A stretch of 64,000 nucleotides of DNA from Clostridia bacterium (GTDB taxonomy: Bacteria > Bacillota > Clostridia > UBA1381 > UMGS1253), in NCBI GenBank assembly GCA_045652745.1, contig JAZRUW010000003.1, positions 10,032 to 74,031 of the forward strand, in the 5' to 3' direction. Position numbers and translations under genes: made by a program. Shown here piece after piece: positions 1-64,000 of this stretch (position 1 is its first letter; each line of letters starts with the position of its first letter). Under the pieces are notes generated by a model, which did not search any database, was not told the DNA's origin, and saw nothing but the letters and a program-made list of their open reading frames with translations.

Positions 1-497
1 CGTGCTAGGTCAGCCGCCGTCGTATAATGTTCTTCATCACTAAGGCCGTTCGGATTTGAAAAATGCGTCTGTTGTGCGCCAATTTCAATTGCTTTCATAT
101 TCATCATATGCACAAAATTTTCAACATTGCCGCCAATATGCTCTGCTAAAACAATTGCCGCATCATTACCGGAGTTTAACATTAATCCGCAGACCAAATC
201 ATAAACTTTTATTTTCTCTCCTGGTTTTAAATACAGCGATGAACCGATGGTGCCGGCAGCATTTGAACTGACAGTGGCGATTTCTTCTGATTTCCCTGAC
301 TCAAGCGCCAAGAGAGCCGTCATAATTTTAGTTGTGCTTGCCATCCCCATTCTTATATTTGCATTGTGTGCTTTTAATATGCTTCCTGTTTCGCCGTCAA
401 CAACGCAATAACTTTCGGCAGATATTGCCATAATTTTCATCGGCATTAAAAACACAAAATGGAAAATCAATATAAAAACAAGCATTCTGCTCTTCAT
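1..497 (-). CDS. D-alanyl-D-alanine carboxypeptidase (peptidase S11, DacB/DacF-like), 5' part; runs off the window edge
   Basis: Not in the ORF track. Manual minus-strand translation from ATG at 497 (RBS GGAGG upstream): MKSRMLVFILIFHF...MASTTKIMTALLALE...LMLNSGNDAA...THFSNPNGL...YTTAADLA. It has SxxK (STTK) and SxN (SGN) motifs and a signal peptide. Confidence 0.9.
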   Translation of the reverse strand, partial: MKSRMLVFILIFHFVFLMPMKIMAISAESYCVVDGETGSILKAHNANIRMGMASTTKIMTALLALESGKSEEIATVSSNAAGTIGSSLYLKPGEKIKVYDLVCGLMLNSGNDAAIVLAEHIGGNVENFVHMMNMKAIEIGAQQTHFSNPNGLSDEEHYTTAADLA

Positions 498-646
498 CTT
501 CGCACCTCCACACAATAATAAATATATGCATGGTTTTGAAATTCATGAGCACATGCTTGTCTAAACATGTTATTTATAGCAAAAACAAATCACTTTACTT
601 TTGTATATCAAATCCTTTAAATATAATTGTTCGGCAATAATTTTTG

Positions 647-1255
647 TCATTTATCCTCCTGAAACACACCGAACTTTATCATTTTTGCCTTTAAATTTGT
701 CAAAGCTCTAAATCTATGACTGATTTTATTCTTTTCTGTTTCCGACATCGCGGCAAAAGTTTTTCTCAGCTCCGTTGAATAAAAAATCGGATCATAACCA
801 AAGCCGCCCTCGCCATCCGCAGCTTCACTTATGTAACCATCCACCGTCCCGACAGCCGTTAGTTCCGTTCCGTCTGGATGCACGTATGCGGCCGCAGAAA
901 TAAAAAACGCTTTTCTCTGCGCCTGCTCCACACCTTTCATTTCAGCTAAAAGTTTCGCGATGCGCTGAGCATCCGTAGCACCTTCTCCTGCATAACGAGC
1001 AGAATAAATCCCCGGGGCCCCATCCAAATAATCCACACACAAACCGGAATCGTCTGAAATCGTAGGCATACCGGATACTTTGGCAACTGCACGCGCTTTT
1101 ATTAAAGCATTTTCTTCAAAAGTGTTACCATTCTCCTCCGGATCAATCGAAATGCCGACTTCCTTTAAGCTGACAACCTCAATGTTTTCGGCCGAAAGTA
1201 TGTTTTTAATTTCACGAACTTTTCCTGCATTATTTGTTGCTGCTAAAATTTTCAT
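647..1255 (-). CDS. rdgB: Non-canonical purine NTP pyrophosphatase (XTP/dITP diphosphatase, Ham1 family)
   Basis: ATNNAGK, ENALIKA, DDSGL, APGIYSAR, GFGYDPIF and SHR motifs. Confidence 0.95.
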   Translation of the reverse strand: MKILAATNNAGKVREIKNILSAENIEVVSLKEVGISIDPEENGNTFEENALIKARAVAKVSGMPTISDDSGLCVDYLDGAPGIYSARYAGEGATDAQRIAKLLAEMKGVEQAQRKAFFISAAAYVHPDGTELTAVGTVDGYISEAADGEGGFGYDPIFYSTELRKTFAAMSETEKNKISHRFRALTNLKAKMIKFGVFQEDK

Positions 1256-1415
1256 AATTCAACCCCATTTTGTATAATATTGTAAATATTATATAATATT
1301 TCTAAATTCAAATCAAGTAATATGAACAAAGAAAGAATTTTTTATAGAACATATTGCACTTTTTATAATTCTATTGTAAAATGTGTTTATAAATTGTTGC
1401 AAAGGAGAATTTAAA

Positions 1416-3233
1416 GTGAGCATAACACCAAATGAAAATTTTGAAAACGAAAATGTTATAACCGAAGATGTTAAAGTTGAGTCCACCGAAGAACAGGCCA
1501 CCGAGGAGTTGACGGAAGATATACTCGAAGGAACTTCTACAGAAGAATTAGCGATACCGGAAGTTTCGGATGAAACTGTATCTGATGCAATACCACAAAA
1601 AGCAAAAAGTAAAAAATTTGCATTTGCAGGTCTGTTCGCATTAATCTTGGTTTGTGCTACCCTTTGGGTTGCATATTCCGGCTTCTTTACTAATAAATAT
1701 GCTGAAATTTATGATACATCAAATATGGCAGCGCTCTATTTGAAAGATAATGCGGTATTTTTACACCGTGCAAACGGCAAAATCGAAAAGGTTACAGATG
1801 CACCAAGCGCAACTGGCTATTCTGCCGCTGATATTATTAACGGCACAATGTTGCGTTCGCCGGACGGCAGCACAACTTTTTTCTATGAAAATTATGATGC
1901 GGCTACCTATACCGGTGACTTGTATGCAATGTATAACAACAAAGATAAAACTCTCATTGATACAGGTGTATCTGCAGGTTTAATGTGCTCTGCAGACGGA
2001 AAAATTGTGATTTTTGCCAAGAAAAGCAGCGACGAAGCAACTGCTCAAAAAGTTTCGCTTTATATGTTTAAAAAAGGCGGTAAGCCGCAAATGCTTTCCG
2101 ATAGTTATACTCCGTCAATTAGTCCGATGTTAAGTTATAACTCCAAGTATGTAGCTTACGCATCCCAGGATCCAGAACTCGGTACAAATGCTTTGTACAT
2201 CGCAAAAATTTCTGCATTCGGTTCCAAAGCTGTCAAAGTCGCAGATAACGTAAGTCATTTGTACTCTGTAAACGATAAAGGATTTGCTTACTTTGTTCAA
2301 ACAACATATGACGAAGTAGACAACGCAACTTCTACACTTTGTTACGCATCACGTAATACCGTAGCTACGCCGGTTGCAGAAAATGCTTCCGTCCGAGAAG
2401 ATTGTTTTGCGCAATTCTCAAATAATTTTGCATACTATACACATACAGAAGACGGCAGTGCACAGTTCTATGCTGCAAAGGCTGGCAAAGAACCTACACT
2501 TTTATTTGAAGATACAGACTTCTATCTGAATCCGGATGTTGAAAATAAAAACTATATCTTCATTACGATTGATAAAGAAGACGAAAATATGCTTCATATC
2601 TCTCGTATTAACGGCAAGAAATTATCAACCGTAGCAGAAAACACAAGCGCAAACGGATTAAACAACGTACTAAACAGCCGCGATTTCAACAAAATCACTT
2701 TTATGAGAAATTACAATGATGCTACCTATAGCGGCGAATTCTACATCAGCAAAACATTCCTCGGTTTCAAAAAAGAAACCAAAATTGCCGATAATGTTTC
2801 GCTCGCAATCGGTACGCCTGACTTAGAGTATATTGCTTATTTTACGGATTTAAATTTAAACAAAGGCACCGGAACACTGCATTTGTATAACGGCAGAAAG
2901 TCTGAAATGGTTGCAGAAAACGTACCCTACTATTCCGTATCTTTCAGTTCGGACACCAAGAAGTTGTTTTATTTGAGCAATGTGACCGAAGATTACAAAA
3001 CTGCGACTTTGAATATGATTCATACGAATAAGCCGACAAACACAATTGTGGTCGACAACGAAATTACAACAGTAAACATCTACGAGTTTTTATATGCAGC
3101 CAGAACAAATGGTTCTTTGTATTACTACAAAAACTATGATGTTGCAACCGGTAAAGGTGATTTGTACTACGCAAAGAAAGGCAAAAATCCTGTACTTGTT
3201 GAAAGCGGCGTTGCCGGTTTAGTATTAGAATAA
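1416..3233 (+). CDS. Hypothetical membrane-anchored protein with acidic N-terminus, one TM helix and repeated beta-propeller-like blades
   Basis: 616-aa ORF; likely start is GTG at 1416 after RBS AAAGGAGA. TM segment FAFAGLFALILVCATLWVAY. Recurrent motifs NYD..T..G(D/E)LY and (K/T/M)(V/I)A(D/E)NV. Confidence 0.75.
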   Translation: MSITPNENFENENVITEDVKVESTEEQATEELTEDILEGTSTEELAIPEVSDETVSDAIPQKAKSKKFAFAGLFALILVCATLWVAYSGFFTNKYAEIYDTSNMAALYLKDNAVFLHRANGKIEKVTDAPSATGYSAADIINGTMLRSPDGSTTFFYENYDAATYTGDLYAMYNNKDKTLIDTGVSAGLMCSADGKIVIFAKKSSDEATAQKVSLYMFKKGGKPQMLSDSYTPSISPMLSYNSKYVAYASQDPELGTNALYIAKISAFGSKAVKVADNVSHLYSVNDKGFAYFVQTTYDEVDNATSTLCYASRNTVATPVAENASVREDCFAQFSNNFAYYTHTEDGSAQFYAAKAGKEPTLLFEDTDFYLNPDVENKNYIFITIDKEDENMLHISRINGKKLSTVAENTSANGLNNVLNSRDFNKITFMRNYNDATYSGEFYISKTFLGFKKETKIADNVSLAIGTPDLEYIAYFTDLNLNKGTGTLHLYNGRKSEMVAENVPYYSVSFSSDTKKLFYLSNVTEDYKTATLNMIHTNKPTNTIVVDNEITTVNIYEFLYAARTNGSLYYYKNYDVATGKGDLYYAKKGKNPVLVESGVAGLVLE

Positions 3234-3237
3234 GCAT

Positions 3238-3284
3238 AAAATTCCGAGGTGTTTCTATGCAAAGAACGCACCCCGGAATTTTTA
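3238..3284 (+). terminator. Stem-loop / probable intrinsic terminator
   Basis: AAAATTCCG-AGGTG...CACC-CCGGAATTTTT immediately after the stop codon. Confidence 0.55.
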
Positions 3285-3303
3285 TAAAAAGGAATTTTAG
3301 AAC

Positions 3304-4677
3304 ATGAAAAATAAAACTGTATTTTTTTGTAGTGACTGTGGTAATGAAACAGCAAAATGGTACGGCAAATGTCCCGCTTGCGGTGCCTGGAACACATTGG
3401 TAGAAGAAACAGTTGTGACCAGCGCATCCAAAAACGGTCACAAAAGCGGTACAACGGCGTTAACGCACTTTGCTGCGCCTACAAAATTAAAAGATATCAA
3501 CACAACAGACGAACTACGTAGTTCTACCGGATTGACCGAGCTTGATCGCGTCCTCGGTGGCGGTTTGGTGACAGGATCGCTCATCTTAATCGGTGGTGAT
3601 CCCGGCATCGGCAAATCTACACTGCTTTTACAAATTTGTGATTCCTTGGCAGAAAACGGAAGTGTGCTGTACGTCTCCGGCGAAGAATCTGAAAAACAAT
3701 TAAAAATGCGTGCCCAAAGGCTGAACATTCATTCAGACCAACTATTAATCGTTTCACAAGTCAACATGGACGCTGTATTAAAAAACATAGATGACAACAC
3801 TCCTAGCTTTGTAATTATCGACTCTATACAAACGATGTATGCTCCCGAAATCAGTGCGGCACCCGGAAGCGTATCTCAAGTACGCGAGGTTACAATGACG
3901 CTGATGCGAAAAGCTAAAGAAAACGGAATTACCATTCTCGTGGTTGGACATGTAACCAAAGACGGCGGCATCGCCGGTCCTAAAATACTGGAGCACATGG
4001 TAGATTGTGTGCTTTACTTTGAAGGCGAGAGACATCAGAATTATAGAATATTACGCGGCGTTAAGAACCGTTTCGGATCCACAAACGAAATCGGCGTATT
4101 TGAAATGCGCGAAAACGGCTTAATACAGGTCGAAAACCCTTCCCTCGCATTATTAGAAGGTCGGCCCAAAAATGTTGCAGGCACTGCAGTGATTTGTGCC
4201 ATGGAAGGCAGTCGTCCTTTATTAGCTGAAATACAATCCTTGGTAGCATCAACATCTTTTGCTGCCCCTAGAAGAAGCACAAACGGCGTAGATTACAACC
4301 GCGTTGCAATGCTTTTGGCCGTTTTAGAAAAACGTGTCGGTATGAACATGTCATCACAAGATGCTTATGTCAATGTGGTAGGCGGCGTGCGCATTGACGA
4401 ACCAGCGGCAGATTTGGGCATTATATGCTCTTTGGCTTCCGGTTTTCGCAATTTTGTCATCCCAGATGATACAGCGCTGATTGGCGAAGTTGGCTTAACA
4501 GGCGAACTGCGCAGCATTAATCATATCGAAAAACGCATTTCTGAAATCGAGAAACTCGGCTTTAAAAAATGCATATTACCTAAGAACAATCAAGGGGCAC
4601 TAAAAACATTTAAAACTACCGTTAAACTGCTATATGCAGGTAGTGTAATTGAAGCATTATCTTATATCAGAGACTAA
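3304..4677 (+). CDS. radA: DNA repair protein RadA/Sms
   Basis: C4 zinc finger CSDC..CPAC, Walker A GDPGIGKS, KNRFG motif and Lon-like C-terminus. Confidence 0.97.
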   Translation: MKNKTVFFCSDCGNETAKWYGKCPACGAWNTLVEETVVTSASKNGHKSGTTALTHFAAPTKLKDINTTDELRSSTGLTELDRVLGGGLVTGSLILIGGDPGIGKSTLLLQICDSLAENGSVLYVSGEESEKQLKMRAQRLNIHSDQLLIVSQVNMDAVLKNIDDNTPSFVIIDSIQTMYAPEISAAPGSVSQVREVTMTLMRKAKENGITILVVGHVTKDGGIAGPKILEHMVDCVLYFEGERHQNYRILRGVKNRFGSTNEIGVFEMRENGLIQVENPSLALLEGRPKNVAGTAVICAMEGSRPLLAEIQSLVASTSFAAPRRSTNGVDYNRVAMLLAVLEKRVGMNMSSQDAYVNVVGGVRIDEPAADLGIICSLASGFRNFVIPDDTALIGEVGLTGELRSINHIEKRISEIEKLGFKKCILPKNNQGALKTFKTTVKLLYAGSVIEALSYIRD

Positions 4678-4718
4678 TAAAAGAACCGATGTAATATTAT
4701 TACATCGGTTCTTTTATT
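4676..4718. terminator. Bidirectional terminator between convergent radA and tatD
   Basis: Perfect 20-bp inverted repeat AATAAAAGAACCGATGTAAT-ATT-ATTACATCGGTTCTTTTATT. Confidence 0.75.
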
Positions 4719-5476
4719 CTAAATAACGAACAACCGTTATGCATCGTCTGCTTAATAACTTCGTCAACAGTTAAACCTTTAATTTCTGCAATCTTTTGCG
4801 CAACAAAGACTGTCTTAGACGGGTCATTTCTTTTTCCGCGGAAAGGCTCCGGAGACAAATACGGGCAATCCGTCTCCACCAAAAGACGGTCCATTGGCAC
4901 ATTCTTCACTACCTCAATGATCCGATTGGCATTTTTAAAAGTTAAGGCGCCTCCAATGGACACATAAAGTCCCATTTTTAAGACTTCTTTTGCTGTCTCG
5001 ACGCTACCCGAAAAACAGTGTACGGTGCCACTGTTTTTCTTTAAATCAAACTTACGTAAAATATCCAAACAATCTTTGTGCGCATCCCGATTGTGAACCA
5101 CAACCGGCATATCTGTTTCCACAGCAAGCGCAAGTTGTCGTTCAAACCAGTATTTCTGCATGTCACGAGGCGAATTGTCATAATAGTAATCCAGTCCAAT
5201 TTCACCGATTGCACATACTTTGTCTTCCTTTGCAAGAATTTTCAAAGTTTCAAATCCTACCTCATCCAATTCTTTTGCATCATGCGGATGGACACCGACG
5301 GTTGCATATATCCCTGGATACTTCTTAGCCAGGGCTATGGAATCACGCGAGGATTTAATACAACAACCGATGTTTACAATCAAGCCGATATTATTTCGAA
5401 AACAATTCTGAATTACCGCATCACGGTCATCGTCAAAACGCGGATCATTCAAATGTGCATGTGTATCAAAAATCAT
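4700..5476 (-). CDS. tatD: TatD family nuclease/hydrolase
   Basis: DTHAH, GVHPH, IGEIGLDY, VHNRDAH, HCFSG and ETDCPYL motifs. Confidence 0.95.
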   Translation of the reverse strand: MIFDTHAHLNDPRFDDDRDAVIQNCFRNNIGLIVNIGCCIKSSRDSIALAKKYPGIYATVGVHPHDAKELDEVGFETLKILAKEDKVCAIGEIGLDYYYDNSPRDMQKYWFERQLALAVETDMPVVVHNRDAHKDCLDILRKFDLKKNSGTVHCFSGSVETAKEVLKMGLYVSIGGALTFKNANRIIEVVKNVPMDRLLVETDCPYLSPEPFRGKRNDPSKTVFVAQKIAEIKGLTVDEVIKQTMHNGCSLFRIKEPM

Positions 5477-5478
5477 CC

Positions 5479-6834
5479 TTATCTGTCCTTTAACAGTTTG
5501 TATTCTTTAGAACTGATGACGGATTTGTACGCAGGGCGAATAATTTTATCGTTCGCAATCACTTCTTCAATTCTGTGCGCGCACCAACCTACAATTCTGG
5601 AAATTGCAAAAATAGGCGTATAGAGTTCTTCCGGCAGATTTAACATTTTATATACAAAGCCGGAATATAAATCCACGTTTGCGCAAATCGGCTTATTTAT
5701 CCTCTTCTCTTCAATAAAAATAGCCGGTGTATGCTTTTCAATCAATTCATAAAGATGGAATTCTTGCATCATACCACGCATCTGGGCAAGTTCTCTAGCC
5801 TTCTCTTTGAGCATAACTTCACGCGGGTCAGACAAGGTATAAATTGCATGTCCCATACCATATACCAAACCGCTTCTGTCATAGGCCTCCTTGCGAAACA
5901 GCTTGCGAATGTGTGCGCAAACCTGCTCTTCATCATTTATATCCGTCAAATTTTGTTTAAAGTCGTTAATCATACCGATAACTCTGTGATTCGCGCCACC
6001 ATGTTTTGGCCCTTTCAAAGAACCAACAGCAGCCGCAATAGCAGAATACGTATCCGTGCCGGAAGACGCAAGTACACGCGTTGTAAACGCAGAGTTATTA
6101 CCACCGCCATGCTCGGCATGCAGCATAAATGCAAGGTCCAATATTTCCGCTTCAATGTGCTCAAATTTATTATCCGGACGAAGCATATACAAAAAGTTTT
6201 CAGCCGTGGATAAATCCGCACGCGGACTGTGGATATACAAACTCTGTCCATCATGATAATGACGCTTCGCCTGGTAACCATATGCTACCATCGTCGGAAA
6301 CCGAGAAATCAGTTCAATAGATTGGCGAAGCATATTGGAAAAACTTGTATCGTCTGGATTGGAGTCATAGGAATAACTTGCCAAAACACATCGAGCAAGC
6401 TTATTCATAATATCCGCGCTAGGTGCACGCATAATCATGTCCTCCGCAAAGCCATCCGGCAAATCACGAAACTCGCCCAAAAGCCTCGTAAAAGAATCTA
6501 ACTCACCTTTGTCTGGCAACCGACTGGACAAAAGCAAATAAATGACTTCCTCAAACCCATAACGCCCATCTGCCTTACAGCCGTTCACAACTTCACGTAC
6601 ATCTATACCTCGATAGCGCAGTCTGCCTTCGCACGGAATTTTTTCTCCATCTTCAATATAATAGCCCTTAACATCACCGATTGCAGTGAGCCCGGCCATA
6701 ACGCCCGTACCGTCATTGCGTCTCAAACCTCTTTTAACATTATATTTATCATATAGTTGTCTGTCTAACGGACTATACGCATCTTTGATAGCGCGAAAAA
6801 ACATCTCTACACCAGTTGTCTGTCCTTTTTCCAT
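5479..6834 (-). CDS. gltA: Citrate synthase (citrate/2-methylcitrate synthase family)
   Basis: LRYRG, HAEHGGGNNS, GPKHGGAN, YGMGHAIY..DPR and ANVDLYSG motifs. Confidence 0.9.
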   Translation of the reverse strand: MEKGQTTGVEMFFRAIKDAYSPLDRQLYDKYNVKRGLRRNDGTGVMAGLTAIGDVKGYYIEDGEKIPCEGRLRYRGIDVREVVNGCKADGRYGFEEVIYLLLSSRLPDKGELDSFTRLLGEFRDLPDGFAEDMIMRAPSADIMNKLARCVLASYSYDSNPDDTSFSNMLRQSIELISRFPTMVAYGYQAKRHYHDGQSLYIHSPRADLSTAENFLYMLRPDNKFEHIEAEILDLAFMLHAEHGGGNNSAFTTRVLASSGTDTYSAIAAAVGSLKGPKHGGANHRVIGMINDFKQNLTDINDEEQVCAHIRKLFRKEAYDRSGLVYGMGHAIYTLSDPREVMLKEKARELAQMRGMMQEFHLYELIEKHTPAIFIEEKRINKPICANVDLYSGFVYKMLNLPEELYTPIFAISRIVGWCAHRIEEVIANDKIIRPAYKSVISSKEYKLLKDR

Positions 6835-6990
6835 TACGGAACCCTCCCGTCGCGTATAAATATAATCCAGTATATCACAATTCAGTATTTTTGCAAGAAA
6901 AACTGAGCAACTTTCATTAAATCGTAAAATATCTATAGTTTTTGAGATATAATCTTTATAATTTGAAAGTTGTATCTTGTTTTATCCCAA

Positions 6991-7830
6991 TTATTTTTTT
7001 AGCTTTTCTACGTATCTTGCAATAGAGCGCGCACTGTAAAAATGAATAGTTAACGCCATTAAAATCGTAAGCATAATCACAAAAGGTACGAGAGCAAATA
7101 ATTGCATAAAATAGAACAATGCTAATATCACGCCAGCATTACCAGCAAGTAACAACAAATTCGGCAACCATTTTATAATCGCAAATACGAACGAATTTCT
7201 ATAAATCTGACGAATCGAATCCTTGTAAGTCACCATAAACTGATATACATAAAAATGCATAAACGTATAAAGGCACAATATAAATGCAAACGCAACATAA
7301 ATATATGTTAAAATCGTTCCACTAAACATCTGTGAGTAGAAATTCAGGGCAGTTGCAGATAAAAACATCACCAAAATATCTATAACCATTACCAGGATAC
7401 TTTGTCCGAAATTTTGACGGATTGCGTAAATAAAATCTGCCCAAACCCAGGCATGTTCTCGCCTCGAATAATTACGCAATATGTATGCGATACCTGCCGA
7501 AGCCGGTCCACTGCCCCACAAAACAATAATGCCCATTACAAATATGAAACGCAAAACCAAATCCGTCATCATAGCTTCTTTCGCAGTAAAATCCCCAAGG
7601 ATTTGCGCAGCAACGGTGCTCATTTTTGCCAAACTGCCGGCATTAATCGGTGAGAGCCAGAATAAAAACAGAATGTACGGCAAAGAGAATAAAAGATAGA
7701 AAAAGTTTACATTCATCAAAGCCACAAACTTGTTAAATACAATGTCAAAATAAGCAAAGATACCTCGCTTTTCGTATTCTTTCTCCAGTCTGCTCTCCTC
7801 ATCAATATCATGTTGACTAAACTTTGCCAT
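6991..7830 (-). CDS. YesL/DUF624-like integral membrane protein
   Basis: Multi-TM protein with the pattern GPA.AG..Y..R...R......W.DF..A...NF.Q. Confidence 0.7.
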   Translation of the reverse strand: MAKFSQHDIDEESRLEKEYEKRGIFAYFDIVFNKFVALMNVNFFYLLFSLPYILFLFWLSPINAGSLAKMSTVAAQILGDFTAKEAMMTDLVLRFIFVMGIIVLWGSGPASAGIAYILRNYSRREHAWVWADFIYAIRQNFGQSILVMVIDILVMFLSATALNFYSQMFSGTILTYIYVAFAFILCLYTFMHFYVYQFMVTYKDSIRQIYRNSFVFAIIKWLPNLLLLAGNAGVILALFYFMQLFALVPFVIMLTILMALTIHFYSARSIARYVEKLKK

Positions 7831-7990
7831 ATTTATACCCCTTTCTTAAAACTCTATATAGCGCTTTACTGTTTTACCTTTGTTATACGTATGAAATTTC
7901 GACCGAAACTCCGTAATATAATCCGCCAATTGCACACTTTCCGTCACCAATATATAAATTCATTATACCATCACGCATAATAACACCTGC

Positions 7991-10816
7991 TCACAATATC
8001 TTTTTAAGATAAGCCCCCGTAGCAGAACCCGCACATTTTGCAACCGTTTCAGGCGTACCGCAACATAGAACTTCCCCGCCAGCGTCTCCACCTTCCGGTC
8101 CGAGATCAATAATATAATCCGCTGTTTTAATTACATCCATATTATGCTCGATAACCAACATAGTATTGCCGTTATCTAACAGACGTTGCAATACGTCAAG
8201 CAACCTGTGCACATCCGCAATATGCAAACCGGTCGTCGGCTCATCTAAGATATAAATTGTCTTCCCTGTAGAACGTTTACAAAGTTCCGTTGCCAATTTC
8301 ACGCGCTGCGCTTCGCCGCCGGAAAGTGTGGTGGATGGCTGGCCAAGTTTTATATAACCAAGACCGACATCATACAGGGTTTGAATTTTCTTTGCGATTT
8401 TCGGTATGTTTTCAAAGAAGGACAGCGCCTCTTCCACCGTCATTTCCAAGACCTCATGGATATTTTTTCCTTTATATTTCACTTCAAGGGTTTCCTTGGA
8501 ATAACGCTTGCCTTTACACACTTCGCACGGCACATAAACATCCGGCAAGAAATTCATTTCGATTTGAATAATACCGTCACCGCTGCACGCTTCACAACGC
8601 CCGCCTTTTACATTAAAACTAAATCTGCCGGCATTATAACCGCGCATTTTTGCTTCTACCGTGCCTGCAAACAAATCACGAATATCCGAAAACAGACCTG
8701 TATATGTGGCGGGATTGGAACGCGGTGTTCTCCCAATCGGCGACTGGTCAATGTTGATGACCTTATCTAAATGCTCCAAACCTTTAATTTGTTTCACTTT
8801 TCCGTTTTTAGTTTTCGCACGGTTCAATTCACGAGCCAGATATTTAAACAATATCTCATTGACCAAGGAAGACTTTCCCGAACCCGAAACACCGGTCACG
8901 CATGTAAATGTTCCAAGTGGAATTTTCACATTTACAGATTTTAAATTGTTTTCTTCTGCACCGATGACTTCCAAGTATGCACCGTTTCCTTTTCTGCGCT
9001 CACTCGGCACCAAAATAGATTTTCTCCCGCTCAGATAATCGCCGGTATGCGAGCCAACGACCGCTTTAATTTCTTCTACATTTCCTTGCGCAACAATTTC
9101 TCCGCCGTGTATCCCTGCCCCCGGACCGACATCCACAATGTGGTCCGCCGCATACATGGTATCTTCGTCGTGTTCAACTACAATCAAAGTATTGCCGGCA
9201 TCGCGCAAACGTTTTAAAGTTGCAATCAATTTTTCATTATCCCGTTGGTGCAAACCAATACTCGGCTCGTCTAAAATGTACAGCACGCCAACCAAGCCGG
9301 AGCCGATCTGCGTCGCCAGACGGATGCGTTGTGATTCACCGCCGGAAAGCGTTCCGGCACTTCTGGAAAGTGTCAGATATCCAAGGCCGACATCTTTTAA
9401 AAACTGTAATCGGCTCATGATTTCTTTTATAATTTGATTGCCGATTTTTTCTTCGCGTTCTGTCAGCTTTAAATTTTCAAAAAAAGCGATTTCCTGAACA
9501 ACAGACAAGTCACACAATTCAATTATATTCAAGCCACCAACCGTCACTGCAAGAATTTGCGGTTTTAAACGTCTGCCGTCACAACTGCCGCATGCATGGT
9601 TGGTCATATAACCCTCAATCTCCGACCTTGCCCAATCCGATGTTGTTTCACGGTATCTGCGTTGCAGATTATTGACTAAACCTTCAAAATCGGTATAATA
9701 CTCACTTTTACCGTGTTTTCCCTTGTATTCTACCAGCACTTGCTCACCGTTCGTACCGAAGAGCATAATGTTTTTTGCCTGCTCGCTCAAATCTTTAAAC
9801 GGAACATCCAAACTGAAATTATAAGTTCTTGCGAGCGCACGATAATACGAAGCGGCAATACTGTCCTCAATGTGTGGCGCCATCCAGCCACTGATTGCAA
9901 CCGCACCTTCCAAAATGCTCTTATTTTCATCACGTACTACCAAATCCGGGTCCACCTTCATGGTAAAACCGAGACCGTCGCACTCTGGACATGCTCCAAA
10001 AGGCGAGTTAAACGAAAACGAACGCGGCGTTAATTCTTCCATGTTGATTCCGCAATCTTCACACGCATAATTTTGTGAAAACAGCATATCTTCACCATCA
10101 AGCACAGATACAATTACAAGACCGTTGCCGATTTTGAGCGCAGCCTCAATAGAATCCGCAAGACGGCGGCGAATGTCCGGTTTCATTATAATTCTGTCTA
10201 CAACGATTTCTATCGTATGCTTTTTATTTTTATCCAGTTCTATATTTTCGGACAAATCATATATATTACCGTCTACGCGCACGCGCACATAGCCGCCCTT
10301 TTTCGCATCCGAAAAAACTTTTTGATGTTCACCTTTTTTTGCACGCACAACCGGCGCAAGAATCATAAGTTTCGTTTGCTCAGGCAGCACAAGAACACTT
10401 TCAATAATCTGGTCTACAGTTTGCTTAGAAATCTCTTTGCCGCAAACCGGACAGTGCGGAATTCCGATATGTGCATACAACAGACGAAAGTAATCGTAAA
10501 TTTCCGTAACCGTACCAACCGTGGAACGCGGATTCTTATTTGTGGTCTTTTGGTCAATGCTGATTGCGGGCGAAAGACCTTCAATCAGGTCAACATCCGG
10601 CTTATCCATTCTTCCGAGAAACATTCTTGCATATGAAGACAAAGACTCAATATATCGCCTCTGCCCTTCAGCGTAAATGGTATCAAAAGCCAGAGAAGAT
10701 TTACCCGAACCGCTAAGACCGGTTACAACAACCAGTTTATCTCTCGGTATGGTTACGTCAATATTTTTTAAATTGTGCACGCGTGCACCTTTAATCACAA
10801 TATTATCTTTACCCAT
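7991..10816 (-). CDS. uvrA: Excinuclease ABC subunit A
   Basis: Two ABC cassettes ([27 protein letters not shown]) and zinc fingers. Confidence 0.98.
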
Positions 10817-12779
10817 CTAAATTCACCTTTAATTTAATCTCTAAGATTTTATCACGCAGATATGCCGCACGTTCAAAATCCAGATTCTTAACCGCTAAAT
10901 TCATTTCTTCCGTCAATTCAAAAATCTGCTCTTTTGCCCTTGAAATATCCGTTTCTACTTCAGCATCATCGGCCTTATAGACTTTTGTCGCCTCAATAAC
11001 TTCGCGGATGGATTTAATAATTGTTTTCGGCACAATCCCATGCGCCTCGTTATACACTTGTTGCAGAGCACGGCGACGGTTCGTTTCATTAATGGCACGT
11101 TGCATAGATTCCGTAATGTTCTCCGCATACATAATAACTTGACCCTGAGCATTTCTGGCCGCGCGTCCTATCGTTTGTATGAGCGAAGTTTCATTACGCA
11201 AAAATCCTTCCTTGTCCGCGTCCAATATAGCTACAAGCGACACTTCCGGCAAGTCCAGGCCCTCACGAAGCAGGTTGATCCCAACTAGCACATCATACAC
11301 ACCGCTACGCAAATCGTTAATAATTTTCATTCTGTCAATCGTATGGACATCCGAATGCATATACGTAACTTTGATGCCAAGCTCTTCCATGTACGCCGTT
11401 AAGTCCTCCGCCATGCGTTTCGTCATCGTTGTTACTAATACACGTTCAGAACGTTCTGCGCGTTTGTTGACTTCACCAATTAAATCTTCAATCTGTGTTT
11501 TGACCGGACGGACAAAAATCTCCGGATCCAACAAACCGGTCGGACGTATAACCTGTTCTACAATTTGGGCAGAATGGTTTTGTTCGTAAATTGCCGGCGT
11601 AGCCGACACAAATACCACCTGATGAATATGCTCTTCAAATTCCTCGAAATTGAGTGGTCTGTTGTCATACGCAGACGGCAAGCGAAAACCATAGTCAACC
11701 AGGGATTGTTTTCGTGAGCGGTCGCCGGCATACATCGCACGCACCTGTGGTATTGTTACATGCGACTCGTCAACAATCAGCAAAAAATCTTCCGGAAAAT
11801 AATCCATAAGTGTAAACGGTGCGGAGCCGGCAGTTCTGCCACTGATATGTCTGGAATAGTTTTCTATGCCGGAACAAAACCCGACCTCGCGCATCATTTC
11901 AATATCATACTTGGTGCGTTGCGCAATTCTCTGCGCTTCAACCAATTTGTTCTGACTTTCAAAATAAGCAACACGTTCTTCAAGTTCAGCCTCAATCGCC
12001 TCAATCGCCTGTTCCATCTTCTCTTTCGTCGTTACATAGTGAGAAGCCGGAAAAATTACACAGTGTTCACGCAAGCCGACAATTTCACCGGTCAAAGCGT
12101 TGATTTCGGATATGCGGTCAATTGTATCTCCGAAGAATTCTACGCGAATTGCATTTTCGCCTTGATCCGATGGAAAAATCTCCACAGTATCGCCACGGAC
12201 ACGGAATTTACTTCTCGAAAAATCAATGTCATTTCTTTCATACTGAATTTCAATTAATCGGTGCATAACCTCATCCGGACTCTTATCCATGCCCACACGA
12301 AGCGAAAGCACTAAAGTATTATAGTCAATCGGGTCACCGAGACCGTATATGCACGATACGCTCGCCACAATAATGACATCCTTGCGCTCAAACAAGGCCG
12401 CCGTCGCACTGTGGCGGAGTTTGTCTATCTCATCATTTACAGATGAATCCTTTTCGATATACGTATCTGTATTCGGAATATACGCTTCCGGCTGATAATA
12501 ATCGTAATAACTAACAAAATACTCCACCGCACTATTCGGAAAAAAGGCTTTAAATTCACTGCAAAGCTGCGCCGCAAGCGTTTTATTGTGCGCCAAAACA
12601 AGCGTAGGTTTGTTGACCTGCGCTATGACATTCGCCATCGTAAACGTTTTACCTGAGCCTGTTACACCCAAAAGCGTTTGCCCCTGATATCCGCTTAGAA
12701 TACCTTCGGATAGTTGCGCAATCGCTTTCGGCTGATCGCCCGTCGGCGCATATTCAGATACAATCTGAAACTGATTCAT
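10809..12779 (-). CDS. uvrB: Excinuclease ABC subunit B
   Basis: [30 protein letters not shown] and QTIGRAAR motifs plus C-terminal UVR domain. Start placed at ATG 12779 by RBS spacing (the ORF extends to 12791). Overlaps uvrA by 8 nt. Confidence 0.97.
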
Positions 12780-12898
12780 ACCCTTCTCCATATACGTATA
12801 AATTCATAAAATTACTCTAGCCGTTCATAATAGTATAACACACTTTGCACCAAATTAGCAAGCAAATTCATCTGAGATTCACAAAAAGTACACAAATA

Positions 12899-12924
12899 AA
12901 AATTGTGCCCTAAGGCACAATTTT
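12899..12924 (-). terminator. Intrinsic terminator downstream of prsA
   Basis: AAAATTGTGCC-CTAA-GGCACAATTTT with a T-run on the minus strand. Confidence 0.7.
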
Positions 12925-12935
12925 AAATTTAAAAA

Positions 12936-13973
12936 TTACGATTTAATTTTATCCAAAACTTTTGTGTTCTTCTCTACCTTTGCCTCTGCAACCCATTGAT
13001 CCTTCACCATTGCATTAAAACGCTCGTAAGCAACTTCAGCTTTGAGCTGGTCTTTCACGTCTTCATATGCATCAAAGGTCTCCTGCGACGGCAATCTCTT
13101 GATAATATGATAACCGTACTCCGTTTCCACAAGACCGCTCACTTCGCCGACTTCCAATGCATATGCACCGTCATCAAATGCCTGAACAAACTGGCGGTCA
13201 TTATGCGTAAAGCTGTAGCCGTCATAAGATACTTCACCGTCTTCCGAGTATTCTCTCATCAGTTTCTCGAAATCTTCACCGGCATTAACACGGTCCAAAA
13301 GCTTCTGTGCTTCTGCTTTCGCTTCATCCTTTGTCCTTTCGATACCTTTTGTAGGATCACTGAACAGCACAAGAATATGCTTTGCAAAAATGGAATTTGC
13401 ATAAAATTCATTCTTCAGATTCTCGTACTGAGCCTGCAATTCCTCTTCGGAAACATTGTTGAGGGCTTCATCTTCCATTACATACTTTTGCTGCAACTTG
13501 GATGCAACCATAATCTTTTTGAGCAAACCTTTAACAGAGTCTTTTGTTACCTGACACTTAGAAAGCTGTTTGTTAAACGCTTCTGCGCCGCCGTACTGTT
13601 CAACCAGTGCATTGTAGTTGCCATCCACGTAGGAAAGCTCCTCTGCAGTTAAACTAACCCCTTCCGCTTCGGCTTTTTGCGCCTGCACCCAAATCAATAC
13701 GATTTCATCAATCGTTTTGTCCTTAGCTACATCAATCGCTTTGCGGTTGTCAATTTCCTCGGTCTTCCACTTTTCTGCATCTGCCGCATCAAAACCGATG
13801 GCATTTGCAATTTCACCTTTAAAAGACTCGAGCATGAAATTAAACTCGCCGCCGGTTACAGTTTCACCGTTAATGGTCAATACCTCACTCACATCAACAA
13901 CTTCACAGCCGGAAAAAGTACCAACTAAAAACAGCAAAGAAAGAATTACACTTAAAATTGCGCTCTTTTTCAT
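12936..13973 (-). CDS. prsA: PrsA-like parvulin peptidyl-prolyl isomerase lipoprotein
   Basis: Lipobox FSGC; AKHILV, YSED, F...F..GA and ETEYGYHII parvulin motifs; follows mfd as is usual in Clostridia. Confidence 0.85.
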   Translation of the reverse strand: MKKSAILSVILSLLFLVGTFSGCEVVDVSEVLTINGETVTGGEFNFMLESFKGEIANAIGFDAADAEKWKTEEIDNRKAIDVAKDKTIDEIVLIWVQAQKAEAEGVSLTAEELSYVDGNYNALVEQYGGAEAFNKQLSKCQVTKDSVKGLLKKIMVASKLQQKYVMEDEALNNVSEEELQAQYENLKNEFYANSIFAKHILVLFSDPTKGIERTKDEAKAEAQKLLDRVNAGEDFEKLMREYSEDGEVSYDGYSFTHNDRQFVQAFDDGAYALEVGEVSGLVETEYGYHIIKRLPSQETFDAYEDVKDQLKAEVAYERFNAMVKDQWVAEAKVEKNTKVLDKIKS

Positions 13974-14029
13974 ATTTATCTTCCCTTCCTATGCAACTTA
14001 TAATGACTTGTGTATATTATAACAGCAAA

Positions 14030-17000
14030 TTACACTGACTGCAATTCTTTCATGCGTTGTAATATAAACTTAATATTCTGCATTTTTTCGTCCGAGGATA
14101 GTTTTTTTGTTTTATACAGCAGATAAGGACGTTCACCCGCCGAGAACAGCATTTCACCGTTATATTCACCGGCGACAGTCAAAATCACTTTCATATCCGC
14201 GTTTGCGGCATCAAAGCGAAGAAAAACGCCATCGGATTTCTCTGTAATTTCTGTTATTTTTAAATCTTTTGCATACGCTTTAATCAGCGCAACATCCAAG
14301 ACACCGAGCACCGGTTTCGGCATATCGCCGAAACGGTCTTCGAGTTCTTCCTCCACCGCGTATCTGTCCTGTAAATCCGTTATTGCCGCAATACGCTTAT
14401 ACATATCAATGCGGATCTCCTGGCTATGGATATAGTTTTCCGGAATATGCGCGCTGACATGAAAATCAATGGACGTTTCAAAGTTTACTTCCGGTGCTTT
14501 ACCACTCAGTTCGTCCACACTTTCTTTGAGCAACTTGCAATACATATCGTAGCCGACAGCATCCATATGTCCGTGTTGCTGTTCCCCAAGCAAATTGCCC
14601 GCACCGCGGATTTCCAAGTCGCGCATTGCGATTTTAAAGCCGGAGCCAAACTCCGTAAACTCACGGATGGCACTTAGTCGCTTTAATGCAACCTCACTCA
14701 TGACATAGCTTTTGCTGTAAGTCAAATAAGCATAAGCCAAACGGTTGGAGCGGCCTACGCGACCACGCAGCTGATAGAGCTGCGCAAGACCCATTTTGTC
14801 CGCGTTTTCAATGATAATTGTATTTACATTGGATATGTCCAGACCGGTTTCAATAATCGTCGTACATACCAATACATTTGTTTCTCCCTCCATAAAATCG
14901 TACATGACACGCTCAAGGGCTTCCTCGCCCATTTTTCCGTGTCCGATACCGATTTTAGCTTCGGGAATCAAGTTTTGAATTTGACTTGCCTTGGTATGGA
15001 TACCGTTTACGCGGTTAAACAAATAGTACACCTGACCGCCGCGCGCAAGTTCCTTTTTTATCGCATCAGCAATCACCCGTTCATCATGCTCCATTACATA
15101 AGTCTGCACCGGATAACGGTTTTGCGGCGGTTGAGTAATTACGCTCATATCACGAATGTTAACCATTGCCATATGAAGCGTTCGCGGAATCGGCGTTGCA
15201 GTCAAAGTCAAAACATCCACATTCTTGCGAATTTCTTTCAGCTTCTCTTTGTGCGCAACACCAAAACGTTGCTCTTCATCAATGATAAGCAGTCCCAAAT
15301 CACGAAATTCCAAGTCTTTTTGCAATATACGGTGTGTACCGATAATGACATCTATTTCACCCGTCTTTAATTTTTCAATAATTTTCTTTTGCTCGGCAGG
15401 TGTTCTGAATCTTGAAAGCATTTCTACTTTTATCGGATATGCCTGCATACGCTGCATAAACGTATTGTAATGCTGCATTGCAAGAATGGTCGTTGGCACT
15501 AAATACGCCACCTGTTTGGAATCCATAACCGCTTTGAACGCGGCGCGAATGGCAACCTCTGTTTTTCCGTAGCCGACATCGCCGCAAAGCAAACGGTCCA
15601 TCGGCCGTTCTGCTTCCATATCCTTTTTAACTTCTTCTATGCTGCGCAATTGGTCCGGCGTTTCCGTATAACCAAATCCATCCTCAAATTCACGTTGCCA
15701 TAGTGTATCCGGCGCAAATGCATGCCCTTTCAGGCGCGAACGCTCACCGTAAAGTTGTATTAAGTACTGCGCAAGCTCCGACGTGGAAGCTTTTACGCGC
15801 GCTTTCGTCTTACCCCAATCTGTGCCGCCGAGTTTATTTACTTTAACATGCTTATCGGTGCCGCCGATATATTTAAACAACATATCCAGTTGCTCAACAG
15901 GCACATATAAATTATCCGTTCCCTGATAGGATACTTTCAAATAATCCTTAACAACGCCCTCAACCGTCAGTTTTACAATACCTTCGTATTTGCCGATACC
16001 GTGCGCCTGATGCACAACATAGTCGCCCGGCTGAATATCTGCAAACGAACGGATTCTGTTTGCACCGTCCGGTACAGAAGAACGTTTACTTCTTCTTTTT
16101 TCTTCATAAAATACCTCTCGGTCGCTGATGAGCACAAATCCTATATCCGAATACAAAAATCCGCTGGACAAGCTGCCTGTACTAACCGACAAAACGCCTT
16201 CGTGAAACGTTTCAGGTGTCTTAATATATACACATTCTATATTTTCATTATTCAGTTCCGTAGAAAAGCTTTCCGCGCGCGAAGATGCCCCTGCCAACAA
16301 CAGCACTGTCGCACCGTCGCGATGGTATTCCGCCAAATCTTCTTTTAAAAAGTCCATCTTACCGTGAAAGCTGTTCATCGAACGCGACAACAAGTTATAG
16401 GAAGCCGTCGGTCGAAAATCAGCCGCAGATGACTGAATCGAGGAAAGTGTAAGCACTTGTTTTTCAAGGAGCCGCTTAACTACTGTTTTATATTCCGCCC
16501 ACAAACCTTTGGTTTTCGGCAAGATTAATCCGCGTTCCATCAACTCGCTGAGCACTTCCGACATCTCAATCTCTGCCGATTTCGCATTTTGCGATACCAT
16601 TTTCGGTTCATCCACAAAAACATACGCATCATCAAAATAATCAACTAAGGTTGAAATTTCGGGATAAATCTTATGAATATATCTGTCCGATGATGCAAAG
16701 TAATACTTTTCAGAAAAGTTTTCTATATCTGCGCGCAATCTGTTGCACACATCTTCATTTTCTTTTTTCTCATAACGTTTGAGTTCTTTTTTTAACGCGC
16801 AAATAATGCCGTCCAACTGCTCTTGGTCGTAAATAGTTTCTCTACAGATGATCACTTCGGCATGTTCAATTTTCTCAATCGAAACTTGCGTAGAAACATC
16901 AAAAAAGCGAATAGAATCGACTTCATCATCGAAAAATTCAATGCGTAACGGTGCATCATAATTCGGCGTAAACACATCTAAAATCCCGCCGCGAAGCGAA

Positions 17001-17524
17001 AATTGACCAATGCCTTCTACCGTGTCACATCTTTCATACCCCATGGTTATCAATTTTACAGACAATAATTCCAAATCATATACAGCGCCAAGTTCAAAGT
17101 CAAGTACATTTGAAAAAAACACCTTCGGTGGTACTGTATACTGTAAAAGCGCTTCAATGCTTGTAACAACAATTGTGTCCTCGCGTTTCAAAATTTCATA
17201 TAAAGCCAACAGGCGTGAAAATACCGTTTCACGACTTACGCTGTCCACCTCATGGTATATATAATCTTTGCGCACAAAAAGCTGTACGCGCATGCCCGAA
17301 AAAAATTTTAAATCCTCATAAAACTTTTTAGATTCATAATCAGAATTTAAAACTACCAGTGCTTTTTTTAGCTTTTCGTGCATAAAACTCGCTAAAAAGT
17401 GTGCCTTTTGCGCCGTGTTGGAGCAAAGCACGTTCACCGGAGATACACCTTGCTTAACCGTATTCATTATTTGATTATACACTGCGCTCTCGCGCAACAA
17501 ATTTAAAATATGCACTTTGCTCAC
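14030..17524 (-). CDS. mfd: Transcription-repair coupling factor
   Basis: UvrB-homology module, CarD-like RID (PGDYVVHQAHGIG), GDVGYGKT, DEEQRFG, QLRGRVGR and TRG motif. True start may be GTG at 17515. Confidence 0.97.
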   Translation of the reverse strand: MSKVHILNLLRESAVYNQIMNTVKQGVSPVNVLCSNTAQKAHFLASFMHEKLKKALVVLNSDYESKKFYEDLKFFSGMRVQLFVRKDYIYHEVDSVSRETVFSRLLALYEILKREDTIVVTSIEALLQYTVPPKVFFSNVLDFELGAVYDLELLSVKLITMGYERCDTVEGIGQFSLRGGILDVFTPNYDAPLRIEFFDDEVDSIRFFDVSTQVSIEKIEHAEVIICRETIYDQEQLDGIICALKKELKRYEKKENEDVCNRLRADIENFSEKYYFASSDRYIHKIYPEISTLVDYFDDAYVFVDEPKMVSQNAKSAEIEMSEVLSELMERGLILPKTKGLWAEYKTVVKRLLEKQVLTLSSIQSSAADFRPTASYNLLSRSMNSFHGKMDFLKEDLAEYHRDGATVLLLAGASSRAESFSTELNNENIECVYIKTPETFHEGVLSVSTGSLSSGFLYSDIGFVLISDREVFYEEKRRSKRSSVPDGANRIRSFADIQPGDYVVHQAHGIGKYEGIVKLTVEGVVKDYLKVSYQGTDNLYVPVEQLDMLFKYIGGTDKHVKVNKLGGTDWGKTKARVKASTSELAQYLIQLYGERSRLKGHAFAPDTLWQREFEDGFGYTETPDQLRSIEEVKKDMEAERPMDRLLCGDVGYGKTEVAIRAAFKAVMDSKQVAYLVPTTILAMQHYNTFMQRMQAYPIKVEMLSRFRTPAEQKKIIEKLKTGEIDVIIGTHRILQKDLEFRDLGLLIIDEEQRFGVAHKEKLKEIRKNVDVLTLTATPIPRTLHMAMVNIRDMSVITQPPQNRYPVQTYVMEHDERVIADAIKKELARGGQVYYLFNRVNGIHTKASQIQNLIPEAKIGIGHGKMGEEALERVMYDFMEGETNVLVCTTIIETGLDISNVNTIIIENADKMGLAQLYQLRGRVGRSNRLAYAYLTYSKSYVMSEVALKRLSAIREFTEFGSGFKIAMRDLEIRGAGNLLGEQQHGHMDAVGYDMYCKLLKESVDELSGKAPEVNFETSIDFHVSAHIPENYIHSQEIRIDMYKRIAAITDLQDRYAVEEELEDRFGDMPKPVLGVLDVALIKAYAKDLKITEITEKSDGVFLRFDAANADMKVILTVAGEYNGEMLFSAGERPYLLYKTKKLSSDEKMQNIKFILQRMKELQSV

Positions 17525-17538
17525 CTCCGTCGAACAGC

Positions 17539-18114
17539 TTATAATTTAACCGTTACATTATACTTTCCTGCTGCTGCATCTGCGCCTTCTCGAATAATGC
17601 AACTTAAGATATCCGGTACTTTCTCAATAATTTTTTCTAAAATTGAAATTTCTTCTTTAGAAAATCTCCCCAGCACATGGCCTACGAGATTTTCACCTTC
17701 CCCGGGCGGCATACCGATGCCGATACGAATACGCGAAAAATTATCACTTGTCAACTGATATATGATGGATTTCATACCATTATGCCCACCGTCCGAACCT
17801 TTTTTGCGGATACGCACCGAGCCGGGTGCAAGTGCTTTATCATCATAAATCACTATAATATTTTCGGGCGGAATTTTATAAAACGACGCAATTTCACGAA
17901 TGCTTTCGCCACTCAGATTCATAAAAGTCTGCGGTTTTGCAAGCAAGACTTTTTCCCCAGCAATGCTACACTCACCCAAAAGCGCTTTGTGTTTAATTTT
18001 GTTAATTTTTGTATGATAGAAATCGGCCAAATAATCCAGCGTTTCAAATCCGATATTATGGCGTGTCATTCTATATTTATCACCTGGGTTACCCAGACCG
18101 GCAACTAAATACAT
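17539..18114 (-). CDS. pth: Peptidyl-tRNA hydrolase
   Basis: GLGNPG, TRHNIGF, KPQTFMNLSG and GGHNG motifs; ATG at 18114 after AGGAGGAG. Confidence 0.96.
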   Translation of the reverse strand: MYLVAGLGNPGDKYRMTRHNIGFETLDYLADFYHTKINKIKHKALLGECSIAGEKVLLAKPQTFMNLSGESIREIASFYKIPPENIIVIYDDKALAPGSVRIRKKGSDGGHNGMKSIIYQLTSDNFSRIRIGIGMPPGEGENLVGHVLGRFSKEEISILEKIIEKVPDILSCIIREGADAAAGKYNVTVKL

Positions 18115-18135
18115 ATCGCTCCTCCTTTTTACAAC

Positions 18136-18168
18136 AAAAAGGTCAGGCAATAACTACCTAACCTTTTT
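18136..18168 (-). terminator. Terminator-like hairpin between prs and pth
   Basis: Minus strand reads AAAAAGGTTAGGTAG-TTA-TTGCCTGACCTTTTT; the G-U pairs work only on this strand. Confidence 0.6.
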
Positions 18169-18187
18169 AAATATGTACTCAAATCAA

Positions 18188-19144
18188 TTAGTCAAACAGC
18201 GGACTTACGGAAACATCCTGATAAATTCTGCTGATAGCTTCAGCAAATACAGGAGCAACAGAAGCAAACTTAATCTTATCAATCTTCTTTTCTTCCGGCA
18301 TTTGAATGGTGTCAAGAACAAGGAGTTCCTTAATCGGCGAATCGGCAATACGCTCCATTGCCGGACCCGAAAGCACGCCGTGCGTACAGCATGCATAGAT
18401 TTCTTTTGCACCAAAATTCATTAATGCTTTTGCACCATTCACAATCGTACCGGCAGTGTCAATCATATCATCAACGAGGATGACTGTCTTACCCTTAATA
18501 TCACCGATGATATTCATAACTTCAGAAACATTCGCCTTCGGTCTTCTCTTATCAATAATCGCAAGCGGGCAATCCAATCTGTTCGCAAAATTTCTCGCAC
18601 GTGTAACGCTGCCGAGGTCCGGAGAAACAACAACCAAATCTTCAGAGTTCATGCCAAATCTGTCAATGTAGACCGGAGCCAAAATCGGCACACCGAGAAG
18701 ATGGTCTACAGGGATGTTGAAAAAGCCCTGAATTTGCGCAGCATGCAAGTCCATTGTAAGCACTCTGTCTGCACCTGCCGTAGTGATTAAATCAGCAACA
18801 AGTTTAGCTGAAATCGGATCTCTTGCTTTCGCTTTTCTATCCTGTCTTGCATAGCCCATATACGGCAGAACAGCTGTAATGCGACCCGCGGATGCACGCT
18901 TCAGTGCATCAATCATAATCAAAAGTTCCATCAAATGATCATTTACCGGGTCATTGGTGGACTGTACAACAAATACATCTGAACCGCGAACGGTCTCGTT
19001 CAAGGTTACAGAAATCTCACCGTCGCTAAATTTTGTTACTTTGGAATCGCCCACCGGCACCCCGAGAATGTCTGCGATTTTCGCCGTCAACTCCGGGTTG
19101 GAGTTTGCAGAAAAAATCTTAATGTTCTTACCATGCGCAATCAT
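18188..19144 (-). CDS. prs: Ribose-phosphate pyrophosphokinase
   Basis: [24 protein letters not shown] and [10 protein letters not shown] motifs. Confidence 0.97.
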
Positions 19145-19147
19145 TTG

Positions 19148-20521
19148 TTACTTGCTCCTCCTGTCTTTCCAATTCGTTTTGTTTACCTGTCGAGCACGTG
19201 CGATTGCAAGTGTTTTTTCAGGTACATCCTCTGTAATTGTTGAACCCGCAGCAATGTACGCCCCTTCCTGTACGGTTACAGGAGAAACGAGGTTCGTGTT
19301 ACAGCCGATAAAAGCGTCGTCATTAATGACCGTACGATACTTTTTCTTGCCGTCATAATTGACAGTTACACATCCGCAGCCGAAATTCACGCGTTTGCCG
19401 ACATCAGAATCACCGACGTAAGTGAGATGCGAGATTTTCGTACCGTCATCAATCGTCGCATTTTTGATTTCGACAAAATCACCGATTTTGACATTTTGTC
19501 CCACCTTACTGTTCGGACGAAGGTAGGCAAATGGACCAACATGCGTGCCACTATCTATATAACTATCCACAATTACCGAGTTTAATATATCAACGCCGTC
19601 ACAAATGATCGAATTTGTAATCATCGAATTTGCACCAACGCAGACATGCTTGCCGATTTTGGTATTGCCTTTCAAATGGCAGTTCGGATAAATCACAGTG
19701 TCCGTGCCAATTTCAACATCCGGCTCAATATAGGTAGCCTCCGGCGCCAAAATCGTCACGCCGTTTAACATGTGCTCAAAATTAATTCTCCAGCGCATAA
19801 TCGCTTCAACTTCAAAAAGTTGAATTCGATCGTTGACGCCAAGTACAGAATTAGAATCTTCTGTATCAAACGCGCCGACTTTACGTCCGGATTTAATTAA
19901 CACATCCAACGTATGAATTAAATTATTTGTATCTTCACCGTTACACAGCGCATCCATATGGGAAAGCGCATATACCAGATCAGCTGCATTGAAAATATAC
20001 ATCGAAGAATTCACTTCACCGATTTCCAGTTCATATGCATCTGCATTTTTTTGCTCCACTATGCCGACAACATCGCCCGCATTATTACGGATAATTCTGC
20101 CATAACCATCCGGATTATCCACAACCGCTGTAATTATTGTAGCTGCATTTTCTAAATCTTTATGAAACTCAATTGCTTCTGCTAACGTATCCGCTTCAAT
20201 CAACGGCGCATCTGCCGGTAAAACAAGACAAATACCGTCAAAATTTTCAATATGCTTCAAGGCATGGCGGACCGCATCCGCCGTTCCGACCGGATTCGTT
20301 TGTGTTTCAAACAACACACGATCACTGAAATGTGCACGAACCTCTTCTTCGCCATAACCTACAATCATAACATTCGTCTTGCTGCCCGCACCGCAAGCAG
20401 CATCAAGGACATATTCGGCCATACATTTTCCGCATACAGGAATCATCGCTGTCGGATGCACAGATTTCATTTCTTTGCTTTCTTTTGCCGTAAGAATTAC
20501 GCTCATAATCTTTTCTGACAA
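19148..20521 (-). CDS. glmU: GlmU-family protein: intact acetyltransferase (left-handed beta-helix) domain, degenerate uridylyltransferase signature
   Basis: Position upstream of prs; GPFAYLRP, GDFVEIK, SHLTYVGD and NYDG motifs. Start is TTG at 20521 after AAGGAGG. The N-terminal LAAGxGTRM...PK signature reads LTAKESKEM...PT. Confidence 0.88.
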   Translation of the reverse strand: MSEKIMSVILTAKESKEMKSVHPTAMIPVCGKCMAEYVLDAACGAGSKTNVMIVGYGEEEVRAHFSDRVLFETQTNPVGTADAVRHALKHIENFDGICLVLPADAPLIEADTLAEAIEFHKDLENAATIITAVVDNPDGYGRIIRNNAGDVVGIVEQKNADAYELEIGEVNSSMYIFNAADLVYALSHMDALCNGEDTNNLIHTLDVLIKSGRKVGAFDTEDSNSVLGVNDRIQLFEVEAIMRWRINFEHMLNGVTILAPEATYIEPDVEIGTDTVIYPNCHLKGNTKIGKHVCVGANSMITNSIICDGVDILNSVIVDSYIDSGTHVGPFAYLRPNSKVGQNVKIGDFVEIKNATIDDGTKISHLTYVGDSDVGKRVNFGCGCVTVNYDGKKKYRTVINDDAFIGCNTNLVSPVTVQEGAYIAAGSTITEDVPEKTLAIARARQVNKTNWKDRRSK

Positions 20522-20585
20522 GTTCGCCGCCTCCTTATGTCTTATGTCTGTTCCTATTCTCTCATATTTTTTACTGTTTTTCAAG

Positions 20586-21530
20586 TCATATTTTCAATGT
20601 TTCCAAATTTATTTTTGAAAAAAATTTATTTGTTGCATTAATATCAAATAAAATCTGCTTTTGAAGTTCCTCTGCATCATTAAATGCAATTTCCTCGCGC
20701 AAACAAGCAAAAAACATAATTTTAAGATTTTGATTATATAAATCACCGTTAAAACCTATCAAGTGCGATTCAACGCTTCGCTTATCAAGCCCGAAAGTCG
20801 GCCTTGTACCAATATTGGTTACAGCTGGATAAAGCGCGTTTCCCACCCTAACAATCGTAGCATATACACCGTTTTTCGGCAATAGCAAGTTATTTGAAAT
20901 TTCCAAATTGGCTGTAGGAAAACCAAGTCCTCGTCCAACGCCACGGTCTTTTTTGACTTCGCCGCTCAGGATATATTCACGTCCGAGCAAACTGTTTACA
21001 CGCTGAATATCACCTTCTTCAAGGTATTGACGAATACGTGTAGAACTAATCACACCTTGCGCGTCACAAACCGCAGGTACTACAACCACCTCGATATTAT
21101 ACCGCGCACAAATCTCTTTTAACAACACACTGTCCCCTGCCGCGTTTTTACCGAAGCGATAATTAAACCCGACAACTACTGTTTGCACATTAAATTTTTT
21201 CTTTAAATATCGGACAAACTCTTCCGGAGACATTTGCATAAAATCTTTCGAAAAAACTTCGTAATAGACATAATTTACGCCGATGCTTTCAAGAATATGT
21301 TCTCTTTCCTTCGAAGAATACACATCCGCTTTTGCGCTTTCACAAAGCATATGCGCCGGCCTGGTTTCAAACATATATATACCCATGGGTAATTTTTGTT
21401 CGCGCGCACACAGAAGCGCTGTCTCCATCAGCTTTTTATGCCCGAGATGCACTGTATCAAAGCAACCGAGTGCCAATACACATGGCGTCTTATCTTGATA
21501 TTTTGTTTTGTAAACAAGCATATCATTCAC
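20586..21530 (-). CDS. ribF: Bifunctional riboflavin kinase / FAD synthetase
   Basis: GCFDTVHLGH, ISSTRIR, GFPTAN and NIGTRPTF motifs. Confidence 0.95.
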   Translation of the reverse strand: MNDMLVYKTKYQDKTPCVLALGCFDTVHLGHKKLMETALLCAREQKLPMGIYMFETRPAHMLCESAKADVYSSKEREHILESIGVNYVYYEVFSKDFMQMSPEEFVRYLKKKFNVQTVVVGFNYRFGKNAAGDSVLLKEICARYNIEVVVVPAVCDAQGVISSTRIRQYLEEGDIQRVNSLLGREYILSGEVKKDRGVGRGLGFPTANLEISNNLLLPKNGVYATIVRVGNALYPAVTNIGTRPTFGLDKRSVESHLIGFNGDLYNQNLKIMFFACLREEIAFNDAEELQKQILFDINATNKFFSKINLETLKI

Positions 21531-22425
21531 TCCAAAAAGAAGTCAGCATCTTTAAGCATCCATTCTCCGTACCGACAGAGAGACATAAAAACGTCTCATC
21601 ATCGGCGTACACACGGTAACGCTGACCAACTTCAATACTTAAATTGCGTATGGCAATGCCATTGCGCGCTCTGCGAGTATTATCAGCATTAAGTACAATT
21701 GCCGGATATTTGTTAAATATAGACCCCGTCGGTAAAACTGCCGCTGAAAGAATATTCTCCGAACACATCTGCTCAAGCTGCTGACATGTATATGTATCAT
21801 CTAAAACAAATCCGCCGCTCTTTGTGCGAATCAGCGAAAGCATGTGTGCATAACAGCCAAGGCGCTCACCGATATCGTGAATCAGGGTGCGAATGTACGT
21901 TCCCTTGCTGCAAGTCACCTCAATCAAAGCCGTTTTCGTTTCAAGGTCAATTTCAAATATATAAATTTTATGTATCGTAACCTTGCGTGGTTTTCTTTCA
22001 ACCTCAATGCCGGCACGCGCAAGTTCGTATAATTTTTTTCCGTCGTGTTTGACTGCAGAATACATCGGCGGAATTTGCTCAATTTCACCAACAAAACTCT
22101 GTATTACACGTTCAATTTCTTCTGTCGATTGTGTAACCGCTCCGCTATGAATAACCTTACCGCTCGCATCCTGTGTATCCGTAGCTGAACCAAACTGAAT
22201 TCGCGCAACATATTCTTTTTCACTATCCATAATATATTGCGATGCCTTCGTTGCCATACCGATACAAATCGGCAAAACACCGGTTGCATCCGGATCAAGT
22301 GTGCCGGTATGTCCGACTCTGCGCACGCCAAACAATCTCCGCACAAAACTAACCATATCGTGCGAAGTTTTACCTTTTGGTTTATGAATCAGCACAACAC
22401 CGTTTATATTTTTGTCCTGTTTCAT
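21523..22425 (-). CDS. truB: tRNA pseudouridine(55) synthase
   Basis: GHTGTLDP, PPMYSAVK and CSKGTYIR motifs; ATG at 22425 after GGGAG. Confidence 0.95.
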   Translation of the reverse strand: MKQDKNINGVVLIHKPKGKTSHDMVSFVRRLFGVRRVGHTGTLDPDATGVLPICIGMATKASQYIMDSEKEYVARIQFGSATDTQDASGKVIHSGAVTQSTEEIERVIQSFVGEIEQIPPMYSAVKHDGKKLYELARAGIEVERKPRKVTIHKIYIFEIDLETKTALIEVTCSKGTYIRTLIHDIGERLGCYAHMLSLIRTKSGGFVLDDTYTCQQLEQMCSENILSAAVLPTGSIFNKYPAIVLNADNTRRARNGIAIRNLSIEVGQRYRVYADDETFLCLSVGTENGCLKMLTSFWSE

Positions 22426-23390
22426 ATCTTCTCCCTGACAGCCGCACACGCCGCATCCAAAACACGTTTGATTACCTCATCCAGTTTCCCTTCCAACACA
22501 AAACCTGCCGCGCGCTTATGACCGCCGCCACCGAAGCTCAATGCAACCTTGGAAACATCCGCATAAGTGCTGCTGCGCAAGCTGATTTTAACACAGTTAC
22601 CCATTTCCTTAAACGAAACTGCAACTTCACACCCGGTAACAGAACGCGGTATGCTGACGATTTCATCCACATCATCCGCATCCAAACCAAACTGCCTGCA
22701 CAATTCTTCCGTCAAAACAACCGCGCACACTTTCCCTTCTTCCAGTACACGCATCTGACCTGCAAGCACACCACGGAGCTGTATTGTTTCAAGCGGCATA
22801 TCCTCAAAAATCGTCTTGCAAACAAACCAATTGTCAACGCCGTACTCCAACATTTTAGCGCCCAGGCACATTGTTTCCGGTTTTGTGTTCGAATAGCGAA
22901 AACCGCCAGTATCTCCCACAAGTGCCGCATATAAACGGGTTGCATAAATCGTGTCTATCTCCATGTTCATCGCTACGCGCAAACGTTCTACAATCTCCGC
23001 TGTAGCAGCTGCGTTCGGTAGCACAAAATTTAACTGGGCAAATTTCGTATTTGTCGGATGGTGATCAATATTTACACTAACCTGCGCCGACTCTAAAAGC
23101 GCCGCACGCGCACCGATGCGATTTAAATCACCGCAATCCACACTCATGCACAGTTCATGTGCAACCGGCTTTGAATATACCGTATACGCATCATACAAAA
23201 AAGACAAATTCTCCGGATACGGTGCATCTGCGTATATTGTAACACATTTGCCCTCTTTTTCCAGTGCATGCTTTAATGCAAAGCAAGAACCAAGCGTGTC
23301 CGGATCCGGATGAATGTGACTTAAAAGCGCAATATCCTGCGCACTTGCAAGCGCATCAGCGATTGCTTTTAAATCTTTATTGATTTCCAT
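22422..23390 (-). CDS. nrnA: DHH-family phosphoesterase (nanoRNase / pAp phosphatase)
   Basis: HIHPDPD, IDHH, DTGGF, SLRS and GGGGH..AAG motifs; conserved position between rbfA and truB. Confidence 0.88.
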   Translation of the reverse strand: MEINKDLKAIADALASAQDIALLSHIHPDPDTLGSCFALKHALEKEGKCVTIYADAPYPENLSFLYDAYTVYSKPVAHELCMSVDCGDLNRIGARAALLESAQVSVNIDHHPTNTKFAQLNFVLPNAAATAEIVERLRVAMNMEIDTIYATRLYAALVGDTGGFRYSNTKPETMCLGAKMLEYGVDNWFVCKTIFEDMPLETIQLRGVLAGQMRVLEEGKVCAVVLTEELCRQFGLDADDVDEIVSIPRSVTGCEVAVSFKEMGNCVKISLRSSTYADVSKVALSFGGGGHKRAAGFVLEGKLDEVIKRVLDAACAAVREKI

Positions 23391-23739
23391 CTGCATCCGC
23401 TCCCAAAACATCTTTTAAAATACGGTTAATTTTAGCACCGTGCTCGATAGAATCATCAAGTGTAAATATAAGTTCCGGCGTATAACGTATTTTCATACGT
23501 ATCCCAACCTCACGACGCACAAATCCGGCTGCTTTTTCCAAGGCAAGCATTGCATTTTTCTTGACAGTTTCGTCGCCCATAATGCTCACATATACCTTTG
23601 CATACCTCAAGTCCTGTGTTGCATCGACTTTAACCACACTGGTCATCAGCGGAATTCTGCTATCTTTCAGTTCGCGCAAAATTACACTGATTTCGCGCAT
23701 AAGCTGATCATTAATTTTATGAATTCTGTTTTGTGCCAT
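23377..23739 (-). CDS. rbfA: Ribosome-binding factor A
   Basis: LKDSRI, DLRYAKVY and RYTPELIF.LD.S motifs. Confidence 0.95.
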   Translation of the reverse strand: MAQNRIHKINDQLMREISVILRELKDSRIPLMTSVVKVDATQDLRYAKVYVSIMGDETVKKNAMLALEKAAGFVRREVGIRMKIRYTPELIFTLDDSIEHGAKINRILKDVLGADADGNQ

Positions 23740-23772
23740 AACAACCTCCGAAGAAACAACAAACAAATATGC

Positions 23773-26052
23773 TTATTGCTTAATTTCTTCCATAATGAAG
23801 CACTCAATTACGTCGCCTTCCTTGATATCATTAAAACGTTCGATACCAATACCGCATTCATAACCGCTCTGTACTTCCTTTGCATCGTCCTTAAAGCGTT
23901 TCAAACTATTGAGTACACCTTCGTGGATAACCACACCGTCACGTACAATACGCACCTGTGCATTTCTGGCAATCTTACCGTCCGTAACGTAACTACCTGC
24001 AATTGCACCGACATTGCTAACTTTAAATACCTGACGAACTTCCGCGTGACCAAGCAAAGCTTCCTTAAATTTCGGATCCAACATACCCTTAAGTGCCGCT
24101 TCGATTTCTTCAATCGCATCATAAATAACACGATACAAACGGATATCTACATCACCGCGTTCATATGCACCACGTGCGACCGTATCCGGACGAACATTAA
24201 AGCCGACAATAATTGCATTGGATGCAGCCGCAAGCATAACGTCGCTTTCGTTAACCGCGCCTACGCCACCATGAATTGTTCTAACTCTGACTTCATCATT
24301 AGACAGTTTCTCAAGCGACTGACGAACAGCTTCAACAGAACCCTGTACGTCTGCTTTAATGATAATATTGAGTTCTTTCATGTTGCCCTCATTAATCTGG
24401 TCAAACAGATTATCCAAAGATACAACCTTTCGGGCATTAAACTGCTCTTCTTTTGCTTTAAACCTTCTGTTTTCTACAACAGCCTTTGCTCTTCTTTCAT
24501 CATCAACCGCATAGAAGACATCGCCGCCATCCGGCGTTTCGGAAAGGCCTAAAATCTCAACCGGTATGGAAGGTCCTGCACTCTTAAGTTGTCTACCTTT
24601 ATCATCCATCATCGCGCGTACACGACCAACCGTTGTACCGGCAACCAAAATGTCACCAGTCTTCAAAGTACCGTTCTGTACCAATACAGTTGCAATCGGA
24701 CCTCTGGAACGATCCAAACGTGCCTCAATAACCGTACCTTTCGCACGGCGATTCGGATTGGCTTTCAACTCCTGAATATCCGCAGTAAGCAATACCATTT
24801 CCAAAAGGCCGTCAATGTTCGTACGCTGTTTTGCAGAAACCTCAACAAAGATTGTATCGCCGCCCCATTCTTCCGGTACGAGGCCATACTCGGTCATTTC
24901 CTGCTTAATTCTGTCCGGATTTGCGCCATCTTTATCAATTTTGTTTACAGCTACAATAATGTTTACATTCGCAGCTTTTGCATGGTTAATTGCCTCAATG
25001 GTCTGTGGCATTACACCGTCATCGGCCGCAACAACCAAAATTGCGATATCCGTAACCAATGCACCACGGGCACGCATTGCCGTGAAAGCTTCGTGACCCG
25101 GTGTATCCAAAAATGTAATATCTCTGTCGTTAATTCTTACGCGATGCGCACCGATGTGCTGTGTAATGCCGCCGGCTTCACCCGCAGCTACATTACTTTC
25201 ACGGATAGCATCAAGAAGAGAGGTCTTACCATGGTCAACGTGGCCCATTACAACCACAACCGGAGAACGCGGGAGTAAATCTTCTTCCTTATCCTCAATT
25301 TCAAACTCCTGAAGCAATATATCTTCATCAGACAAAACGATTTCACGTTCAACCTTTGCACCAAGTTCTTCCGCAACCAAAGATGCCGTATCAAAATCAA
25401 TCAACTGACTTACGGAAGCCATAATACCTAAAATCATTAATTTTTTAACAATTTCCGCCGCCGGCTTATGCATGCGGTTTGCCAATTCGCCAACAGAAAT
25501 TTCGTCCGGAATGCTGACAATCAGTTCTTGTGGCTTAACAATCTGTTGTTTTACAGGCGCCTTCATCTTGTTTTGACTTACTTTAGTATCCTTTTGACGC
25601 TGTGCAGCCTTCTTAATCTTCTGTTTACCGCTCGATTGCTGCATGCTCTTAACATTCTCCGGCACGAGTTCTTCTATGCGCTCCGTGTCCAGTTTATCTA
25701 AGTCCACAACGGTTTGTCTGGTATCAACATGACGCATCTTACGTTCAATCGGCTTGTCTTCTACCGGTTCTTCTGCTTTTGTCGAAGTGCTTTCTTTAGC
25801 AGGCGATTTTTCATCTGCCTTCTCCGGCTGTGCACTCGGCCAAAGATCGCCGAAAAGTTTTTCCAAATCGGTTTCTTCCGAAATGGCATACATTTGCGTA
25901 TAATACTCAAAAATCAAACTCAACTGTGCTTCATCCAACGTCGCCATATGATTTTTAAGTTCAATTCCGTAGGATTTAAACAAACCAAGCAAATCTGTGC
26001 TCTTTAACTTCAAATCTTTTGCTACTTCATGTACTCTGATTTTTTGTAACAT
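23773..26052 (-). CDS. infB: Translation initiation factor IF-2
   Basis: [22 protein letters not shown] and NKID motifs; IF2_N RVHEVAK. Confidence 0.98.
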
Positions 26053-26085
26053 ATACTACCTCCGTTCCGCCATAAGCTGACTGGA

Positions 26086-26406
26086 TTATTTACTTTCAAG
26101 CATTCTGTACTTCTCTTCAATGGCTTTGGCAAGTCCCGCATCTGTAATTGCCACTACAGCTATATTTTCATATCCCGTAAAATGTCCAAGCGTTTCTTTT
26201 GTGCCGTATTCCATATAGTCTATCTCATAGTATGCGCTGCTGTTCGAAAATTTCTTCTTAATATTTTGTGCAGCATCTTCAGCAACAATTAACAGTTGTG
26301 CCCATCCGTCCCTGACCGCCTTTTCGGCCAAAAAACTTCCCGCAGCAAGTTTGCCTGCTTTTTTTGCAAGGCCAACCATGGATAAGACTTTATCCTGTTT
26401 ATTCAT
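26086..26406 (-). CDS. ylxQ: L7Ae/L30e-family RNA-binding protein (YlxQ-like)
   Basis: GLAKKAGKL motif; ATG at 26406 overlaps the ylxR stop. Confidence 0.88.
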   Translation of the reverse strand: MNKQDKVLSMVGLAKKAGKLAAGSFLAEKAVRDGWAQLLIVAEDAAQNIKKKFSNSSAYYEIDYMEYGTKETLGHFTGYENIAVVAITDAGLAKAIEEKYRMLESK

Positions 26407-26668
26407 GCTCTGTAATTTCCTTTCTGATTTGTGCATAAAATGCCTTGTCCACATCACGCTTAAACGCTCTTTGCAACGCACCGCTCTTTTCGGCCTTTTC
26501 CACGCAGGCAATATCCTTACAAATATATGCACCGCGCCCGTTTTTCTTTCCGGTTGTATCAATCAAAAGGCCTTCTTCTTTATGATATACAACACGCAAC
26601 AAATCACGTTTATCTTTATGCGTTCTACACACAACACACATGCGCTCGGGTATTTTTTTACTTATCAT
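26399..26668 (-). CDS. ylxR: YlxR/RnpM family RNA-binding protein
   Basis: PERMCVVC and GRGAYIC motifs. Confidence 0.92.
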   Translation of the reverse strand: MISKKIPERMCVVCRTHKDKRDLLRVVYHKEEGLLIDTTGKKNGRGAYICKDIACVEKAEKSGALQRAFKRDVDKAFYAQIRKEITEHE

Positions 26669-26685
26669 AAAAATACCTCCTAAAC

Positions 26686-27756
26686 TTACGCCTCTTCCTT
26701 TGCAGCACTTTCGCTCTTAATATCAATCTTCCAACCGGTCAATTTTGCCGCCAGTCTTGCATTTTGTCCGGCTTTACCAATTGCCAGGGAAAGTTGCGTA
26801 TCCGGCACAACAACGAATGCAGACTTATTTTCAACATCCACATCCACACTGACAACCTCAGACGGGCTCAAACTAGCCGCAATATACGTTGCCGGATCTT
26901 CGCTGTAACGGATAATGTCAATTTTTTCACCGCCGATTTCATCGCAGATAATCTGTACACGTCTGCCCTGTGCACCGATGCAGGCGCCTTGTGCATCCAC
27001 GCTTTCATCATTAGAAACTACCGCAATCTTTGTTCTGGAACCTGCTTCACGGCAAATTCCCTTGATTTCAACGATGCCCTGTGCAATTTCCGGCACCTCG
27101 GCTTCAAACAACTTTTTCACCAAACCCGGGTTAGAACGGGACACCAAAATAGATACGCCCTTTGCACCGCTTTCAACCTTTAATACATAAACCTTTAAGC
27201 GATCGTGAAAATTATACTGCTCACCCGGCACTTGTTCTGCAGGCAAAAGTAAAGCTTCCGTGCTGCCAACAGCCAAAAATACCTTGCCTTTCTCAATGCG
27301 CTGAATAACACCTGTAATGATATTGTTTTCCTTATCCGCAAATTCTTCCATAATGTTGTTGCGTTCAGCTTCGCGAATACGCTGCGTAACAACGTTTTTC
27401 GCCGCCTGCGCAGCAATGCGGCCGAAATCCGCAGGTGTCACCTCAATATTCACAGTATCACCGATGTTATAAGTACCGTGGTATGCTTTTGCATCTTCTA
27501 CACTGATTTGAACAAGTGCATCCTCTACTTGTTCAACAACTTCCTTCTGCGCATAAACACGAATATCACCATTTTCTCTGTTGATATCCACCAACACATT
27601 CTGCGCCGCAGAGAAATTACGCTTGTATGCAGAAATCAATGCCGCTTCCAACGCATCAATAAGCACCGATTGCGGAATATTTTTTTCTGCGCTGATGGCA
27701 CAAATTGCTGCCATCAATTCTTCACCCTTGTTTACTTTTTTTGCATTCTTCTTCAT
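26686..27756 (-). CDS. nusA: Transcription termination/antitermination factor NusA
   Basis: FGRIAAQAAK, REAGSRTKIAV and LSLAIGKAGQNARLA motifs. Confidence 0.97.
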   Translation of the reverse strand: MKKNAKKVNKGEELMAAICAISAEKNIPQSVLIDALEAALISAYKRNFSAAQNVLVDINRENGDIRVYAQKEVVEQVEDALVQISVEDAKAYHGTYNIGDTVNIEVTPADFGRIAAQAAKNVVTQRIREAERNNIMEEFADKENNIITGVIQRIEKGKVFLAVGSTEALLLPAEQVPGEQYNFHDRLKVYVLKVESGAKGVSILVSRSNPGLVKKLFEAEVPEIAQGIVEIKGICREAGSRTKIAVVSNDESVDAQGACIGAQGRRVQIICDEIGGEKIDIIRYSEDPATYIAASLSPSEVVSVDVDVENKSAFVVVPDTQLSLAIGKAGQNARLAAKLTGWKIDIKSESAAKEEA

Positions 27757-27775
27757 TTTTCCAACCACTCCTATC

Positions 27776-28231
27776 TTAAAATTCTATTGCCAATTTAATA
27801 AACGCAGCTTCCTCGGTATTGAAGCATACGGTTTTTCCTTCATGTTCCACAGTTACCACATCGCCGTCTTTTTCCAACAAAACTCCGCAAAATTCTTTTA
27901 AGCCGTCTTTTGTCGCATAAAGTTTAACGTCCACCTTGCGACCTGCAAAACGCACAAAATCCTTATCTCGTTTCAGTGCTCTGTCAATGCCCGGTGAACA
28001 AACTTCCAAAAAGTAGGCGTCTTTTATCGGATCAGCTGCATCCAAAGCCGCACTTAAACGCTCGGATACATATGCACATGCATCCATGTCAACACCGGTT
28101 TCGCGGTCAAGATATACGCGCAAAAAATAATCCGTACCTTCTTTTTTATATTCCACTTCTAAAACCTCACAGTCAATCTCAGCTGCAAAAGGCTCCGCCA
28201 GTGCATATACAAGCTCCTCCGTCTTTGACAT
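27776..28231 (-). CDS. rimP: Ribosome maturation factor RimP
   Basis: LRVYLD and YFLEVCSPGIDRAL motifs; start placed by RBS AAGGAGG. Confidence 0.95.
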   Translation of the reverse strand: MSKTEELVYALAEPFAAEIDCEVLEVEYKKEGTDYFLRVYLDRETGVDMDACAYVSERLSAALDAADPIKDAYFLEVCSPGIDRALKRDKDFVRFAGRKVDVKLYATKDGLKEFCGVLLEKDGDVVTVEHEGKTVCFNTEEAAFIKLAIEF

Positions 28232-28261
28232 CGGCATATCCTCCTTTTTATGGTATACAAT

Positions 28262-28294
28262 ACAAAAGAGCGGGTTGTTTGCCCACTCTTTTGT
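28262..28294 (-). promoter_or_regulatory. rimP-leader hairpin (terminator-like attenuator)
   Basis: Minus strand ACAAAAGAGTGGG-CAAACAA-CCCGCTCTTTTGT in the rimP 5' UTR; resembles the conserved rimP leader. Confidence 0.75.
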
Positions 28295-28318
28295 CCGTAT
28301 ACTATATCTTACGTATGT

Positions 28319-28347
28319 ATTATAACACACACAAAATCAAATTACAA
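28319..28347 (-). promoter_or_regulatory. Sigma-A promoter of the rimP operon
   Basis: TTGTAA-17 bp-TATAAT with extended TG. Confidence 0.75.
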
Positions 28348-28508
28348 GGTATTTTTTAACTTTTTTACACAATTTAACGTACTTTTACCCTCTTTTAACA
28401 TAAATGTAATATTTTATTGCTTCCATTATGGTATAATGATGTTAATGTTAAGTCCTAAATATCTTTATACACAATGTTCTTTTACTAGGCTTTAGGAGGC
28501 GTTTTGTT

Positions 28509-30728
28509 ATGAAAAGAAGCTTAAGGCTGTTTCTTAGCGTATTTGTCGCTACATTATTGGTCATTACTATGCTCATCGGCGGTGTGTTCGCCATCAGTTT
28601 CTTCGGATTGTTCGGCGCAGACAGTTTTGATGCAAGCATGATCAGTTTAAACCTGTCTTCAACCGTATATTATACCGACGACAACGGGATATCCCACGAA
28701 CTTACACATCTGTACCAATCCCAAAACCGCATATGGGCAGATATTACGGACATCCCGCAATATATGCAGGATGCCTTCGTTGCAATTGAGGATGAGCGTT
28801 TTGAAAGCCATGGCGGTGTAGATATCCCCCGTACTGCAAAAGCTACGCTTCAATATATCTTCAGCGGCTCTAGTTCTTTCGGCGGCAGTACCATAACGCA
28901 ACAGCTGGTAAAAAACTTAACCAATGACCGCGACGCCAGCCCTTTGCGTAAAATCCGCGAGATGGCACGTGCAATTGCACTCGAGCGCGAAATGTCCAAG
29001 CAGCAGATTTTGGAAATGTATTTAAATACAATTTTCCTTGCAAACAACTGTTACGGTGTACAATCTGCCTCCAACCGATATTTTGGCAAAGATGTAAGCG
29101 AATTGTCTTTGGCGCAATGCGCTTGCATCGCCGGCATCACCCAGTATCCGAGTTACTACGATCCGCTTCGCAATCCGGACAACACTTTAGATAAGCAAAA
29201 AATCATTCTCGAAAAAATGTTGAATCTCGAAAAAATCACACAGGAAGAATATGACGAAGCCCTGGCAGAAAAAATCACATTCGGCGTCGAAGGAAAGACT
29301 GACAATTCTCCTGTTCAATCCTATTTTGTTGACGAAATCATACGAAATGTAATCAATGACTTGATGGAACAAAAAGGTTACTCGGAAGCACTGGCCGAAC
29401 AAATTGTTTACAGCAGCGGACTTAAAATTTACGCAACCATCGACCCTGACGTACAGGACGCAATGGAAGCCGTATATGAAAACCCGAACAGTTTCCCCGC
29501 AGCGCCCGGCAACATAAAACCGGAATCCGCCATGGTCATAATCGATAATAAGACCGGCGCTGTAAAAGGCATCGTCGGCGGCATCGGTCAAAAGAAGCAA
29601 AATCGAATTTTCAATCGTGCAACACAGGCACTTCGCCAACCCGGCTCTACGATGAAACCGCTCGGCGTATATGGTCCGGCAATCGAAAAAGGGATTATTT
29701 CCCCATCGTCGCTTGTTTTGGATGCTCCAATAGATGTCAATGGCTGGAAACCGTCCAACTACTATGCCGGTTACAAAGGCACGGTAACTGCACGTACAGC
29801 ACTCAAAGAATCCATGAACACCCCTGCCGTACGCGTACTGCAAGACGTAGGCGTAGACTATTCCTATAAATTCGTTACGGACAAGCTCGGACTAACGACA
29901 TTGGTAGACAAAGAAACGCGCGACGGTAAAGTGTTCTCCGACAGAAACTTAAGTTCACTTTCTCTCGGCGGTCTGACGGATGGTGCAAAACCAATTGAAG
30001 TTGCAGCAGCTTACGCAGCTTTTGCAAACGGCGGCGTGTACAACAAACCGTATACCTATACTAAGGTCGTAGACAGCGACGGCAATGTATTGTTAGAAAA
30101 CAAGCCAAACAGCAAAATCGCAATGAGCGACACAACGGCTTATATGGTTACATCCATGCTCGAAAGTGTTGTAACTAACGGTACCGGTACAACAGCGCGA
30201 CTTCCCTGTGGGATGCCGTCCGGCGGTAAGACGGGTACGACAGACGACGAAAAAGACAGATGGTATGTTGGATTTACACCATATTATACCGGTGTAGTGT
30301 GGTATGGATATGATAATCCGAAATCCTTGAGCTTTTTAAGCTACCACCCTTGTACACCGGTATGGAAAAATGTTATGAACACAATCAGTGCCACTCAGCC
30401 AAAGAAAACGTTCGCAATTCCCGGCGGTATACAGAAAGTCAGTGTATGCAGCGAAACAGGAAAGCAGCCCGGTGCGACTTGTGAGCCGGTATATGAATGT
30501 TTCAAACGTGGCACTGCACCAACAGCCGTGTGTAACGGCGAGCACGCTCTTCCGGTTACCGATACTGTAGAAAACAATCCAGAAGCCGGCGGTGTGACAT
30601 CACCGGAAACAACGCCGGAAACCATTGTTCCTCCGGCAGAAGAAATACCGATTCCGTCAACAGATACACAACAACCACAACAACCAAGCCAGCCAGATAA
30701 CGTTATACAATTGCCAGATGGCATATAA
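28509..30728 (+). CDS. Class A penicillin-binding protein (PBP1A family)
   Basis: Glycosyltransferase motifs EDERFESHGG, GSTITQQL and RKIRE; transpeptidase motifs STMK, SMN and KTG; P/T/E/Q-rich tail. Confidence 0.95.
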   Translation: MKRSLRLFLSVFVATLLVITMLIGGVFAISFFGLFGADSFDASMISLNLSSTVYYTDDNGISHELTHLYQSQNRIWADITDIPQYMQDAFVAIEDERFESHGGVDIPRTAKATLQYIFSGSSSFGGSTITQQLVKNLTNDRDASPLRKIREMARAIALEREMSKQQILEMYLNTIFLANNCYGVQSASNRYFGKDVSELSLAQCACIAGITQYPSYYDPLRNPDNTLDKQKIILEKMLNLEKITQEEYDEALAEKITFGVEGKTDNSPVQSYFVDEIIRNVINDLMEQKGYSEALAEQIVYSSGLKIYATIDPDVQDAMEAVYENPNSFPAAPGNIKPESAMVIIDNKTGAVKGIVGGIGQKKQNRIFNRATQALRQPGSTMKPLGVYGPAIEKGIISPSSLVLDAPIDVNGWKPSNYYAGYKGTVTARTALKESMNTPAVRVLQDVGVDYSYKFVTDKLGLTTLVDKETRDGKVFSDRNLSSLSLGGLTDGAKPIEVAAAYAAFANGGVYNKPYTYTKVVDSDGNVLLENKPNSKIAMSDTTAYMVTSMLESVVTNGTGTTARLPCGMPSGGKTGTTDDEKDRWYVGFTPYYTGVVWYGYDNPKSLSFLSYHPCTPVWKNVMNTISATQPKKTFAIPGGIQKVSVCSETGKQPGATCEPVYECFKRGTAPTAVCNGEHALPVTDTVENNPEAGGVTSPETTPETIVPPAEEIPIPSTDTQQPQQPSQPDNVIQLPDGI

Positions 30729-30735
30729 CCAATGC

Positions 30736-30765
30736 AAAAGCGCACTAAAATTTAGTGCGCTTTTT
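30736..30765 (+). terminator. Intrinsic terminator of the PBP gene
   Basis: AAAAGCGCACTAAA-A-TTTAGTGCGCTTTTT. Confidence 0.8.
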
Positions 30766-30856
30766 CTTTATATGTTTATCATCAAATAGTTAAAAGTCCC
30801 GTACAGATATACGGGGCATTTGGAAGAGCCGAATGGTTTAGATGCAAGGTGTTTTA

Positions 30857-31034
30857 GTGAAATATCAACTTCGTTGATGTGAAATAATTTACTGATTAAA
30901 TTATGAAATAGAAACCTTACGGTTTCTGTGAAATGAAATAAATCCTTTTATCACACGCCACAGGCGTATTTCACATTGCGAAGCAATATTTCACGCACGA
31001 AGTGCATTTCACAAATCCGCAGGATTTATTTCGT
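30857..31034. repeat. Dyad-symmetric array of GTGAAAT/ATTTCAC heptamers interleaved with perfect mini-hairpins (function unknown)
   Basis: GTGAAAT at 30857, 30879 and 30928 (ATGAAAT at 30903); ATTTCAC at 30968, 30988 and 31006 (TTATCAC at 30948, ATTTCGT at 31028); seven perfect hairpins lie between them. Confidence 0.85.
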
Positions 31035-31036
31035 TG

Positions 31037-31068
31037 AAAAAAGACTATTCCGAAGAATAGTCTTTTTT
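31037..31068 (-). terminator. Terminator of the tRNA operon (bidirectional in form)
   Basis: AAAAAAGACTATTC-CGAA-GAATAGTCTTTTTT abutting the CCA end of tRNA-Lys. Confidence 0.85.
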
Positions 31069-31069
31069 C

Positions 31070-31145
31070 TGGTGATCCATCCGCGATTCGAACGCGGGAC
31101 ACCTTGATTAAAAGTCAAGTGCTCTGCCGGCTGAGCTAATGGACC
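31070..31145 (-). tRNA. tRNA-Lys(UUU)
   Basis: GGTCCATTAGCTCAG...CTTGA-CTTTTAA-TCAAG...GTTCGAATC...ACCA cloverleaf. Confidence 0.95.
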
Positions 31146-31159
31146 ATATTAAAAGGGGT

Positions 31160-31236
31160 TGGTTGGGATGGCAGGACTCGAACCTACGAAATGCCAGAAT
31201 CAAAATCTGGTGCCTTACCGACTTGGCTACATCCCA
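31160..31236 (-). tRNA. tRNA-Gln(UUG)
   Basis: TGGGATGTAGCCAAG...CCAGA-TTTTGAT-TCTGG...GGTTCGAGTCC...ACCA. Confidence 0.95.
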
Positions 31237-31255
31237 TCATCACAAAAGTAAAATG

Positions 31256-31333
<78 letters not shown>

Positions 31334-31391
31334 ATAGGAAATATATAAACAAACGATGTGCCTCGGGAAAATGAGCCGAGACACTCGTTTG

Positions 31392-31468
31392 TGGCGTGCC
31401 TACAGGGATTCGAACCCCGGACCTACTGCTTAGAAGGCAGTTGCTCTATCCGACTGAGCTACAGGCAC
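31392..31468 (-). tRNA. tRNA-Arg(UCU)
   Basis: GTGCCTGTAGCTCAG...ACTGC-CTTCTAA-GCAGT...GGTTCGAATCC...GCCA. Confidence 0.95.
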
Positions 31469-31476
31469 ATAAGCGT

Positions 31477-31551
31477 TGGAGCGGGTGATGGGAATCGAAC
31501 CCACACGACCAGCTTGGAAGGCTGGGATTCTAGCCATTGAACTACACCCGC
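31477..31551 (-). tRNA. tRNA-Gly(UCC)
   Basis: GCGGGTGTAGTTCAATGG...CCAGC-CTTCCAA-GCTGG...GGTTCGATTCC...TCCA. Confidence 0.95.
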
Positions 31552-31590
31552 ACAATACAATCCGGTCTTCTAAACCAACCGACCTATAAA

Positions 31591-31619
31591 ATTATAACAG
31601 CGAAACCATCCTTTGTCAA
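31591..31619 (-). promoter_or_regulatory. Consensus sigma-A promoter of the Gly-Arg-His-Gln-Lys tRNA operon
   Basis: TTGACA-17 bp-TATAAT with extended TG and an AT-rich upstream region. Confidence 0.85.
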
Positions 31620-31838
31620 TACTTTTTTTAAAAAATATAGTGACTTTTTATGTTTTTTTATTTCTAAAAAAGAATCCAACACAAATATTTGAACATCCGA
31701 ACCATCCGGCACGTATAGCGGCACAAACGGCACGTCAGTCACCGCCATATCATTAAATGCATCACTTTCGCCTTGAATTCATCCCAAACAACTACCCTTC
31801 TGCGTTCATCTATAAGCACAACGCATCCCCTTAACACA

Positions 31839-32801
31839 TTATAATTGTTTCTTTAAACGGATATCCTCATTCGCAAACTCGACCATTTCGTACTGCTCAA
31901 GCAAACGCGAACTGATACGATTAGAATACAAAGCCCCAATTTCATCGAGTGTTAAATTCGTATTTATGATTGTCGGCCGTTTCTGCATACCGCGCTCGTT
32001 GATTAGCTGGAACAAATAAGAAATGGTGTGTTGATTTATCGCTTCCGTCCCCAAATCATCAATAATCAACAATTCTGCATGCATAACACGTTCAAGTTCA
32101 TTTTTGATGCCGGTGCTATCACCGCGATTGAACACATAATCTATATAATCCGCAAACAGCCGTACCGCACTTTTGTAAACAACATGCACATTCTTTTCCA
32201 AAAGCGCATTTGCGATGCACGAGGAAAGGAAGGTTTTTCCACATCCGGTATCGCCATAGAAAAGAAGGTTTGCATCGTTTGGAAACTCATTGACGAAATC
32301 TTTAGCCAAGCTCAAGTTTTCGCACATAAGTTCTTTGTTCTCTTCAGAAAACAACGAAAGATCGAAACGAGCAAAGTTCTGGTCTTGCAACATGGGTGCT
32401 ATATCCGCGCGTTTTCTCGCCAGCTTTGCCGCCGCATTGCGCAAGCAATCACATGCTTTTCCTTCACAATATCCGGTATCCTCGCAAATTTTACAATTGA
32501 AATGCAAATTCGTATAATCCCTTGTGAAGCCGAGCATCGCCAACCTTTGTTCGCGTTCTTTTGTAAGCTGTGCAATCTGAGACTTCATCCTTTCCGAAAT
32601 AGATTTTGCCTCAGCCGGTTTTTCCAAAATCGACATCATTGCCTGTGCGCCAACGGTCTGCATTTGTGCGTCAAGTTCTTCCAATCGCGCATCCAGTGCG
32701 TACACCTGCGCCAGACGCTGCTCTCGTTCACGCTTATGCATCATGCGCTGCGTTTCATAATCTTTTAATATTTCTTCGTAAAGCGAACTTTCAAAAGCCA
32801 T
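31839..32801 (-). CDS. DnaC/DnaI-like (IstB-type) helicase-loader ATPase
   Basis: CKICEDTGY....CDC zinc motif, GDTGCGKT, IIDDLGTE, NTNL and RISSRL motifs; downstream of dnaD. Confidence 0.88.
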   Translation of the reverse strand: MAFESSLYEEILKDYETQRMMHKREREQRLAQVYALDARLEELDAQMQTVGAQAMMSILEKPAEAKSISERMKSQIAQLTKEREQRLAMLGFTRDYTNLHFNCKICEDTGYCEGKACDCLRNAAAKLARKRADIAPMLQDQNFARFDLSLFSEENKELMCENLSLAKDFVNEFPNDANLLFYGDTGCGKTFLSSCIANALLEKNVHVVYKSAVRLFADYIDYVFNRGDSTGIKNELERVMHAELLIIDDLGTEAINQHTISYLFQLINERGMQKRPTIINTNLTLDEIGALYSNRISSRLLEQYEMVEFANEDIRLKKQL

Positions 32802-32803
32802 GA

Positions 32804-33772
32804 TTACTCCTTTCCGATTTTACGACGGATTTTCTCTCGAGCTTTCCGCCTGATTTCATCATAATCATATTTATCCCCGCTGAAAACGGACGGTTTACCT
32901 TTTGTCGATATCCCCGACCTTTCCTTTTTCACCGGAACATTTTCTTTTTTATATTCTTCCATATATTGCTGTGCCTGTTGCGGAGTCTTCACTCCTGACT
33001 GCACCCATGCGCAAAGCACCTTATCCATATAAGCCAAGGCAAGTTTACCGGTATTGTCCACCGTATAATCGAACGCAAACGCAAGCAACGCTTCACTAAC
33101 CCCCATCGCCATCCATCTACGCACAAACTCTTCTTCTTTGCTGGTTAAATTTCTGTTTTCGATGCCGAAAATCCGCTTTGCTTTATATGCATAGCTTCTT
33201 TTCTTATTCTCGTTTTCAATATGTTCCTGCGCCGCCTGCAATGTTACAATGCCTTCTTTTTGCCATGTAATTGCTACCTTTTCAATATAAGCCATGCTTT
33301 TTTTCCCGATACCGACACAGTATTCCAAAAGTTTTAAGATAACCTCCACGGGCATACCGAGCCAGTCATAAATGCCGTAAAGCGTCTCCGCAGCTGATGC
33401 CGTAAGCATCTTGCCGAGCACCTGCTCTGCCGCCTGCATCAACATTTGAAGCTGTGTATCCGAACGAACACTCTGCGAAACTTCGACATTATTATATTTA
33501 GGTTTGTCATTTTGCAACGCAAAAGTCACAATCGAGTTTTTGCTGACAAGCAAACACCCTCTACGCACTAAATCACGCAAGGCTTCCTGCACATAGTCTT
33601 TGTCGCCGAAAATTTCATAAAGTGCATCGCAGGCAACTTCACCGCCGTTTTCATCCGCGAGGCATTTTGCGTACAGATACACCTTTAAACTTGCATCGCT
33701 TAAATCCAGCATATTCTCTTTTACAAACGTTTTATCCACCAGGAAAACCTTGTTTTTCATGTTATCCGTCAC
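32804..33772 (-). CDS. dnaD: DnaD-domain replication protein (two DnaB_2 repeats)
   Basis: Two YxxxV...W motifs (YIEKVAITW...GI.T and YMDKVLCAW...GV.T). Confidence 0.85.
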   Translation of the reverse strand: MTDNMKNKVFLVDKTFVKENMLDLSDASLKVYLYAKCLADENGGEVACDALYEIFGDKDYVQEALRDLVRRGCLLVSKNSIVTFALQNDKPKYNNVEVSQSVRSDTQLQMLMQAAEQVLGKMLTASAAETLYGIYDWLGMPVEVILKLLEYCVGIGKKSMAYIEKVAITWQKEGIVTLQAAQEHIENENKKRSYAYKAKRIFGIENRNLTSKEEEFVRRWMAMGVSEALLAFAFDYTVDNTGKLALAYMDKVLCAWVQSGVKTPQQAQQYMEEYKKENVPVKKERSGISTKGKPSVFSGDKYDYDEIRRKAREKIRRKIGKE

Positions 33773-33867
33773 AAAAACACCCCCCTTTAGACACGTTTAT
33801 ATACAATTATAACATAAAAGAAAGCAAAATGATAGTGAATTTTAATAATTTTTTCTCATTTTTTTGA

Positions 33868-33896
33868 TTGACAAAGCGTTTTTCATGTGTTATAAT
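33868..33896 (+). promoter_or_regulatory. Consensus sigma-A promoter of tRNA-Arg(ACG)
   Basis: TTGACA-17 bp-TATAAT with extended TG. Confidence 0.85.
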
Positions 33897-33918
33897 ATTT
33901 CACGTTGACAAAACAAAT

Positions 33919-33995
33919 GTGCCGCTAGCTCAGCTGGATAGAGCGTTTGACTACGGATCAAAAGGTCGGGAGTTCGAATCTTCTGCGGCACGCCA
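33919..33995 (+). tRNA. tRNA-Arg(ACG)
   Basis: GTGCCGCTAGCTCAG...TTTGA-CTACGGA-TCAAA...GTTCGAATC...GCGGCACGCCA. Confidence 0.95.
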
Positions 33996-33997
33996 TC

Positions 33998-34032
33998 AAA
34001 AATCCCGGTTACGAAAGTATCCGGGATTTTTT
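33998..34032 (+). terminator. Terminator after tRNA-Arg(ACG)
   Basis: AAAAATCCCGG-T-TAC-GAAA-GTA-T-CCGGGATTTTTT. Confidence 0.8.
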
Positions 34033-34178
34033 AAATTATAATATGCTTGTGTTATACGGAAGAACTCTTTCATCATAGAAGGCACAGCAGCTTTTAGAAC
34101 GCTATGCTGATTCCATTAGAGAATACACCGAAATCACGTCAAAAAGTTTAAAGTAAATACGATAAGTAGGTTTGATTT

Positions 34179-34634
34179 ATGGCATTTAACGAAAAATTCA
34201 TGTTAGCAGCACTCGAAGAAGCAAATCTTGCCGCTGTCAACGGCGAAGCACCCATCGGTGCCGTGGTTGTATACAAAAACAATATTATCGGCCGCGGGCA
34301 CAATACGCGCGAAAACGAAAACAAAATATCCGGACATGCAGAAATCAATGCAATTGAAAACGCCGCAAAACATATAGGCAGTTGGCATTTGGATGGTTGT
34401 GACTTGTATGTAACATTAGAGCCTTGCGCGATGTGCGCAGGCGCAATCCTGCAAAGTCACATACGCAATCTGTATTTCGGCGCGCGCGACGAAAAAGCCG
34501 GTGCATGCGGTTCAAAGACTGATTTGTTTGTCCCTGGGTTATTTAATCACGAAACCGTTGTCTTCGGCGGTGTTCTTGAAAACGAATGCAGTAAACTTTT
34601 AAAAGTTTTTTTCAACAAAATACGCAACAAATAA
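34179..34634 (+). CDS. tadA: tRNA adenosine(34) deaminase
   Basis: GEAPIGAV, HAE, VTLEPCAMC, GARDEKAGACGS and C..LL..FF...R motifs. Confidence 0.92.
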   Translation: MAFNEKFMLAALEEANLAAVNGEAPIGAVVVYKNNIIGRGHNTRENENKISGHAEINAIENAAKHIGSWHLDGCDLYVTLEPCAMCAGAILQSHIRNLYFGARDEKAGACGSKTDLFVPGLFNHETVVFGGVLENECSKLLKVFFNKIRNK

Positions 34635-34666
34635 AAGAGCGAAAGACATAACTTTCGCTCTTTTAT
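34631..34666. terminator. Bidirectional terminator between tadA and rnhA
   Basis: 15-bp inverted repeat ATAAAAGAGCGAAAG / CTTTCGCTCTTTTAT. Confidence 0.8.
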
Positions 34667-35127
34667 GCTTCATAATTTTCATCTTCCAAAAGATTTTCGC
34701 TCATATATGCCGCCACGGCCAATTGATCACAACGTTCATTGTATTCGTGCCCGGCATGACCCTTCAGCCAATGAATTTCAACCTTGTGTTTTTCCAGCAA
34801 TTCTAACAGTTGCTCCCACAAATCCGGATTTTTGGCCGGCTTTTTGTCTTTTTTGCGCCATCCGTTATCCCGCCAGCTGACAGCCCAGCCTTTTTCAATT
34901 GCTTCCGAAACATATTTAGAATCCGTATACAATTGAACGACACAGGGTTCTTTCAGCACGGAAAGTCCGACAATTACGCCAAGCAATTCCATGCGGTTAT
35001 TTGTGGTGGTTTTATAGCCGGCAGAAATCACTTTTTCATGCCCGTTATAAACTAAAATCGCACCGTAGCCACCCGGACCGGGGTTGCCGCTGCAAGCACC
35101 GTCCGTATAGAGGAAGACTTCCTTCAT
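34663..35127 (-). CDS. rnhA: Ribonuclease HI
   Basis: YTDGACSGNPGPGG, TNNRMEL, TDSKY and KGHAGH..NERCD motifs. Confidence 0.96.
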   Translation of the reverse strand: MKEVFLYTDGACSGNPGPGGYGAILVYNGHEKVISAGYKTTTNNRMELLGVIVGLSVLKEPCVVQLYTDSKYVSEAIEKGWAVSWRDNGWRKKDKKPAKNPDLWEQLLELLEKHKVEIHWLKGHAGHEYNERCDQLAVAAYMSENLLEDENYEA

Positions 35128-35885
35128 ACCTCTTCCTCCTCCATCTCGCTTTCATCAAAAGGCGCATCCAAAATTGCTTTTGCTTCCGCATACTGTGTAG
35201 AACTCACATAGATGAAAACGCCCAAATTCGAGCCGCCACAAGCCAGTTTTGCAACCGCACTCGAGCCGCCGAAACGCTTGAAAGCAACGATACCGCAAGA
35301 CTGCAGAAGTGAAATTTTCACATCGGCATCAAACTCATCTGCATACCAACCAAGTTGCACGCAAGAAATATTTTCAATTATTTCCTGCGCCGGCATTGGA
35401 CAAACATCCATATTTTCATAAACTGTAAAGCAAAAGCCCAGGCCGTTTTCTTCTTGAGACTCTCCGACATTGCTCATACGCCAGTTTTCAAGCAAGTCCA
35501 GGTTTTCCATATAGGTATCCACGTCAAATTCGCCGTCCACCTTTGTAACCAGTGCTTCAGCGCAATACGGCAAAAATGCTTTATAAATGCTTTCGCCGCC
35601 AATGACAAATGCATCCTTTGCTTCCGGCAGCGCCAGTACCTCTTCAGCGCTATGACAAACAACGACGCCCTCCGGCGCATATGCTTCATCGCGTGTTAAA
35701 ACGATATTCACTCTGTCCTTGAGCGGTTTTCCGCCCGGTAAGGATTCAAGTGTTTTTCTGCCCATAATTACAGCATGCCCGAGCGTCTTTTCTTTAAAAT
35801 ACATTAAATCCGCGCGTAAGCGCCACGGAATTGCCCCGTCTTTACCAATACCGAAATTTTTATCTGCCGCTACAATCAGTTTCAT
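35124..35885 (-). CDS. folA: Dihydrofolate reductase with a ~90-aa C-terminal DUF2007-like extension
   Basis: IGKDGAIPW, DLMYFK, MGRKTLESLP, PLKDRVNIVLT and IGGESIY motifs; the frame continues for ~90 aa past the DHFR fold. Confidence 0.9.
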   Translation of the reverse strand: MKLIVAADKNFGIGKDGAIPWRLRADLMYFKEKTLGHAVIMGRKTLESLPGGKPLKDRVNIVLTRDEAYAPEGVVVCHSAEEVLALPEAKDAFVIGGESIYKAFLPYCAEALVTKVDGEFDVDTYMENLDLLENWRMSNVGESQEENGLGFCFTVYENMDVCPMPAQEIIENISCVQLGWYADEFDADVKISLLQSCGIVAFKRFGGSSAVAKLACGGSNLGVFIYVSSTQYAEAKAILDAPFDESEMEEEEV

Positions 35886-35894
35886 AGTCAAACC

Positions 35895-36722
35895 TCAAAT
35901 CGCCACCGGAATTTTTCCGATTTTCTCACCGGTCTCATAATTTTCAAGAACAAAATCATCCACGGTAAAATCATAGAAATTCTTGATTTCCGGATTGATT
36001 TTCAACGTCGGCGCCGCATGTGTCGGCCGCTGTATCAATTCTCTTACAATATCCATATGTCTGTCATAGATATGTGCATCCGCAATGACATGTACGAATT
36101 CACCCGGTTCTAAATCCGAAACCTGAGCAAACATCATCACAAGCGCTGCATACTGACAAACATTCCAAGCATTTGCAGCCAAAATATCCTGGGAACGCTG
36201 ATTTAAAATCGCATTGAGTTTTCCATCTGCTACGTTAAAAGTCATAGAGTAAGCACACGGATAAAGCGCCATTTCCGACAAATCCGCATGGTTATACAAA
36301 TTTGTCATGATACGACGGCTCGAAGGATTATGTTTTAAATCATACAGCACACGGTCGACCTGGTCAAACTCGCCTTCTTTATATTGATGTTTCACACCGA
36401 GCTGATAGCCATACGCTTTACCGATGCTTCCGTTTTCATCCGCCCAGCTATCCCAGATATGGGTTGCTAAATCGTGAATATTATTTGACTTCTTCTGCCA
36501 AATCCACAAAATTTCATCGATTGCACCTTTAAAATTAATCGGGCGTAATGTTAAAAGCGGAAATTCTTTTTGTAAGTCATATCGGTTTACAACACAGAAT
36601 TTTTTTCTGGTATATGCAGGCGTACCGTCCTCCCAGTGTGGACGCACCTTATCATTACAATCCGTGCCGTTTTCCAAAACGTCCTTGCACATCCGGATAA
36701 AAATTTCATCCGTCATACTCAT
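35895..36722 (-). CDS. thyA: Thymidylate synthase
   Basis: YGYQ, SRR, LYPC, NQRSQD and AHIYDRH motifs. Confidence 0.95.
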   Translation of the reverse strand: MSMTDEIFIRMCKDVLENGTDCNDKVRPHWEDGTPAYTRKKFCVVNRYDLQKEFPLLTLRPINFKGAIDEILWIWQKKSNNIHDLATHIWDSWADENGSIGKAYGYQLGVKHQYKEGEFDQVDRVLYDLKHNPSSRRIMTNLYNHADLSEMALYPCAYSMTFNVADGKLNAILNQRSQDILAANAWNVCQYAALVMMFAQVSDLEPGEFVHVIADAHIYDRHMDIVRELIQRPTHAAPTLKINPEIKNFYDFTVDDFVLENYETGEKIGKIPVAI

Positions 36723-36735
36723 ACAAATCCCTCGC

Positions 36736-37965
36736 TTACTCTATCGTAATTCTTTGGAATACTTTCTTGCCTTTCTTAACAACTATACCGTCGCCGGCAA
36801 GACGCGCTGCTTCAATCACCAAAGCCGCATCTGTTACCTTTTCGCCGTCAAGGCTGATGCCGCCCTGCTGTACAAGACGTCTGCCTTCCGCTTTAGACGG
36901 AATCAACTGTGCCGCCAAAAGCAAATCCAAAATGCCAATACTGTCGCCGACTTCAATTGCATTCAACGCTGTAGACGGCATATTGGCCGCATCTCCGCCG
37001 CCAAATACAGCTTCTGCTGCCGCACTCACTTTATCTGCCTCTTCTTTGCCGTGCACAAGGGTTGTTACCTCGTACGCAAGAAGCTTCTTTGCTTTATTCA
37101 GTTCCTGACCCTCAAGTTTAGCGAGTTCGTTGATTTCTTCCATCGGTACGAACGTAAGAAGTTTCAAGCACTTAATGACATCCGCATCATCTACATTTCT
37201 CCAATACTGGTAGAAATCATACGGCGTAGTCTTTACCGGGTCAAGCCACACCGCACCGCTTTGCGTCTTACCCATCTTCTTGCCTTCACTGTTGGTCAGA
37301 AGCGTAAAGGTCATACCGTAAACCTGCTTTTGATCTTTACGTCTGCAAAGGTCAATACCGCCAAGGATGTTGCTCCACTGGTCATCACCGCCGAGCTCCA
37401 TCTTACAATCATATTTGCGCGAGAGCATTAAGAAGTCATAGCTCTGCATTAACATATAGTTAAACTCTAAGAAAGAAAGACCCTTTTCAAGTCTTTGCTT
37501 AAAGCACTCCGCCGTCAGCATCTTATTTACCGAAAAACATGCGCCGATATCGCGCAAGAAATCAACATAGTTGAGTTCCAGAAGCCAATCTGCATTGTTG
37601 ACCATAATGGCTTTGTCGTCCGAAAAATCAACCACGCTGGAAAGTTGCTTTTTAAAGCACTCGCAGTTATGCTCAATTGTTTCTTTTGTCATCATCTGGC
37701 GCATATCCGTTCTGCCGGACGGGTCGCCGACCATGCCGGTACCGCCACCGACAAGTGCAATCGGTCTGTGCCCTGCAAGCTGCATGTGGCGCATTACCAC
37801 CATCTGCAGAAAATGACCGACATGCAAACTGTCCGCCGTCGGGTCAAAGCCGATATAAAACGTTACCTTCTCTTTGCCGAGAAGTTCTCTGATTTCAGCT
37901 TCATGTGTTGTCTGCGCAATCAAACCGCGCTCTAAAAGTACGTCATAAACATTTCTTTCACTCAT
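36736..37965 (-). CDS. tyrS: Tyrosine--tRNA ligase
   Basis: [22 protein letters not shown] and KMGKT motifs; S4-like C-terminus. Confidence 0.97.
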
Positions 37966-38092
37966 GATTATTCAACTCCAAAATAGATTCAAACGAAATT
38001 TTACCATATAAACAAATAAAAATCAACCTTTCATTTGATTTTGCTTTGCTTTTTTGAGGTTTTATGTTAAAATAGATGGCAGGTGATGAAAA

Positions 38093-38836
38093 ATGAAGGA
38101 AAAAATATATACAATACCCGTAAACGAAGCATTTGATGAAACGGACGGATGTCCTTTTTGCACTATGATTCGTAAACTCGAAAACGCACGCGTAAAGTAC
38201 ATGCTCGGTCCCGCAATGATGGAGCCGGACATTCGCGTTTTGACCAACAAAGACGGCTTTTGTAAGCAACACTACGAAATGTTATTTAAACAAGAAAACA
38301 AGTTAAGTCTTGCATTGGTTTTGCAAACGCATCTGGAGGAAATCATCCAAAATCTTTCCTCCCGCGCCGACCAGTTGCCTGCGAACATTTCTAAAAAGAA
38401 GAGCATCTTTAAAAAGTCGGATTCGAGTCTGTACGGCACGGCGCTTCTGCTCTCCCGCGCCACCGGCGGCGTAACGAAAAATTGTGTTATATGCAACCAT
38501 GTAGAAGAAACCTTTTCCAGATATGTCGACACAATGTTTTATATGTGGAAAAATGATAATGCATTTAAAGAAAAATTTTCTAAAACAAAGTGCTTTTGTT
38601 TAGAACACTACGGGCTTTTAGCCAAAAGTGCAACGAAATTTTTAGACGATGCCGATGCTTTAGAATTTTTAAAGCATCTTACCCGCATCGAACAGACACA
38701 TTTAAACGAATTAAAATCAGACATTGACCGATTTATATTGAAGTTTGACTATCGCAATAAAGACTTGCCATGGGAAAACGCAAAGGATGCACCCAAACGC
38801 ACCCTTGTCACTCTTTCAGGCGCAGAAATCGAATAA
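38093..38836 (+). CDS. Conserved hypothetical Cys/His-motif protein (DUF6062-like)
   Basis: MKEKIYTIPV..AF....CPFC, FCKQH, CVIC, CLEH and FDYRN...PW....DA motifs. Confidence 0.7.
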   Translation: MKEKIYTIPVNEAFDETDGCPFCTMIRKLENARVKYMLGPAMMEPDIRVLTNKDGFCKQHYEMLFKQENKLSLALVLQTHLEEIIQNLSSRADQLPANISKKKSIFKKSDSSLYGTALLLSRATGGVTKNCVICNHVEETFSRYVDTMFYMWKNDNAFKEKFSKTKCFCLEHYGLLAKSATKFLDDADALEFLKHLTRIEQTHLNELKSDIDRFILKFDYRNKDLPWENAKDAPKRTLVTLSGAEIE

Positions 38837-38844
38837 TACAAAAC

Positions 38845-38872
38845 AGCATCCGCAACTTTTGCTGCGGATGCT
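38845..38872. terminator. Hairpin between convergent genes
   Basis: AGCATCCGCA...TGCGGATGCT. Confidence 0.6.
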
Positions 38873-38877
38873 TTAAA

Positions 38878-39384
38878 TTACCACTTTTTACCGTAATATA
38901 AATACATATGATACACAACCGTGCCAACTGCATAAATTCCGAGTGCCCAGAATACAACGTGGAATGACTTAACAATGTTTTTCAAAAAACCGATTACAAC
39001 CGGTGCACTTTCCATCGGCAGCCAACGTGTATAGAACGCAAAGTTCACATAGAAGCTGATCGCCGCAGCTGCCAAGAACGCATGTCCGTAGTTTCTTGCA
39101 CGTTCTCTCACCTGCAGTTTCGCAAGTTTGCTTTCCGGCTTGATTCTGTCAAACAAAGAAATCACATAACAGCCGATACTTAAAATCACAAACAAGATAA
39201 AAGCAATAAGCATAATCAGATTATAGTTTCCGATTGCTGCAGCGCCAAACTCACCTCTTGCAACGCGGTACATCAGATAACAAGCCAAAAGGCCAACCAT
39301 CGCTCCGCCGAAACTAATGAGCATTCTGTTCGAAATTTTTTCCTGGCGCTCTGCTTTGGAACAGTTGTAAAATGTTTTCTTCAT
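38878..39384 (-). CDS. Hypothetical 4-TM membrane protein
   Basis: 168-aa ORF with RBS AGGAGG and four hydrophobic segments; follows rsmE. Confidence 0.7.
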   Translation of the reverse strand: MKKTFYNCSKAERQEKISNRMLISFGGAMVGLLACYLMYRVARGEFGAAAIGNYNLIMLIAFILFVILSIGCYVISLFDRIKPESKLAKLQVRERARNYGHAFLAAAAISFYVNFAFYTRWLPMESAPVVIGFLKNIVKSFHVVFWALGIYAVGTVVYHMYLYYGKKW

Positions 39385-39416
39385 TTGGGTCTTTCCTCCT
39401 ATATCTGCTATTCAGC

Positions 39417-40154
39417 TTACAATTCAAATTCGTAATTCATCATGGACACAACCGCCTCACCGGCTGTCTCCGTGCGCAATATGCGCGAACCGAGCGTCAC
39501 CGGTCGAATCCCGTTTTTCAACGCAAGTTCAATTTCCTGCGGTGCAAAACCGCCTTCCGGACCTATGATAAACGCCGCATCTTTCAAAGCTTGTGCATCG
39601 CGAAGCAGCGTTTTAAGCGTAACATCACGCTCATTTTCATATGGTATAAACGCAAGAGAATACTGACCGAGCATTTTTACGGCCTCTGCAAAAGTAACGG
39701 GAGTTTCTACTTGAGGCAGTATGCCGCGCCCCGATTGCTTCGCCGCAGCTTTTGCAACAGATTGCCAACGTTCGACTTTTTTCTCTGCATCTGCTTCACT
39801 ATTTAATTTTACAACACATCGCTCGGAAATGCAAGGAATAATTTTATAAATTCCGAGTTCTGTACATTTTTGAATCACATATTCCATCTTGGATGCCTTG
39901 GGCAAACATTGAAAAAGCGTGATTTTAACGCGGCTTTCTGCCGGAGAAGGTTTCTTTTCGAGAATTCTGGCCGTTAAAAAATTCTTTTCTGTTTTTTCTA
40001 TTTCAGCCTCATAATCCATGCCCTCGCCGTCACACACAGTCAAACAATCTCCGACCTGCATGCGAAGCACGCGCAAAATATGTTTTGCCTCTTCTCCGTC
40101 CAGCAGAATGGTCGAATCTGTAATATTTTCTTTTTCAGCAAAAAACTTCGGCAT
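39417..40154 (-). CDS. rsmE: 16S rRNA m3U1498 methyltransferase
   Basis: HILRVLR, KCTELG, IGPEGGF and LGSRILRTETA motifs. Confidence 0.96.
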   Translation of the reverse strand: MPKFFAEKENITDSTILLDGEEAKHILRVLRMQVGDCLTVCDGEGMDYEAEIEKTEKNFLTARILEKKPSPAESRVKITLFQCLPKASKMEYVIQKCTELGIYKIIPCISERCVVKLNSEADAEKKVERWQSVAKAAAKQSGRGILPQVETPVTFAEAVKMLGQYSLAFIPYENERDVTLKTLLRDAQALKDAAFIIGPEGGFAPQEIELALKNGIRPVTLGSRILRTETAGEAVVSMMNYEFEL

Positions 40155-40163
40155 AATTTACCC

Positions 40164-41132
40164 CTACTTCTTCAGGACGATCGCAGCCCATTCTCCCTTT
40201 TTGTGTATCTCCAGCACAGTAAAACCGCTTTGTTTAAGCTTAGTTTCCACCTCATCCAAACGCGCATGAATAATGCCGGACGTAATCATAACACCGCCAT
40301 CGCAAAGCGCATCGTAAGCAAAATCCGACAAGCCGATAATTACATCCGCGACGATATTTGCCAAAACAACATCATATTTCTTTTTGCCGATGGTTGCAAT
40401 CAGTGCCTCATCCGTAAGCACATTACCTGCTGCTGTTGTATATAAGTTTGAATCTATATTATTCTTTCGGGCGTTTTCTTCTGCAATTTTTACGGCATTC
40501 GGATCAATATCCACCGCAAACGCATCTTTCGCACCCAAAAGCATCGCCATGACAGACAAAATGCCGCTACCGCAACCAAGGTCAAGCACGCTGTCATCCG
40601 GATTCAAATAGTTCTCTAAACTCTCTAAGCAAAGCTGGGTGCTCTCATGCGTACCCGTACCAAAACTCATACCCGGATTGATTGTAAATACAATCCTGCC
40701 CTCCGTATCCTCAACCGTTTCCCACTCCGGACGAATTAACATTTTACGACCGAGTTTGAGCGGTTTGTAAAACTGTTTCCAATTCTCTCCCCAATCCTGT
40801 TCTTTCATATTGTTTACGGTTACACTCAATTTGCCCAGCAGGCCTTGCGTATCCTCCGCTTTCAATTCCGCAAGTCGCGCCTTGATTTGCGCCAGTTGCG
40901 CTTTGCCGTGGTCATTATCTTTTAAATACACTTTTACAACCGTCGGCGCATGCGCACGCTCCATCAGTTCTTCATCGACATAATCCCAATACTGTGTATT
41001 TTCTTCCAAAAACGTCGTAAAATCCTCAGCATCTTCAATTTCAGTTCCGGTAATGTCCATTGCATATAACATGCCGCAAACCGGATCAATTCCGGTATTT
41101 AGCGTTTCAATTCCGACCTGCATCCATTCCAT
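40164..41132 (-). CDS. prmA: Ribosomal protein L11 methyltransferase
   Basis: NPGMSFGTGTHEST, LDLGCGSGILS and ANIVA motifs; ATG at 41132. Confidence 0.95.
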   Translation of the reverse strand: MEWMQVGIETLNTGIDPVCGMLYAMDITGTEIEDAEDFTTFLEENTQYWDYVDEELMERAHAPTVVKVYLKDNDHGKAQLAQIKARLAELKAEDTQGLLGKLSVTVNNMKEQDWGENWKQFYKPLKLGRKMLIRPEWETVEDTEGRIVFTINPGMSFGTGTHESTQLCLESLENYLNPDDSVLDLGCGSGILSVMAMLLGAKDAFAVDIDPNAVKIAEENARKNNIDSNLYTTAAGNVLTDEALIATIGKKKYDVVLANIVADVIIGLSDFAYDALCDGGVMITSGIIHARLDEVETKLKQSGFTVLEIHKKGEWAAIVLKK

Positions 41133-41192
41133 TTTATATACCCCCTGCATTATAGTTTCAATGCAACTGTTTGATATTGAACCAATGCGCAT

Positions 41193-41260
41193 ATTATACC
41201 AAATTTTACATACATTTGTCAACGCCTACACTTGACAGTTTTTCGTTAAATGATTATAAT
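41193..41260. promoter_or_regulatory. Back-to-back sigma-A promoters (prmA on minus, rluA-family gene on plus)
   Basis: Minus: TTGACA(41222-41217)-18 bp-TATAAT. Plus: TTGACA(41232)-17 bp-TATAAT(41255). Confidence 0.75.
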
Positions 41261-41295
41261 TACAAACATAATAATAAGATTTTGAAAGGTTAGCC

Positions 41296-42252
41296 ATGAG
41301 GACCGTTATTGTAAACAAAAATGATGCAGGACAACGCATTGACCGCTATATGAGCAAAATGTTTACCTCCATGCCGCAAAGCCTGATTTACAAATCGCTT
41401 CGCAAAGATTGCGTTAAAGTAAACGGCAAGCATGTGAAAGAGGGGTTTAAACTTAGCGAAGGTGACGAAATCAAATTCTACATCAAAGATGAATTTTTTG
41501 ACGAAAAACCCGCCGAACAAGCATTTTTGCAAGTAAAGCCGCACCTTGAAATTGTATATGAAGATGAAAATATCCTGCTTGTAAACAAACCCGCAGGTCT
41601 TGTAGTGCATGAAGATGAAAGCGGTACACCGAACACCCTAATTGCACAGGTACAAGCCTACCTGTATCAGCAAGGAGAATATCGTCCCGACGAGGAGCAT
41701 ACTTTCGCTCCTGCGCTGTGTAACCGTATTGACCGCAATACCTCCGGCATTGTTATCTGTGCCAAAAATGCAGAAACACTGCGCATTATGAACCAAAAAA
41801 TCAAAGACAGAGAACTTATCAAGCTCTATCTATGTTTGGCGTTCGGCCGCATGGAAAAGAAGTCCGACATTTTAGAAGGCTATCTATCAAAAGATGAACG
41901 TACGAAAACCGTAACCGTAACAAACAAGCGCGCGCCAAACACAAAACAAATCCGCACGAAGTACACCGTACTGGGTTACAAAGACGGTATTTCGCTGTTG
42001 GAAATTGATTTGCTTACAGGCAGGACGCATCAAATCCGCGCGCACCTCGCCCACATCGGTCATCCGCTTGTCGGCGACGGAAAGTACGGAAGCAACGCCG
42101 ACAACAAGCGTGTGCAAAGAAAATATCAGGCACTTTGTTCCTATAAATTAACTTTTAAATTTTTGACAGATGCCGGCATTTTAAACTATTTAAACAACAA
42201 GACATTCTCAGTTAAAAAGGTGGATTTTGCAGAAAACTTTTACAACAAATAA
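41296..42252 (+). CDS. RluA/RluC-family pseudouridine synthase with S4 domain
   Basis: GQRIDR, NKPAGL, NRIDRNTSG, TGRTHQIR and GDGKYG motifs. Confidence 0.93.
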   Translation: MRTVIVNKNDAGQRIDRYMSKMFTSMPQSLIYKSLRKDCVKVNGKHVKEGFKLSEGDEIKFYIKDEFFDEKPAEQAFLQVKPHLEIVYEDENILLVNKPAGLVVHEDESGTPNTLIAQVQAYLYQQGEYRPDEEHTFAPALCNRIDRNTSGIVICAKNAETLRIMNQKIKDRELIKLYLCLAFGRMEKKSDILEGYLSKDERTKTVTVTNKRAPNTKQIRTKYTVLGYKDGISLLEIDLLTGRTHQIRAHLAHIGHPLVGDGKYGSNADNKRVQRKYQALCSYKLTFKFLTDAGILNYLNNKTFSVKKVDFAENFYNK

Positions 42253-42274
42253 AAGGCGCGCTGCGCCTTTTTTT
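42251..42274 (+). terminator. Intrinsic terminator
   Basis: AAAAGGCGC-GCT-GCGCCTTTTTTT. Confidence 0.7.
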
Positions 42275-42349
42275 CCTCTGGCATATTCCTGATTTTTGCG
42301 CACAACAAATTTGCTGAACAAAAATTCCAGAATAAAATTTGCAACAAAA

Positions 42350-42376
42350 AAAGCGAAAGACTGTATCTTTCGCTTT
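42350..42376 (-). terminator. Intrinsic terminator of the aminotransferase gene
   Basis: AAAGCGAAAGA-CTGTA-TCTTTCGCTTT; T-run on the minus strand. Confidence 0.7.
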
Positions 42377-42381
42377 CATTT

Positions 42382-43569
42382 TTATGCTTTTAAGAATTCT
42401 TCAAGTCTATCCAGACCTTTTTGAATGTTTTCCATGCTCGTTGCATAGGACCAACGCACATAGTCATCCGCAGCAAAACCGCTGCCCGGTACGACTGCTA
42501 CAAGCGCCTTATCCAAAAACGCATTTGCAAAATCATCCGATGTTTCAATTTTCACACCGCCGAGCGTTTTACCCTTAAGCGCAGAAATATTCATCATTAC
42601 ATAGAATGCGCCCTTCGGTTCTCTGCACGAAACGCCGTCAATACCGTTAATACGCTTTACCATATACTGTCGACGCTCATCAAATGCAGCCTTCATTTTC
42701 AACATCTCATCCATCGGACCGTCCAACGCCGCAATTGCCGCCGCTTGCGCAACAGAATTCGGATTGGAGGTTGCATGGCTCTGGATATTGCTCATTACTT
42801 TGGCAACCTCGGCACAACATGCCGTGTAACCGATACGCCATCCGGTCATTGCATAGGTTTTCGAAACACCGTTTACGATAATCGTTCTTTTAAAAATTTC
42901 CTCACCGAGCGCCGCAATGCTTGTCGGAAACTCACCGTAAACAAGATGTTCATAAATTTCATCGGAAACCACATACAAATCATGACGAACACACACATCC
43001 GCAATCGCAAGCAACTCTTCTTTGGAGTACACCATGCCGGTCGGATTGCTCGGTGTGTTTAACACAAGCGCACGTGTCTTCGGCGTGATAGCTGCTTCCA
43101 ATTCCTTTGCTGTAAACTTAAAATCATTTTCTTCTTTGGTCATCAGTACCACCGGAACACCGTCCGCCATTTTTACCATTTCCGGATAACTTACCCAGAA
43201 CGGTGCCGGAATAATAACTTCATCGCCCGGATTGCAAATTGCATTAAAAACATTCATCAAAGAATGTTTCGCACCATTGGATACAACAATATTTTCCGGC
43301 GCATACGTCAGGCCGTTATCACGCTGCAGTTTACGGCAAATCGCCGCCTTCAACTCCGGCGTGCCGGATGCCGGTGTATATTTTGTCTTTCCGTCCAAAA
43401 TCGCCGCAATCGCCGCATCCTTGATGTGCTTCGGTGTATCAAAATCCGGCTCTCCCGCGCCAAAAGCCACAACATCAATGCCCTGTGCTTTCATCGCTTT
43501 TGCCTTCGAATCAATTGCAAGTGTTGACGACGGACTCACGCGCGCTGCCTTATCTGCTATAAAACTCAT
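42382..43569 (-). CDS. PLP-dependent class I aminotransferase (aspartate aminotransferase-like)
   Basis: GEPDF, PSNPTG, SDEIY and SKTYAMTGWRIG motifs; ATG at 43569 after GGAGG. Confidence 0.93.
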   Translation of the reverse strand: MSFIADKAARVSPSSTLAIDSKAKAMKAQGIDVVAFGAGEPDFDTPKHIKDAAIAAILDGKTKYTPASGTPELKAAICRKLQRDNGLTYAPENIVVSNGAKHSLMNVFNAICNPGDEVIIPAPFWVSYPEMVKMADGVPVVLMTKEENDFKFTAKELEAAITPKTRALVLNTPSNPTGMVYSKEELLAIADVCVRHDLYVVSDEIYEHLVYGEFPTSIAALGEEIFKRTIIVNGVSKTYAMTGWRIGYTACCAEVAKVMSNIQSHATSNPNSVAQAAAIAALDGPMDEMLKMKAAFDERRQYMVKRINGIDGVSCREPKGAFYVMMNISALKGKTLGGVKIETSDDFANAFLDKALVAVVPGSGFAADDYVRWSYATSMENIQKGLDRLEEFLKA

Positions 43570-43700
43570 TATTCTTCCTCCGTTTTTGCATCTTCTCAAA
43601 CCAAAAATTTCATTTCTTTTCTAAACTTTCTGTATTCTATCACAATTTTGCAAGATATGCAAGTATAAAATTCAAAAAAATTATGATTTTAATTACAAAT

Positions 43701-44975
43701 TCATAACAAATACATTCCAAATGCCATAATTCCAATGTTGTTTTGATAAATTTGAGCAAATTGTGACAATGGTAATGGATTTTGCCCACGGCCGACTTCC
43801 ACGGTATATCCCGGTCGATTGTACGTTTGTATATACCAATCTTTATATCCAGCAGCACCGGATGCAATCGGCGTGTTTTCCAGTCCATAGCCGCTTACAG
43901 ATGCAAATGCCTCACCGATTTCTAACGACCGCGGCGGAAGATATTCATCAAAACGCCAGTATATGACTTCCCCTTGCGTATGATATGAAATTGTCAACAA
44001 AAAATTATTGGCAATTGTAAATTCCTCCATGGCAATACTCTCCGGCTCTGAAAGCGGCGACGGCCCTACATAATCCCGTGGTGCCGGACCGGTAAATCCC
44101 TGTGCATACTTTATTTCTTTCGCACGTTCCCACTGTGCCGGATAGTTCAAATTCAAATCCACACCGCGTATATTGGCCTTCCATCCGCTCGGAAACGGTA
44201 TTTCGGCATACTGCATTGCAATTTCTTTTGCACCTTCAAGCGCGCGCCCTTGGGTTACACCGGCAACTAAATCCACACCATCCGCATTGACCATCGGTAC
44301 AATATAAAGTTTCGTTTTAAAATACAGTTGCCTTGCATCCACATCTGAAATATTTTCCCCATTGTAAATCGCCAGCAGATAATCTTCCAAAAATTTCAGA
44401 ACAAGCGGGGTGGTAATCCACTCATTTGCGTGATGCGACGCATTGTACATTAGCGGCATTTGACCCGTTCCGACACGCGCAGAGTACATAGCTTTTCCCT
44501 GAACGCTTTCACCGATACTTTCAACACTGCAAATCGGATAACGTTTAGAAAGTCCATCCATAATTAAGGATAAATAATAGTAAGTATACTGCACATCCGT
44601 CGCAACCACATCAAATCCAAGTGGCACCGTAATTGTTGTCCCCTCTGTCAAATTCAACGGGTCTATATCCGGATTCGCTCTTCGGATTGCCGAAACACTT
44701 GTAGCATATCTTCTAGCAAGCGAATAATACGTGTCGCCTCCACGAACCCGTACTGTGATATAACCCCGCAGATACGCTTCAAGCGCATCGCGCGTCGTCG
44801 CATCTACAATGCCGCTTGCTCGCAAATCATTGCCGAGTTGAAAGGCTTCCAAAGCGGATAATGTATTTTCACCAAAAAAGCCGTCAACAGACAATATTGT
44901 GCCCGCTCTGCGCAATGCAAGTTGTAGAAGCTGTACATATGCACCGCTGTCTCCGAATTTAAGATTTAATATCAT
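43701..44975 (-). CDS. M14 gamma-D-glutamyl-meso-DAP endopeptidase (YqgT-like) with PG-binding and LysM domains
   Basis: N-terminal PG_binding_1 (DG.FG..T..A...FQ), LysM (VRGGDTYYSLARRY), and HHANE, VDLNLNY, EPES, SYHTQG and YTVE motifs. Confidence 0.88.
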   Translation of the reverse strand: MILNLKFGDSGAYVQLLQLALRRAGTILSVDGFFGENTLSALEAFQLGNDLRASGIVDATTRDALEAYLRGYITVRVRGGDTYYSLARRYATSVSAIRRANPDIDPLNLTEGTTITVPLGFDVVATDVQYTYYYLSLIMDGLSKRYPICSVESIGESVQGKAMYSARVGTGQMPLMYNASHHANEWITTPLVLKFLEDYLLAIYNGENISDVDARQLYFKTKLYIVPMVNADGVDLVAGVTQGRALEGAKEIAMQYAEIPFPSGWKANIRGVDLNLNYPAQWERAKEIKYAQGFTGPAPRDYVGPSPLSEPESIAMEEFTIANNFLLTISYHTQGEVIYWRFDEYLPPRSLEIGEAFASVSGYGLENTPIASGAAGYKDWYIQTYNRPGYTVEVGRGQNPLPLSQFAQIYQNNIGIMAFGMYLL

Positions 44976-45688
44976 AACACATCCTCCTGGCTCTGCATTT
45001 TTTCCCGTAATTTTTCCATCGCCTTTTTTTCAATGCGAGATACATAAGAGCGGGAAATATGCATTTTTAATGCAACTTCCCTCTGTGCAAGCGCATCATG
45101 TCCATTCAAGCCATACCGCATGGATATAATCTCGCGCTCACGCGGATTTAAACATTCATTTATATACAAATACAATTTTTCTATATCGTTTTTCATTTGT
45201 ACGCAATCTTCAATCTTTTCACTTTCATCCTGAATTACATGCATAAAAGAAAGCGCATTTCCTTCCGAGTCCGTCCCGACGGGTTCGTCAAGCGAAATCT
45301 CACATCGCTTATTTTTCAAAGCACGAAAATGCATCAGGATTTCATTGTGAATACAACGTGCCGCATAGGTTGCCAGACGGATTTGCTTTTCGCCGTCAAA
45401 ACTGTCCACTGCTTTAATTAGTCCTATCGTACCGATAGAAATTAAATCTTCCGTATCTGCATCCGCCTCCGAGCCTGCATATTTCTTGACCACATGCGCC
45501 ACCAAACGCAGGTTATGTTCTATTATTTTATCCCGCGCACACGCATCTCCACCACGCATCCGTTCAATACATTCCGCCTCTTCCTTTGCGGACAGCGGCT
45601 TCGGAAAAGCCGTGCCACCGGACATATACCCCGCAAACAGAAAGTTTTTAAACCATATGGACAACAAATTAAGCAAGTCAATCCACAT
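44972..45688 (-). CDS. sigK: Sporulation sigma factor pro-sigma-K
   Basis: Hydrophobic pro-sequence, then GY....FPKPLS, IEHNLRLVAHVVKKY, DLISIGTIGLIKA, LATYAARCI.NEILM and ISRSYVSRIEKKA; ATG at 45688. Confidence 0.92.
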   Translation of the reverse strand: MWIDLLNLLSIWFKNFLFAGYMSGGTAFPKPLSAKEEAECIERMRGGDACARDKIIEHNLRLVAHVVKKYAGSEADADTEDLISIGTIGLIKAVDSFDGEKQIRLATYAARCIHNEILMHFRALKNKRCEISLDEPVGTDSEGNALSFMHVIQDESEKIEDCVQMKNDIEKLYLYINECLNPREREIISMRYGLNGHDALAQREVALKMHISRSYVSRIEKKAMEKLREKMQSQEDVL

Positions 45689-45806
45689 TTTAATTCCCCC
45701 AAAATTCATTCTATGTTTAAGTATATGCGCCATTTTTAAAAATCTGTTTGTCCCTTTGAATTGACAACATATAAGTCGCATGATAGAATTAAATTGAGGT
45801 GTAAAA

Positions 45807-46355
45807 ATGAGTACAAGAAGAAAAACAGACAAACGATCGTCTGTCCGTGACATAACATATATTGCATTTTCTACTGCCGTTTTGGTGCTATGCTCCTGGT
45901 TGCGTCTACCGTTTGTAATCCCGATAACAATGCAAAGTTTCGGTGTCTTTATTGCCATGGGACTTTTAGGCGGCAAACGTTCTTTTTTTGCAGTATTACT
46001 CTACCTGCTTTTAGGCTGTATCGGTCTGCCGGTATTTGCAGGATTTGCCGGCGGCATCGGATATCTGCTCGGCAGTACCGGCGGCTATATTTTCGGCTTT
46101 CTTCTGCCTCCGCTCTTTTTATGGCTCTGCGAAAAGGTACTGCCAAACTGTAAATATATTTTTATTGTATGCGCCGTCATAGGTCTGTTGGGCTGTTACG
46201 CCATCGGTACAATCTGGTATGCATTTGTGTACGCACAAAGTAGCGATATAAACATTCTAAGCCTTTGCGTAACTCCTTTTGTGTTACCGGACTTGTTAAA
46301 ACTGCTGACAGCGCATCTAATCTACACACGACTAAAAAATCATATAAGTTTGTAA
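45807..46355 (+). CDS. bioY: Biotin transporter BioY
   Basis: PITMQSF, YLLLG.IGLPVFAG, G.TGGYIFGF and PFV..D..K motifs. Confidence 0.92.
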   Translation: MSTRRKTDKRSSVRDITYIAFSTAVLVLCSWLRLPFVIPITMQSFGVFIAMGLLGGKRSFFAVLLYLLLGCIGLPVFAGFAGGIGYLLGSTGGYIFGFLLPPLFLWLCEKVLPNCKYIFIVCAVIGLLGCYAIGTIWYAFVYAQSSDINILSLCVTPFVLPDLLKLLTAHLIYTRLKNHISL

Positions 46356-46383
46356 TTATCAACCAAAAAAGTTCTATCGTTTC

Positions 46384-46508
46384 AAAAATGTTAAGACACC
46401 GGCAAATACAGCATACCGAAAGGCCGACAACGCAACGTAAGAACGCATCAAGCGCATTTCGGTGTAACGCCGACTGTGTATAAAACAACGCACAATAAAA
46501 AAGACTAA
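46384..46508 (+). pseudogene. Decayed C-terminal fragment of an AraC-family HTH regulator
   Basis: Frameshifted KML/DTGKYSI...HFGVTPTVYK before stop TAA at 46506; no start codon. Confidence 0.45.
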
Positions 46509-46595
46509 TTAAAAACTCAAATTATTGATTTTAATAAAATTTTATGCTATACTTATATTAATAGAGCAAAATTTAGTTTCGGGAGGTCCTGTCTT

Positions 46596-48512
46596 ATGGC
46601 AAATACAACTACAAAAACACTGTACGGCATCACAGACTATCAATTGTTTTTATTCAGACAGGGCACCAATTCGCAAGCATACAAAATGCTTGGTTGTCAC
46701 AAGTGCAGCCAGCCCGATTTTTCCGGTTATCGCTTTGCAGTATGGGCACCTAATGCCAAAGCCGTTGCATTAGTCGGCGACTTTAATAGCTGGAATACTG
46801 CAGACTGTCCGCTGACGCCGATGGAAGACAGCGGGATTTGGATCGGGATTACTGACCGTATCGAAGAAGGCGGCGTATACAAGTATGCCATTACCACACA
46901 AACTGACGAAATCATTTTCAAAGCAGACCCTTACGGCTTTTTGTGCGAACAGCGTCCACAAACAGCTTCCGTCGTGCATTCTTTAGGCACTTACAAGTGG
47001 CAAGACAAAAAATGGCAGGCTACAAAAGCAAAGACCGCGCCGTACGACAAACCGATGCTGATTTATGAGGCACACTTAGGCTCCTGGCGTCGCAAAGAAG
47101 ACGGAAGCGTCTACACATACGAGGAGTTGATTGATACGCTCATTCCTTATGTCAAGGGCATGGGCTATACGCATTTAGAGTTAATGCCGCTCTCTGAGCA
47201 TCCGTATGACGGTTCTTGGGGGTATCAGGTTACGGGATACTATGCCGCTACCAGCCGTTACGGCACACCGGAGCAGCTGATGAAGTTCATCGATGCCTGC
47301 CATCAAAACGGTATCGGCGTAATCATGGACTGGGTACCTGCGCACTTTCCGCGCGATGCACACGGACTTGCAAAATTCGACGGCATGCCGCTCTACGAAT
47401 ATGCTGACCCAAAAATCGGCGAACACAAGGAATGGGGTACACTTGTTTTTGACTTTGGAAGAACCGAGGTCCTCTCTTTCCTCATCTCGAACGCTTATTT
47501 TTGGTTTGATATGTATCACATCGACGGTCTTCGCGTTGATGCGGTTTCCTCCATGCTCTATCGTGACTACAACCGAAACCACGGCGAATGGATTGCAAAC
47601 AAAGACGGCGGTAATGAAAACTACGAAGCCGTTAAGTTTTTACAGATGCTCAATTCTGCCATATTCAAAGATTACCCGAACGCATTGATGATTGCAGAAG
47701 AATCCACAGCCTGGCCGAGCGTAACCAAACCGGTTGATCAAGGTGGCCTCGGTTTTAACTACAAATGGAATATGGGTTGGATGAACGACTCGCTTCGTTA
47801 TATGTCCCTTGACCCGTATTTTAGAAAGTACAATCATAACGCATTGACATTTTCTATGTTCTATGCATTCTCGGAAAACTATATCTTACCGCTCTCGCAT
47901 GATGAGGTTGTGCACGGCAAGCGTTCTCTGATTGATAAGATGTACGGCACATATGAAGAAAAATTCAAAAGTTTAAAAGCCTTTTATGCTTATATGATGG
48001 CGCACCCGGGCAAAAAATTGCTCTTCATGGGCGGAGAATTCGGCCAGTTTATCGAATGGCGGCCGGAAGAAGGTTTAGATTGGAATCTGCACGAATACGA
48101 TACACATGACGGTCTTTTACGCTTTGTACAGTTCTTAAATGAAACATACAAAAACGAAAAGAGTTTTTGGCAAATCGAAGACAGTTGGGATGGCTTTAAG
48201 TGGATTAACGCCTCGGACGAAAACAACAGCGTTTTAAGTTTTATCCGCACGGCGAAAGCAAAATCCAACCAAGTTGTTGTCATTTCAAATTTCACACCCG
48301 TTTCCAGAACGAATTACAGCATCGGCGTGCCGCAAGGCGGCGAATACGAAGTTATATTAAACAGTGATTCAACCGAGTTTAACGGTTCTGTACCCCCTAT
48401 GACAACAGTTAAAGCAAAAAAGAAACCTTGGGGCGAGTTTAAATATACATTAGAACTTGACTTACCTTCCCTGACAACGCTGTATTTAAAACGCAAAAAA
48501 GCAGGAAAATAA
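46596..48512 (+). CDS. glgB: 1,4-alpha-glucan branching enzyme
   Basis: WAPNA, SWGYQ, DWVPAHF, DGLRVDAV, IAEES and LSHDEVVHGK motifs. Confidence 0.97.
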   Translation: MANTTTKTLYGITDYQLFLFRQGTNSQAYKMLGCHKCSQPDFSGYRFAVWAPNAKAVALVGDFNSWNTADCPLTPMEDSGIWIGITDRIEEGGVYKYAITTQTDEIIFKADPYGFLCEQRPQTASVVHSLGTYKWQDKKWQATKAKTAPYDKPMLIYEAHLGSWRRKEDGSVYTYEELIDTLIPYVKGMGYTHLELMPLSEHPYDGSWGYQVTGYYAATSRYGTPEQLMKFIDACHQNGIGVIMDWVPAHFPRDAHGLAKFDGMPLYEYADPKIGEHKEWGTLVFDFGRTEVLSFLISNAYFWFDMYHIDGLRVDAVSSMLYRDYNRNHGEWIANKDGGNENYEAVKFLQMLNSAIFKDYPNALMIAEESTAWPSVTKPVDQGGLGFNYKWNMGWMNDSLRYMSLDPYFRKYNHNALTFSMFYAFSENYILPLSHDEVVHGKRSLIDKMYGTYEEKFKSLKAFYAYMMAHPGKKLLFMGGEFGQFIEWRPEEGLDWNLHEYDTHDGLLRFVQFLNETYKNEKSFWQIEDSWDGFKWINASDENNSVLSFIRTAKAKSNQVVVISNFTPVSRTNYSIGVPQGGEYEVILNSDSTEFNGSVPPMTTVKAKKKPWGEFKYTLELDLPSLTTLYLKRKKAGK

Positions 48513-48685
48513 TCATATTTGCATCTCAAACTGCATAGGTTAAATGTATGCAGTTTCAGAAATATTAGTTTCACATTTCGCCATAACATGGTTGCAGGTG
48601 CCTATGGTTCGGAAACATGCAGACACCGGGGAACACGCTACGCGCGAAATGACAGTTTATTCATAACGTGAGGAGGAAAAGAACT

Positions 48686-49918
48686 ATGACAAACTGTGTA
48701 GGCATGATACTTGCCGGCGGTCAGGGCAGTCGTTTGGGCGCACTGACAAAGGATGTTGCAAAGCCGGCCGTACCGTTCGGCGGAAAGTACAGAATCATTG
48801 ACTTTGCACTTTCCAACTGCACACACTCCGGCATTGAAGCTGTGGGGGTATTAACGCAGTACCAACCTCTCGAATTAAACACATACATCGGCAACGGTGT
48901 ACCGTGGGATTTAGACCGTAACTATGGCGGCGTGTATGTTCTGCCGCCGTATGTAAAAGCCGAAAAGGGTGAGTGGTACAAAGGTACCGCCAATGCAATT
49001 TACCAAAATATCAGTTTTATAGAGCAATACGCACCGAACTATGTTTTAATCATGTCCGGTGACCATATTTATAAAATGGACTATGCAAAGATGCTGAGTG
49101 CGCACATCAAAGCAGGCGCTGAGGCAACTGTTGCCGTAATGCCCGTTCCGTGGGAAGAGGCACCGCGTTTCGGCATCATGAATGTAGACAGCGAAGACCG
49201 CATTGTAGAGTTCGCAGAAAAACCGAAGGAACCAAAGAGCAATTTGGCTTCGATGGGTATTTACATTTTCAATTGGCAAACACTCAAAAAATACCTGATT
49301 GTTGACGAAAACAATCCGAATTCCGAAAACGATTTCGGCAAAAACATCATTCCGCAAATGCTTGCAAACGATGAAATCATGTTTGCATACCATTACTCGG
49401 ATTATTGGCGCGATGTCGGCACAATTCAAAGTTTGTGGGAAGCCCATATGGATATGCTTACAGATCCGCCGCTACTGGACATCAACGACCCGAAATGGCG
49501 AATTTTCTCCAGAAATCCGGTAAAACCGCCGCATTACATTTCTACGGATGCCGTGCTTAAAAATTGTTGCATCACGGAAGGCTGCTATATCAACGGTACA
49601 ATTGAACGTTCCGTTCTTTCCGAAGGTGTAGACGTGGCCGACGGAGCAATTGTGCGTGACAGTGTAATCATGCCGAATGTCAAAATCGGCGCAGGGGCCG
49701 TAATTGAAAAAGCTGTCATCGGTCCGGGCGCAGTAATCGGCGAAAATGTGAAAATCGGAGTCCATGCTTCGGAGGATAATCCATACGCATCCTCGATGTG
49801 TACTGACGGCATCGTGCTTTTGCAAGGCGGCGTTACAATTGCCGACAACACGGAGATTTTCAAAGGCGCAATGGTAGAAATCGAAGATACAAATACGCAA
49901 GGAGGTGTTGAGTTATGA
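48686..49918 (+). CDS. glgC: Glucose-1-phosphate adenylyltransferase
   Basis: [11 protein letters not shown]...[26 protein letters not shown] and YWRDVGT motifs; ATG at 48686. Confidence 0.96.
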
Positions 49919-51039
49919 TGGAAGCTATGGCAGGCATTATCTTAACAGATGATGACAGCATGCATTTCGGTTCTTTGACCGAAAAACGTGCAATCGCCGC
50001 TTTACCGATGGCCGGCAGATACCGCTTAATCGACTTCATTATGTCCAACATGGTCAACTCCGGCATCCGCAACATTGGCGTTGCAACCCAACATAACTAT
50101 TCCTCGCTGATGGACCATTTGGGTTCCGGCAAGGCTTGGGATTTAAGCCGAAAAACCTCCGGTCTTTATATTCTGCCGCCGTTTGCGGAAAAAGACAATA
50201 TAGGTCAGGTCACCGGCGACATCGATACGCTCTACGGCATTTCCGGCTTCATCCGTAGGACAAAACCGGATTACTTTGTCATTTCCAGAGCAAATACATT
50301 TTATAACTGCGGTTATAAGGAAGCTCTTGCTTTCCACAAAGAAAAGAACGCGGACATCACCATATTATACAATTCCGAAGAAAACTTAGACCCGGCCGAA
50401 CTCACAAAATACACCTTCTTGGAAACCGACGAAGACGGCCGTGTAACAGATATTATGAAAAATCACCCCCACCCGACCACCAAGAATGTATCCATGAGTG
50501 CATTTATTATCGAGCGTACACTCTTGATGGCATTGGTTGAGGATTGTTTTTCCCGCGGCGAGCACGATCTGACCATGGACGTTTTGATTAAAAAGCTCAA
50601 TGTATTAAATATTTACGGTTATAAGTTTGACGGATATGTCGGCCGCGTTAGTTCCATCAATTCGTATTTTACGAATAACATGAATATGCTCAACACCGCA
50701 ATTCGTAAAGAAATCTTCCTGTCCAAGAAGAAAATCTTTACCAAGGTAAAAGACCAGCCGCCGACGCGCTACGGCGCAAATGCAAAGGTTGTCGGCTCTT
50801 TAATTGCCGACGGCTGCGTCATTGACGGCCACGTAGAAAATTCCATTCTTTTCCGCGGTGTAAAGGTAGGTAAAGGTACAACGATTAAAAATTCCATCGT
50901 AATGCAAAACAGCGTGATTTTGGAAAACTGCTTTGCCGAAAACGTGGTATTGGACAAGGAAGTAACACTTCTTGCCGGAAAAACCGTTATGGGACAGCCA
51001 AACTATCCGTTTGTTATCGCAAAGAAAAGCGTAGTATAA
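49915..51039 (+). CDS. glgD: Glucose-1-phosphate adenylyltransferase regulatory subunit
   Basis: [20 protein letters not shown] and TKVKD.PPT.Y motifs; overlaps the glgC stop. Confidence 0.93.
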
Positions 51040-51114
51040 AATTCTAAGGCAAAACCGGGTAATATGGGGACGTATGTCCCCTATTCCCGTTTTAACGTGT
51101 ATCGGGAGGTCTTT

Positions 51115-52557
51115 ATGCTGAAAGTATTTTTTGTTTCATCCGAGGTTGTACCGTTTGCAAAATCCGGCGGTCTTGCTGACGTTGCAGGTACACTGCCGCT
51201 CGCACTCGCCGCAGAAGGCGTGGATGTGCGTGTTTGCATGCCGCTTTACGGCTGTATCGGCGAAAACTACCGCAAAGATATGCGCTTTATTAAAGCCATC
51301 GAAATTCCGCTCGGTTGGAGACGACAGTACTGCGGCATTTTTGAAATGGATTACAAGGGCATCAAGATGTATTTTATCGACAACGAATTTTACTTTATTG
51401 CCCAACACCTCTACAGTTATATCCATGAAGATTTCGAAAAGTTCGCCTTTTTCTCCAAGGCGGCACTTTCCATTTTGCCGGACATTGATTTTAGGCCGGA
51501 CGTCATTCACGTAAACGACTGGCAAAGCGCGGCTATTCCGGTGCTCTTAAATGCGCAATTCCAGGATAACGAATTCTATCGCGGTATCAAAACCGTCATC
51601 ACCGTACACAACCTGCTTTTCCAGGGTGTATGGGACAAGCGTGCGCTTGAAGATGTGCTCGGCTTGGACGCAAGTTATTTAACAAACGACAAATTAGAAT
51701 ACAAGGGCGATGTAAATATGCTCAAGGGCGGTTTGGTCTATGCAGATGCCATCACTACCGTCAGCGAGACGTATGCCCAGGAAATCCAGACGCCGGAATA
51801 CGGTGAAGGTTTAGACGGACTTTTACGCGCTAAAAGCGCACATCTGACCGGCATTGTAAACGGACTGTCCTACGAACAGTACAATCCTGCAACGGACGAA
51901 GGCATCTATAAAATGTACAACGGCAGAAACTTCGTCAGTGGCAAAGCATACAATAAGGCTTGTCTGCAAAAAGACCTCGGTCTCGCCGAAAATCCGGATT
52001 GTATGCTTATCGGTATTGTCAGCCGTTTAACCTCACAAAAAGGTTTTGATTTGATTGCACAAATCATCGCAGAACTTGCAAAAATGGATGTGCAGGTAGC
52101 CGTGCTCGGCACCGGTGATGCACACTTTGAAAACATGTTTAGTTGGTATGCAAAGAATTATCCGGACAAATTTGCAGCTAAAATTTCTTTTGATAATAAT
52201 CTGGCACATAAAATTTACGCAGGCGCCGACGCATTTTTGATGCCGTCAAGATTCGAGCCCTGCGGCTTAAGTCAGATTATTGCCATGAAATACGGCTGCT
52301 TACCGATTGTGCGCGAAACCGGCGGTTTAAAAGACACCGTTACTGCTTATAATGAGTATACAGGCGAAGGCACAGGTTTTTCATTTGCTCCATATGACAG
52401 CCATGACCTTTTGAAGGTAACACACTATGCCACTGATACTTTTAAAAACAAAAAGGCTTGGCAGTCTCTTGTAAGACAGGCTATGAAGGCAGATTTTTCT
52501 TGGAAGGTATCTGCAAAGAAATATCTGAATTTATATAAATCGCTCACCGGCAAATAA
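51115..52557 (+). CDS. glgA: Glycogen synthase
   Basis: KSGGLADV, HVNDWQ, SRLTSQKG and PSRFEPCGL motifs; ATG at 51115 after GGGAGG. Confidence 0.96.
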   Translation: MLKVFFVSSEVVPFAKSGGLADVAGTLPLALAAEGVDVRVCMPLYGCIGENYRKDMRFIKAIEIPLGWRRQYCGIFEMDYKGIKMYFIDNEFYFIAQHLYSYIHEDFEKFAFFSKAALSILPDIDFRPDVIHVNDWQSAAIPVLLNAQFQDNEFYRGIKTVITVHNLLFQGVWDKRALEDVLGLDASYLTNDKLEYKGDVNMLKGGLVYADAITTVSETYAQEIQTPEYGEGLDGLLRAKSAHLTGIVNGLSYEQYNPATDEGIYKMYNGRNFVSGKAYNKACLQKDLGLAENPDCMLIGIVSRLTSQKGFDLIAQIIAELAKMDVQVAVLGTGDAHFENMFSWYAKNYPDKFAAKISFDNNLAHKIYAGADAFLMPSRFEPCGLSQIIAMKYGCLPIVRETGGLKDTVTAYNEYTGEGTGFSFAPYDSHDLLKVTHYATDTFKNKKAWQSLVRQAMKADFSWKVSAKKYLNLYKSLTGK

Positions 52558-52598
52558 GGTGAGAAATCAGAATTGACACCAGAAAGGAAACTAAAACT

Positions 52599-55040
52599 AT
52601 GCTCACAAAAAAGCAACAGGCTCTTCTAGAGGAAATCACCGAAAAAGTCATGCTCAATTTCGGCAAAACCATCGAAGATGCGACAGAAAATATGATTTAT
52701 AAAGCCGCAGCACTTACCATGCGCGACAGAATCATGAAAAAATGGCAGTATTCCCATGCGAAGGTAAAGGAAATGAAGGCTAAAAAACTCTACTACCTTT
52801 CCTCCGAATTCTTAATGGGTCGCCTCTTTGGAACAAATATGCTCAATCTCGCGTTAACGGATGATATGACGAAGGTATTAAAGCATATCGGTCTTGACGT
52901 CAACGCGATTGAAAACAGAGAAGCTGATGCCGGACTCGGCAATGGCGGTCTCGGCAGACTCGCCGCTTGTTTTATTGATTCTTTAACCACCTTGGATTTG
53001 CCGGCATACGGCTCCACCATTCGTTACGAATATGGACTTTTCCATCAAAAAATCATCGACGGTTATCAGTTTGAACAACCGGATTCCTGGCTCGATAACG
53101 GCTATGTGTGGGAAGTTGAACGTCCGGAGGAAACCGTAGAAATCCTGTTTGGCGGCAAAGTTTACACAGATTGGTATGAAGGTCGTTTCTCGTTCCGCTA
53201 CGAAAACTCGCACACCGTATTGGCCGTACCTTACGATGTGCCGGTCTGCGGTTACGATTCTAAAATCATCAACAAGCTCCGTCTTTGGAGCGCAAAAGCA
53301 CCGACGGACTTAAATATGAAATTCTTCAACGAAGGCCAATATATCCGCGCCATTGAAGAAAAGGATATGGCCGAGGTTATCTCCAAGGTACTTTATCCGG
53401 AAGACAACCACAACGAAGGCAAGATGCTTCGTTTGCGCCAGCAATATTTCCTTGTTTCCGCTACCATCCAGTGGATTGTACGTGACTTTAAGCATTTTCA
53501 TGGCACAAATTGGGCAATTTTCCCGGAAAAGATTGCAATTCACGTAAACGACACCCACCCTGCCCTCGGCATTCCCGAATTGATGCGTGTGCTCATGGAC
53601 AACGAAGGTCTTGGCTGGGACGAAGCATGGGCAATCACAACCAAGACATTTGCCTACACCAACCATACCGTTATGAGCGAAGCATTGGAAAAATGGCCGA
53701 TTTCCATTTTTGAGCCGCTCCTGCCGCGTATTTATATGATTGTTACCGAAATCAACCGCCGTTTGGTGGAAGGATTAAATCAGGCTTATCCGGGCGATTG
53801 GGGTAAAATCGAATATATGTCAATTATTGCTAACAATCAGGTCAGCATGGCAAATCTCTGCCTTGCAACCTGCCACGCTGTCAACGGCGTATCCAAACTG
53901 CACACACAGATTTTAAAAGACGATATTTTCGCAGACTACTACCGTTTGGACACCGAGCGTTTCCACGCGATTACCAACGGCATCACCTTCCGCAGATGGA
54001 TTATGTATTCCAACCCTGCCCTTGCAGATTTAATTACCCAGACCATCGGCAAGTCCTGGCTGAAAAAGCATGACAAACTGCGCGATTTAATTCCGTATGC
54101 AGACGATGCAGCTTTCTGCGAAAAATTCGCCGCAATCAAGCTTGAAAACAAAAAGCGTCTTGCAGAATATATCAAACACGAAAACGGCATCGAGGTTGAT
54201 ATTAACTCCATCTTTGATGTGCAGGCAAAGCGTCTGCACGAGTATAAGCGCCAGCTTTTAAATATTCTGCACGTTCTGTATCTGTACAATTGCTTAAAGG
54301 ATAATCCGGGCATGGACTTTGTACCGCGCACCTTTATTTTTGCTGCCAAAGCCGCTCCGGGCTATGCAAGAGCAAAGCTGATTATTAAGTTAATCAACAG
54401 CGTAGCCAAGTTAATCAATAATGATGCATCCATCGCAGGAAAAATTAAAGTCGTATTTATCGAAAACTACAACGTAACCATCGCCGAACTTCTGACGACC
54501 GCGGCAGATGTATCCGAACAGATTTCCACCGCCGGCAAAGAAGCATCCGGTACCGGTAACATGAAATTCATGTTAAACGGCGCCCTCACCATCGGTACTT
54601 TTGACGGGGCAAATGTAGAGATGAGCGAACAGGCCGGCATGGAAAACATGTATATTTTCGGTCTGCGTGCAGATGAAGTATCCGCGCGATACCGCCACGA
54701 CAACGCGGAGGTACAAAGCATCTACGCAAGTAACATGCCTTTAAAGCGCGTACTCGATCAACTCATCGACGGTACTCTCGAACCGAATCATCCGCAGTTA
54801 TTTAAGGAAATTTATCATTCCCTCCTCTTCGGTGATTACGGCATGCCGGATCCGTATATGGTCCTGCGCGACTTTGATGCATACAAAGATATGCAGGCAT
54901 GTGTAGCAAGAGAATTTAAAAACAAAGCACTTTGGAATAAGAAGGCCGTTATCAATACCGCTACGGCAGGGTTCTTCTCTTCCGACAGAACCATTGCAGA
55001 GTACAATAAGTACATCTGGAATCTGCCGAGTATTGACTAA
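52599..55040 (+). CDS. glgP: Glycogen/starch phosphorylase
   Basis: GNGGLGRLA, NDTHP, KRLHEYKRQ and EASGTGNMK motifs. Confidence 0.97.
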   Translation: MLTKKQQALLEEITEKVMLNFGKTIEDATENMIYKAAALTMRDRIMKKWQYSHAKVKEMKAKKLYYLSSEFLMGRLFGTNMLNLALTDDMTKVLKHIGLDVNAIENREADAGLGNGGLGRLAACFIDSLTTLDLPAYGSTIRYEYGLFHQKIIDGYQFEQPDSWLDNGYVWEVERPEETVEILFGGKVYTDWYEGRFSFRYENSHTVLAVPYDVPVCGYDSKIINKLRLWSAKAPTDLNMKFFNEGQYIRAIEEKDMAEVISKVLYPEDNHNEGKMLRLRQQYFLVSATIQWIVRDFKHFHGTNWAIFPEKIAIHVNDTHPALGIPELMRVLMDNEGLGWDEAWAITTKTFAYTNHTVMSEALEKWPISIFEPLLPRIYMIVTEINRRLVEGLNQAYPGDWGKIEYMSIIANNQVSMANLCLATCHAVNGVSKLHTQILKDDIFADYYRLDTERFHAITNGITFRRWIMYSNPALADLITQTIGKSWLKKHDKLRDLIPYADDAAFCEKFAAIKLENKKRLAEYIKHENGIEVDINSIFDVQAKRLHEYKRQLLNILHVLYLYNCLKDNPGMDFVPRTFIFAAKAAPGYARAKLIIKLINSVAKLINNDASIAGKIKVVFIENYNVTIAELLTTAADVSEQISTAGKEASGTGNMKFMLNGALTIGTFDGANVEMSEQAGMENMYIFGLRADEVSARYRHDNAEVQSIYASNMPLKRVLDQLIDGTLEPNHPQLFKEIYHSLLFGDYGMPDPYMVLRDFDAYKDMQACVAREFKNKALWNKKAVINTATAGFFSSDRTIAEYNKYIWNLPSID

Positions 55041-55084
55041 AATCTTCATTCAGGGCTGCACAACAATGCAGCCCTGCTTAGTAG

Positions 55085-57001
55085 GTGAGAACATTGAAAG
55101 TAGAGCACAATTCTCAAAATTCTTTTTTCAGAACACCGTTCGGAGCGCAACCGTGTGAAAGCACGGTAACGCTCCACTTAGGTTTGTGCGCCGATTTCTG
55201 GCCGAAAAGCGTGCGCGTAAGTTATATCTTTGATGACGGCGACGTAACATATCTGGGCATGTATCTACATTCTCAGATGATGGGTGTTACCTACTACGAA
55301 ACCAAACTGACTTTGCCGGCCACGCCCGGTCTGCTGTTTTACACATTTGAAATTGTCGGGCCTGACAAAACATATTATTACGGCAATAACGACCAAGCTC
55401 TAGGCGGCATTGGTATGCTTTACGAACACAATCCCGTTCCGTATCAGATTACTGTATATGACAAGGCATACAGAACCCCGGATTGGTTTAAAGGCGGCAT
55501 TATGTACCAGATTTTCTGTGACCGGTTTCATTGCCCAACCGGGACGGATTTGCGCCATCTGCGCACTGACATTCTGCAACGCAATTGGGGCGATACGCCC
55601 TATTATAAACCGGAGCAGTTCGGCGGCAAATACTTGGCCAACGATATGTTTGGCGGTAATTTAAAAGGCATTACGGAAAAACTGGACTATCTTGCCGATT
55701 TGGGAATAACGGTTCTGTATTTAAATCCGATTTTCCAAGCCTACTCCAACCACAAATACGACACCGGAGATTACGAAACGATTGATAAAACATTCGGAAC
55801 GGAAGAAGATTTTGTGCAACTGTGCAAAAAGGCTGAAAAAAAAGGCATTCGCGTTGTGCTCGACGGTGTATTTAACCACACCGGCTCAGACAGCAAATAT
55901 TTTAATAAATATGGTCATTATCCGACTACAGGTGCTTATCAAAGCGCTGATTCCCCCTATTCAGATTGGTATGACTTTGCAAATTTTCCGCACGAATACA
56001 CTTGCTGGTGGGGCATCAAGACCCTACCGCACGTAAATGAACTCTCCCCTTCCTTTGTCCGCTACATTCTAACGGACAAGAACGCCATTATCAAAAAGTG
56101 GCTGCGCCTCGGGGCAAGCGGATGGCGTTTAGATGTGGTAGATGAATTGCCGGATACGTTCGTAGAAACACTGCGTACAGAAGCAAAGAAGGAAAAATCC
56201 GATGCAGTTATCATCGGCGAAGTCTGGGAAGATGCTTCCAATAAAATCAGCTACGGAGAACGCAGAAAATATTTAAACGGTCATGAACTCGACAGCGCTA
56301 TGAATTATCCGCTGCGCGATGCGCTGATTTCTTTCGTGTGCGAAAGACAAAGTGGCGTGGAATTCAATGCACGCATCAATTCTTTAAAAGAAAACTATCC
56401 GCCGGAAGCCTTTATGGCCATGATGAACTTTTTGTCCAGCCACGATACACCGCGCATTCTGACCGTGCTGTCCGAGCCGGACAGTTTTATGAACAAAGAT
56501 GCACAGGCACAGTACACATTAAGCGGCGAGGCGTTAGCGCAAGCTTTGCGCCGCTTTAAACTGATCTATGCTATGCAAATGCTGTTACCGGGTACACCAA
56601 GTATATTTTACGGAGACGAAGTCGGCATGCAGGGTTTTGGAGACCCGTTTTGCAGAATGTGTTTTCCTTGGGAGAATACAGATAGAGAGCTGACAACCTA
56701 TTTTAAAGATTTGATCGCACTTCGAAACAGCAACCCAACGCTCAAATACGGCGATATTGTAACCGTATACGGCGAAGGCAGTACAAGTGCATTTTTGCGC
56801 ATATACGAAAACAAACAATTGTTGGTTGCATGCAACAGTTCACTCTCGCACGACTGGCATGCGACCGTCGAACTCGGCCGTTACGACATCCGCCGCTTAA
56901 GCGGCATAAACTGTGACGAAACACACGCAAGTGACATCGGCAGATTCCATATTCATCTGCCACCTTGCGCTTATAAAATACTGGAGGTGCAAGATGTCTA
57001 A
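55085..57001 (+). CDS. GH13 neopullulanase/amylopullulanase-type glycosidase
   Basis: YQIFCDRF, SNHKYD, DGVFNH, GWRLDV, IGEVW and SSHD catalytic motifs. Confidence 0.92.
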   Translation: MRTLKVEHNSQNSFFRTPFGAQPCESTVTLHLGLCADFWPKSVRVSYIFDDGDVTYLGMYLHSQMMGVTYYETKLTLPATPGLLFYTFEIVGPDKTYYYGNNDQALGGIGMLYEHNPVPYQITVYDKAYRTPDWFKGGIMYQIFCDRFHCPTGTDLRHLRTDILQRNWGDTPYYKPEQFGGKYLANDMFGGNLKGITEKLDYLADLGITVLYLNPIFQAYSNHKYDTGDYETIDKTFGTEEDFVQLCKKAEKKGIRVVLDGVFNHTGSDSKYFNKYGHYPTTGAYQSADSPYSDWYDFANFPHEYTCWWGIKTLPHVNELSPSFVRYILTDKNAIIKKWLRLGASGWRLDVVDELPDTFVETLRTEAKKEKSDAVIIGEVWEDASNKISYGERRKYLNGHELDSAMNYPLRDALISFVCERQSGVEFNARINSLKENYPPEAFMAMMNFLSSHDTPRILTVLSEPDSFMNKDAQAQYTLSGEALAQALRRFKLIYAMQMLLPGTPSIFYGDEVGMQGFGDPFCRMCFPWENTDRELTTYFKDLIALRNSNPTLKYGDIVTVYGEGSTSAFLRIYENKQLLVACNSSLSHDWHATVELGRYDIRRLSGINCDETHASDIGRFHIHLPPCAYKILEVQDV

Positions 57002-58220
57002 ACGTATTTGTATTATTGGCGGCGGTGCAAGCGGTTTGTATTGCGCCGTAACATTAAAACGCCTCTGCCCCGAACTGGCGGTCACCATAATCGAAAAAAA
57101 CGCGCGTGTCGGCAAAAAACTATTGGCAACCGGCAACGGAAAGTGTAATTTTACAAACTATAAACAAGCAGAATCCAATTATGCATCAGACGCACCGGAT
57201 AATGTCTTTAAAATCATTGCATCTCACCCGCCGAAGGCCATTGTAGATACTTTTGAACGTTTGGGCATTCGTGCCATAGAAAAAGAAGGCCTTGTCTATC
57301 CGCGCAGTGCACAGGCTTCCACCGTTGTGGATGCGCTTCGTTTTTCGGCAGAAGAACTGGGTGTTCGCACGCTTACGGAAACCGAAGTCAAAAATATTAA
57401 ATACAAAAATGGTTGTTTTTGTATAGACACAAGCGAAAATATTTGCGCAGATGCCGTTATAATTGCAACTGGTTCATCGGCAAGCGGCGGCTCGGCTTCG
57501 GGTTTGAAATTCCTGCGCAGTTTCGGCCACAGCATAAAGCCTACTTATCCGGCTTTGACCGGCCTGATTTGTGATACATACAACATTCGAATGGCAAAAG
57601 GTATGCGTGCTCAATGCACGGCAGCTCTTACAAAAAACGGCAAACAAATCGCCAAAGAAGACGGTGAAGTTCTGTTTACCGAATACGGTTTATCGGGCAT
57701 TTGCATCATGCAGCTTTCACGACACGTCGCAAAAGCAAAGGCTGATAAAGAGGATGTTTCCTTCTTTGTAAACCTCGACCTTGCGCCTGAAACAGACATT
57801 AAAAACCTTACAAAGCTATACTTGTCTCGCCGTTCTACCCTCGCAAAGCGCAATATCGGAGAGTTTTTAAGCGGCTACTTAAACAAACAGATTGGCTTTT
57901 GTGTTTTACGCACAGCCGGAATATACAACACGGACAAGCCGATTTGCACATTGACAGATACCGAGATTGAAACCATTGCCAAATGCACAAAACAATTTGC
58001 GGTTGCCGTTACCGGCACGCGCGATGAAAGTCAGGCACAAGCCTGCGGCGGCGGCGCTCCTTTATGCGAATTTTCCTTCGGTCTGCAATCCAAACTGCAA
58101 GACGGTCTATATGCTTGCGGCGAAGTATTAGATGTACTCGGAGATTGCGGCGGCTACAATCTGACCTGGGCTTTTGCAAGTGCATACGGCGTAGCAAAAG
58201 ATATTGTAAATAAAAAATAA
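56994..58220 (+). CDS. HI0933/BaiN-like NAD(P)/FAD-dependent oxidoreductase
   Basis: IIGGGASG, GKKLLATGNGKCN, GEVLFT.YGLSG and GE..DV.GDCGGYNL..A motifs; ATG at 56994. Confidence 0.9.
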   Translation: MSKRICIIGGGASGLYCAVTLKRLCPELAVTIIEKNARVGKKLLATGNGKCNFTNYKQAESNYASDAPDNVFKIIASHPPKAIVDTFERLGIRAIEKEGLVYPRSAQASTVVDALRFSAEELGVRTLTETEVKNIKYKNGCFCIDTSENICADAVIIATGSSASGGSASGLKFLRSFGHSIKPTYPALTGLICDTYNIRMAKGMRAQCTAALTKNGKQIAKEDGEVLFTEYGLSGICIMQLSRHVAKAKADKEDVSFFVNLDLAPETDIKNLTKLYLSRRSTLAKRNIGEFLSGYLNKQIGFCVLRTAGIYNTDKPICTLTDTEIETIAKCTKQFAVAVTGTRDESQAQACGGGAPLCEFSFGLQSKLQDGLYACGEVLDVLGDCGGYNLTWAFASAYGVAKDIVNKK

Positions 58221-58221
58221 T

Positions 58222-58251
58222 TACCGTGCATCCAATTTCGGATGCACGGTA
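58222..58251 (+). terminator. Hairpin ending the glg-linked transcript
   Basis: TACCGTGCATCC-AATTTC-GGATGCACGGTA followed by TTATTAT. Confidence 0.65.
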
Positions 58252-58277
58252 TTATTATGCAAAAATTGGCAATACTG
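58249..58277 (+). promoter_or_regulatory. Putative sigma-F promoter of spoIIR
   Basis: GTATT-14 bp-GGCAATACTG resembles the sigma-F consensus; spoIIR is sigma-F-dependent in endospore formers. Confidence 0.55.
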
Positions 58278-58297
58278 CATAGCAAGGAGGGATTAAA

Positions 58298-58840
58298 TTG
58301 AAAAAAACTGTTTCTCTGCTCTTGCTCAGCATTGCATGCACGTTGTGTATACTTACATACACAGCGCAACAAAAGGTTGCCGCCAAAAATGCAATACGTT
58401 TACATGTAATCGCAAACAGCGATACACAAGAAGACCAGGCAGTAAAACTACTCGTGCGCGATCGTTTACTTTCCGTTTTTGCAGATTATGCTAAGACGCA
58501 TACAAAAGCCGAAGCGGAAGAATACATTCAAAGAAACCTTCCGCTTGCACAAACCGTTGCAAAAACTGTATTGGAAGAAAACGATTTTACCTACAATGCG
58601 GTTGCACAATACGGCGAATACGATTTTCCCGTACGTCATTACGGCGATGTTACTTTGCCGGCCGGAAAATACTACGGATTGCGCATTCTTCTCGGAGAAG
58701 CTAAGGGACAAAACTGGTGGTGCGTTATGTATCCCCCGCTTTGTTTTAACGAGCTCAACACGCATAAGACACAAGCCGAATCCGAAACCATAGACATACA
58801 AATCAAATTCAAATTTTTGGAACTTTTAAAATCGAATTAA
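58298..58840 (+). CDS. spoIIR: Stage II sporulation protein R
   Basis: IRLHVIANSD, FP.R.YG...LPAG.Y and G.NWWCVMYPPLCF motifs. Confidence 0.95.
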   Translation: MKKTVSLLLLSIACTLCILTYTAQQKVAAKNAIRLHVIANSDTQEDQAVKLLVRDRLLSVFADYAKTHTKAEAEEYIQRNLPLAQTVAKTVLEENDFTYNAVAQYGEYDFPVRHYGDVTLPAGKYYGLRILLGEAKGQNWWCVMYPPLCFNELNTHKTQAESETIDIQIKFKFLELLKSN

Positions 58841-58875
58841 ACGGACAAACTAACCTCGAAAGCGAGGTTTCACGT

Positions 58876-59253
58876 ATGCGAAAAATCATTTGCTATTTTG
58901 AATCAGAAACACAATGCGAAGCTGCAGTCAGCGCGCTCAAAAGTGCCGGAATAGACACAAATGCTGCAAAAATTATTACCGATGCAACCAAAAGCAGCGC
59001 ACCTACAAAAACAAAAGAATGTGTGACCATCGGATCTGCCGCACCGATAGCCTTGCCACAAGACCATGCCAGCACGCCGTCGGAACCGGATACATTGTAT
59101 GCGCAAGCGCCCATAGCAACTCTGCTCATACGCGGCGATTTGTTTACTTTTCATGATGACGGCGATACGCCCTGTGGCAGTTTCGCCGTAGAGGTTACAG
59201 GTACAGATGAAACACTTGATTTAGCGCGCGATATTTTGCTCAATTTATTCTAA
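58876..59253 (+). CDS. Hypothetical protein (N-terminus resembles YflT/17M general-stress domain)
   Basis: RBS GAGG; pattern IC.F.SE...EAAV..LK.AGI. Confidence 0.55.
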   Translation: MRKIICYFESETQCEAAVSALKSAGIDTNAAKIITDATKSSAPTKTKECVTIGSAAPIALPQDHASTPSEPDTLYAQAPIATLLIRGDLFTFHDDGDTPCGSFAVEVTGTDETLDLARDILLNLF

Positions 59254-59290
59254 TTACATTATGCATAGCGTAAACTGTTAGCATGGAGGG

Positions 59291-60331
59291 ATGCTTGTGC
59301 ACAGTTTACATTACTTTCCCGGCAGTAATACACCACTGGGATTTTATTCGTACTTTTCCTACATTCTCCCTACGAAGCGCACTAAAAAAACCGTAATATT
59401 AAAAGGCGGTCCGGGATGCGGAAAATCCACACTCATGAAAAAAGTCTATCGCATTTTAGACCAAAACGGCATATATTGCAATCTGCTGCATTGCAGTTCC
59501 GATCCGGAGTCTTTAGATGCCATATGTGCACCCGAGCTTGGATTTATTATGCTGGATGGTACAGCGCCGCACATCATTGACCCTGCCCTGCCCGGTTGCA
59601 GAGATGAAATTCTGCCGCTGAGTATGTACTGGGATGCTTGCGGTATCCAAAAGCACAGGACAGAAATTGAAATTGTAAACAGCAAAATTTCAACTGCCTT
59701 CGCTTCGGCCTACGATTATCTGCGCAGCACACAAAGCGTACAGAATCATATTAAAAAAGTTCAAAACTTCAGCGCAAACAAAAAAACAAATCAAGATTTC
59801 ATACATGACCTTCTTACGGAGCTTGATGCAAACAAAGCGCATTACGGCACTGCAAAAATCCAAAAAGCCTTCGCCGACGCTTTTACGCCAAACGGTTATA
59901 TTAGTTACATTCAAACCTATGCAGACACAGCGAACGAAATCATTTGCATAGATGCGCAAGAAGCCTCAGCACTTCTCACAACATTGTCTGTATATTTGAC
60001 ACATACACCCCAAAAGCTCCTCTTGTTTTATGACCCGATGTATCCGGACACAGATATTCTGCATATTTATTTGCCGGAAAGCAAAACCTTGCTTACAAGC
60101 AACAAATCCGTCTGTACGGGTAAAAAAGCCAAAATCTACACCGTAAAATCAACCTCGAAGGAAGACACGCACGCAGACACAGATTTATATAACATTTTGC
60201 TTTCACGTGCTCTTTCGTTTTTAAAGAAGGCCAAATCGTATCATGATGAATTAGAACAGTACTATGTACCCTATATGGATTTTGAGGCCATGGCAGATTT
60301 ACCTGAAAAAATTGTAAAAACATTATTATGA
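59291..60331 (+). CDS. PRK06851-like P-loop ATPase
   Basis: YFPGSNTP.GF.SYF, LKGGPGCGKST, HCSSDP.SLD, DGTAPH and HDELE.YY...MDF motifs. Confidence 0.8.
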   Translation: MLVHSLHYFPGSNTPLGFYSYFSYILPTKRTKKTVILKGGPGCGKSTLMKKVYRILDQNGIYCNLLHCSSDPESLDAICAPELGFIMLDGTAPHIIDPALPGCRDEILPLSMYWDACGIQKHRTEIEIVNSKISTAFASAYDYLRSTQSVQNHIKKVQNFSANKKTNQDFIHDLLTELDANKAHYGTAKIQKAFADAFTPNGYISYIQTYADTANEIICIDAQEASALLTTLSVYLTHTPQKLLLFYDPMYPDTDILHIYLPESKTLLTSNKSVCTGKKAKIYTVKSTSKEDTHADTDLYNILLSRALSFLKKAKSYHDELEQYYVPYMDFEAMADLPEKIVKTLL

Positions 60332-60332
60332 C

Positions 60333-60362
60333 AAAGAAGCCGAGAATTTTCTCGGCTTCTTT
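60333..60362. terminator. Bidirectional terminator
   Basis: AAAGAAGCCGAGAA-TT-TTCTCGGCTTCTTT. Confidence 0.75.
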
Positions 60363-60423
60363 TAGTTGTATTCTTATTTACACGCTGCACAATATTGTAT
60401 TCGACGGATTCATGTTTTTATAT

Positions 60424-62283
60424 TTATTTGCCCAAATGAATCATCAGAACGGTTACGTCTGCCGGTGAAACACCGGAAATACGACTCGCTTGGCCAAGCG
60501 TATGCGGACGCACAGCCGCAAGCTTTTGCCTTGCCTCAATGCGCAATCCGTACACATCCTCATAATTGATATCTTCCGGAATTGTCTTTTCCTCTAATTT
60601 TTTAAAGCGCTCCGCAGCCTCCATCTGACGTTTGATGTAACCGTCATATTTGATGGATATTTCCGCCTGTTCACGCACAGATTTATCCAAGTCCGGTCTT
60701 TCAGTGTCGCACAGAGCAATCGCTGCATAATCCACCTCCGGACGCTTAAGCATATCCGCAAGTTTTAAACCGTTACTTACCGGCGCACTGCCACAGGCTT
60801 CTAAAACCGGGTTTGCCGTTTTCGGTGAAACCGTTGTCGCGCAAAGTCTTTCGATTTCTCGCTCAATAGCGGCTTTCTTTTCTAAAAACTTATTGTATCT
60901 TTCTTCGCTGATGAGACCAATTTCATATCCGATCGGCGTTAAACGCAAATCCGCATTGTCCTGTCTTAAAAGCAACCGGTACTCTGAACGCGAGGTCATC
61001 ATACGGTAAGGCTCGTTTGTACCCTTGGTTACCAAATCGTCAATGAGTGTACCAATATACGCATCCGAACGTTTCAGCACAAGCGCTTCCTTGCCTTGCA
61101 ATCGCCTTGCGGCATTGATGCCCGCAATCAATCCCTGCGCCGCCGCTTCCTCATAACCGCTCGTGCCGTTGAACTGTCCCGCGCCGAACAAACCACCGAT
61201 GTGTTTAAACTCCAGAGATGTCTTCAACTGAAGCGTGTCAATACAATCATATTCAATCGCATAAGCACTACGCATAATTTTTACATTTTCCAAACCTGCA
61301 ATGCTGCGAAGCATCTCAATTTGTACATCTTCCGGCAACCCTGTGGAAATGCCCTGTACATACATTTCCTCCGTAGTCAGTCCCATCGGCTCAATGAACA
61401 CCTGATGGCGCTCTTTATCCGCGAATCGCATAACCTTATCTTCAATAGACGGACAGTATCGCGCGCCTACACCCTCAATCAAACCGGCATACATCGGTGC
61501 TTTATGGATGTTTTTACGGATAATTTCGTGCGTACGCGGATTTGTATAGGTTAAGTAGCAGCAAACCTGATTTTCAAGTTTGCCCTCCGTTTCAAAAGAA
61601 AACGGTGTAATTTCGCTGTCGCCTTCTTCAATCTGCATCTTTGAAAAATCCACACTCGCCTTTTCAATACGGGCAGGTGTTCCGGTTTTGAATCTGCGAA
61701 GCGGCACACCGAGCTTTTCCAGACTCTGCGTCAGTTGCAAAGACGCAAACATACCGTCCGGCCCGGACTGTTTTACATAATCGCCGACAAGTGTTTTGCC
61801 ACCCAAAAACGTACCTGTGCATATAATAGCACTTTTACAAGCATATTGCATGCCTGTTGCTGTAACTACGCCGCTGACATGACCATCCTCAGTTAATATA
61901 TCCACGATTTCCGCCTGTTTTAAATCGATGTTTTCTTCCAGTTCCAGACGGTGCTTCATTTCAATCTGATACGCACGTCTGTCAATCTGTGCGCGCAACG
62001 AATGTACAGCAGGACCTTTGCCGCGGTTCAATACCTTGGATTGAATAAAGGTCTTATCCGCCACTTTGCCCATTTCGCCGCCGAGCGCATCAATTTCACG
62101 CACCAGGTGTCCCTTGGCCGTACCGCCGACATTCGGGTTGCACGGCAGATTTGCCACCGCATCTAAGTTAGTCGCAAAAATCACAACGCTGCATCCGAGC
62201 CTTGCCGCCGCAAAGGCAGCTTCACACCCTGCATGGCCTGCGCCGATGACCGCAATATCATATTGTCCTAAACAACTTTGCAT
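60424..62283 (-). CDS. mnmG: tRNA uridine 5-carboxymethylaminomethyl modification enzyme GidA
   Basis: GAGHAGCEA, CNP.VGG, KTGTP.R, RYCPSIEDK and AGQFNGTSGYEEAAAQG motifs; ATG at 62283. Confidence 0.97.
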   Translation of the reverse strand: MQSCLGQYDIAVIGAGHAGCEAAFAAARLGCSVVIFATNLDAVANLPCNPNVGGTAKGHLVREIDALGGEMGKVADKTFIQSKVLNRGKGPAVHSLRAQIDRRAYQIEMKHRLELEENIDLKQAEIVDILTEDGHVSGVVTATGMQYACKSAIICTGTFLGGKTLVGDYVKQSGPDGMFASLQLTQSLEKLGVPLRRFKTGTPARIEKASVDFSKMQIEEGDSEITPFSFETEGKLENQVCCYLTYTNPRTHEIIRKNIHKAPMYAGLIEGVGARYCPSIEDKVMRFADKERHQVFIEPMGLTTEEMYVQGISTGLPEDVQIEMLRSIAGLENVKIMRSAYAIEYDCIDTLQLKTSLEFKHIGGLFGAGQFNGTSGYEEAAAQGLIAGINAARRLQGKEALVLKRSDAYIGTLIDDLVTKGTNEPYRMMTSRSEYRLLLRQDNADLRLTPIGYEIGLISEERYNKFLEKKAAIEREIERLCATTVSPKTANPVLEACGSAPVSNGLKLADMLKRPEVDYAAIALCDTERPDLDKSVREQAEISIKYDGYIKRQMEAAERFKKLEEKTIPEDINYEDVYGLRIEARQKLAAVRPHTLGQASRISGVSPADVTVLMIHLGK

Positions 62284-62374
62284 AATTTTACCCCCAAATC
62301 TATAATAGCATAACACATTTTATAAAAAAGTGCAACCTGTCACAAAAAAGTAAAGTATAAAATTTAAAAAAATG

Positions 62375-62403
62375 TTGTAATAAAGTACATTTTAGTGTAT
62401 AAT
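62375..62403 (+). promoter_or_regulatory. Sigma-A promoter of lysS
   Basis: TTGTAA-17 bp-TATAAT. Confidence 0.65.
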
Positions 62404-62468
62404 ATTTAAATCCGTAAGAATACATAGCAATTAAAGGTTGCATGCGCAACCGTATCAGGAGGTTTACT

Positions 62469-63953
62469 ATGGCAGAATTAGAAAACCAGCAGCAGCTTTC
62501 CGAGCTTTTGCAAATCAGACGCGATAAGCTGACCGAACTGCAGGAAAACGGTATGGATCCGTTCGAAATCACAGTGTATGAAAGAACTCACGCTTCTGCA
62601 ACAATCGTGGACAACTTTGAAGCTTTCGAAGGTCAGAACGTTAAGGTTGCAGGACGTTTGATGTCCAAACGCGGTATGGGTAAGGTTATGTTTTGTGACC
62701 TGTCTGATCGTGAGGGTAAAATTCAGTTGTTCATCAAAAAAGACGAAATCGGCGAGGACAACTATGCCCTCGTAAAGAAATATGATATCGGCGACATCGT
62801 CGGCGTTGCCGGCGAAGTTTTCAAGACCAAAACCGGCGAAGTTTCGATTAAAGCAAGCGAAGTAACCCTGCTTGCTAAATCGCTTTTACCGCTTCCGGAA
62901 AAATTCCACGGTTTGGTTGACCCGGATTTGCGTTACCGTCAGCGTTATGTTGACCTCATCATGAATCCGGAAGTTAAGGATACCTTTATCACCCGCAGCC
63001 GCGTTGTGTCCGAAATCCGTAAGTTCATGGACAACCGCGGTTATATTGAAGTAGAAACTCCGATTTTAAATAATATCCCTGGCGGTGCGGCGGCGAGACC
63101 GTTTATCACCCACCACAATACGCTCGACATTGATATGTATCTGCGTATCGCAACCGAGCTTCACTTAAAGCGTCTTATTGTAGGCGGTTTAGAAAAGGTT
63201 TATGAAATCGGCAGAATCTTCAGAAATGAAGGCATGGATATAAAGCACAATCCGGAATTTACAACCATTGAGCTTTATGAAGCGTTTACAGATTACCACG
63301 GTATGATGGATATCACCGAGCAGATGATTTCCACCGTAGCACATGCCGTACGCGGTACGGAAACCGTTACTTATCAGGGTACAGAATTGAACCTTTCCGC
63401 ACCTTTCGAGCGTCTTACCATGATTGACGCTGTAAAGAAATATACAAACGTAGACTTCGACGAACTCAAGACCGCCGAAGAAGCGCTTGCAGCCGTAAAG
63501 GGTCTCGGCATCGAAGTAGAAGGCACACCGAGCTGGGGTGAACTGTTGAACCTCGCATTCGAAGAAAGAGTTGAGGACAAGTTAATTCAGCCGACCTTTA
63601 TTATGGACTATCCGGTAGAGGTATCTCCGCTGACGAAGAAAAAGCCGTCCAGACCGGAACTCACCGAACGTTTCGAGTTATTCCTGTACGGTCGTGAGCT
63701 CGCGAACGCATATTCCGAGTTAAACGACCCGATTGACCAGAGAGAGCGCTTTATGCGCCAGATGGAACTGCGCGCCGCAGGCGATGAGGAAGCGAACATG
63801 ATTGATGACGATTTCCTCAACGCACTCGAATACGGTATGCCGCCGACCGGCGGTATGGGTATGGGCATTGACCGCTTGGTAATGTTCTTAACCGACTCCT
63901 ACTCCATCCGCGACGTACTCTTGTTCCCAACAATGAAACCATTGGATAAGTAA
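62469..63953 (+). CDS. lysS: Lysine--tRNA ligase (class II)
   Basis: [27 protein letters not shown] and GMGIDRL motifs; ATG at 62469 after AGGAGG. Confidence 0.98.
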
Positions 63954-64000
63954 AATGGCGTAAAATCAAGGCTTTTGAGGATCGAACGACAAGATTTACA

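What the first reader, a model, noticed from the sequence alone, without database searches (positions are those of the whole stretch)
30857..31034. Heptamer-plus-hairpin array that can fold into a ladder of four-way junctions
SEEN: the left arm reads GTGAAAT [ATCAAC-TTC-GTTGAT] GTGAAAT [AATTTA-CTGAT-TAAATT] ATGAAAT [AGAAACC-TTAC-GGTTTCT] GTGAAAT. The right arm reads TTATCAC [ACGCC-ACA-GGCGT] ATTTCAC [ATTGC-GAA-GCAAT] ATTTCAC [GCAC-GAA-GTGC] ATTTCAC [AAATCC-GCA-GGATTT] ATTTCGT. All seven inserts are perfect Watson-Crick hairpins with unrelated sequences, so structure is conserved rather than sequence, with a period of 18-25 nt. ATTTCAC is the exact reverse complement of GTGAAAT. INFERENCE: in single-stranded form the heptamers pair in nested order (30928/30968, 30903/30988, 30879/31006, 30857/31028), placing left and right hairpins opposite each other as three stacked four-way junctions. 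It is non-coding, is not a CRISPR array and matches no RNA family I recognise. Candidates are a non-autonomous REPIN/MITE-like element, a protein-binding array or a structured ncRNA.
Basis: partly seen in the sequence, partly recalled or inferred. Interest (0 to 1): 0.8.

Follow-up and report, generated by a model that had tools for sequence, protein, structure and literature searches.

The report
Two-armed Gut-1 hairpin array behind tRNA
The heptamer-plus-hairpin array is real and is a two-armed copy of the known but unexplained Gut-1 RNA motif. It sits directly behind a tRNA gene, and related copies almost always precede a small four-helix-bundle protein gene of unknown function, which gives both orphans a testable partner.

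Summary
It is not a new family. The right arm, read on the minus strand, matches Rfam Gut-1 (RF01706) at 74.3 bits against a cut-off of 50. The left arm matches on the plus strand at 40.9 bits.

Several features go beyond the 77-nt Rfam model. Gut-1 hits that lie next to each other are always convergent (30 of 30, and 19 of 19 in a second sample). The heptamer changes between copies (at least 8 types), but the two arms stay complementary. A covarying 10-15 bp long-range pairing, which I call P0, closes the first arm. Arrays start directly after a strong hairpin, and in 30 of 89 regions that hairpin is a tRNA terminator.

The strongest new result concerns genes for 23S-rRNA-IVP / four-helix-bundle (Avd-like) proteins. 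These are preceded by such arrays in 78 of 80 named loci, and in 60 of 80 both arms were parsed, at a fixed distance from the gene.

The four-way-junction ladder is energetically plausible. It is not singled out by covariation: no register is preferred, G·U pairs are not enriched, and loop types are mirrored between arms. Function and strand remain unproven. My best reading is a structured RNA that is a solo copy of an IVP-linked module.

The parts
31070..31145 (-). tRNA-Lys(UUU), last gene of a five-tRNA operon. The array begins 33 nt after its 3' CCA. This is context, not part of the repeat unit.
   Evidence: ARAGORN; Rfam tRNA; a 12/12 promoter match for the operon at 31619-31591 on the minus strand
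31036..31069 (.). hp0: a perfect 15-bp hairpin with an A-run and a T-run. It looks like a terminator on both strands and abuts both the tRNA CCA and the first heptamer. Its stem sequence is not conserved between copies.
   Evidence: the repeat finder I2, 100% complementary; alignment A1 shows that similarity between copies starts only at the T-run
30963..31036 (-). Sense arm, the Gut-1 core. Read on the minus strand: CA, H0 (31028-31034), hp1 (31013-31027), H1 (31006-31012), hp2 (30995-31005), H2 (30988-30994), hp3 (30975-30987), H3 (30968-30974), and the start of hp4.
   Evidence: RF01706 at 74.3 bits, cut-off 50, E 1.6e-14, full model 1-77
30948..30967 (-). hp4 (30955-30967) and a degenerate fifth heptamer, H4 (30948-30954), lying beyond the Rfam model.
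   Evidence: Sequence; the same module is present in relatives
30932..30946 (-). Centre: the 3' strand of the long-range pairing P0. It is complementary to H0 plus the 5' half of hp1 (31021-31035), so P0 and hp1 exclude each other.
   Evidence: the repeat finder I3, 15 nt, 93%. A perfect complement of 9 nt or more occurs in 34 of 62 parsed elements against 5% of cross-element controls, with 21 distinct sequences. Among 48 distinct strand pairs there are 529 WC, 39 G·T, 31 A·C and 16 other pairs.
30853..30934 (-). Antisense arm. Read on the minus strand: R1 (30928-30934), hpA (30910-30927), R2 (30903-30909), hpB (30886-30902), R3 (30879-30885), hpC (30864-30878), R4 (30857-30863), then TAAA. 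Read on the plus strand it is itself Gut-1-like.
   Evidence: RF01706 at 40.9 bits on the plus strand 30855-30939, below the cut-off; de novo parse; the unit ends just after R4+TAAA
30821..30845 (-). Tail motif (seen as GCATCTAAACCATTCGG...CCA on the minus strand). It follows several arrays but also follows ordinary genes, and it lies outside the repeat unit proper.
   Evidence: 5 good copies among 8 matches (3 or fewer mismatches) in the genome; alignment A1
30798..30815 (-). Terminator-like hairpin on the minus strand. It is a possible 3' end for a read-through transcript that carries the array.
   Evidence: scan_promoters_terminators
30736..30764 (+). Terminator of the convergent penicillin-binding-protein gene (ORF 28509-30728). 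It closes the array off from the other side.

Best explanation
The feature is one solo copy (of at least 11 in this 1.54-Mb genome) of an extended, two-armed form of the Gut-1 RNA motif. The unit reads on the window's minus strand. Directly after the tRNA-Lys gene and its terminator hairpin come four 'GUGAAAU + hairpin' units (the Rfam core). Next is a central segment that can pair with the 5' end (P0). Last come three hairpins bracketed by four copies of the complementary heptamer.

Shown: family membership; the modular anatomy; compensatory change in the hairpins and in P0; concerted change of the heptamer in both arms; placement behind strong hairpins and tRNA genes; and tight linkage of such arrays to genes for four-helix-bundle (23S rRNA IVP, Avd-like) proteins.

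Inferred: it acts as a single-stranded nucleic acid, most likely an RNA made by read-through from the tRNA operon. Its complementary heptamers let the arms zip into a stack of four-way junctions, in competition with P0. It is the nucleic-acid partner (binding platform or regulator) of the IVP proteins. Solo copies like this one would be dispersed or orphaned derivatives of the array-plus-IVP module.
For: Family: RF01706 at 74.3 bits.

Copies: the own genome has 15 hits at E<=1, 6 of them over the cut-off, plus a divergent array on C15. 21 of 41 relatives carry hits, as do 30 of 151 genomes sampled across the class.

Arm arrangement: adjacent hits are convergent in 30 of 30 cases and 19 of 19.

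Hairpins: about 890 stem pairs in 175 distinct hairpins are 97% Watson-Crick.

Arm complementarity: consensus heptamers found independently in the two arms are exactly complementary in 27 of 40 elements, against 7% of cross-type controls. New complementary types appear upstream of IVP genes.

P0.

Energies: hairpins only -56.2, P0 -64.7, ladder -71.1 kcal/mol.

Strand: 11 of 91 distinct antisense-arm hairpins carry a tandem G·A motif with covarying inner pairs when read on the sense strand, and 0 carry the mirror motif. In arrays on C15 and in several relatives the last heptamer lies 3-20 nt from the IVP ribosome-binding site, so both arms are likely to lie in one transcript there.

tRNA: 30 of 89 regions have a same-strand tRNA ending 31-43 nt upstream, covering 13 tRNA kinds, and 0 have an opposite-strand tRNA.

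IVP link: 13 of 57 IVP matches lie within 600 nt of a Gut-1 hit, all on the same strand. Both IVP genes of this genome are preceded by an array. 60 of 80 named loci have a complementary two-armed array ending at -52/-53 or about -34 from the start codon, and 18 more have one arm parsed. 27 of 30 Gut-1-positive genomes have PF05635, against 25 of 120 Gut-1-negative ones.
Against: I obtained no direct evidence of transcription, strand or RNA ends. RNA runs held 5-8% of the sampled words, and only three low-depth contigs of a related copy appeared in one RNA library.

A strong terminator precedes the array, and no sigma-70-like promoter was found inside it.

G·T pairs are not enriched over A·C mismatches: 6 against 12 in the sense arm, 5 against 5 in the antisense arm, and 39 against 31 in P0. 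This is unusual for an RNA under structural selection.

The ladder has no preferred register. Only 5 of 40 departures of a heptamer from its arm consensus have a changed partner in the nested register.

Loop types are mirrored between the arms: 37 of 80 antisense-arm loops are reverse complements of the common sense-arm loops, and only 1 of 80 is identical. This fits each arm being read on its own strand.

In the GTTATAT sub-type the arms carry a central mismatch.

In the sister 'type B' architecture a bidirectional terminator separates the arms, and each arm has a promoter-like site of its own.

In the IVP clade nearest to this copy, a TGnTATAAT promoter lies between the array and the gene, so there the array is not in the mRNA.

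This genome has at least 11 arrays but only two IVP genes, and some solo heptamer types have no IVP-linked counterpart in it.
Confidence: 0.5

Rival explanations
1. It is a mobile or duplicative DNA element (MITE- or REPIN-like). Its hairpins would form in single-stranded DNA or as cruciforms. Its inverted heptamers would be recognition sites used on both strands by a protein acting in trans. The element would land behind terminators and tRNA genes.
For: The element is multi-copy and often lies at contig ends.

Motif types show dyad symmetry, with heptamers and loops mirrored between arms. Stems are almost purely Watson-Crick, with G·T no commoner than A·C.

Unit boundaries are sharp and flanks are unrelated. 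The ends form an extended inverted repeat.

The orthologous spacer between the penicillin-binding-protein gene and tRNA-Lys in three congeners lacks this element and holds other repeats. The nearest copy, 91% identical, sits in another genome with different flanks.

Arrays lie behind 13-16 different tRNA kinds.
Against: No transposase is linked to the arrays.

The two RAYT-like genes (NF047646 at 65-67 bits, below the cut-off of 80) are flanked by a different, classic-looking palindromic repeat.

I recognised no target-site duplication and found no clean empty site.

Some copies are conserved at orthologous sites across species, for example G000:C7 and G001:C380, and the type B copies of G001, G002 and G003.

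The tandem G·A hairpins are strand-specific.
Confidence: 0.2
2. The region holds two independent, convergent small-RNA genes, one per arm, each functional on its own strand as an ordinary Gut-1 RNA. The complementarity of the heptamers would then be only a by-product of using the same motif on opposite strands.
For: RF01706 matches both arms on opposite strands. In several relatives both arms score above the cut-off.

All adjacent pairs are convergent.

Type B copies have a promoter-like TGnTAAAAT site and a leader hairpin on each side, with a bidirectional terminator in the middle.

Loops are mirrored between arms.
Against: In this copy and other type A copies, no promoter was found for the second arm.

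The arms differ systematically: four hairpins plus P0 in one, three hairpins including G·A-motif hairpins in the other.

The order of the arms is fixed relative to the upstream hairpin and to the downstream IVP gene. A transcript of the second arm on its own strand would have to start inside or beyond the IVP promoter region.
Confidence: 0.15
3. It is a passive structural buffer between convergent or tandem transcription units. A cluster of hairpins would stop or stabilise read-through RNA from very active tRNA operons, in the way REP/BIME elements act at 3' ends, with no specific partner.
For: The array is bracketed by terminators on both strands and lies between convergent genes. Many copies follow tRNA genes.
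Against: This reading does not explain four things: the conserved heptamers and their concerted change in both arms; P0; the constant count of four heptamers per arm, seen in 50 of 64 parsed arrays; and the near-obligate, fixed-distance linkage to one protein family. The hairpins also lack U-tracts.
Confidence: 0.1

Closest known systems
Gut-1 RNA motif (Rfam RF01706; Weinberg et al. 2010, PMC2864571)
   Same: The right arm is a full-length, above-threshold match: three hairpins each followed by the GUGAAAU-type heptamer, as in the model consensus printed. The motif is listed as a candidate non-coding RNA known from human-gut sequence only (Table 1 row and one paragraph seen).
   Different: The Rfam model covers 77 nt of one arm. 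It does not cover the fourth hairpin, the closing pairing P0, the obligatory convergent second arm, the variant heptamers (most of which fall below the cut-off), the position behind tRNA terminators, or the link to IVP genes. Whether the paper's supplementary text mentions any of these I could not check, because supplements are closed.
REP / BIME / REPIN elements with RAYT transposases
   Same: Both are short, multi-copy intergenic palindromes. Both often occur as inverted pairs and are common between convergent genes and after terminators. Both combine a conserved short flank with a hairpin.
   Different: Here several different hairpins are strung between identical heptamers, and the two arms do not pair with each other outside the heptamers. 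The genome's RAYT-like genes are flanked by another repeat.
Repeat-containing protein-partner RNAs (type III antitoxin arrays such as ToxI; CsrB/RsmZ-type sponges); recalled, not tested
   Same: Both carry a short single-stranded motif repeated between structured units. Both lie immediately upstream of, or act on, a small protein, which allows several protein subunits to bind one RNA.
   Different: The units here are not near-identical tandem repeats. No nuclease or toxin activity is known for IVP proteins. PADLOC gave no match.
23S rRNA intervening sequences that carry an IVP ORF, and DGR Avd proteins
   Same: The linked protein belongs to the same family: PF05635 at 91 bits and TIGR02436 at 101 bits, with PDB 2rld at E 7e-24. 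A passage of PMC10053308 says the family resembles Avd. In both settings the gene sits inside or just behind a stable-RNA gene, next to extended RNA structure.
   Different: Here the gene lies behind tRNA genes, not inside 23S rRNA. No reverse transcriptase or template repeat was looked for or seen. The heptamer-hairpin array has no described counterpart in those systems, as far as my searches reach.

Membership tests
Gut-1 RNA (RF01706) | Covariance-model score at or above the curated gathering score (50 bits) over the full model | tested here: met
   Right arm, minus strand 30963-31036: 74.3 bits, model positions 1-77. Left arm, plus strand: 40.9 bits, below the cut-off.
Gut-1 RNA (RF01706) | Three stem-loops with covarying stems, each followed by the conserved heptamer | tested here: met
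   Alignment to the model consensus; 95 distinct sense-arm hairpins with 440 WC, 6 G·T and 12 A·C pairs
Gut-1 RNA (RF01706) | Expressed as a non-coding RNA | tested here: inconclusive
   Only low-depth contigs of a related copy in one RNA library, with no strand or end information
REPIN / REP with RAYT | The same repeat flanks a RAYT gene in the genome | tested here: not met
   Two RAYT-like ORFs were found. The one on C23 is flanked by, and contains, a different GC-rich palindrome. The one on C9 is tightly packed between genes.
REPIN / REP with RAYT | Two inverted copies pair along their length into one long hairpin | tested here: not met
   The arms are complementary only in the heptamers and at the ends. 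The hairpins of the two arms are unrelated.
MITE | Terminal inverted repeats, target-site duplication, and a related autonomous transposon | tested here: inconclusive
   The ends form an extended inverted repeat. No duplication was recognised, no empty site was found, and no transposase is linked.
CRISPR array | Direct repeats of about 21 nt or more separated by unique, non-palindromic spacers, all in one orientation | tested here: not met
   The repeats are 7 nt, the 'spacers' are perfect hairpins conserved between copies, and there are two orientations.
Type III toxin-antitoxin RNA array | Near-identical tandem repeats directly upstream of an endoribonuclease toxin gene | tested here: not met
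   The units differ in sequence. The linked protein matches no PADLOC model and has no known nuclease activity (recalled).
Intrinsic terminator cluster | GC-rich hairpin followed by a T-run | tested here: not met
   Only hp0 (31036-31069), 30736-30764 and 30798-30815 qualify. The seven array hairpins are followed by the heptamer, not by T-runs.

The most novel reading that the evidence does not exclude
Gut-1 arrays are the cognate nucleic-acid partner of the four-helix-bundle IVP/Avd-like proteins, whose solved relative 2rld holds five chains in its entry. Each arm offers four to five copies of a heptamer held apart by hairpins. The closing helix P0 and the inter-arm ladder are alternative folds that expose or hide those heptamers. 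Array plus IVP gene would form a small selfish or regulatory module that rides behind stable-RNA genes: tRNA here, 23S rRNA intervening sequences elsewhere. That module would shed solo arrays such as the one in this window.
Probability: 0.3. Interest if true: 0.8.

Novelty: new variant of a known kind. Interest (0 to 1): 0.6.

Why it matters
Gut-1 has been listed as a candidate structured RNA since 2010 (PMC2864571). My library searches found no functional study of it. The only other paper naming it is a 2026 benchmark. The 23S-rRNA-IVP / four-helix-bundle family is widespread, turns up in cas loci and DGRs, and is functionally unexplained outside DGR Avd (passages in PMC3936711 and PMC10053308).

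A near-obligate, fixed-distance linkage between the two (78 of 80 loci with at least one arm) turns two orphans into one testable pair. The tests are direct: does the protein bind the heptamer array, on which strand, and in which fold?

The work also shows that the Rfam model captures only about a third of the real unit, and that most heptamer variants escape it. Finally, the array is a natural case of many perfect four-way junctions or a competing closing helix, which is of interest for RNA structure work.

Tried and rejected
Chance: rejected.

RAYT/REPIN link: two RAYT-like ORFs exist, but they carry their own, different repeat.

Expression: the look-up of sequencing runs gave only runs holding 5-8% of the sampled words. 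Laying four RNA contig sets covered the tRNAs. In run X2 three contigs at depth 2-5 and 85-92% likeness covered 30928-31038. These come from a related copy and give no strand or ends, so I do not use them as evidence of transcription.

Empty-site search: the spacer between the penicillin-binding-protein gene and tRNA-Lys in congeners holds other repeats rather than an empty site. The C30 locus has its tRNA inverted in G005. The C4 locus gave no contiguous match.

Wobble test for the strand: a first count (865 WC, 7 G·T, 0 A·C) came from a parser that accepted G·T but not A·C. The symmetric parser removed the signal, and P0 gave none either.

Parsers and alignment: a first chain parser was too noisy and was replaced. 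The MAFFT alignment A2 of 54 arrays shifted whole modules in the first arm. I therefore did not run the count of structure pairs or build a covariance model, and used module-wise counts from scripts instead.

Promoter in the tail region: no convincing sigma-70 match (and reading).

Other checks: PADLOC gave no match for the IVP protein. A HEPN relationship of IVP that I recalled was not borne out by the paper search, and I dropped it. Complex prediction, structure prediction and the protein-atlas tools were not used. Supplementary files of Weinberg 2010 were not opened because they are closed. They may describe paired or extended Gut-1 forms.

Full report
**1. Observation.** The left arm has four heptamers (30857, 30879, 30903, 30928) with three perfect hairpins between them. 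The right arm has four perfect hairpins separated by ATTTCAC at 30968, 30988 and 31006, and flanked by degenerate heptamers at 30948 and 31028. Two ATTTCAC copies spaced 11-22 nt apart occur three times in the window, against 0.01 expected from 100 shuffles. Each strand folds better than all 200 shuffles, with z about -4.5.

**2. Identity.** Rfam RF01706 (Gut-1) matches 30963-31036 on the minus strand at 74.3 bits (cut-off 50) over the whole model. It also matches 30855-30939 on the plus strand at 40.9 bits. Weinberg et al. 2010 list Gut-1 as a likely non-coding RNA known only from human-gut sequence. I saw the table row and one paragraph and could not see the supplements. Apart from a 2026 benchmarking paper, my searches found nothing else naming it.

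**3. Anatomy, read on the minus strand.**
- The tRNA-Lys gene ends at 31070.
- A perfect 15-bp hairpin with an A-run and a T-run follows at once (hp0, 31036-31069).
- Then come CA and four heptamer-hairpin units, H0 to hp4 (31034-30955), and a degenerate fifth heptamer.
- A central segment (30932-30946) is complementary to H0 plus the 5' half of hp1 (31021-31035; 15 nt, 93%). I call this pairing P0.
- Four complementary heptamers then bracket three hairpins (30934-30857), followed by TAAA.
- A tail motif lies at 30821-30845.
- A terminator-like hairpin lies at 30798-30815 on the minus strand, and the terminator of the convergent penicillin-binding-protein gene at 30736-30764.
- The tRNA operon has a 12/12 promoter match at 31619-31591. 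No comparable promoter lies inside the array.

**4. Copies.**
- The 1.54-Mb genome gives 15 Gut-1 hits at E<=1, 6 of them over the cut-off.
- Reading them shows five two-armed copies of the GTGAAAT/ATGAAAT type and four of a GCGATAT type. There is one of a GCTAAAT type and a further array starting in tandem after the C1 copy. An eleventh, of TCGATAT type, was found on C15.
- Gut-1 hits occur in 21 of 41 relatives. By coded family the counts are f1 11/18, f2 1/1, f3 8/11 and f4 0/10.
- They occur in 30 of 151 genomes sampled across the class, in 21 of 108 genera.
- Of 119 hits in the relatives, 60 form 30 adjacent pairs, and all 30 are convergent. In the class sample, 19 of 19 pairs are convergent.
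- So the second arm belongs to the unit.
- Aligning two own-genome copies and one relative shows where similarity starts and stops. It starts at the T-run just before CA-H0 and stops just after R4-TAAA. The flanks are unrelated, and the terminator stems differ.

**5. Heptamer types.** A parser that finds the repeated 7-mer in each arm independently gave exactly complementary consensus heptamers in 27 of 40 elements. Twelve had one mismatch and one had two. Cross-type controls were exact in 7%. Complementary types seen are GTGAAAT, ATGAAAT, GTGATAT, GCGATAT and GTGAAGT, and ATGAATT, GCTAAAT and TCGATAT. Hairpins at corresponding positions stay recognisably related between types. The heptamers have therefore changed in concert on a conserved scaffold. 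The exception is a GTTATAT sub-type paired with ATATCAC.

**6. A second architecture, type B.** This form was read (for example G002:C9, G003:C38, G004:C47). It has a bidirectional terminator between the arms, and on each outer side a TGnTAAAAT site and a leader hairpin. There the arms must be separate convergent transcripts.

**7. Structure tests.**
- Stems are almost purely Watson-Crick. Counts are 440 WC, 6 G·T and 12 A·C in 95 distinct sense-arm hairpins. They are 450 WC, 5 G·T and 5 A·C in 80 antisense-arm hairpins.
- P0 is conserved. A perfect complement of at least 9 nt occurs in 34 of 62 elements, against 5% of controls, with 21 distinct sequences. In 48 distinct strand pairs there are 529 WC, 39 G·T, 31 A·C and 16 other pairs, and the non-WC pairs are concentrated in the outer three positions.
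The unconstrained optimum (-85.4) uses an inter-arm pairing of hp3 with hpC that other copies cannot make.
- The ladder register is not singled out. Nested pairing gives 91.2% of cells paired, parallel 91.5%, slid by one rung 95.0% and 88.0%. Only 5 of 40 departures of a heptamer from its arm consensus have a changed nested partner (a few type B sets were included).
- Counts of heptamers agree with a ladder: 50 of 64 parsed IVP-linked arrays are 4+4.
- Two observations pull in opposite directions on the strand question.
  - For each arm on its own strand: loops of the second arm are reverse complements of the common first-arm loops in 37 of 80 cases and identical in 1 of 80.
  - For both arms folding on one strand: 11 of 91 distinct second-arm hairpins carry a tandem G·A motif with covarying inner pairs, but only when read on the sense strand.

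**8. Context.** In 30 of 89 regions a same-strand tRNA ends 31-43 nt before the first arm, covering 13 tRNA kinds. None has an opposite-strand tRNA, and eight regions lacked upstream sequence. One own-genome copy follows what looks like the tmRNA gene (my reading). Other copies follow a non-terminator leader hairpin preceded by a promoter-like site (C17, G002:C34, G014:C171). The orthologous spacer in three congeners lacks this array. G003 has two copies of another palindromic repeat, G005 has a different heptamer type, and the tRNA-Lys terminator stem differs too. The closest copy, 91% identical over 205 nt, lies in G003 with other flanks. Some copies are nevertheless shared at the same site by several species.

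**9. Link to IVP genes.**
- The ORF after the C4 array is a 115-aa protein. It matches PF05635 (23S_rRNA_IVP, 91 bits) and TIGR02436 (four helix bundle protein, 101 bits), and PDB 2rld at E 7e-24.
- In the 41 relatives, 13 of 57 IVP matches lie within 600 nt of a Gut-1 hit. All 13 are on the strand of the first arm, and 11 lie directly after the second arm.
- The only other IVP gene of this genome (C15) is preceded by a TCGATAT-type two-armed array whose last heptamer is 3 nt from the ribosome-binding site.
- Of 40 further IVP upstream regions, 15 hold arrays found de novo.
- Among 80 named MAG loci with IVP 77-93% identical, 60 have a complementary two-armed array within 420 nt upstream. Eighteen more have one arm parsed and 2 have none.
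- In those loci the array ends at -52/-53 or about -34 from the start codon. 63 have a same-strand tRNA upstream, covering 16 kinds.
- In this clade a TGnTATAAT promoter and a ribosome-binding site lie between the array and the start. The -35 region falls in the last hairpin. The IVP stop often overlaps the start of varied downstream genes.
- In the class sample, 27 of 30 Gut-1-positive genomes have PF05635, against 25 of 120 negative ones (Fisher 2e-12). That figure overstates the case because related genomes are not independent.
- Paper passages say that the family resembles DGR Avd (PMC10053308) and turns up in cas loci (PMC3936711; a figure legend of PMC10910872).
- My searches found no paper linking this protein family to hairpin arrays or to Gut-1.

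**10. Interpretation.** Membership in the Gut-1 family is secure. Beyond that, I think the unit is most likely a single-stranded nucleic acid, probably RNA, read on the minus strand here. Its arms are kept complementary so that they can zip together, in competition with P0. It would be the partner of IVP proteins, and this window's copy would be a solo form. The main weaknesses are these:
- there is no expression evidence;
- a strong terminator lies upstream;
- G·U pairs are not enriched;
- no ladder register is preferred;
- loops are mirrored between the arms;
- the type B architecture exists.

These weaknesses keep three rivals alive: a DNA-level mobile element, two convergent small-RNA genes, and a passive hairpin buffer. 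The RAYT route for mobility is unlikely, because the genome's RAYT-like genes carry another repeat.

**11. Novelty and limits.** The following extend the 77-nt Rfam description:
- the two-armed unit;
- P0;
- the variant heptamers;
- the placement behind tRNA genes;
- the IVP linkage.

I found none of these in the papers I could search. The 2010 supplements, which I could not open, may cover part of them. All structural counts come from my own module-wise parsers run on the loci fetched, not from a curated structural alignment.

Noticed in passing
L197 (G000:C23:728-3847), ORF at locus 1339-1866; also L196 (G000:C9), ORF at 1297-1794: There are two RAYT-like ORFs (NF047646 at 65-67 bits, below the cut-off of 80). 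The C23 gene is flanked by copies of a GC-rich palindromic repeat, and the same repeat also occurs twice inside its coding sequence.
   Followed up: partly
L046 and L057 (spacer between the penicillin-binding-protein gene and tRNA-Lys in congeners); also L035, L045, L047: A different palindromic repeat family of about 110 nt, each copy ending in a terminator-like hairpin, sits directly behind tRNA-Lys in congeners. G003 has two copies. In G002 an IVP pseudogene with two in-frame stops lies in the same spacer.
   Followed up: no
window 30821-30845; G000 C1:4111, C15:2601, C15:5820, C17:40538: A conserved motif of about 25 nt ending in CCA lies just before terminators. It occurs after arrays and also after ordinary protein genes. 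Its role is unknown.
   Followed up: partly
L003 (G000:C30) against L209 (G005:C28:1600-2120): Between the same flanking genes, a tRNA gene with its promoter has opposite orientation in the two congeners. Only the G000 version carries a Gut-1 array.
   Followed up: no
L254-L333 (80 named MAG loci): The IVP stop codon often overlaps the start codon of the next gene. My reading suggests those next genes are diverse, including hydrolase-, pyrophosphatase-, kinase- and acetyltransferase-like products. IVP proteins are 77-93% identical across MAGs labelled with different family names.
   Followed up: no
G000 tRNA genes generally, e.g. window 31036-31072: The encoded CCA of several tRNA genes is followed within one base by the A-run of a bidirectional terminator hairpin. 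This layout is unusually compact, and the arrays then abut that hairpin.
   Followed up: partly
window 30928-31038, run X2: Three low-depth contigs from a gut metatranscriptome library, 85-92% alike, cover a related Gut-1 first arm. DNA carry-over cannot be excluded.
   Followed up: partly
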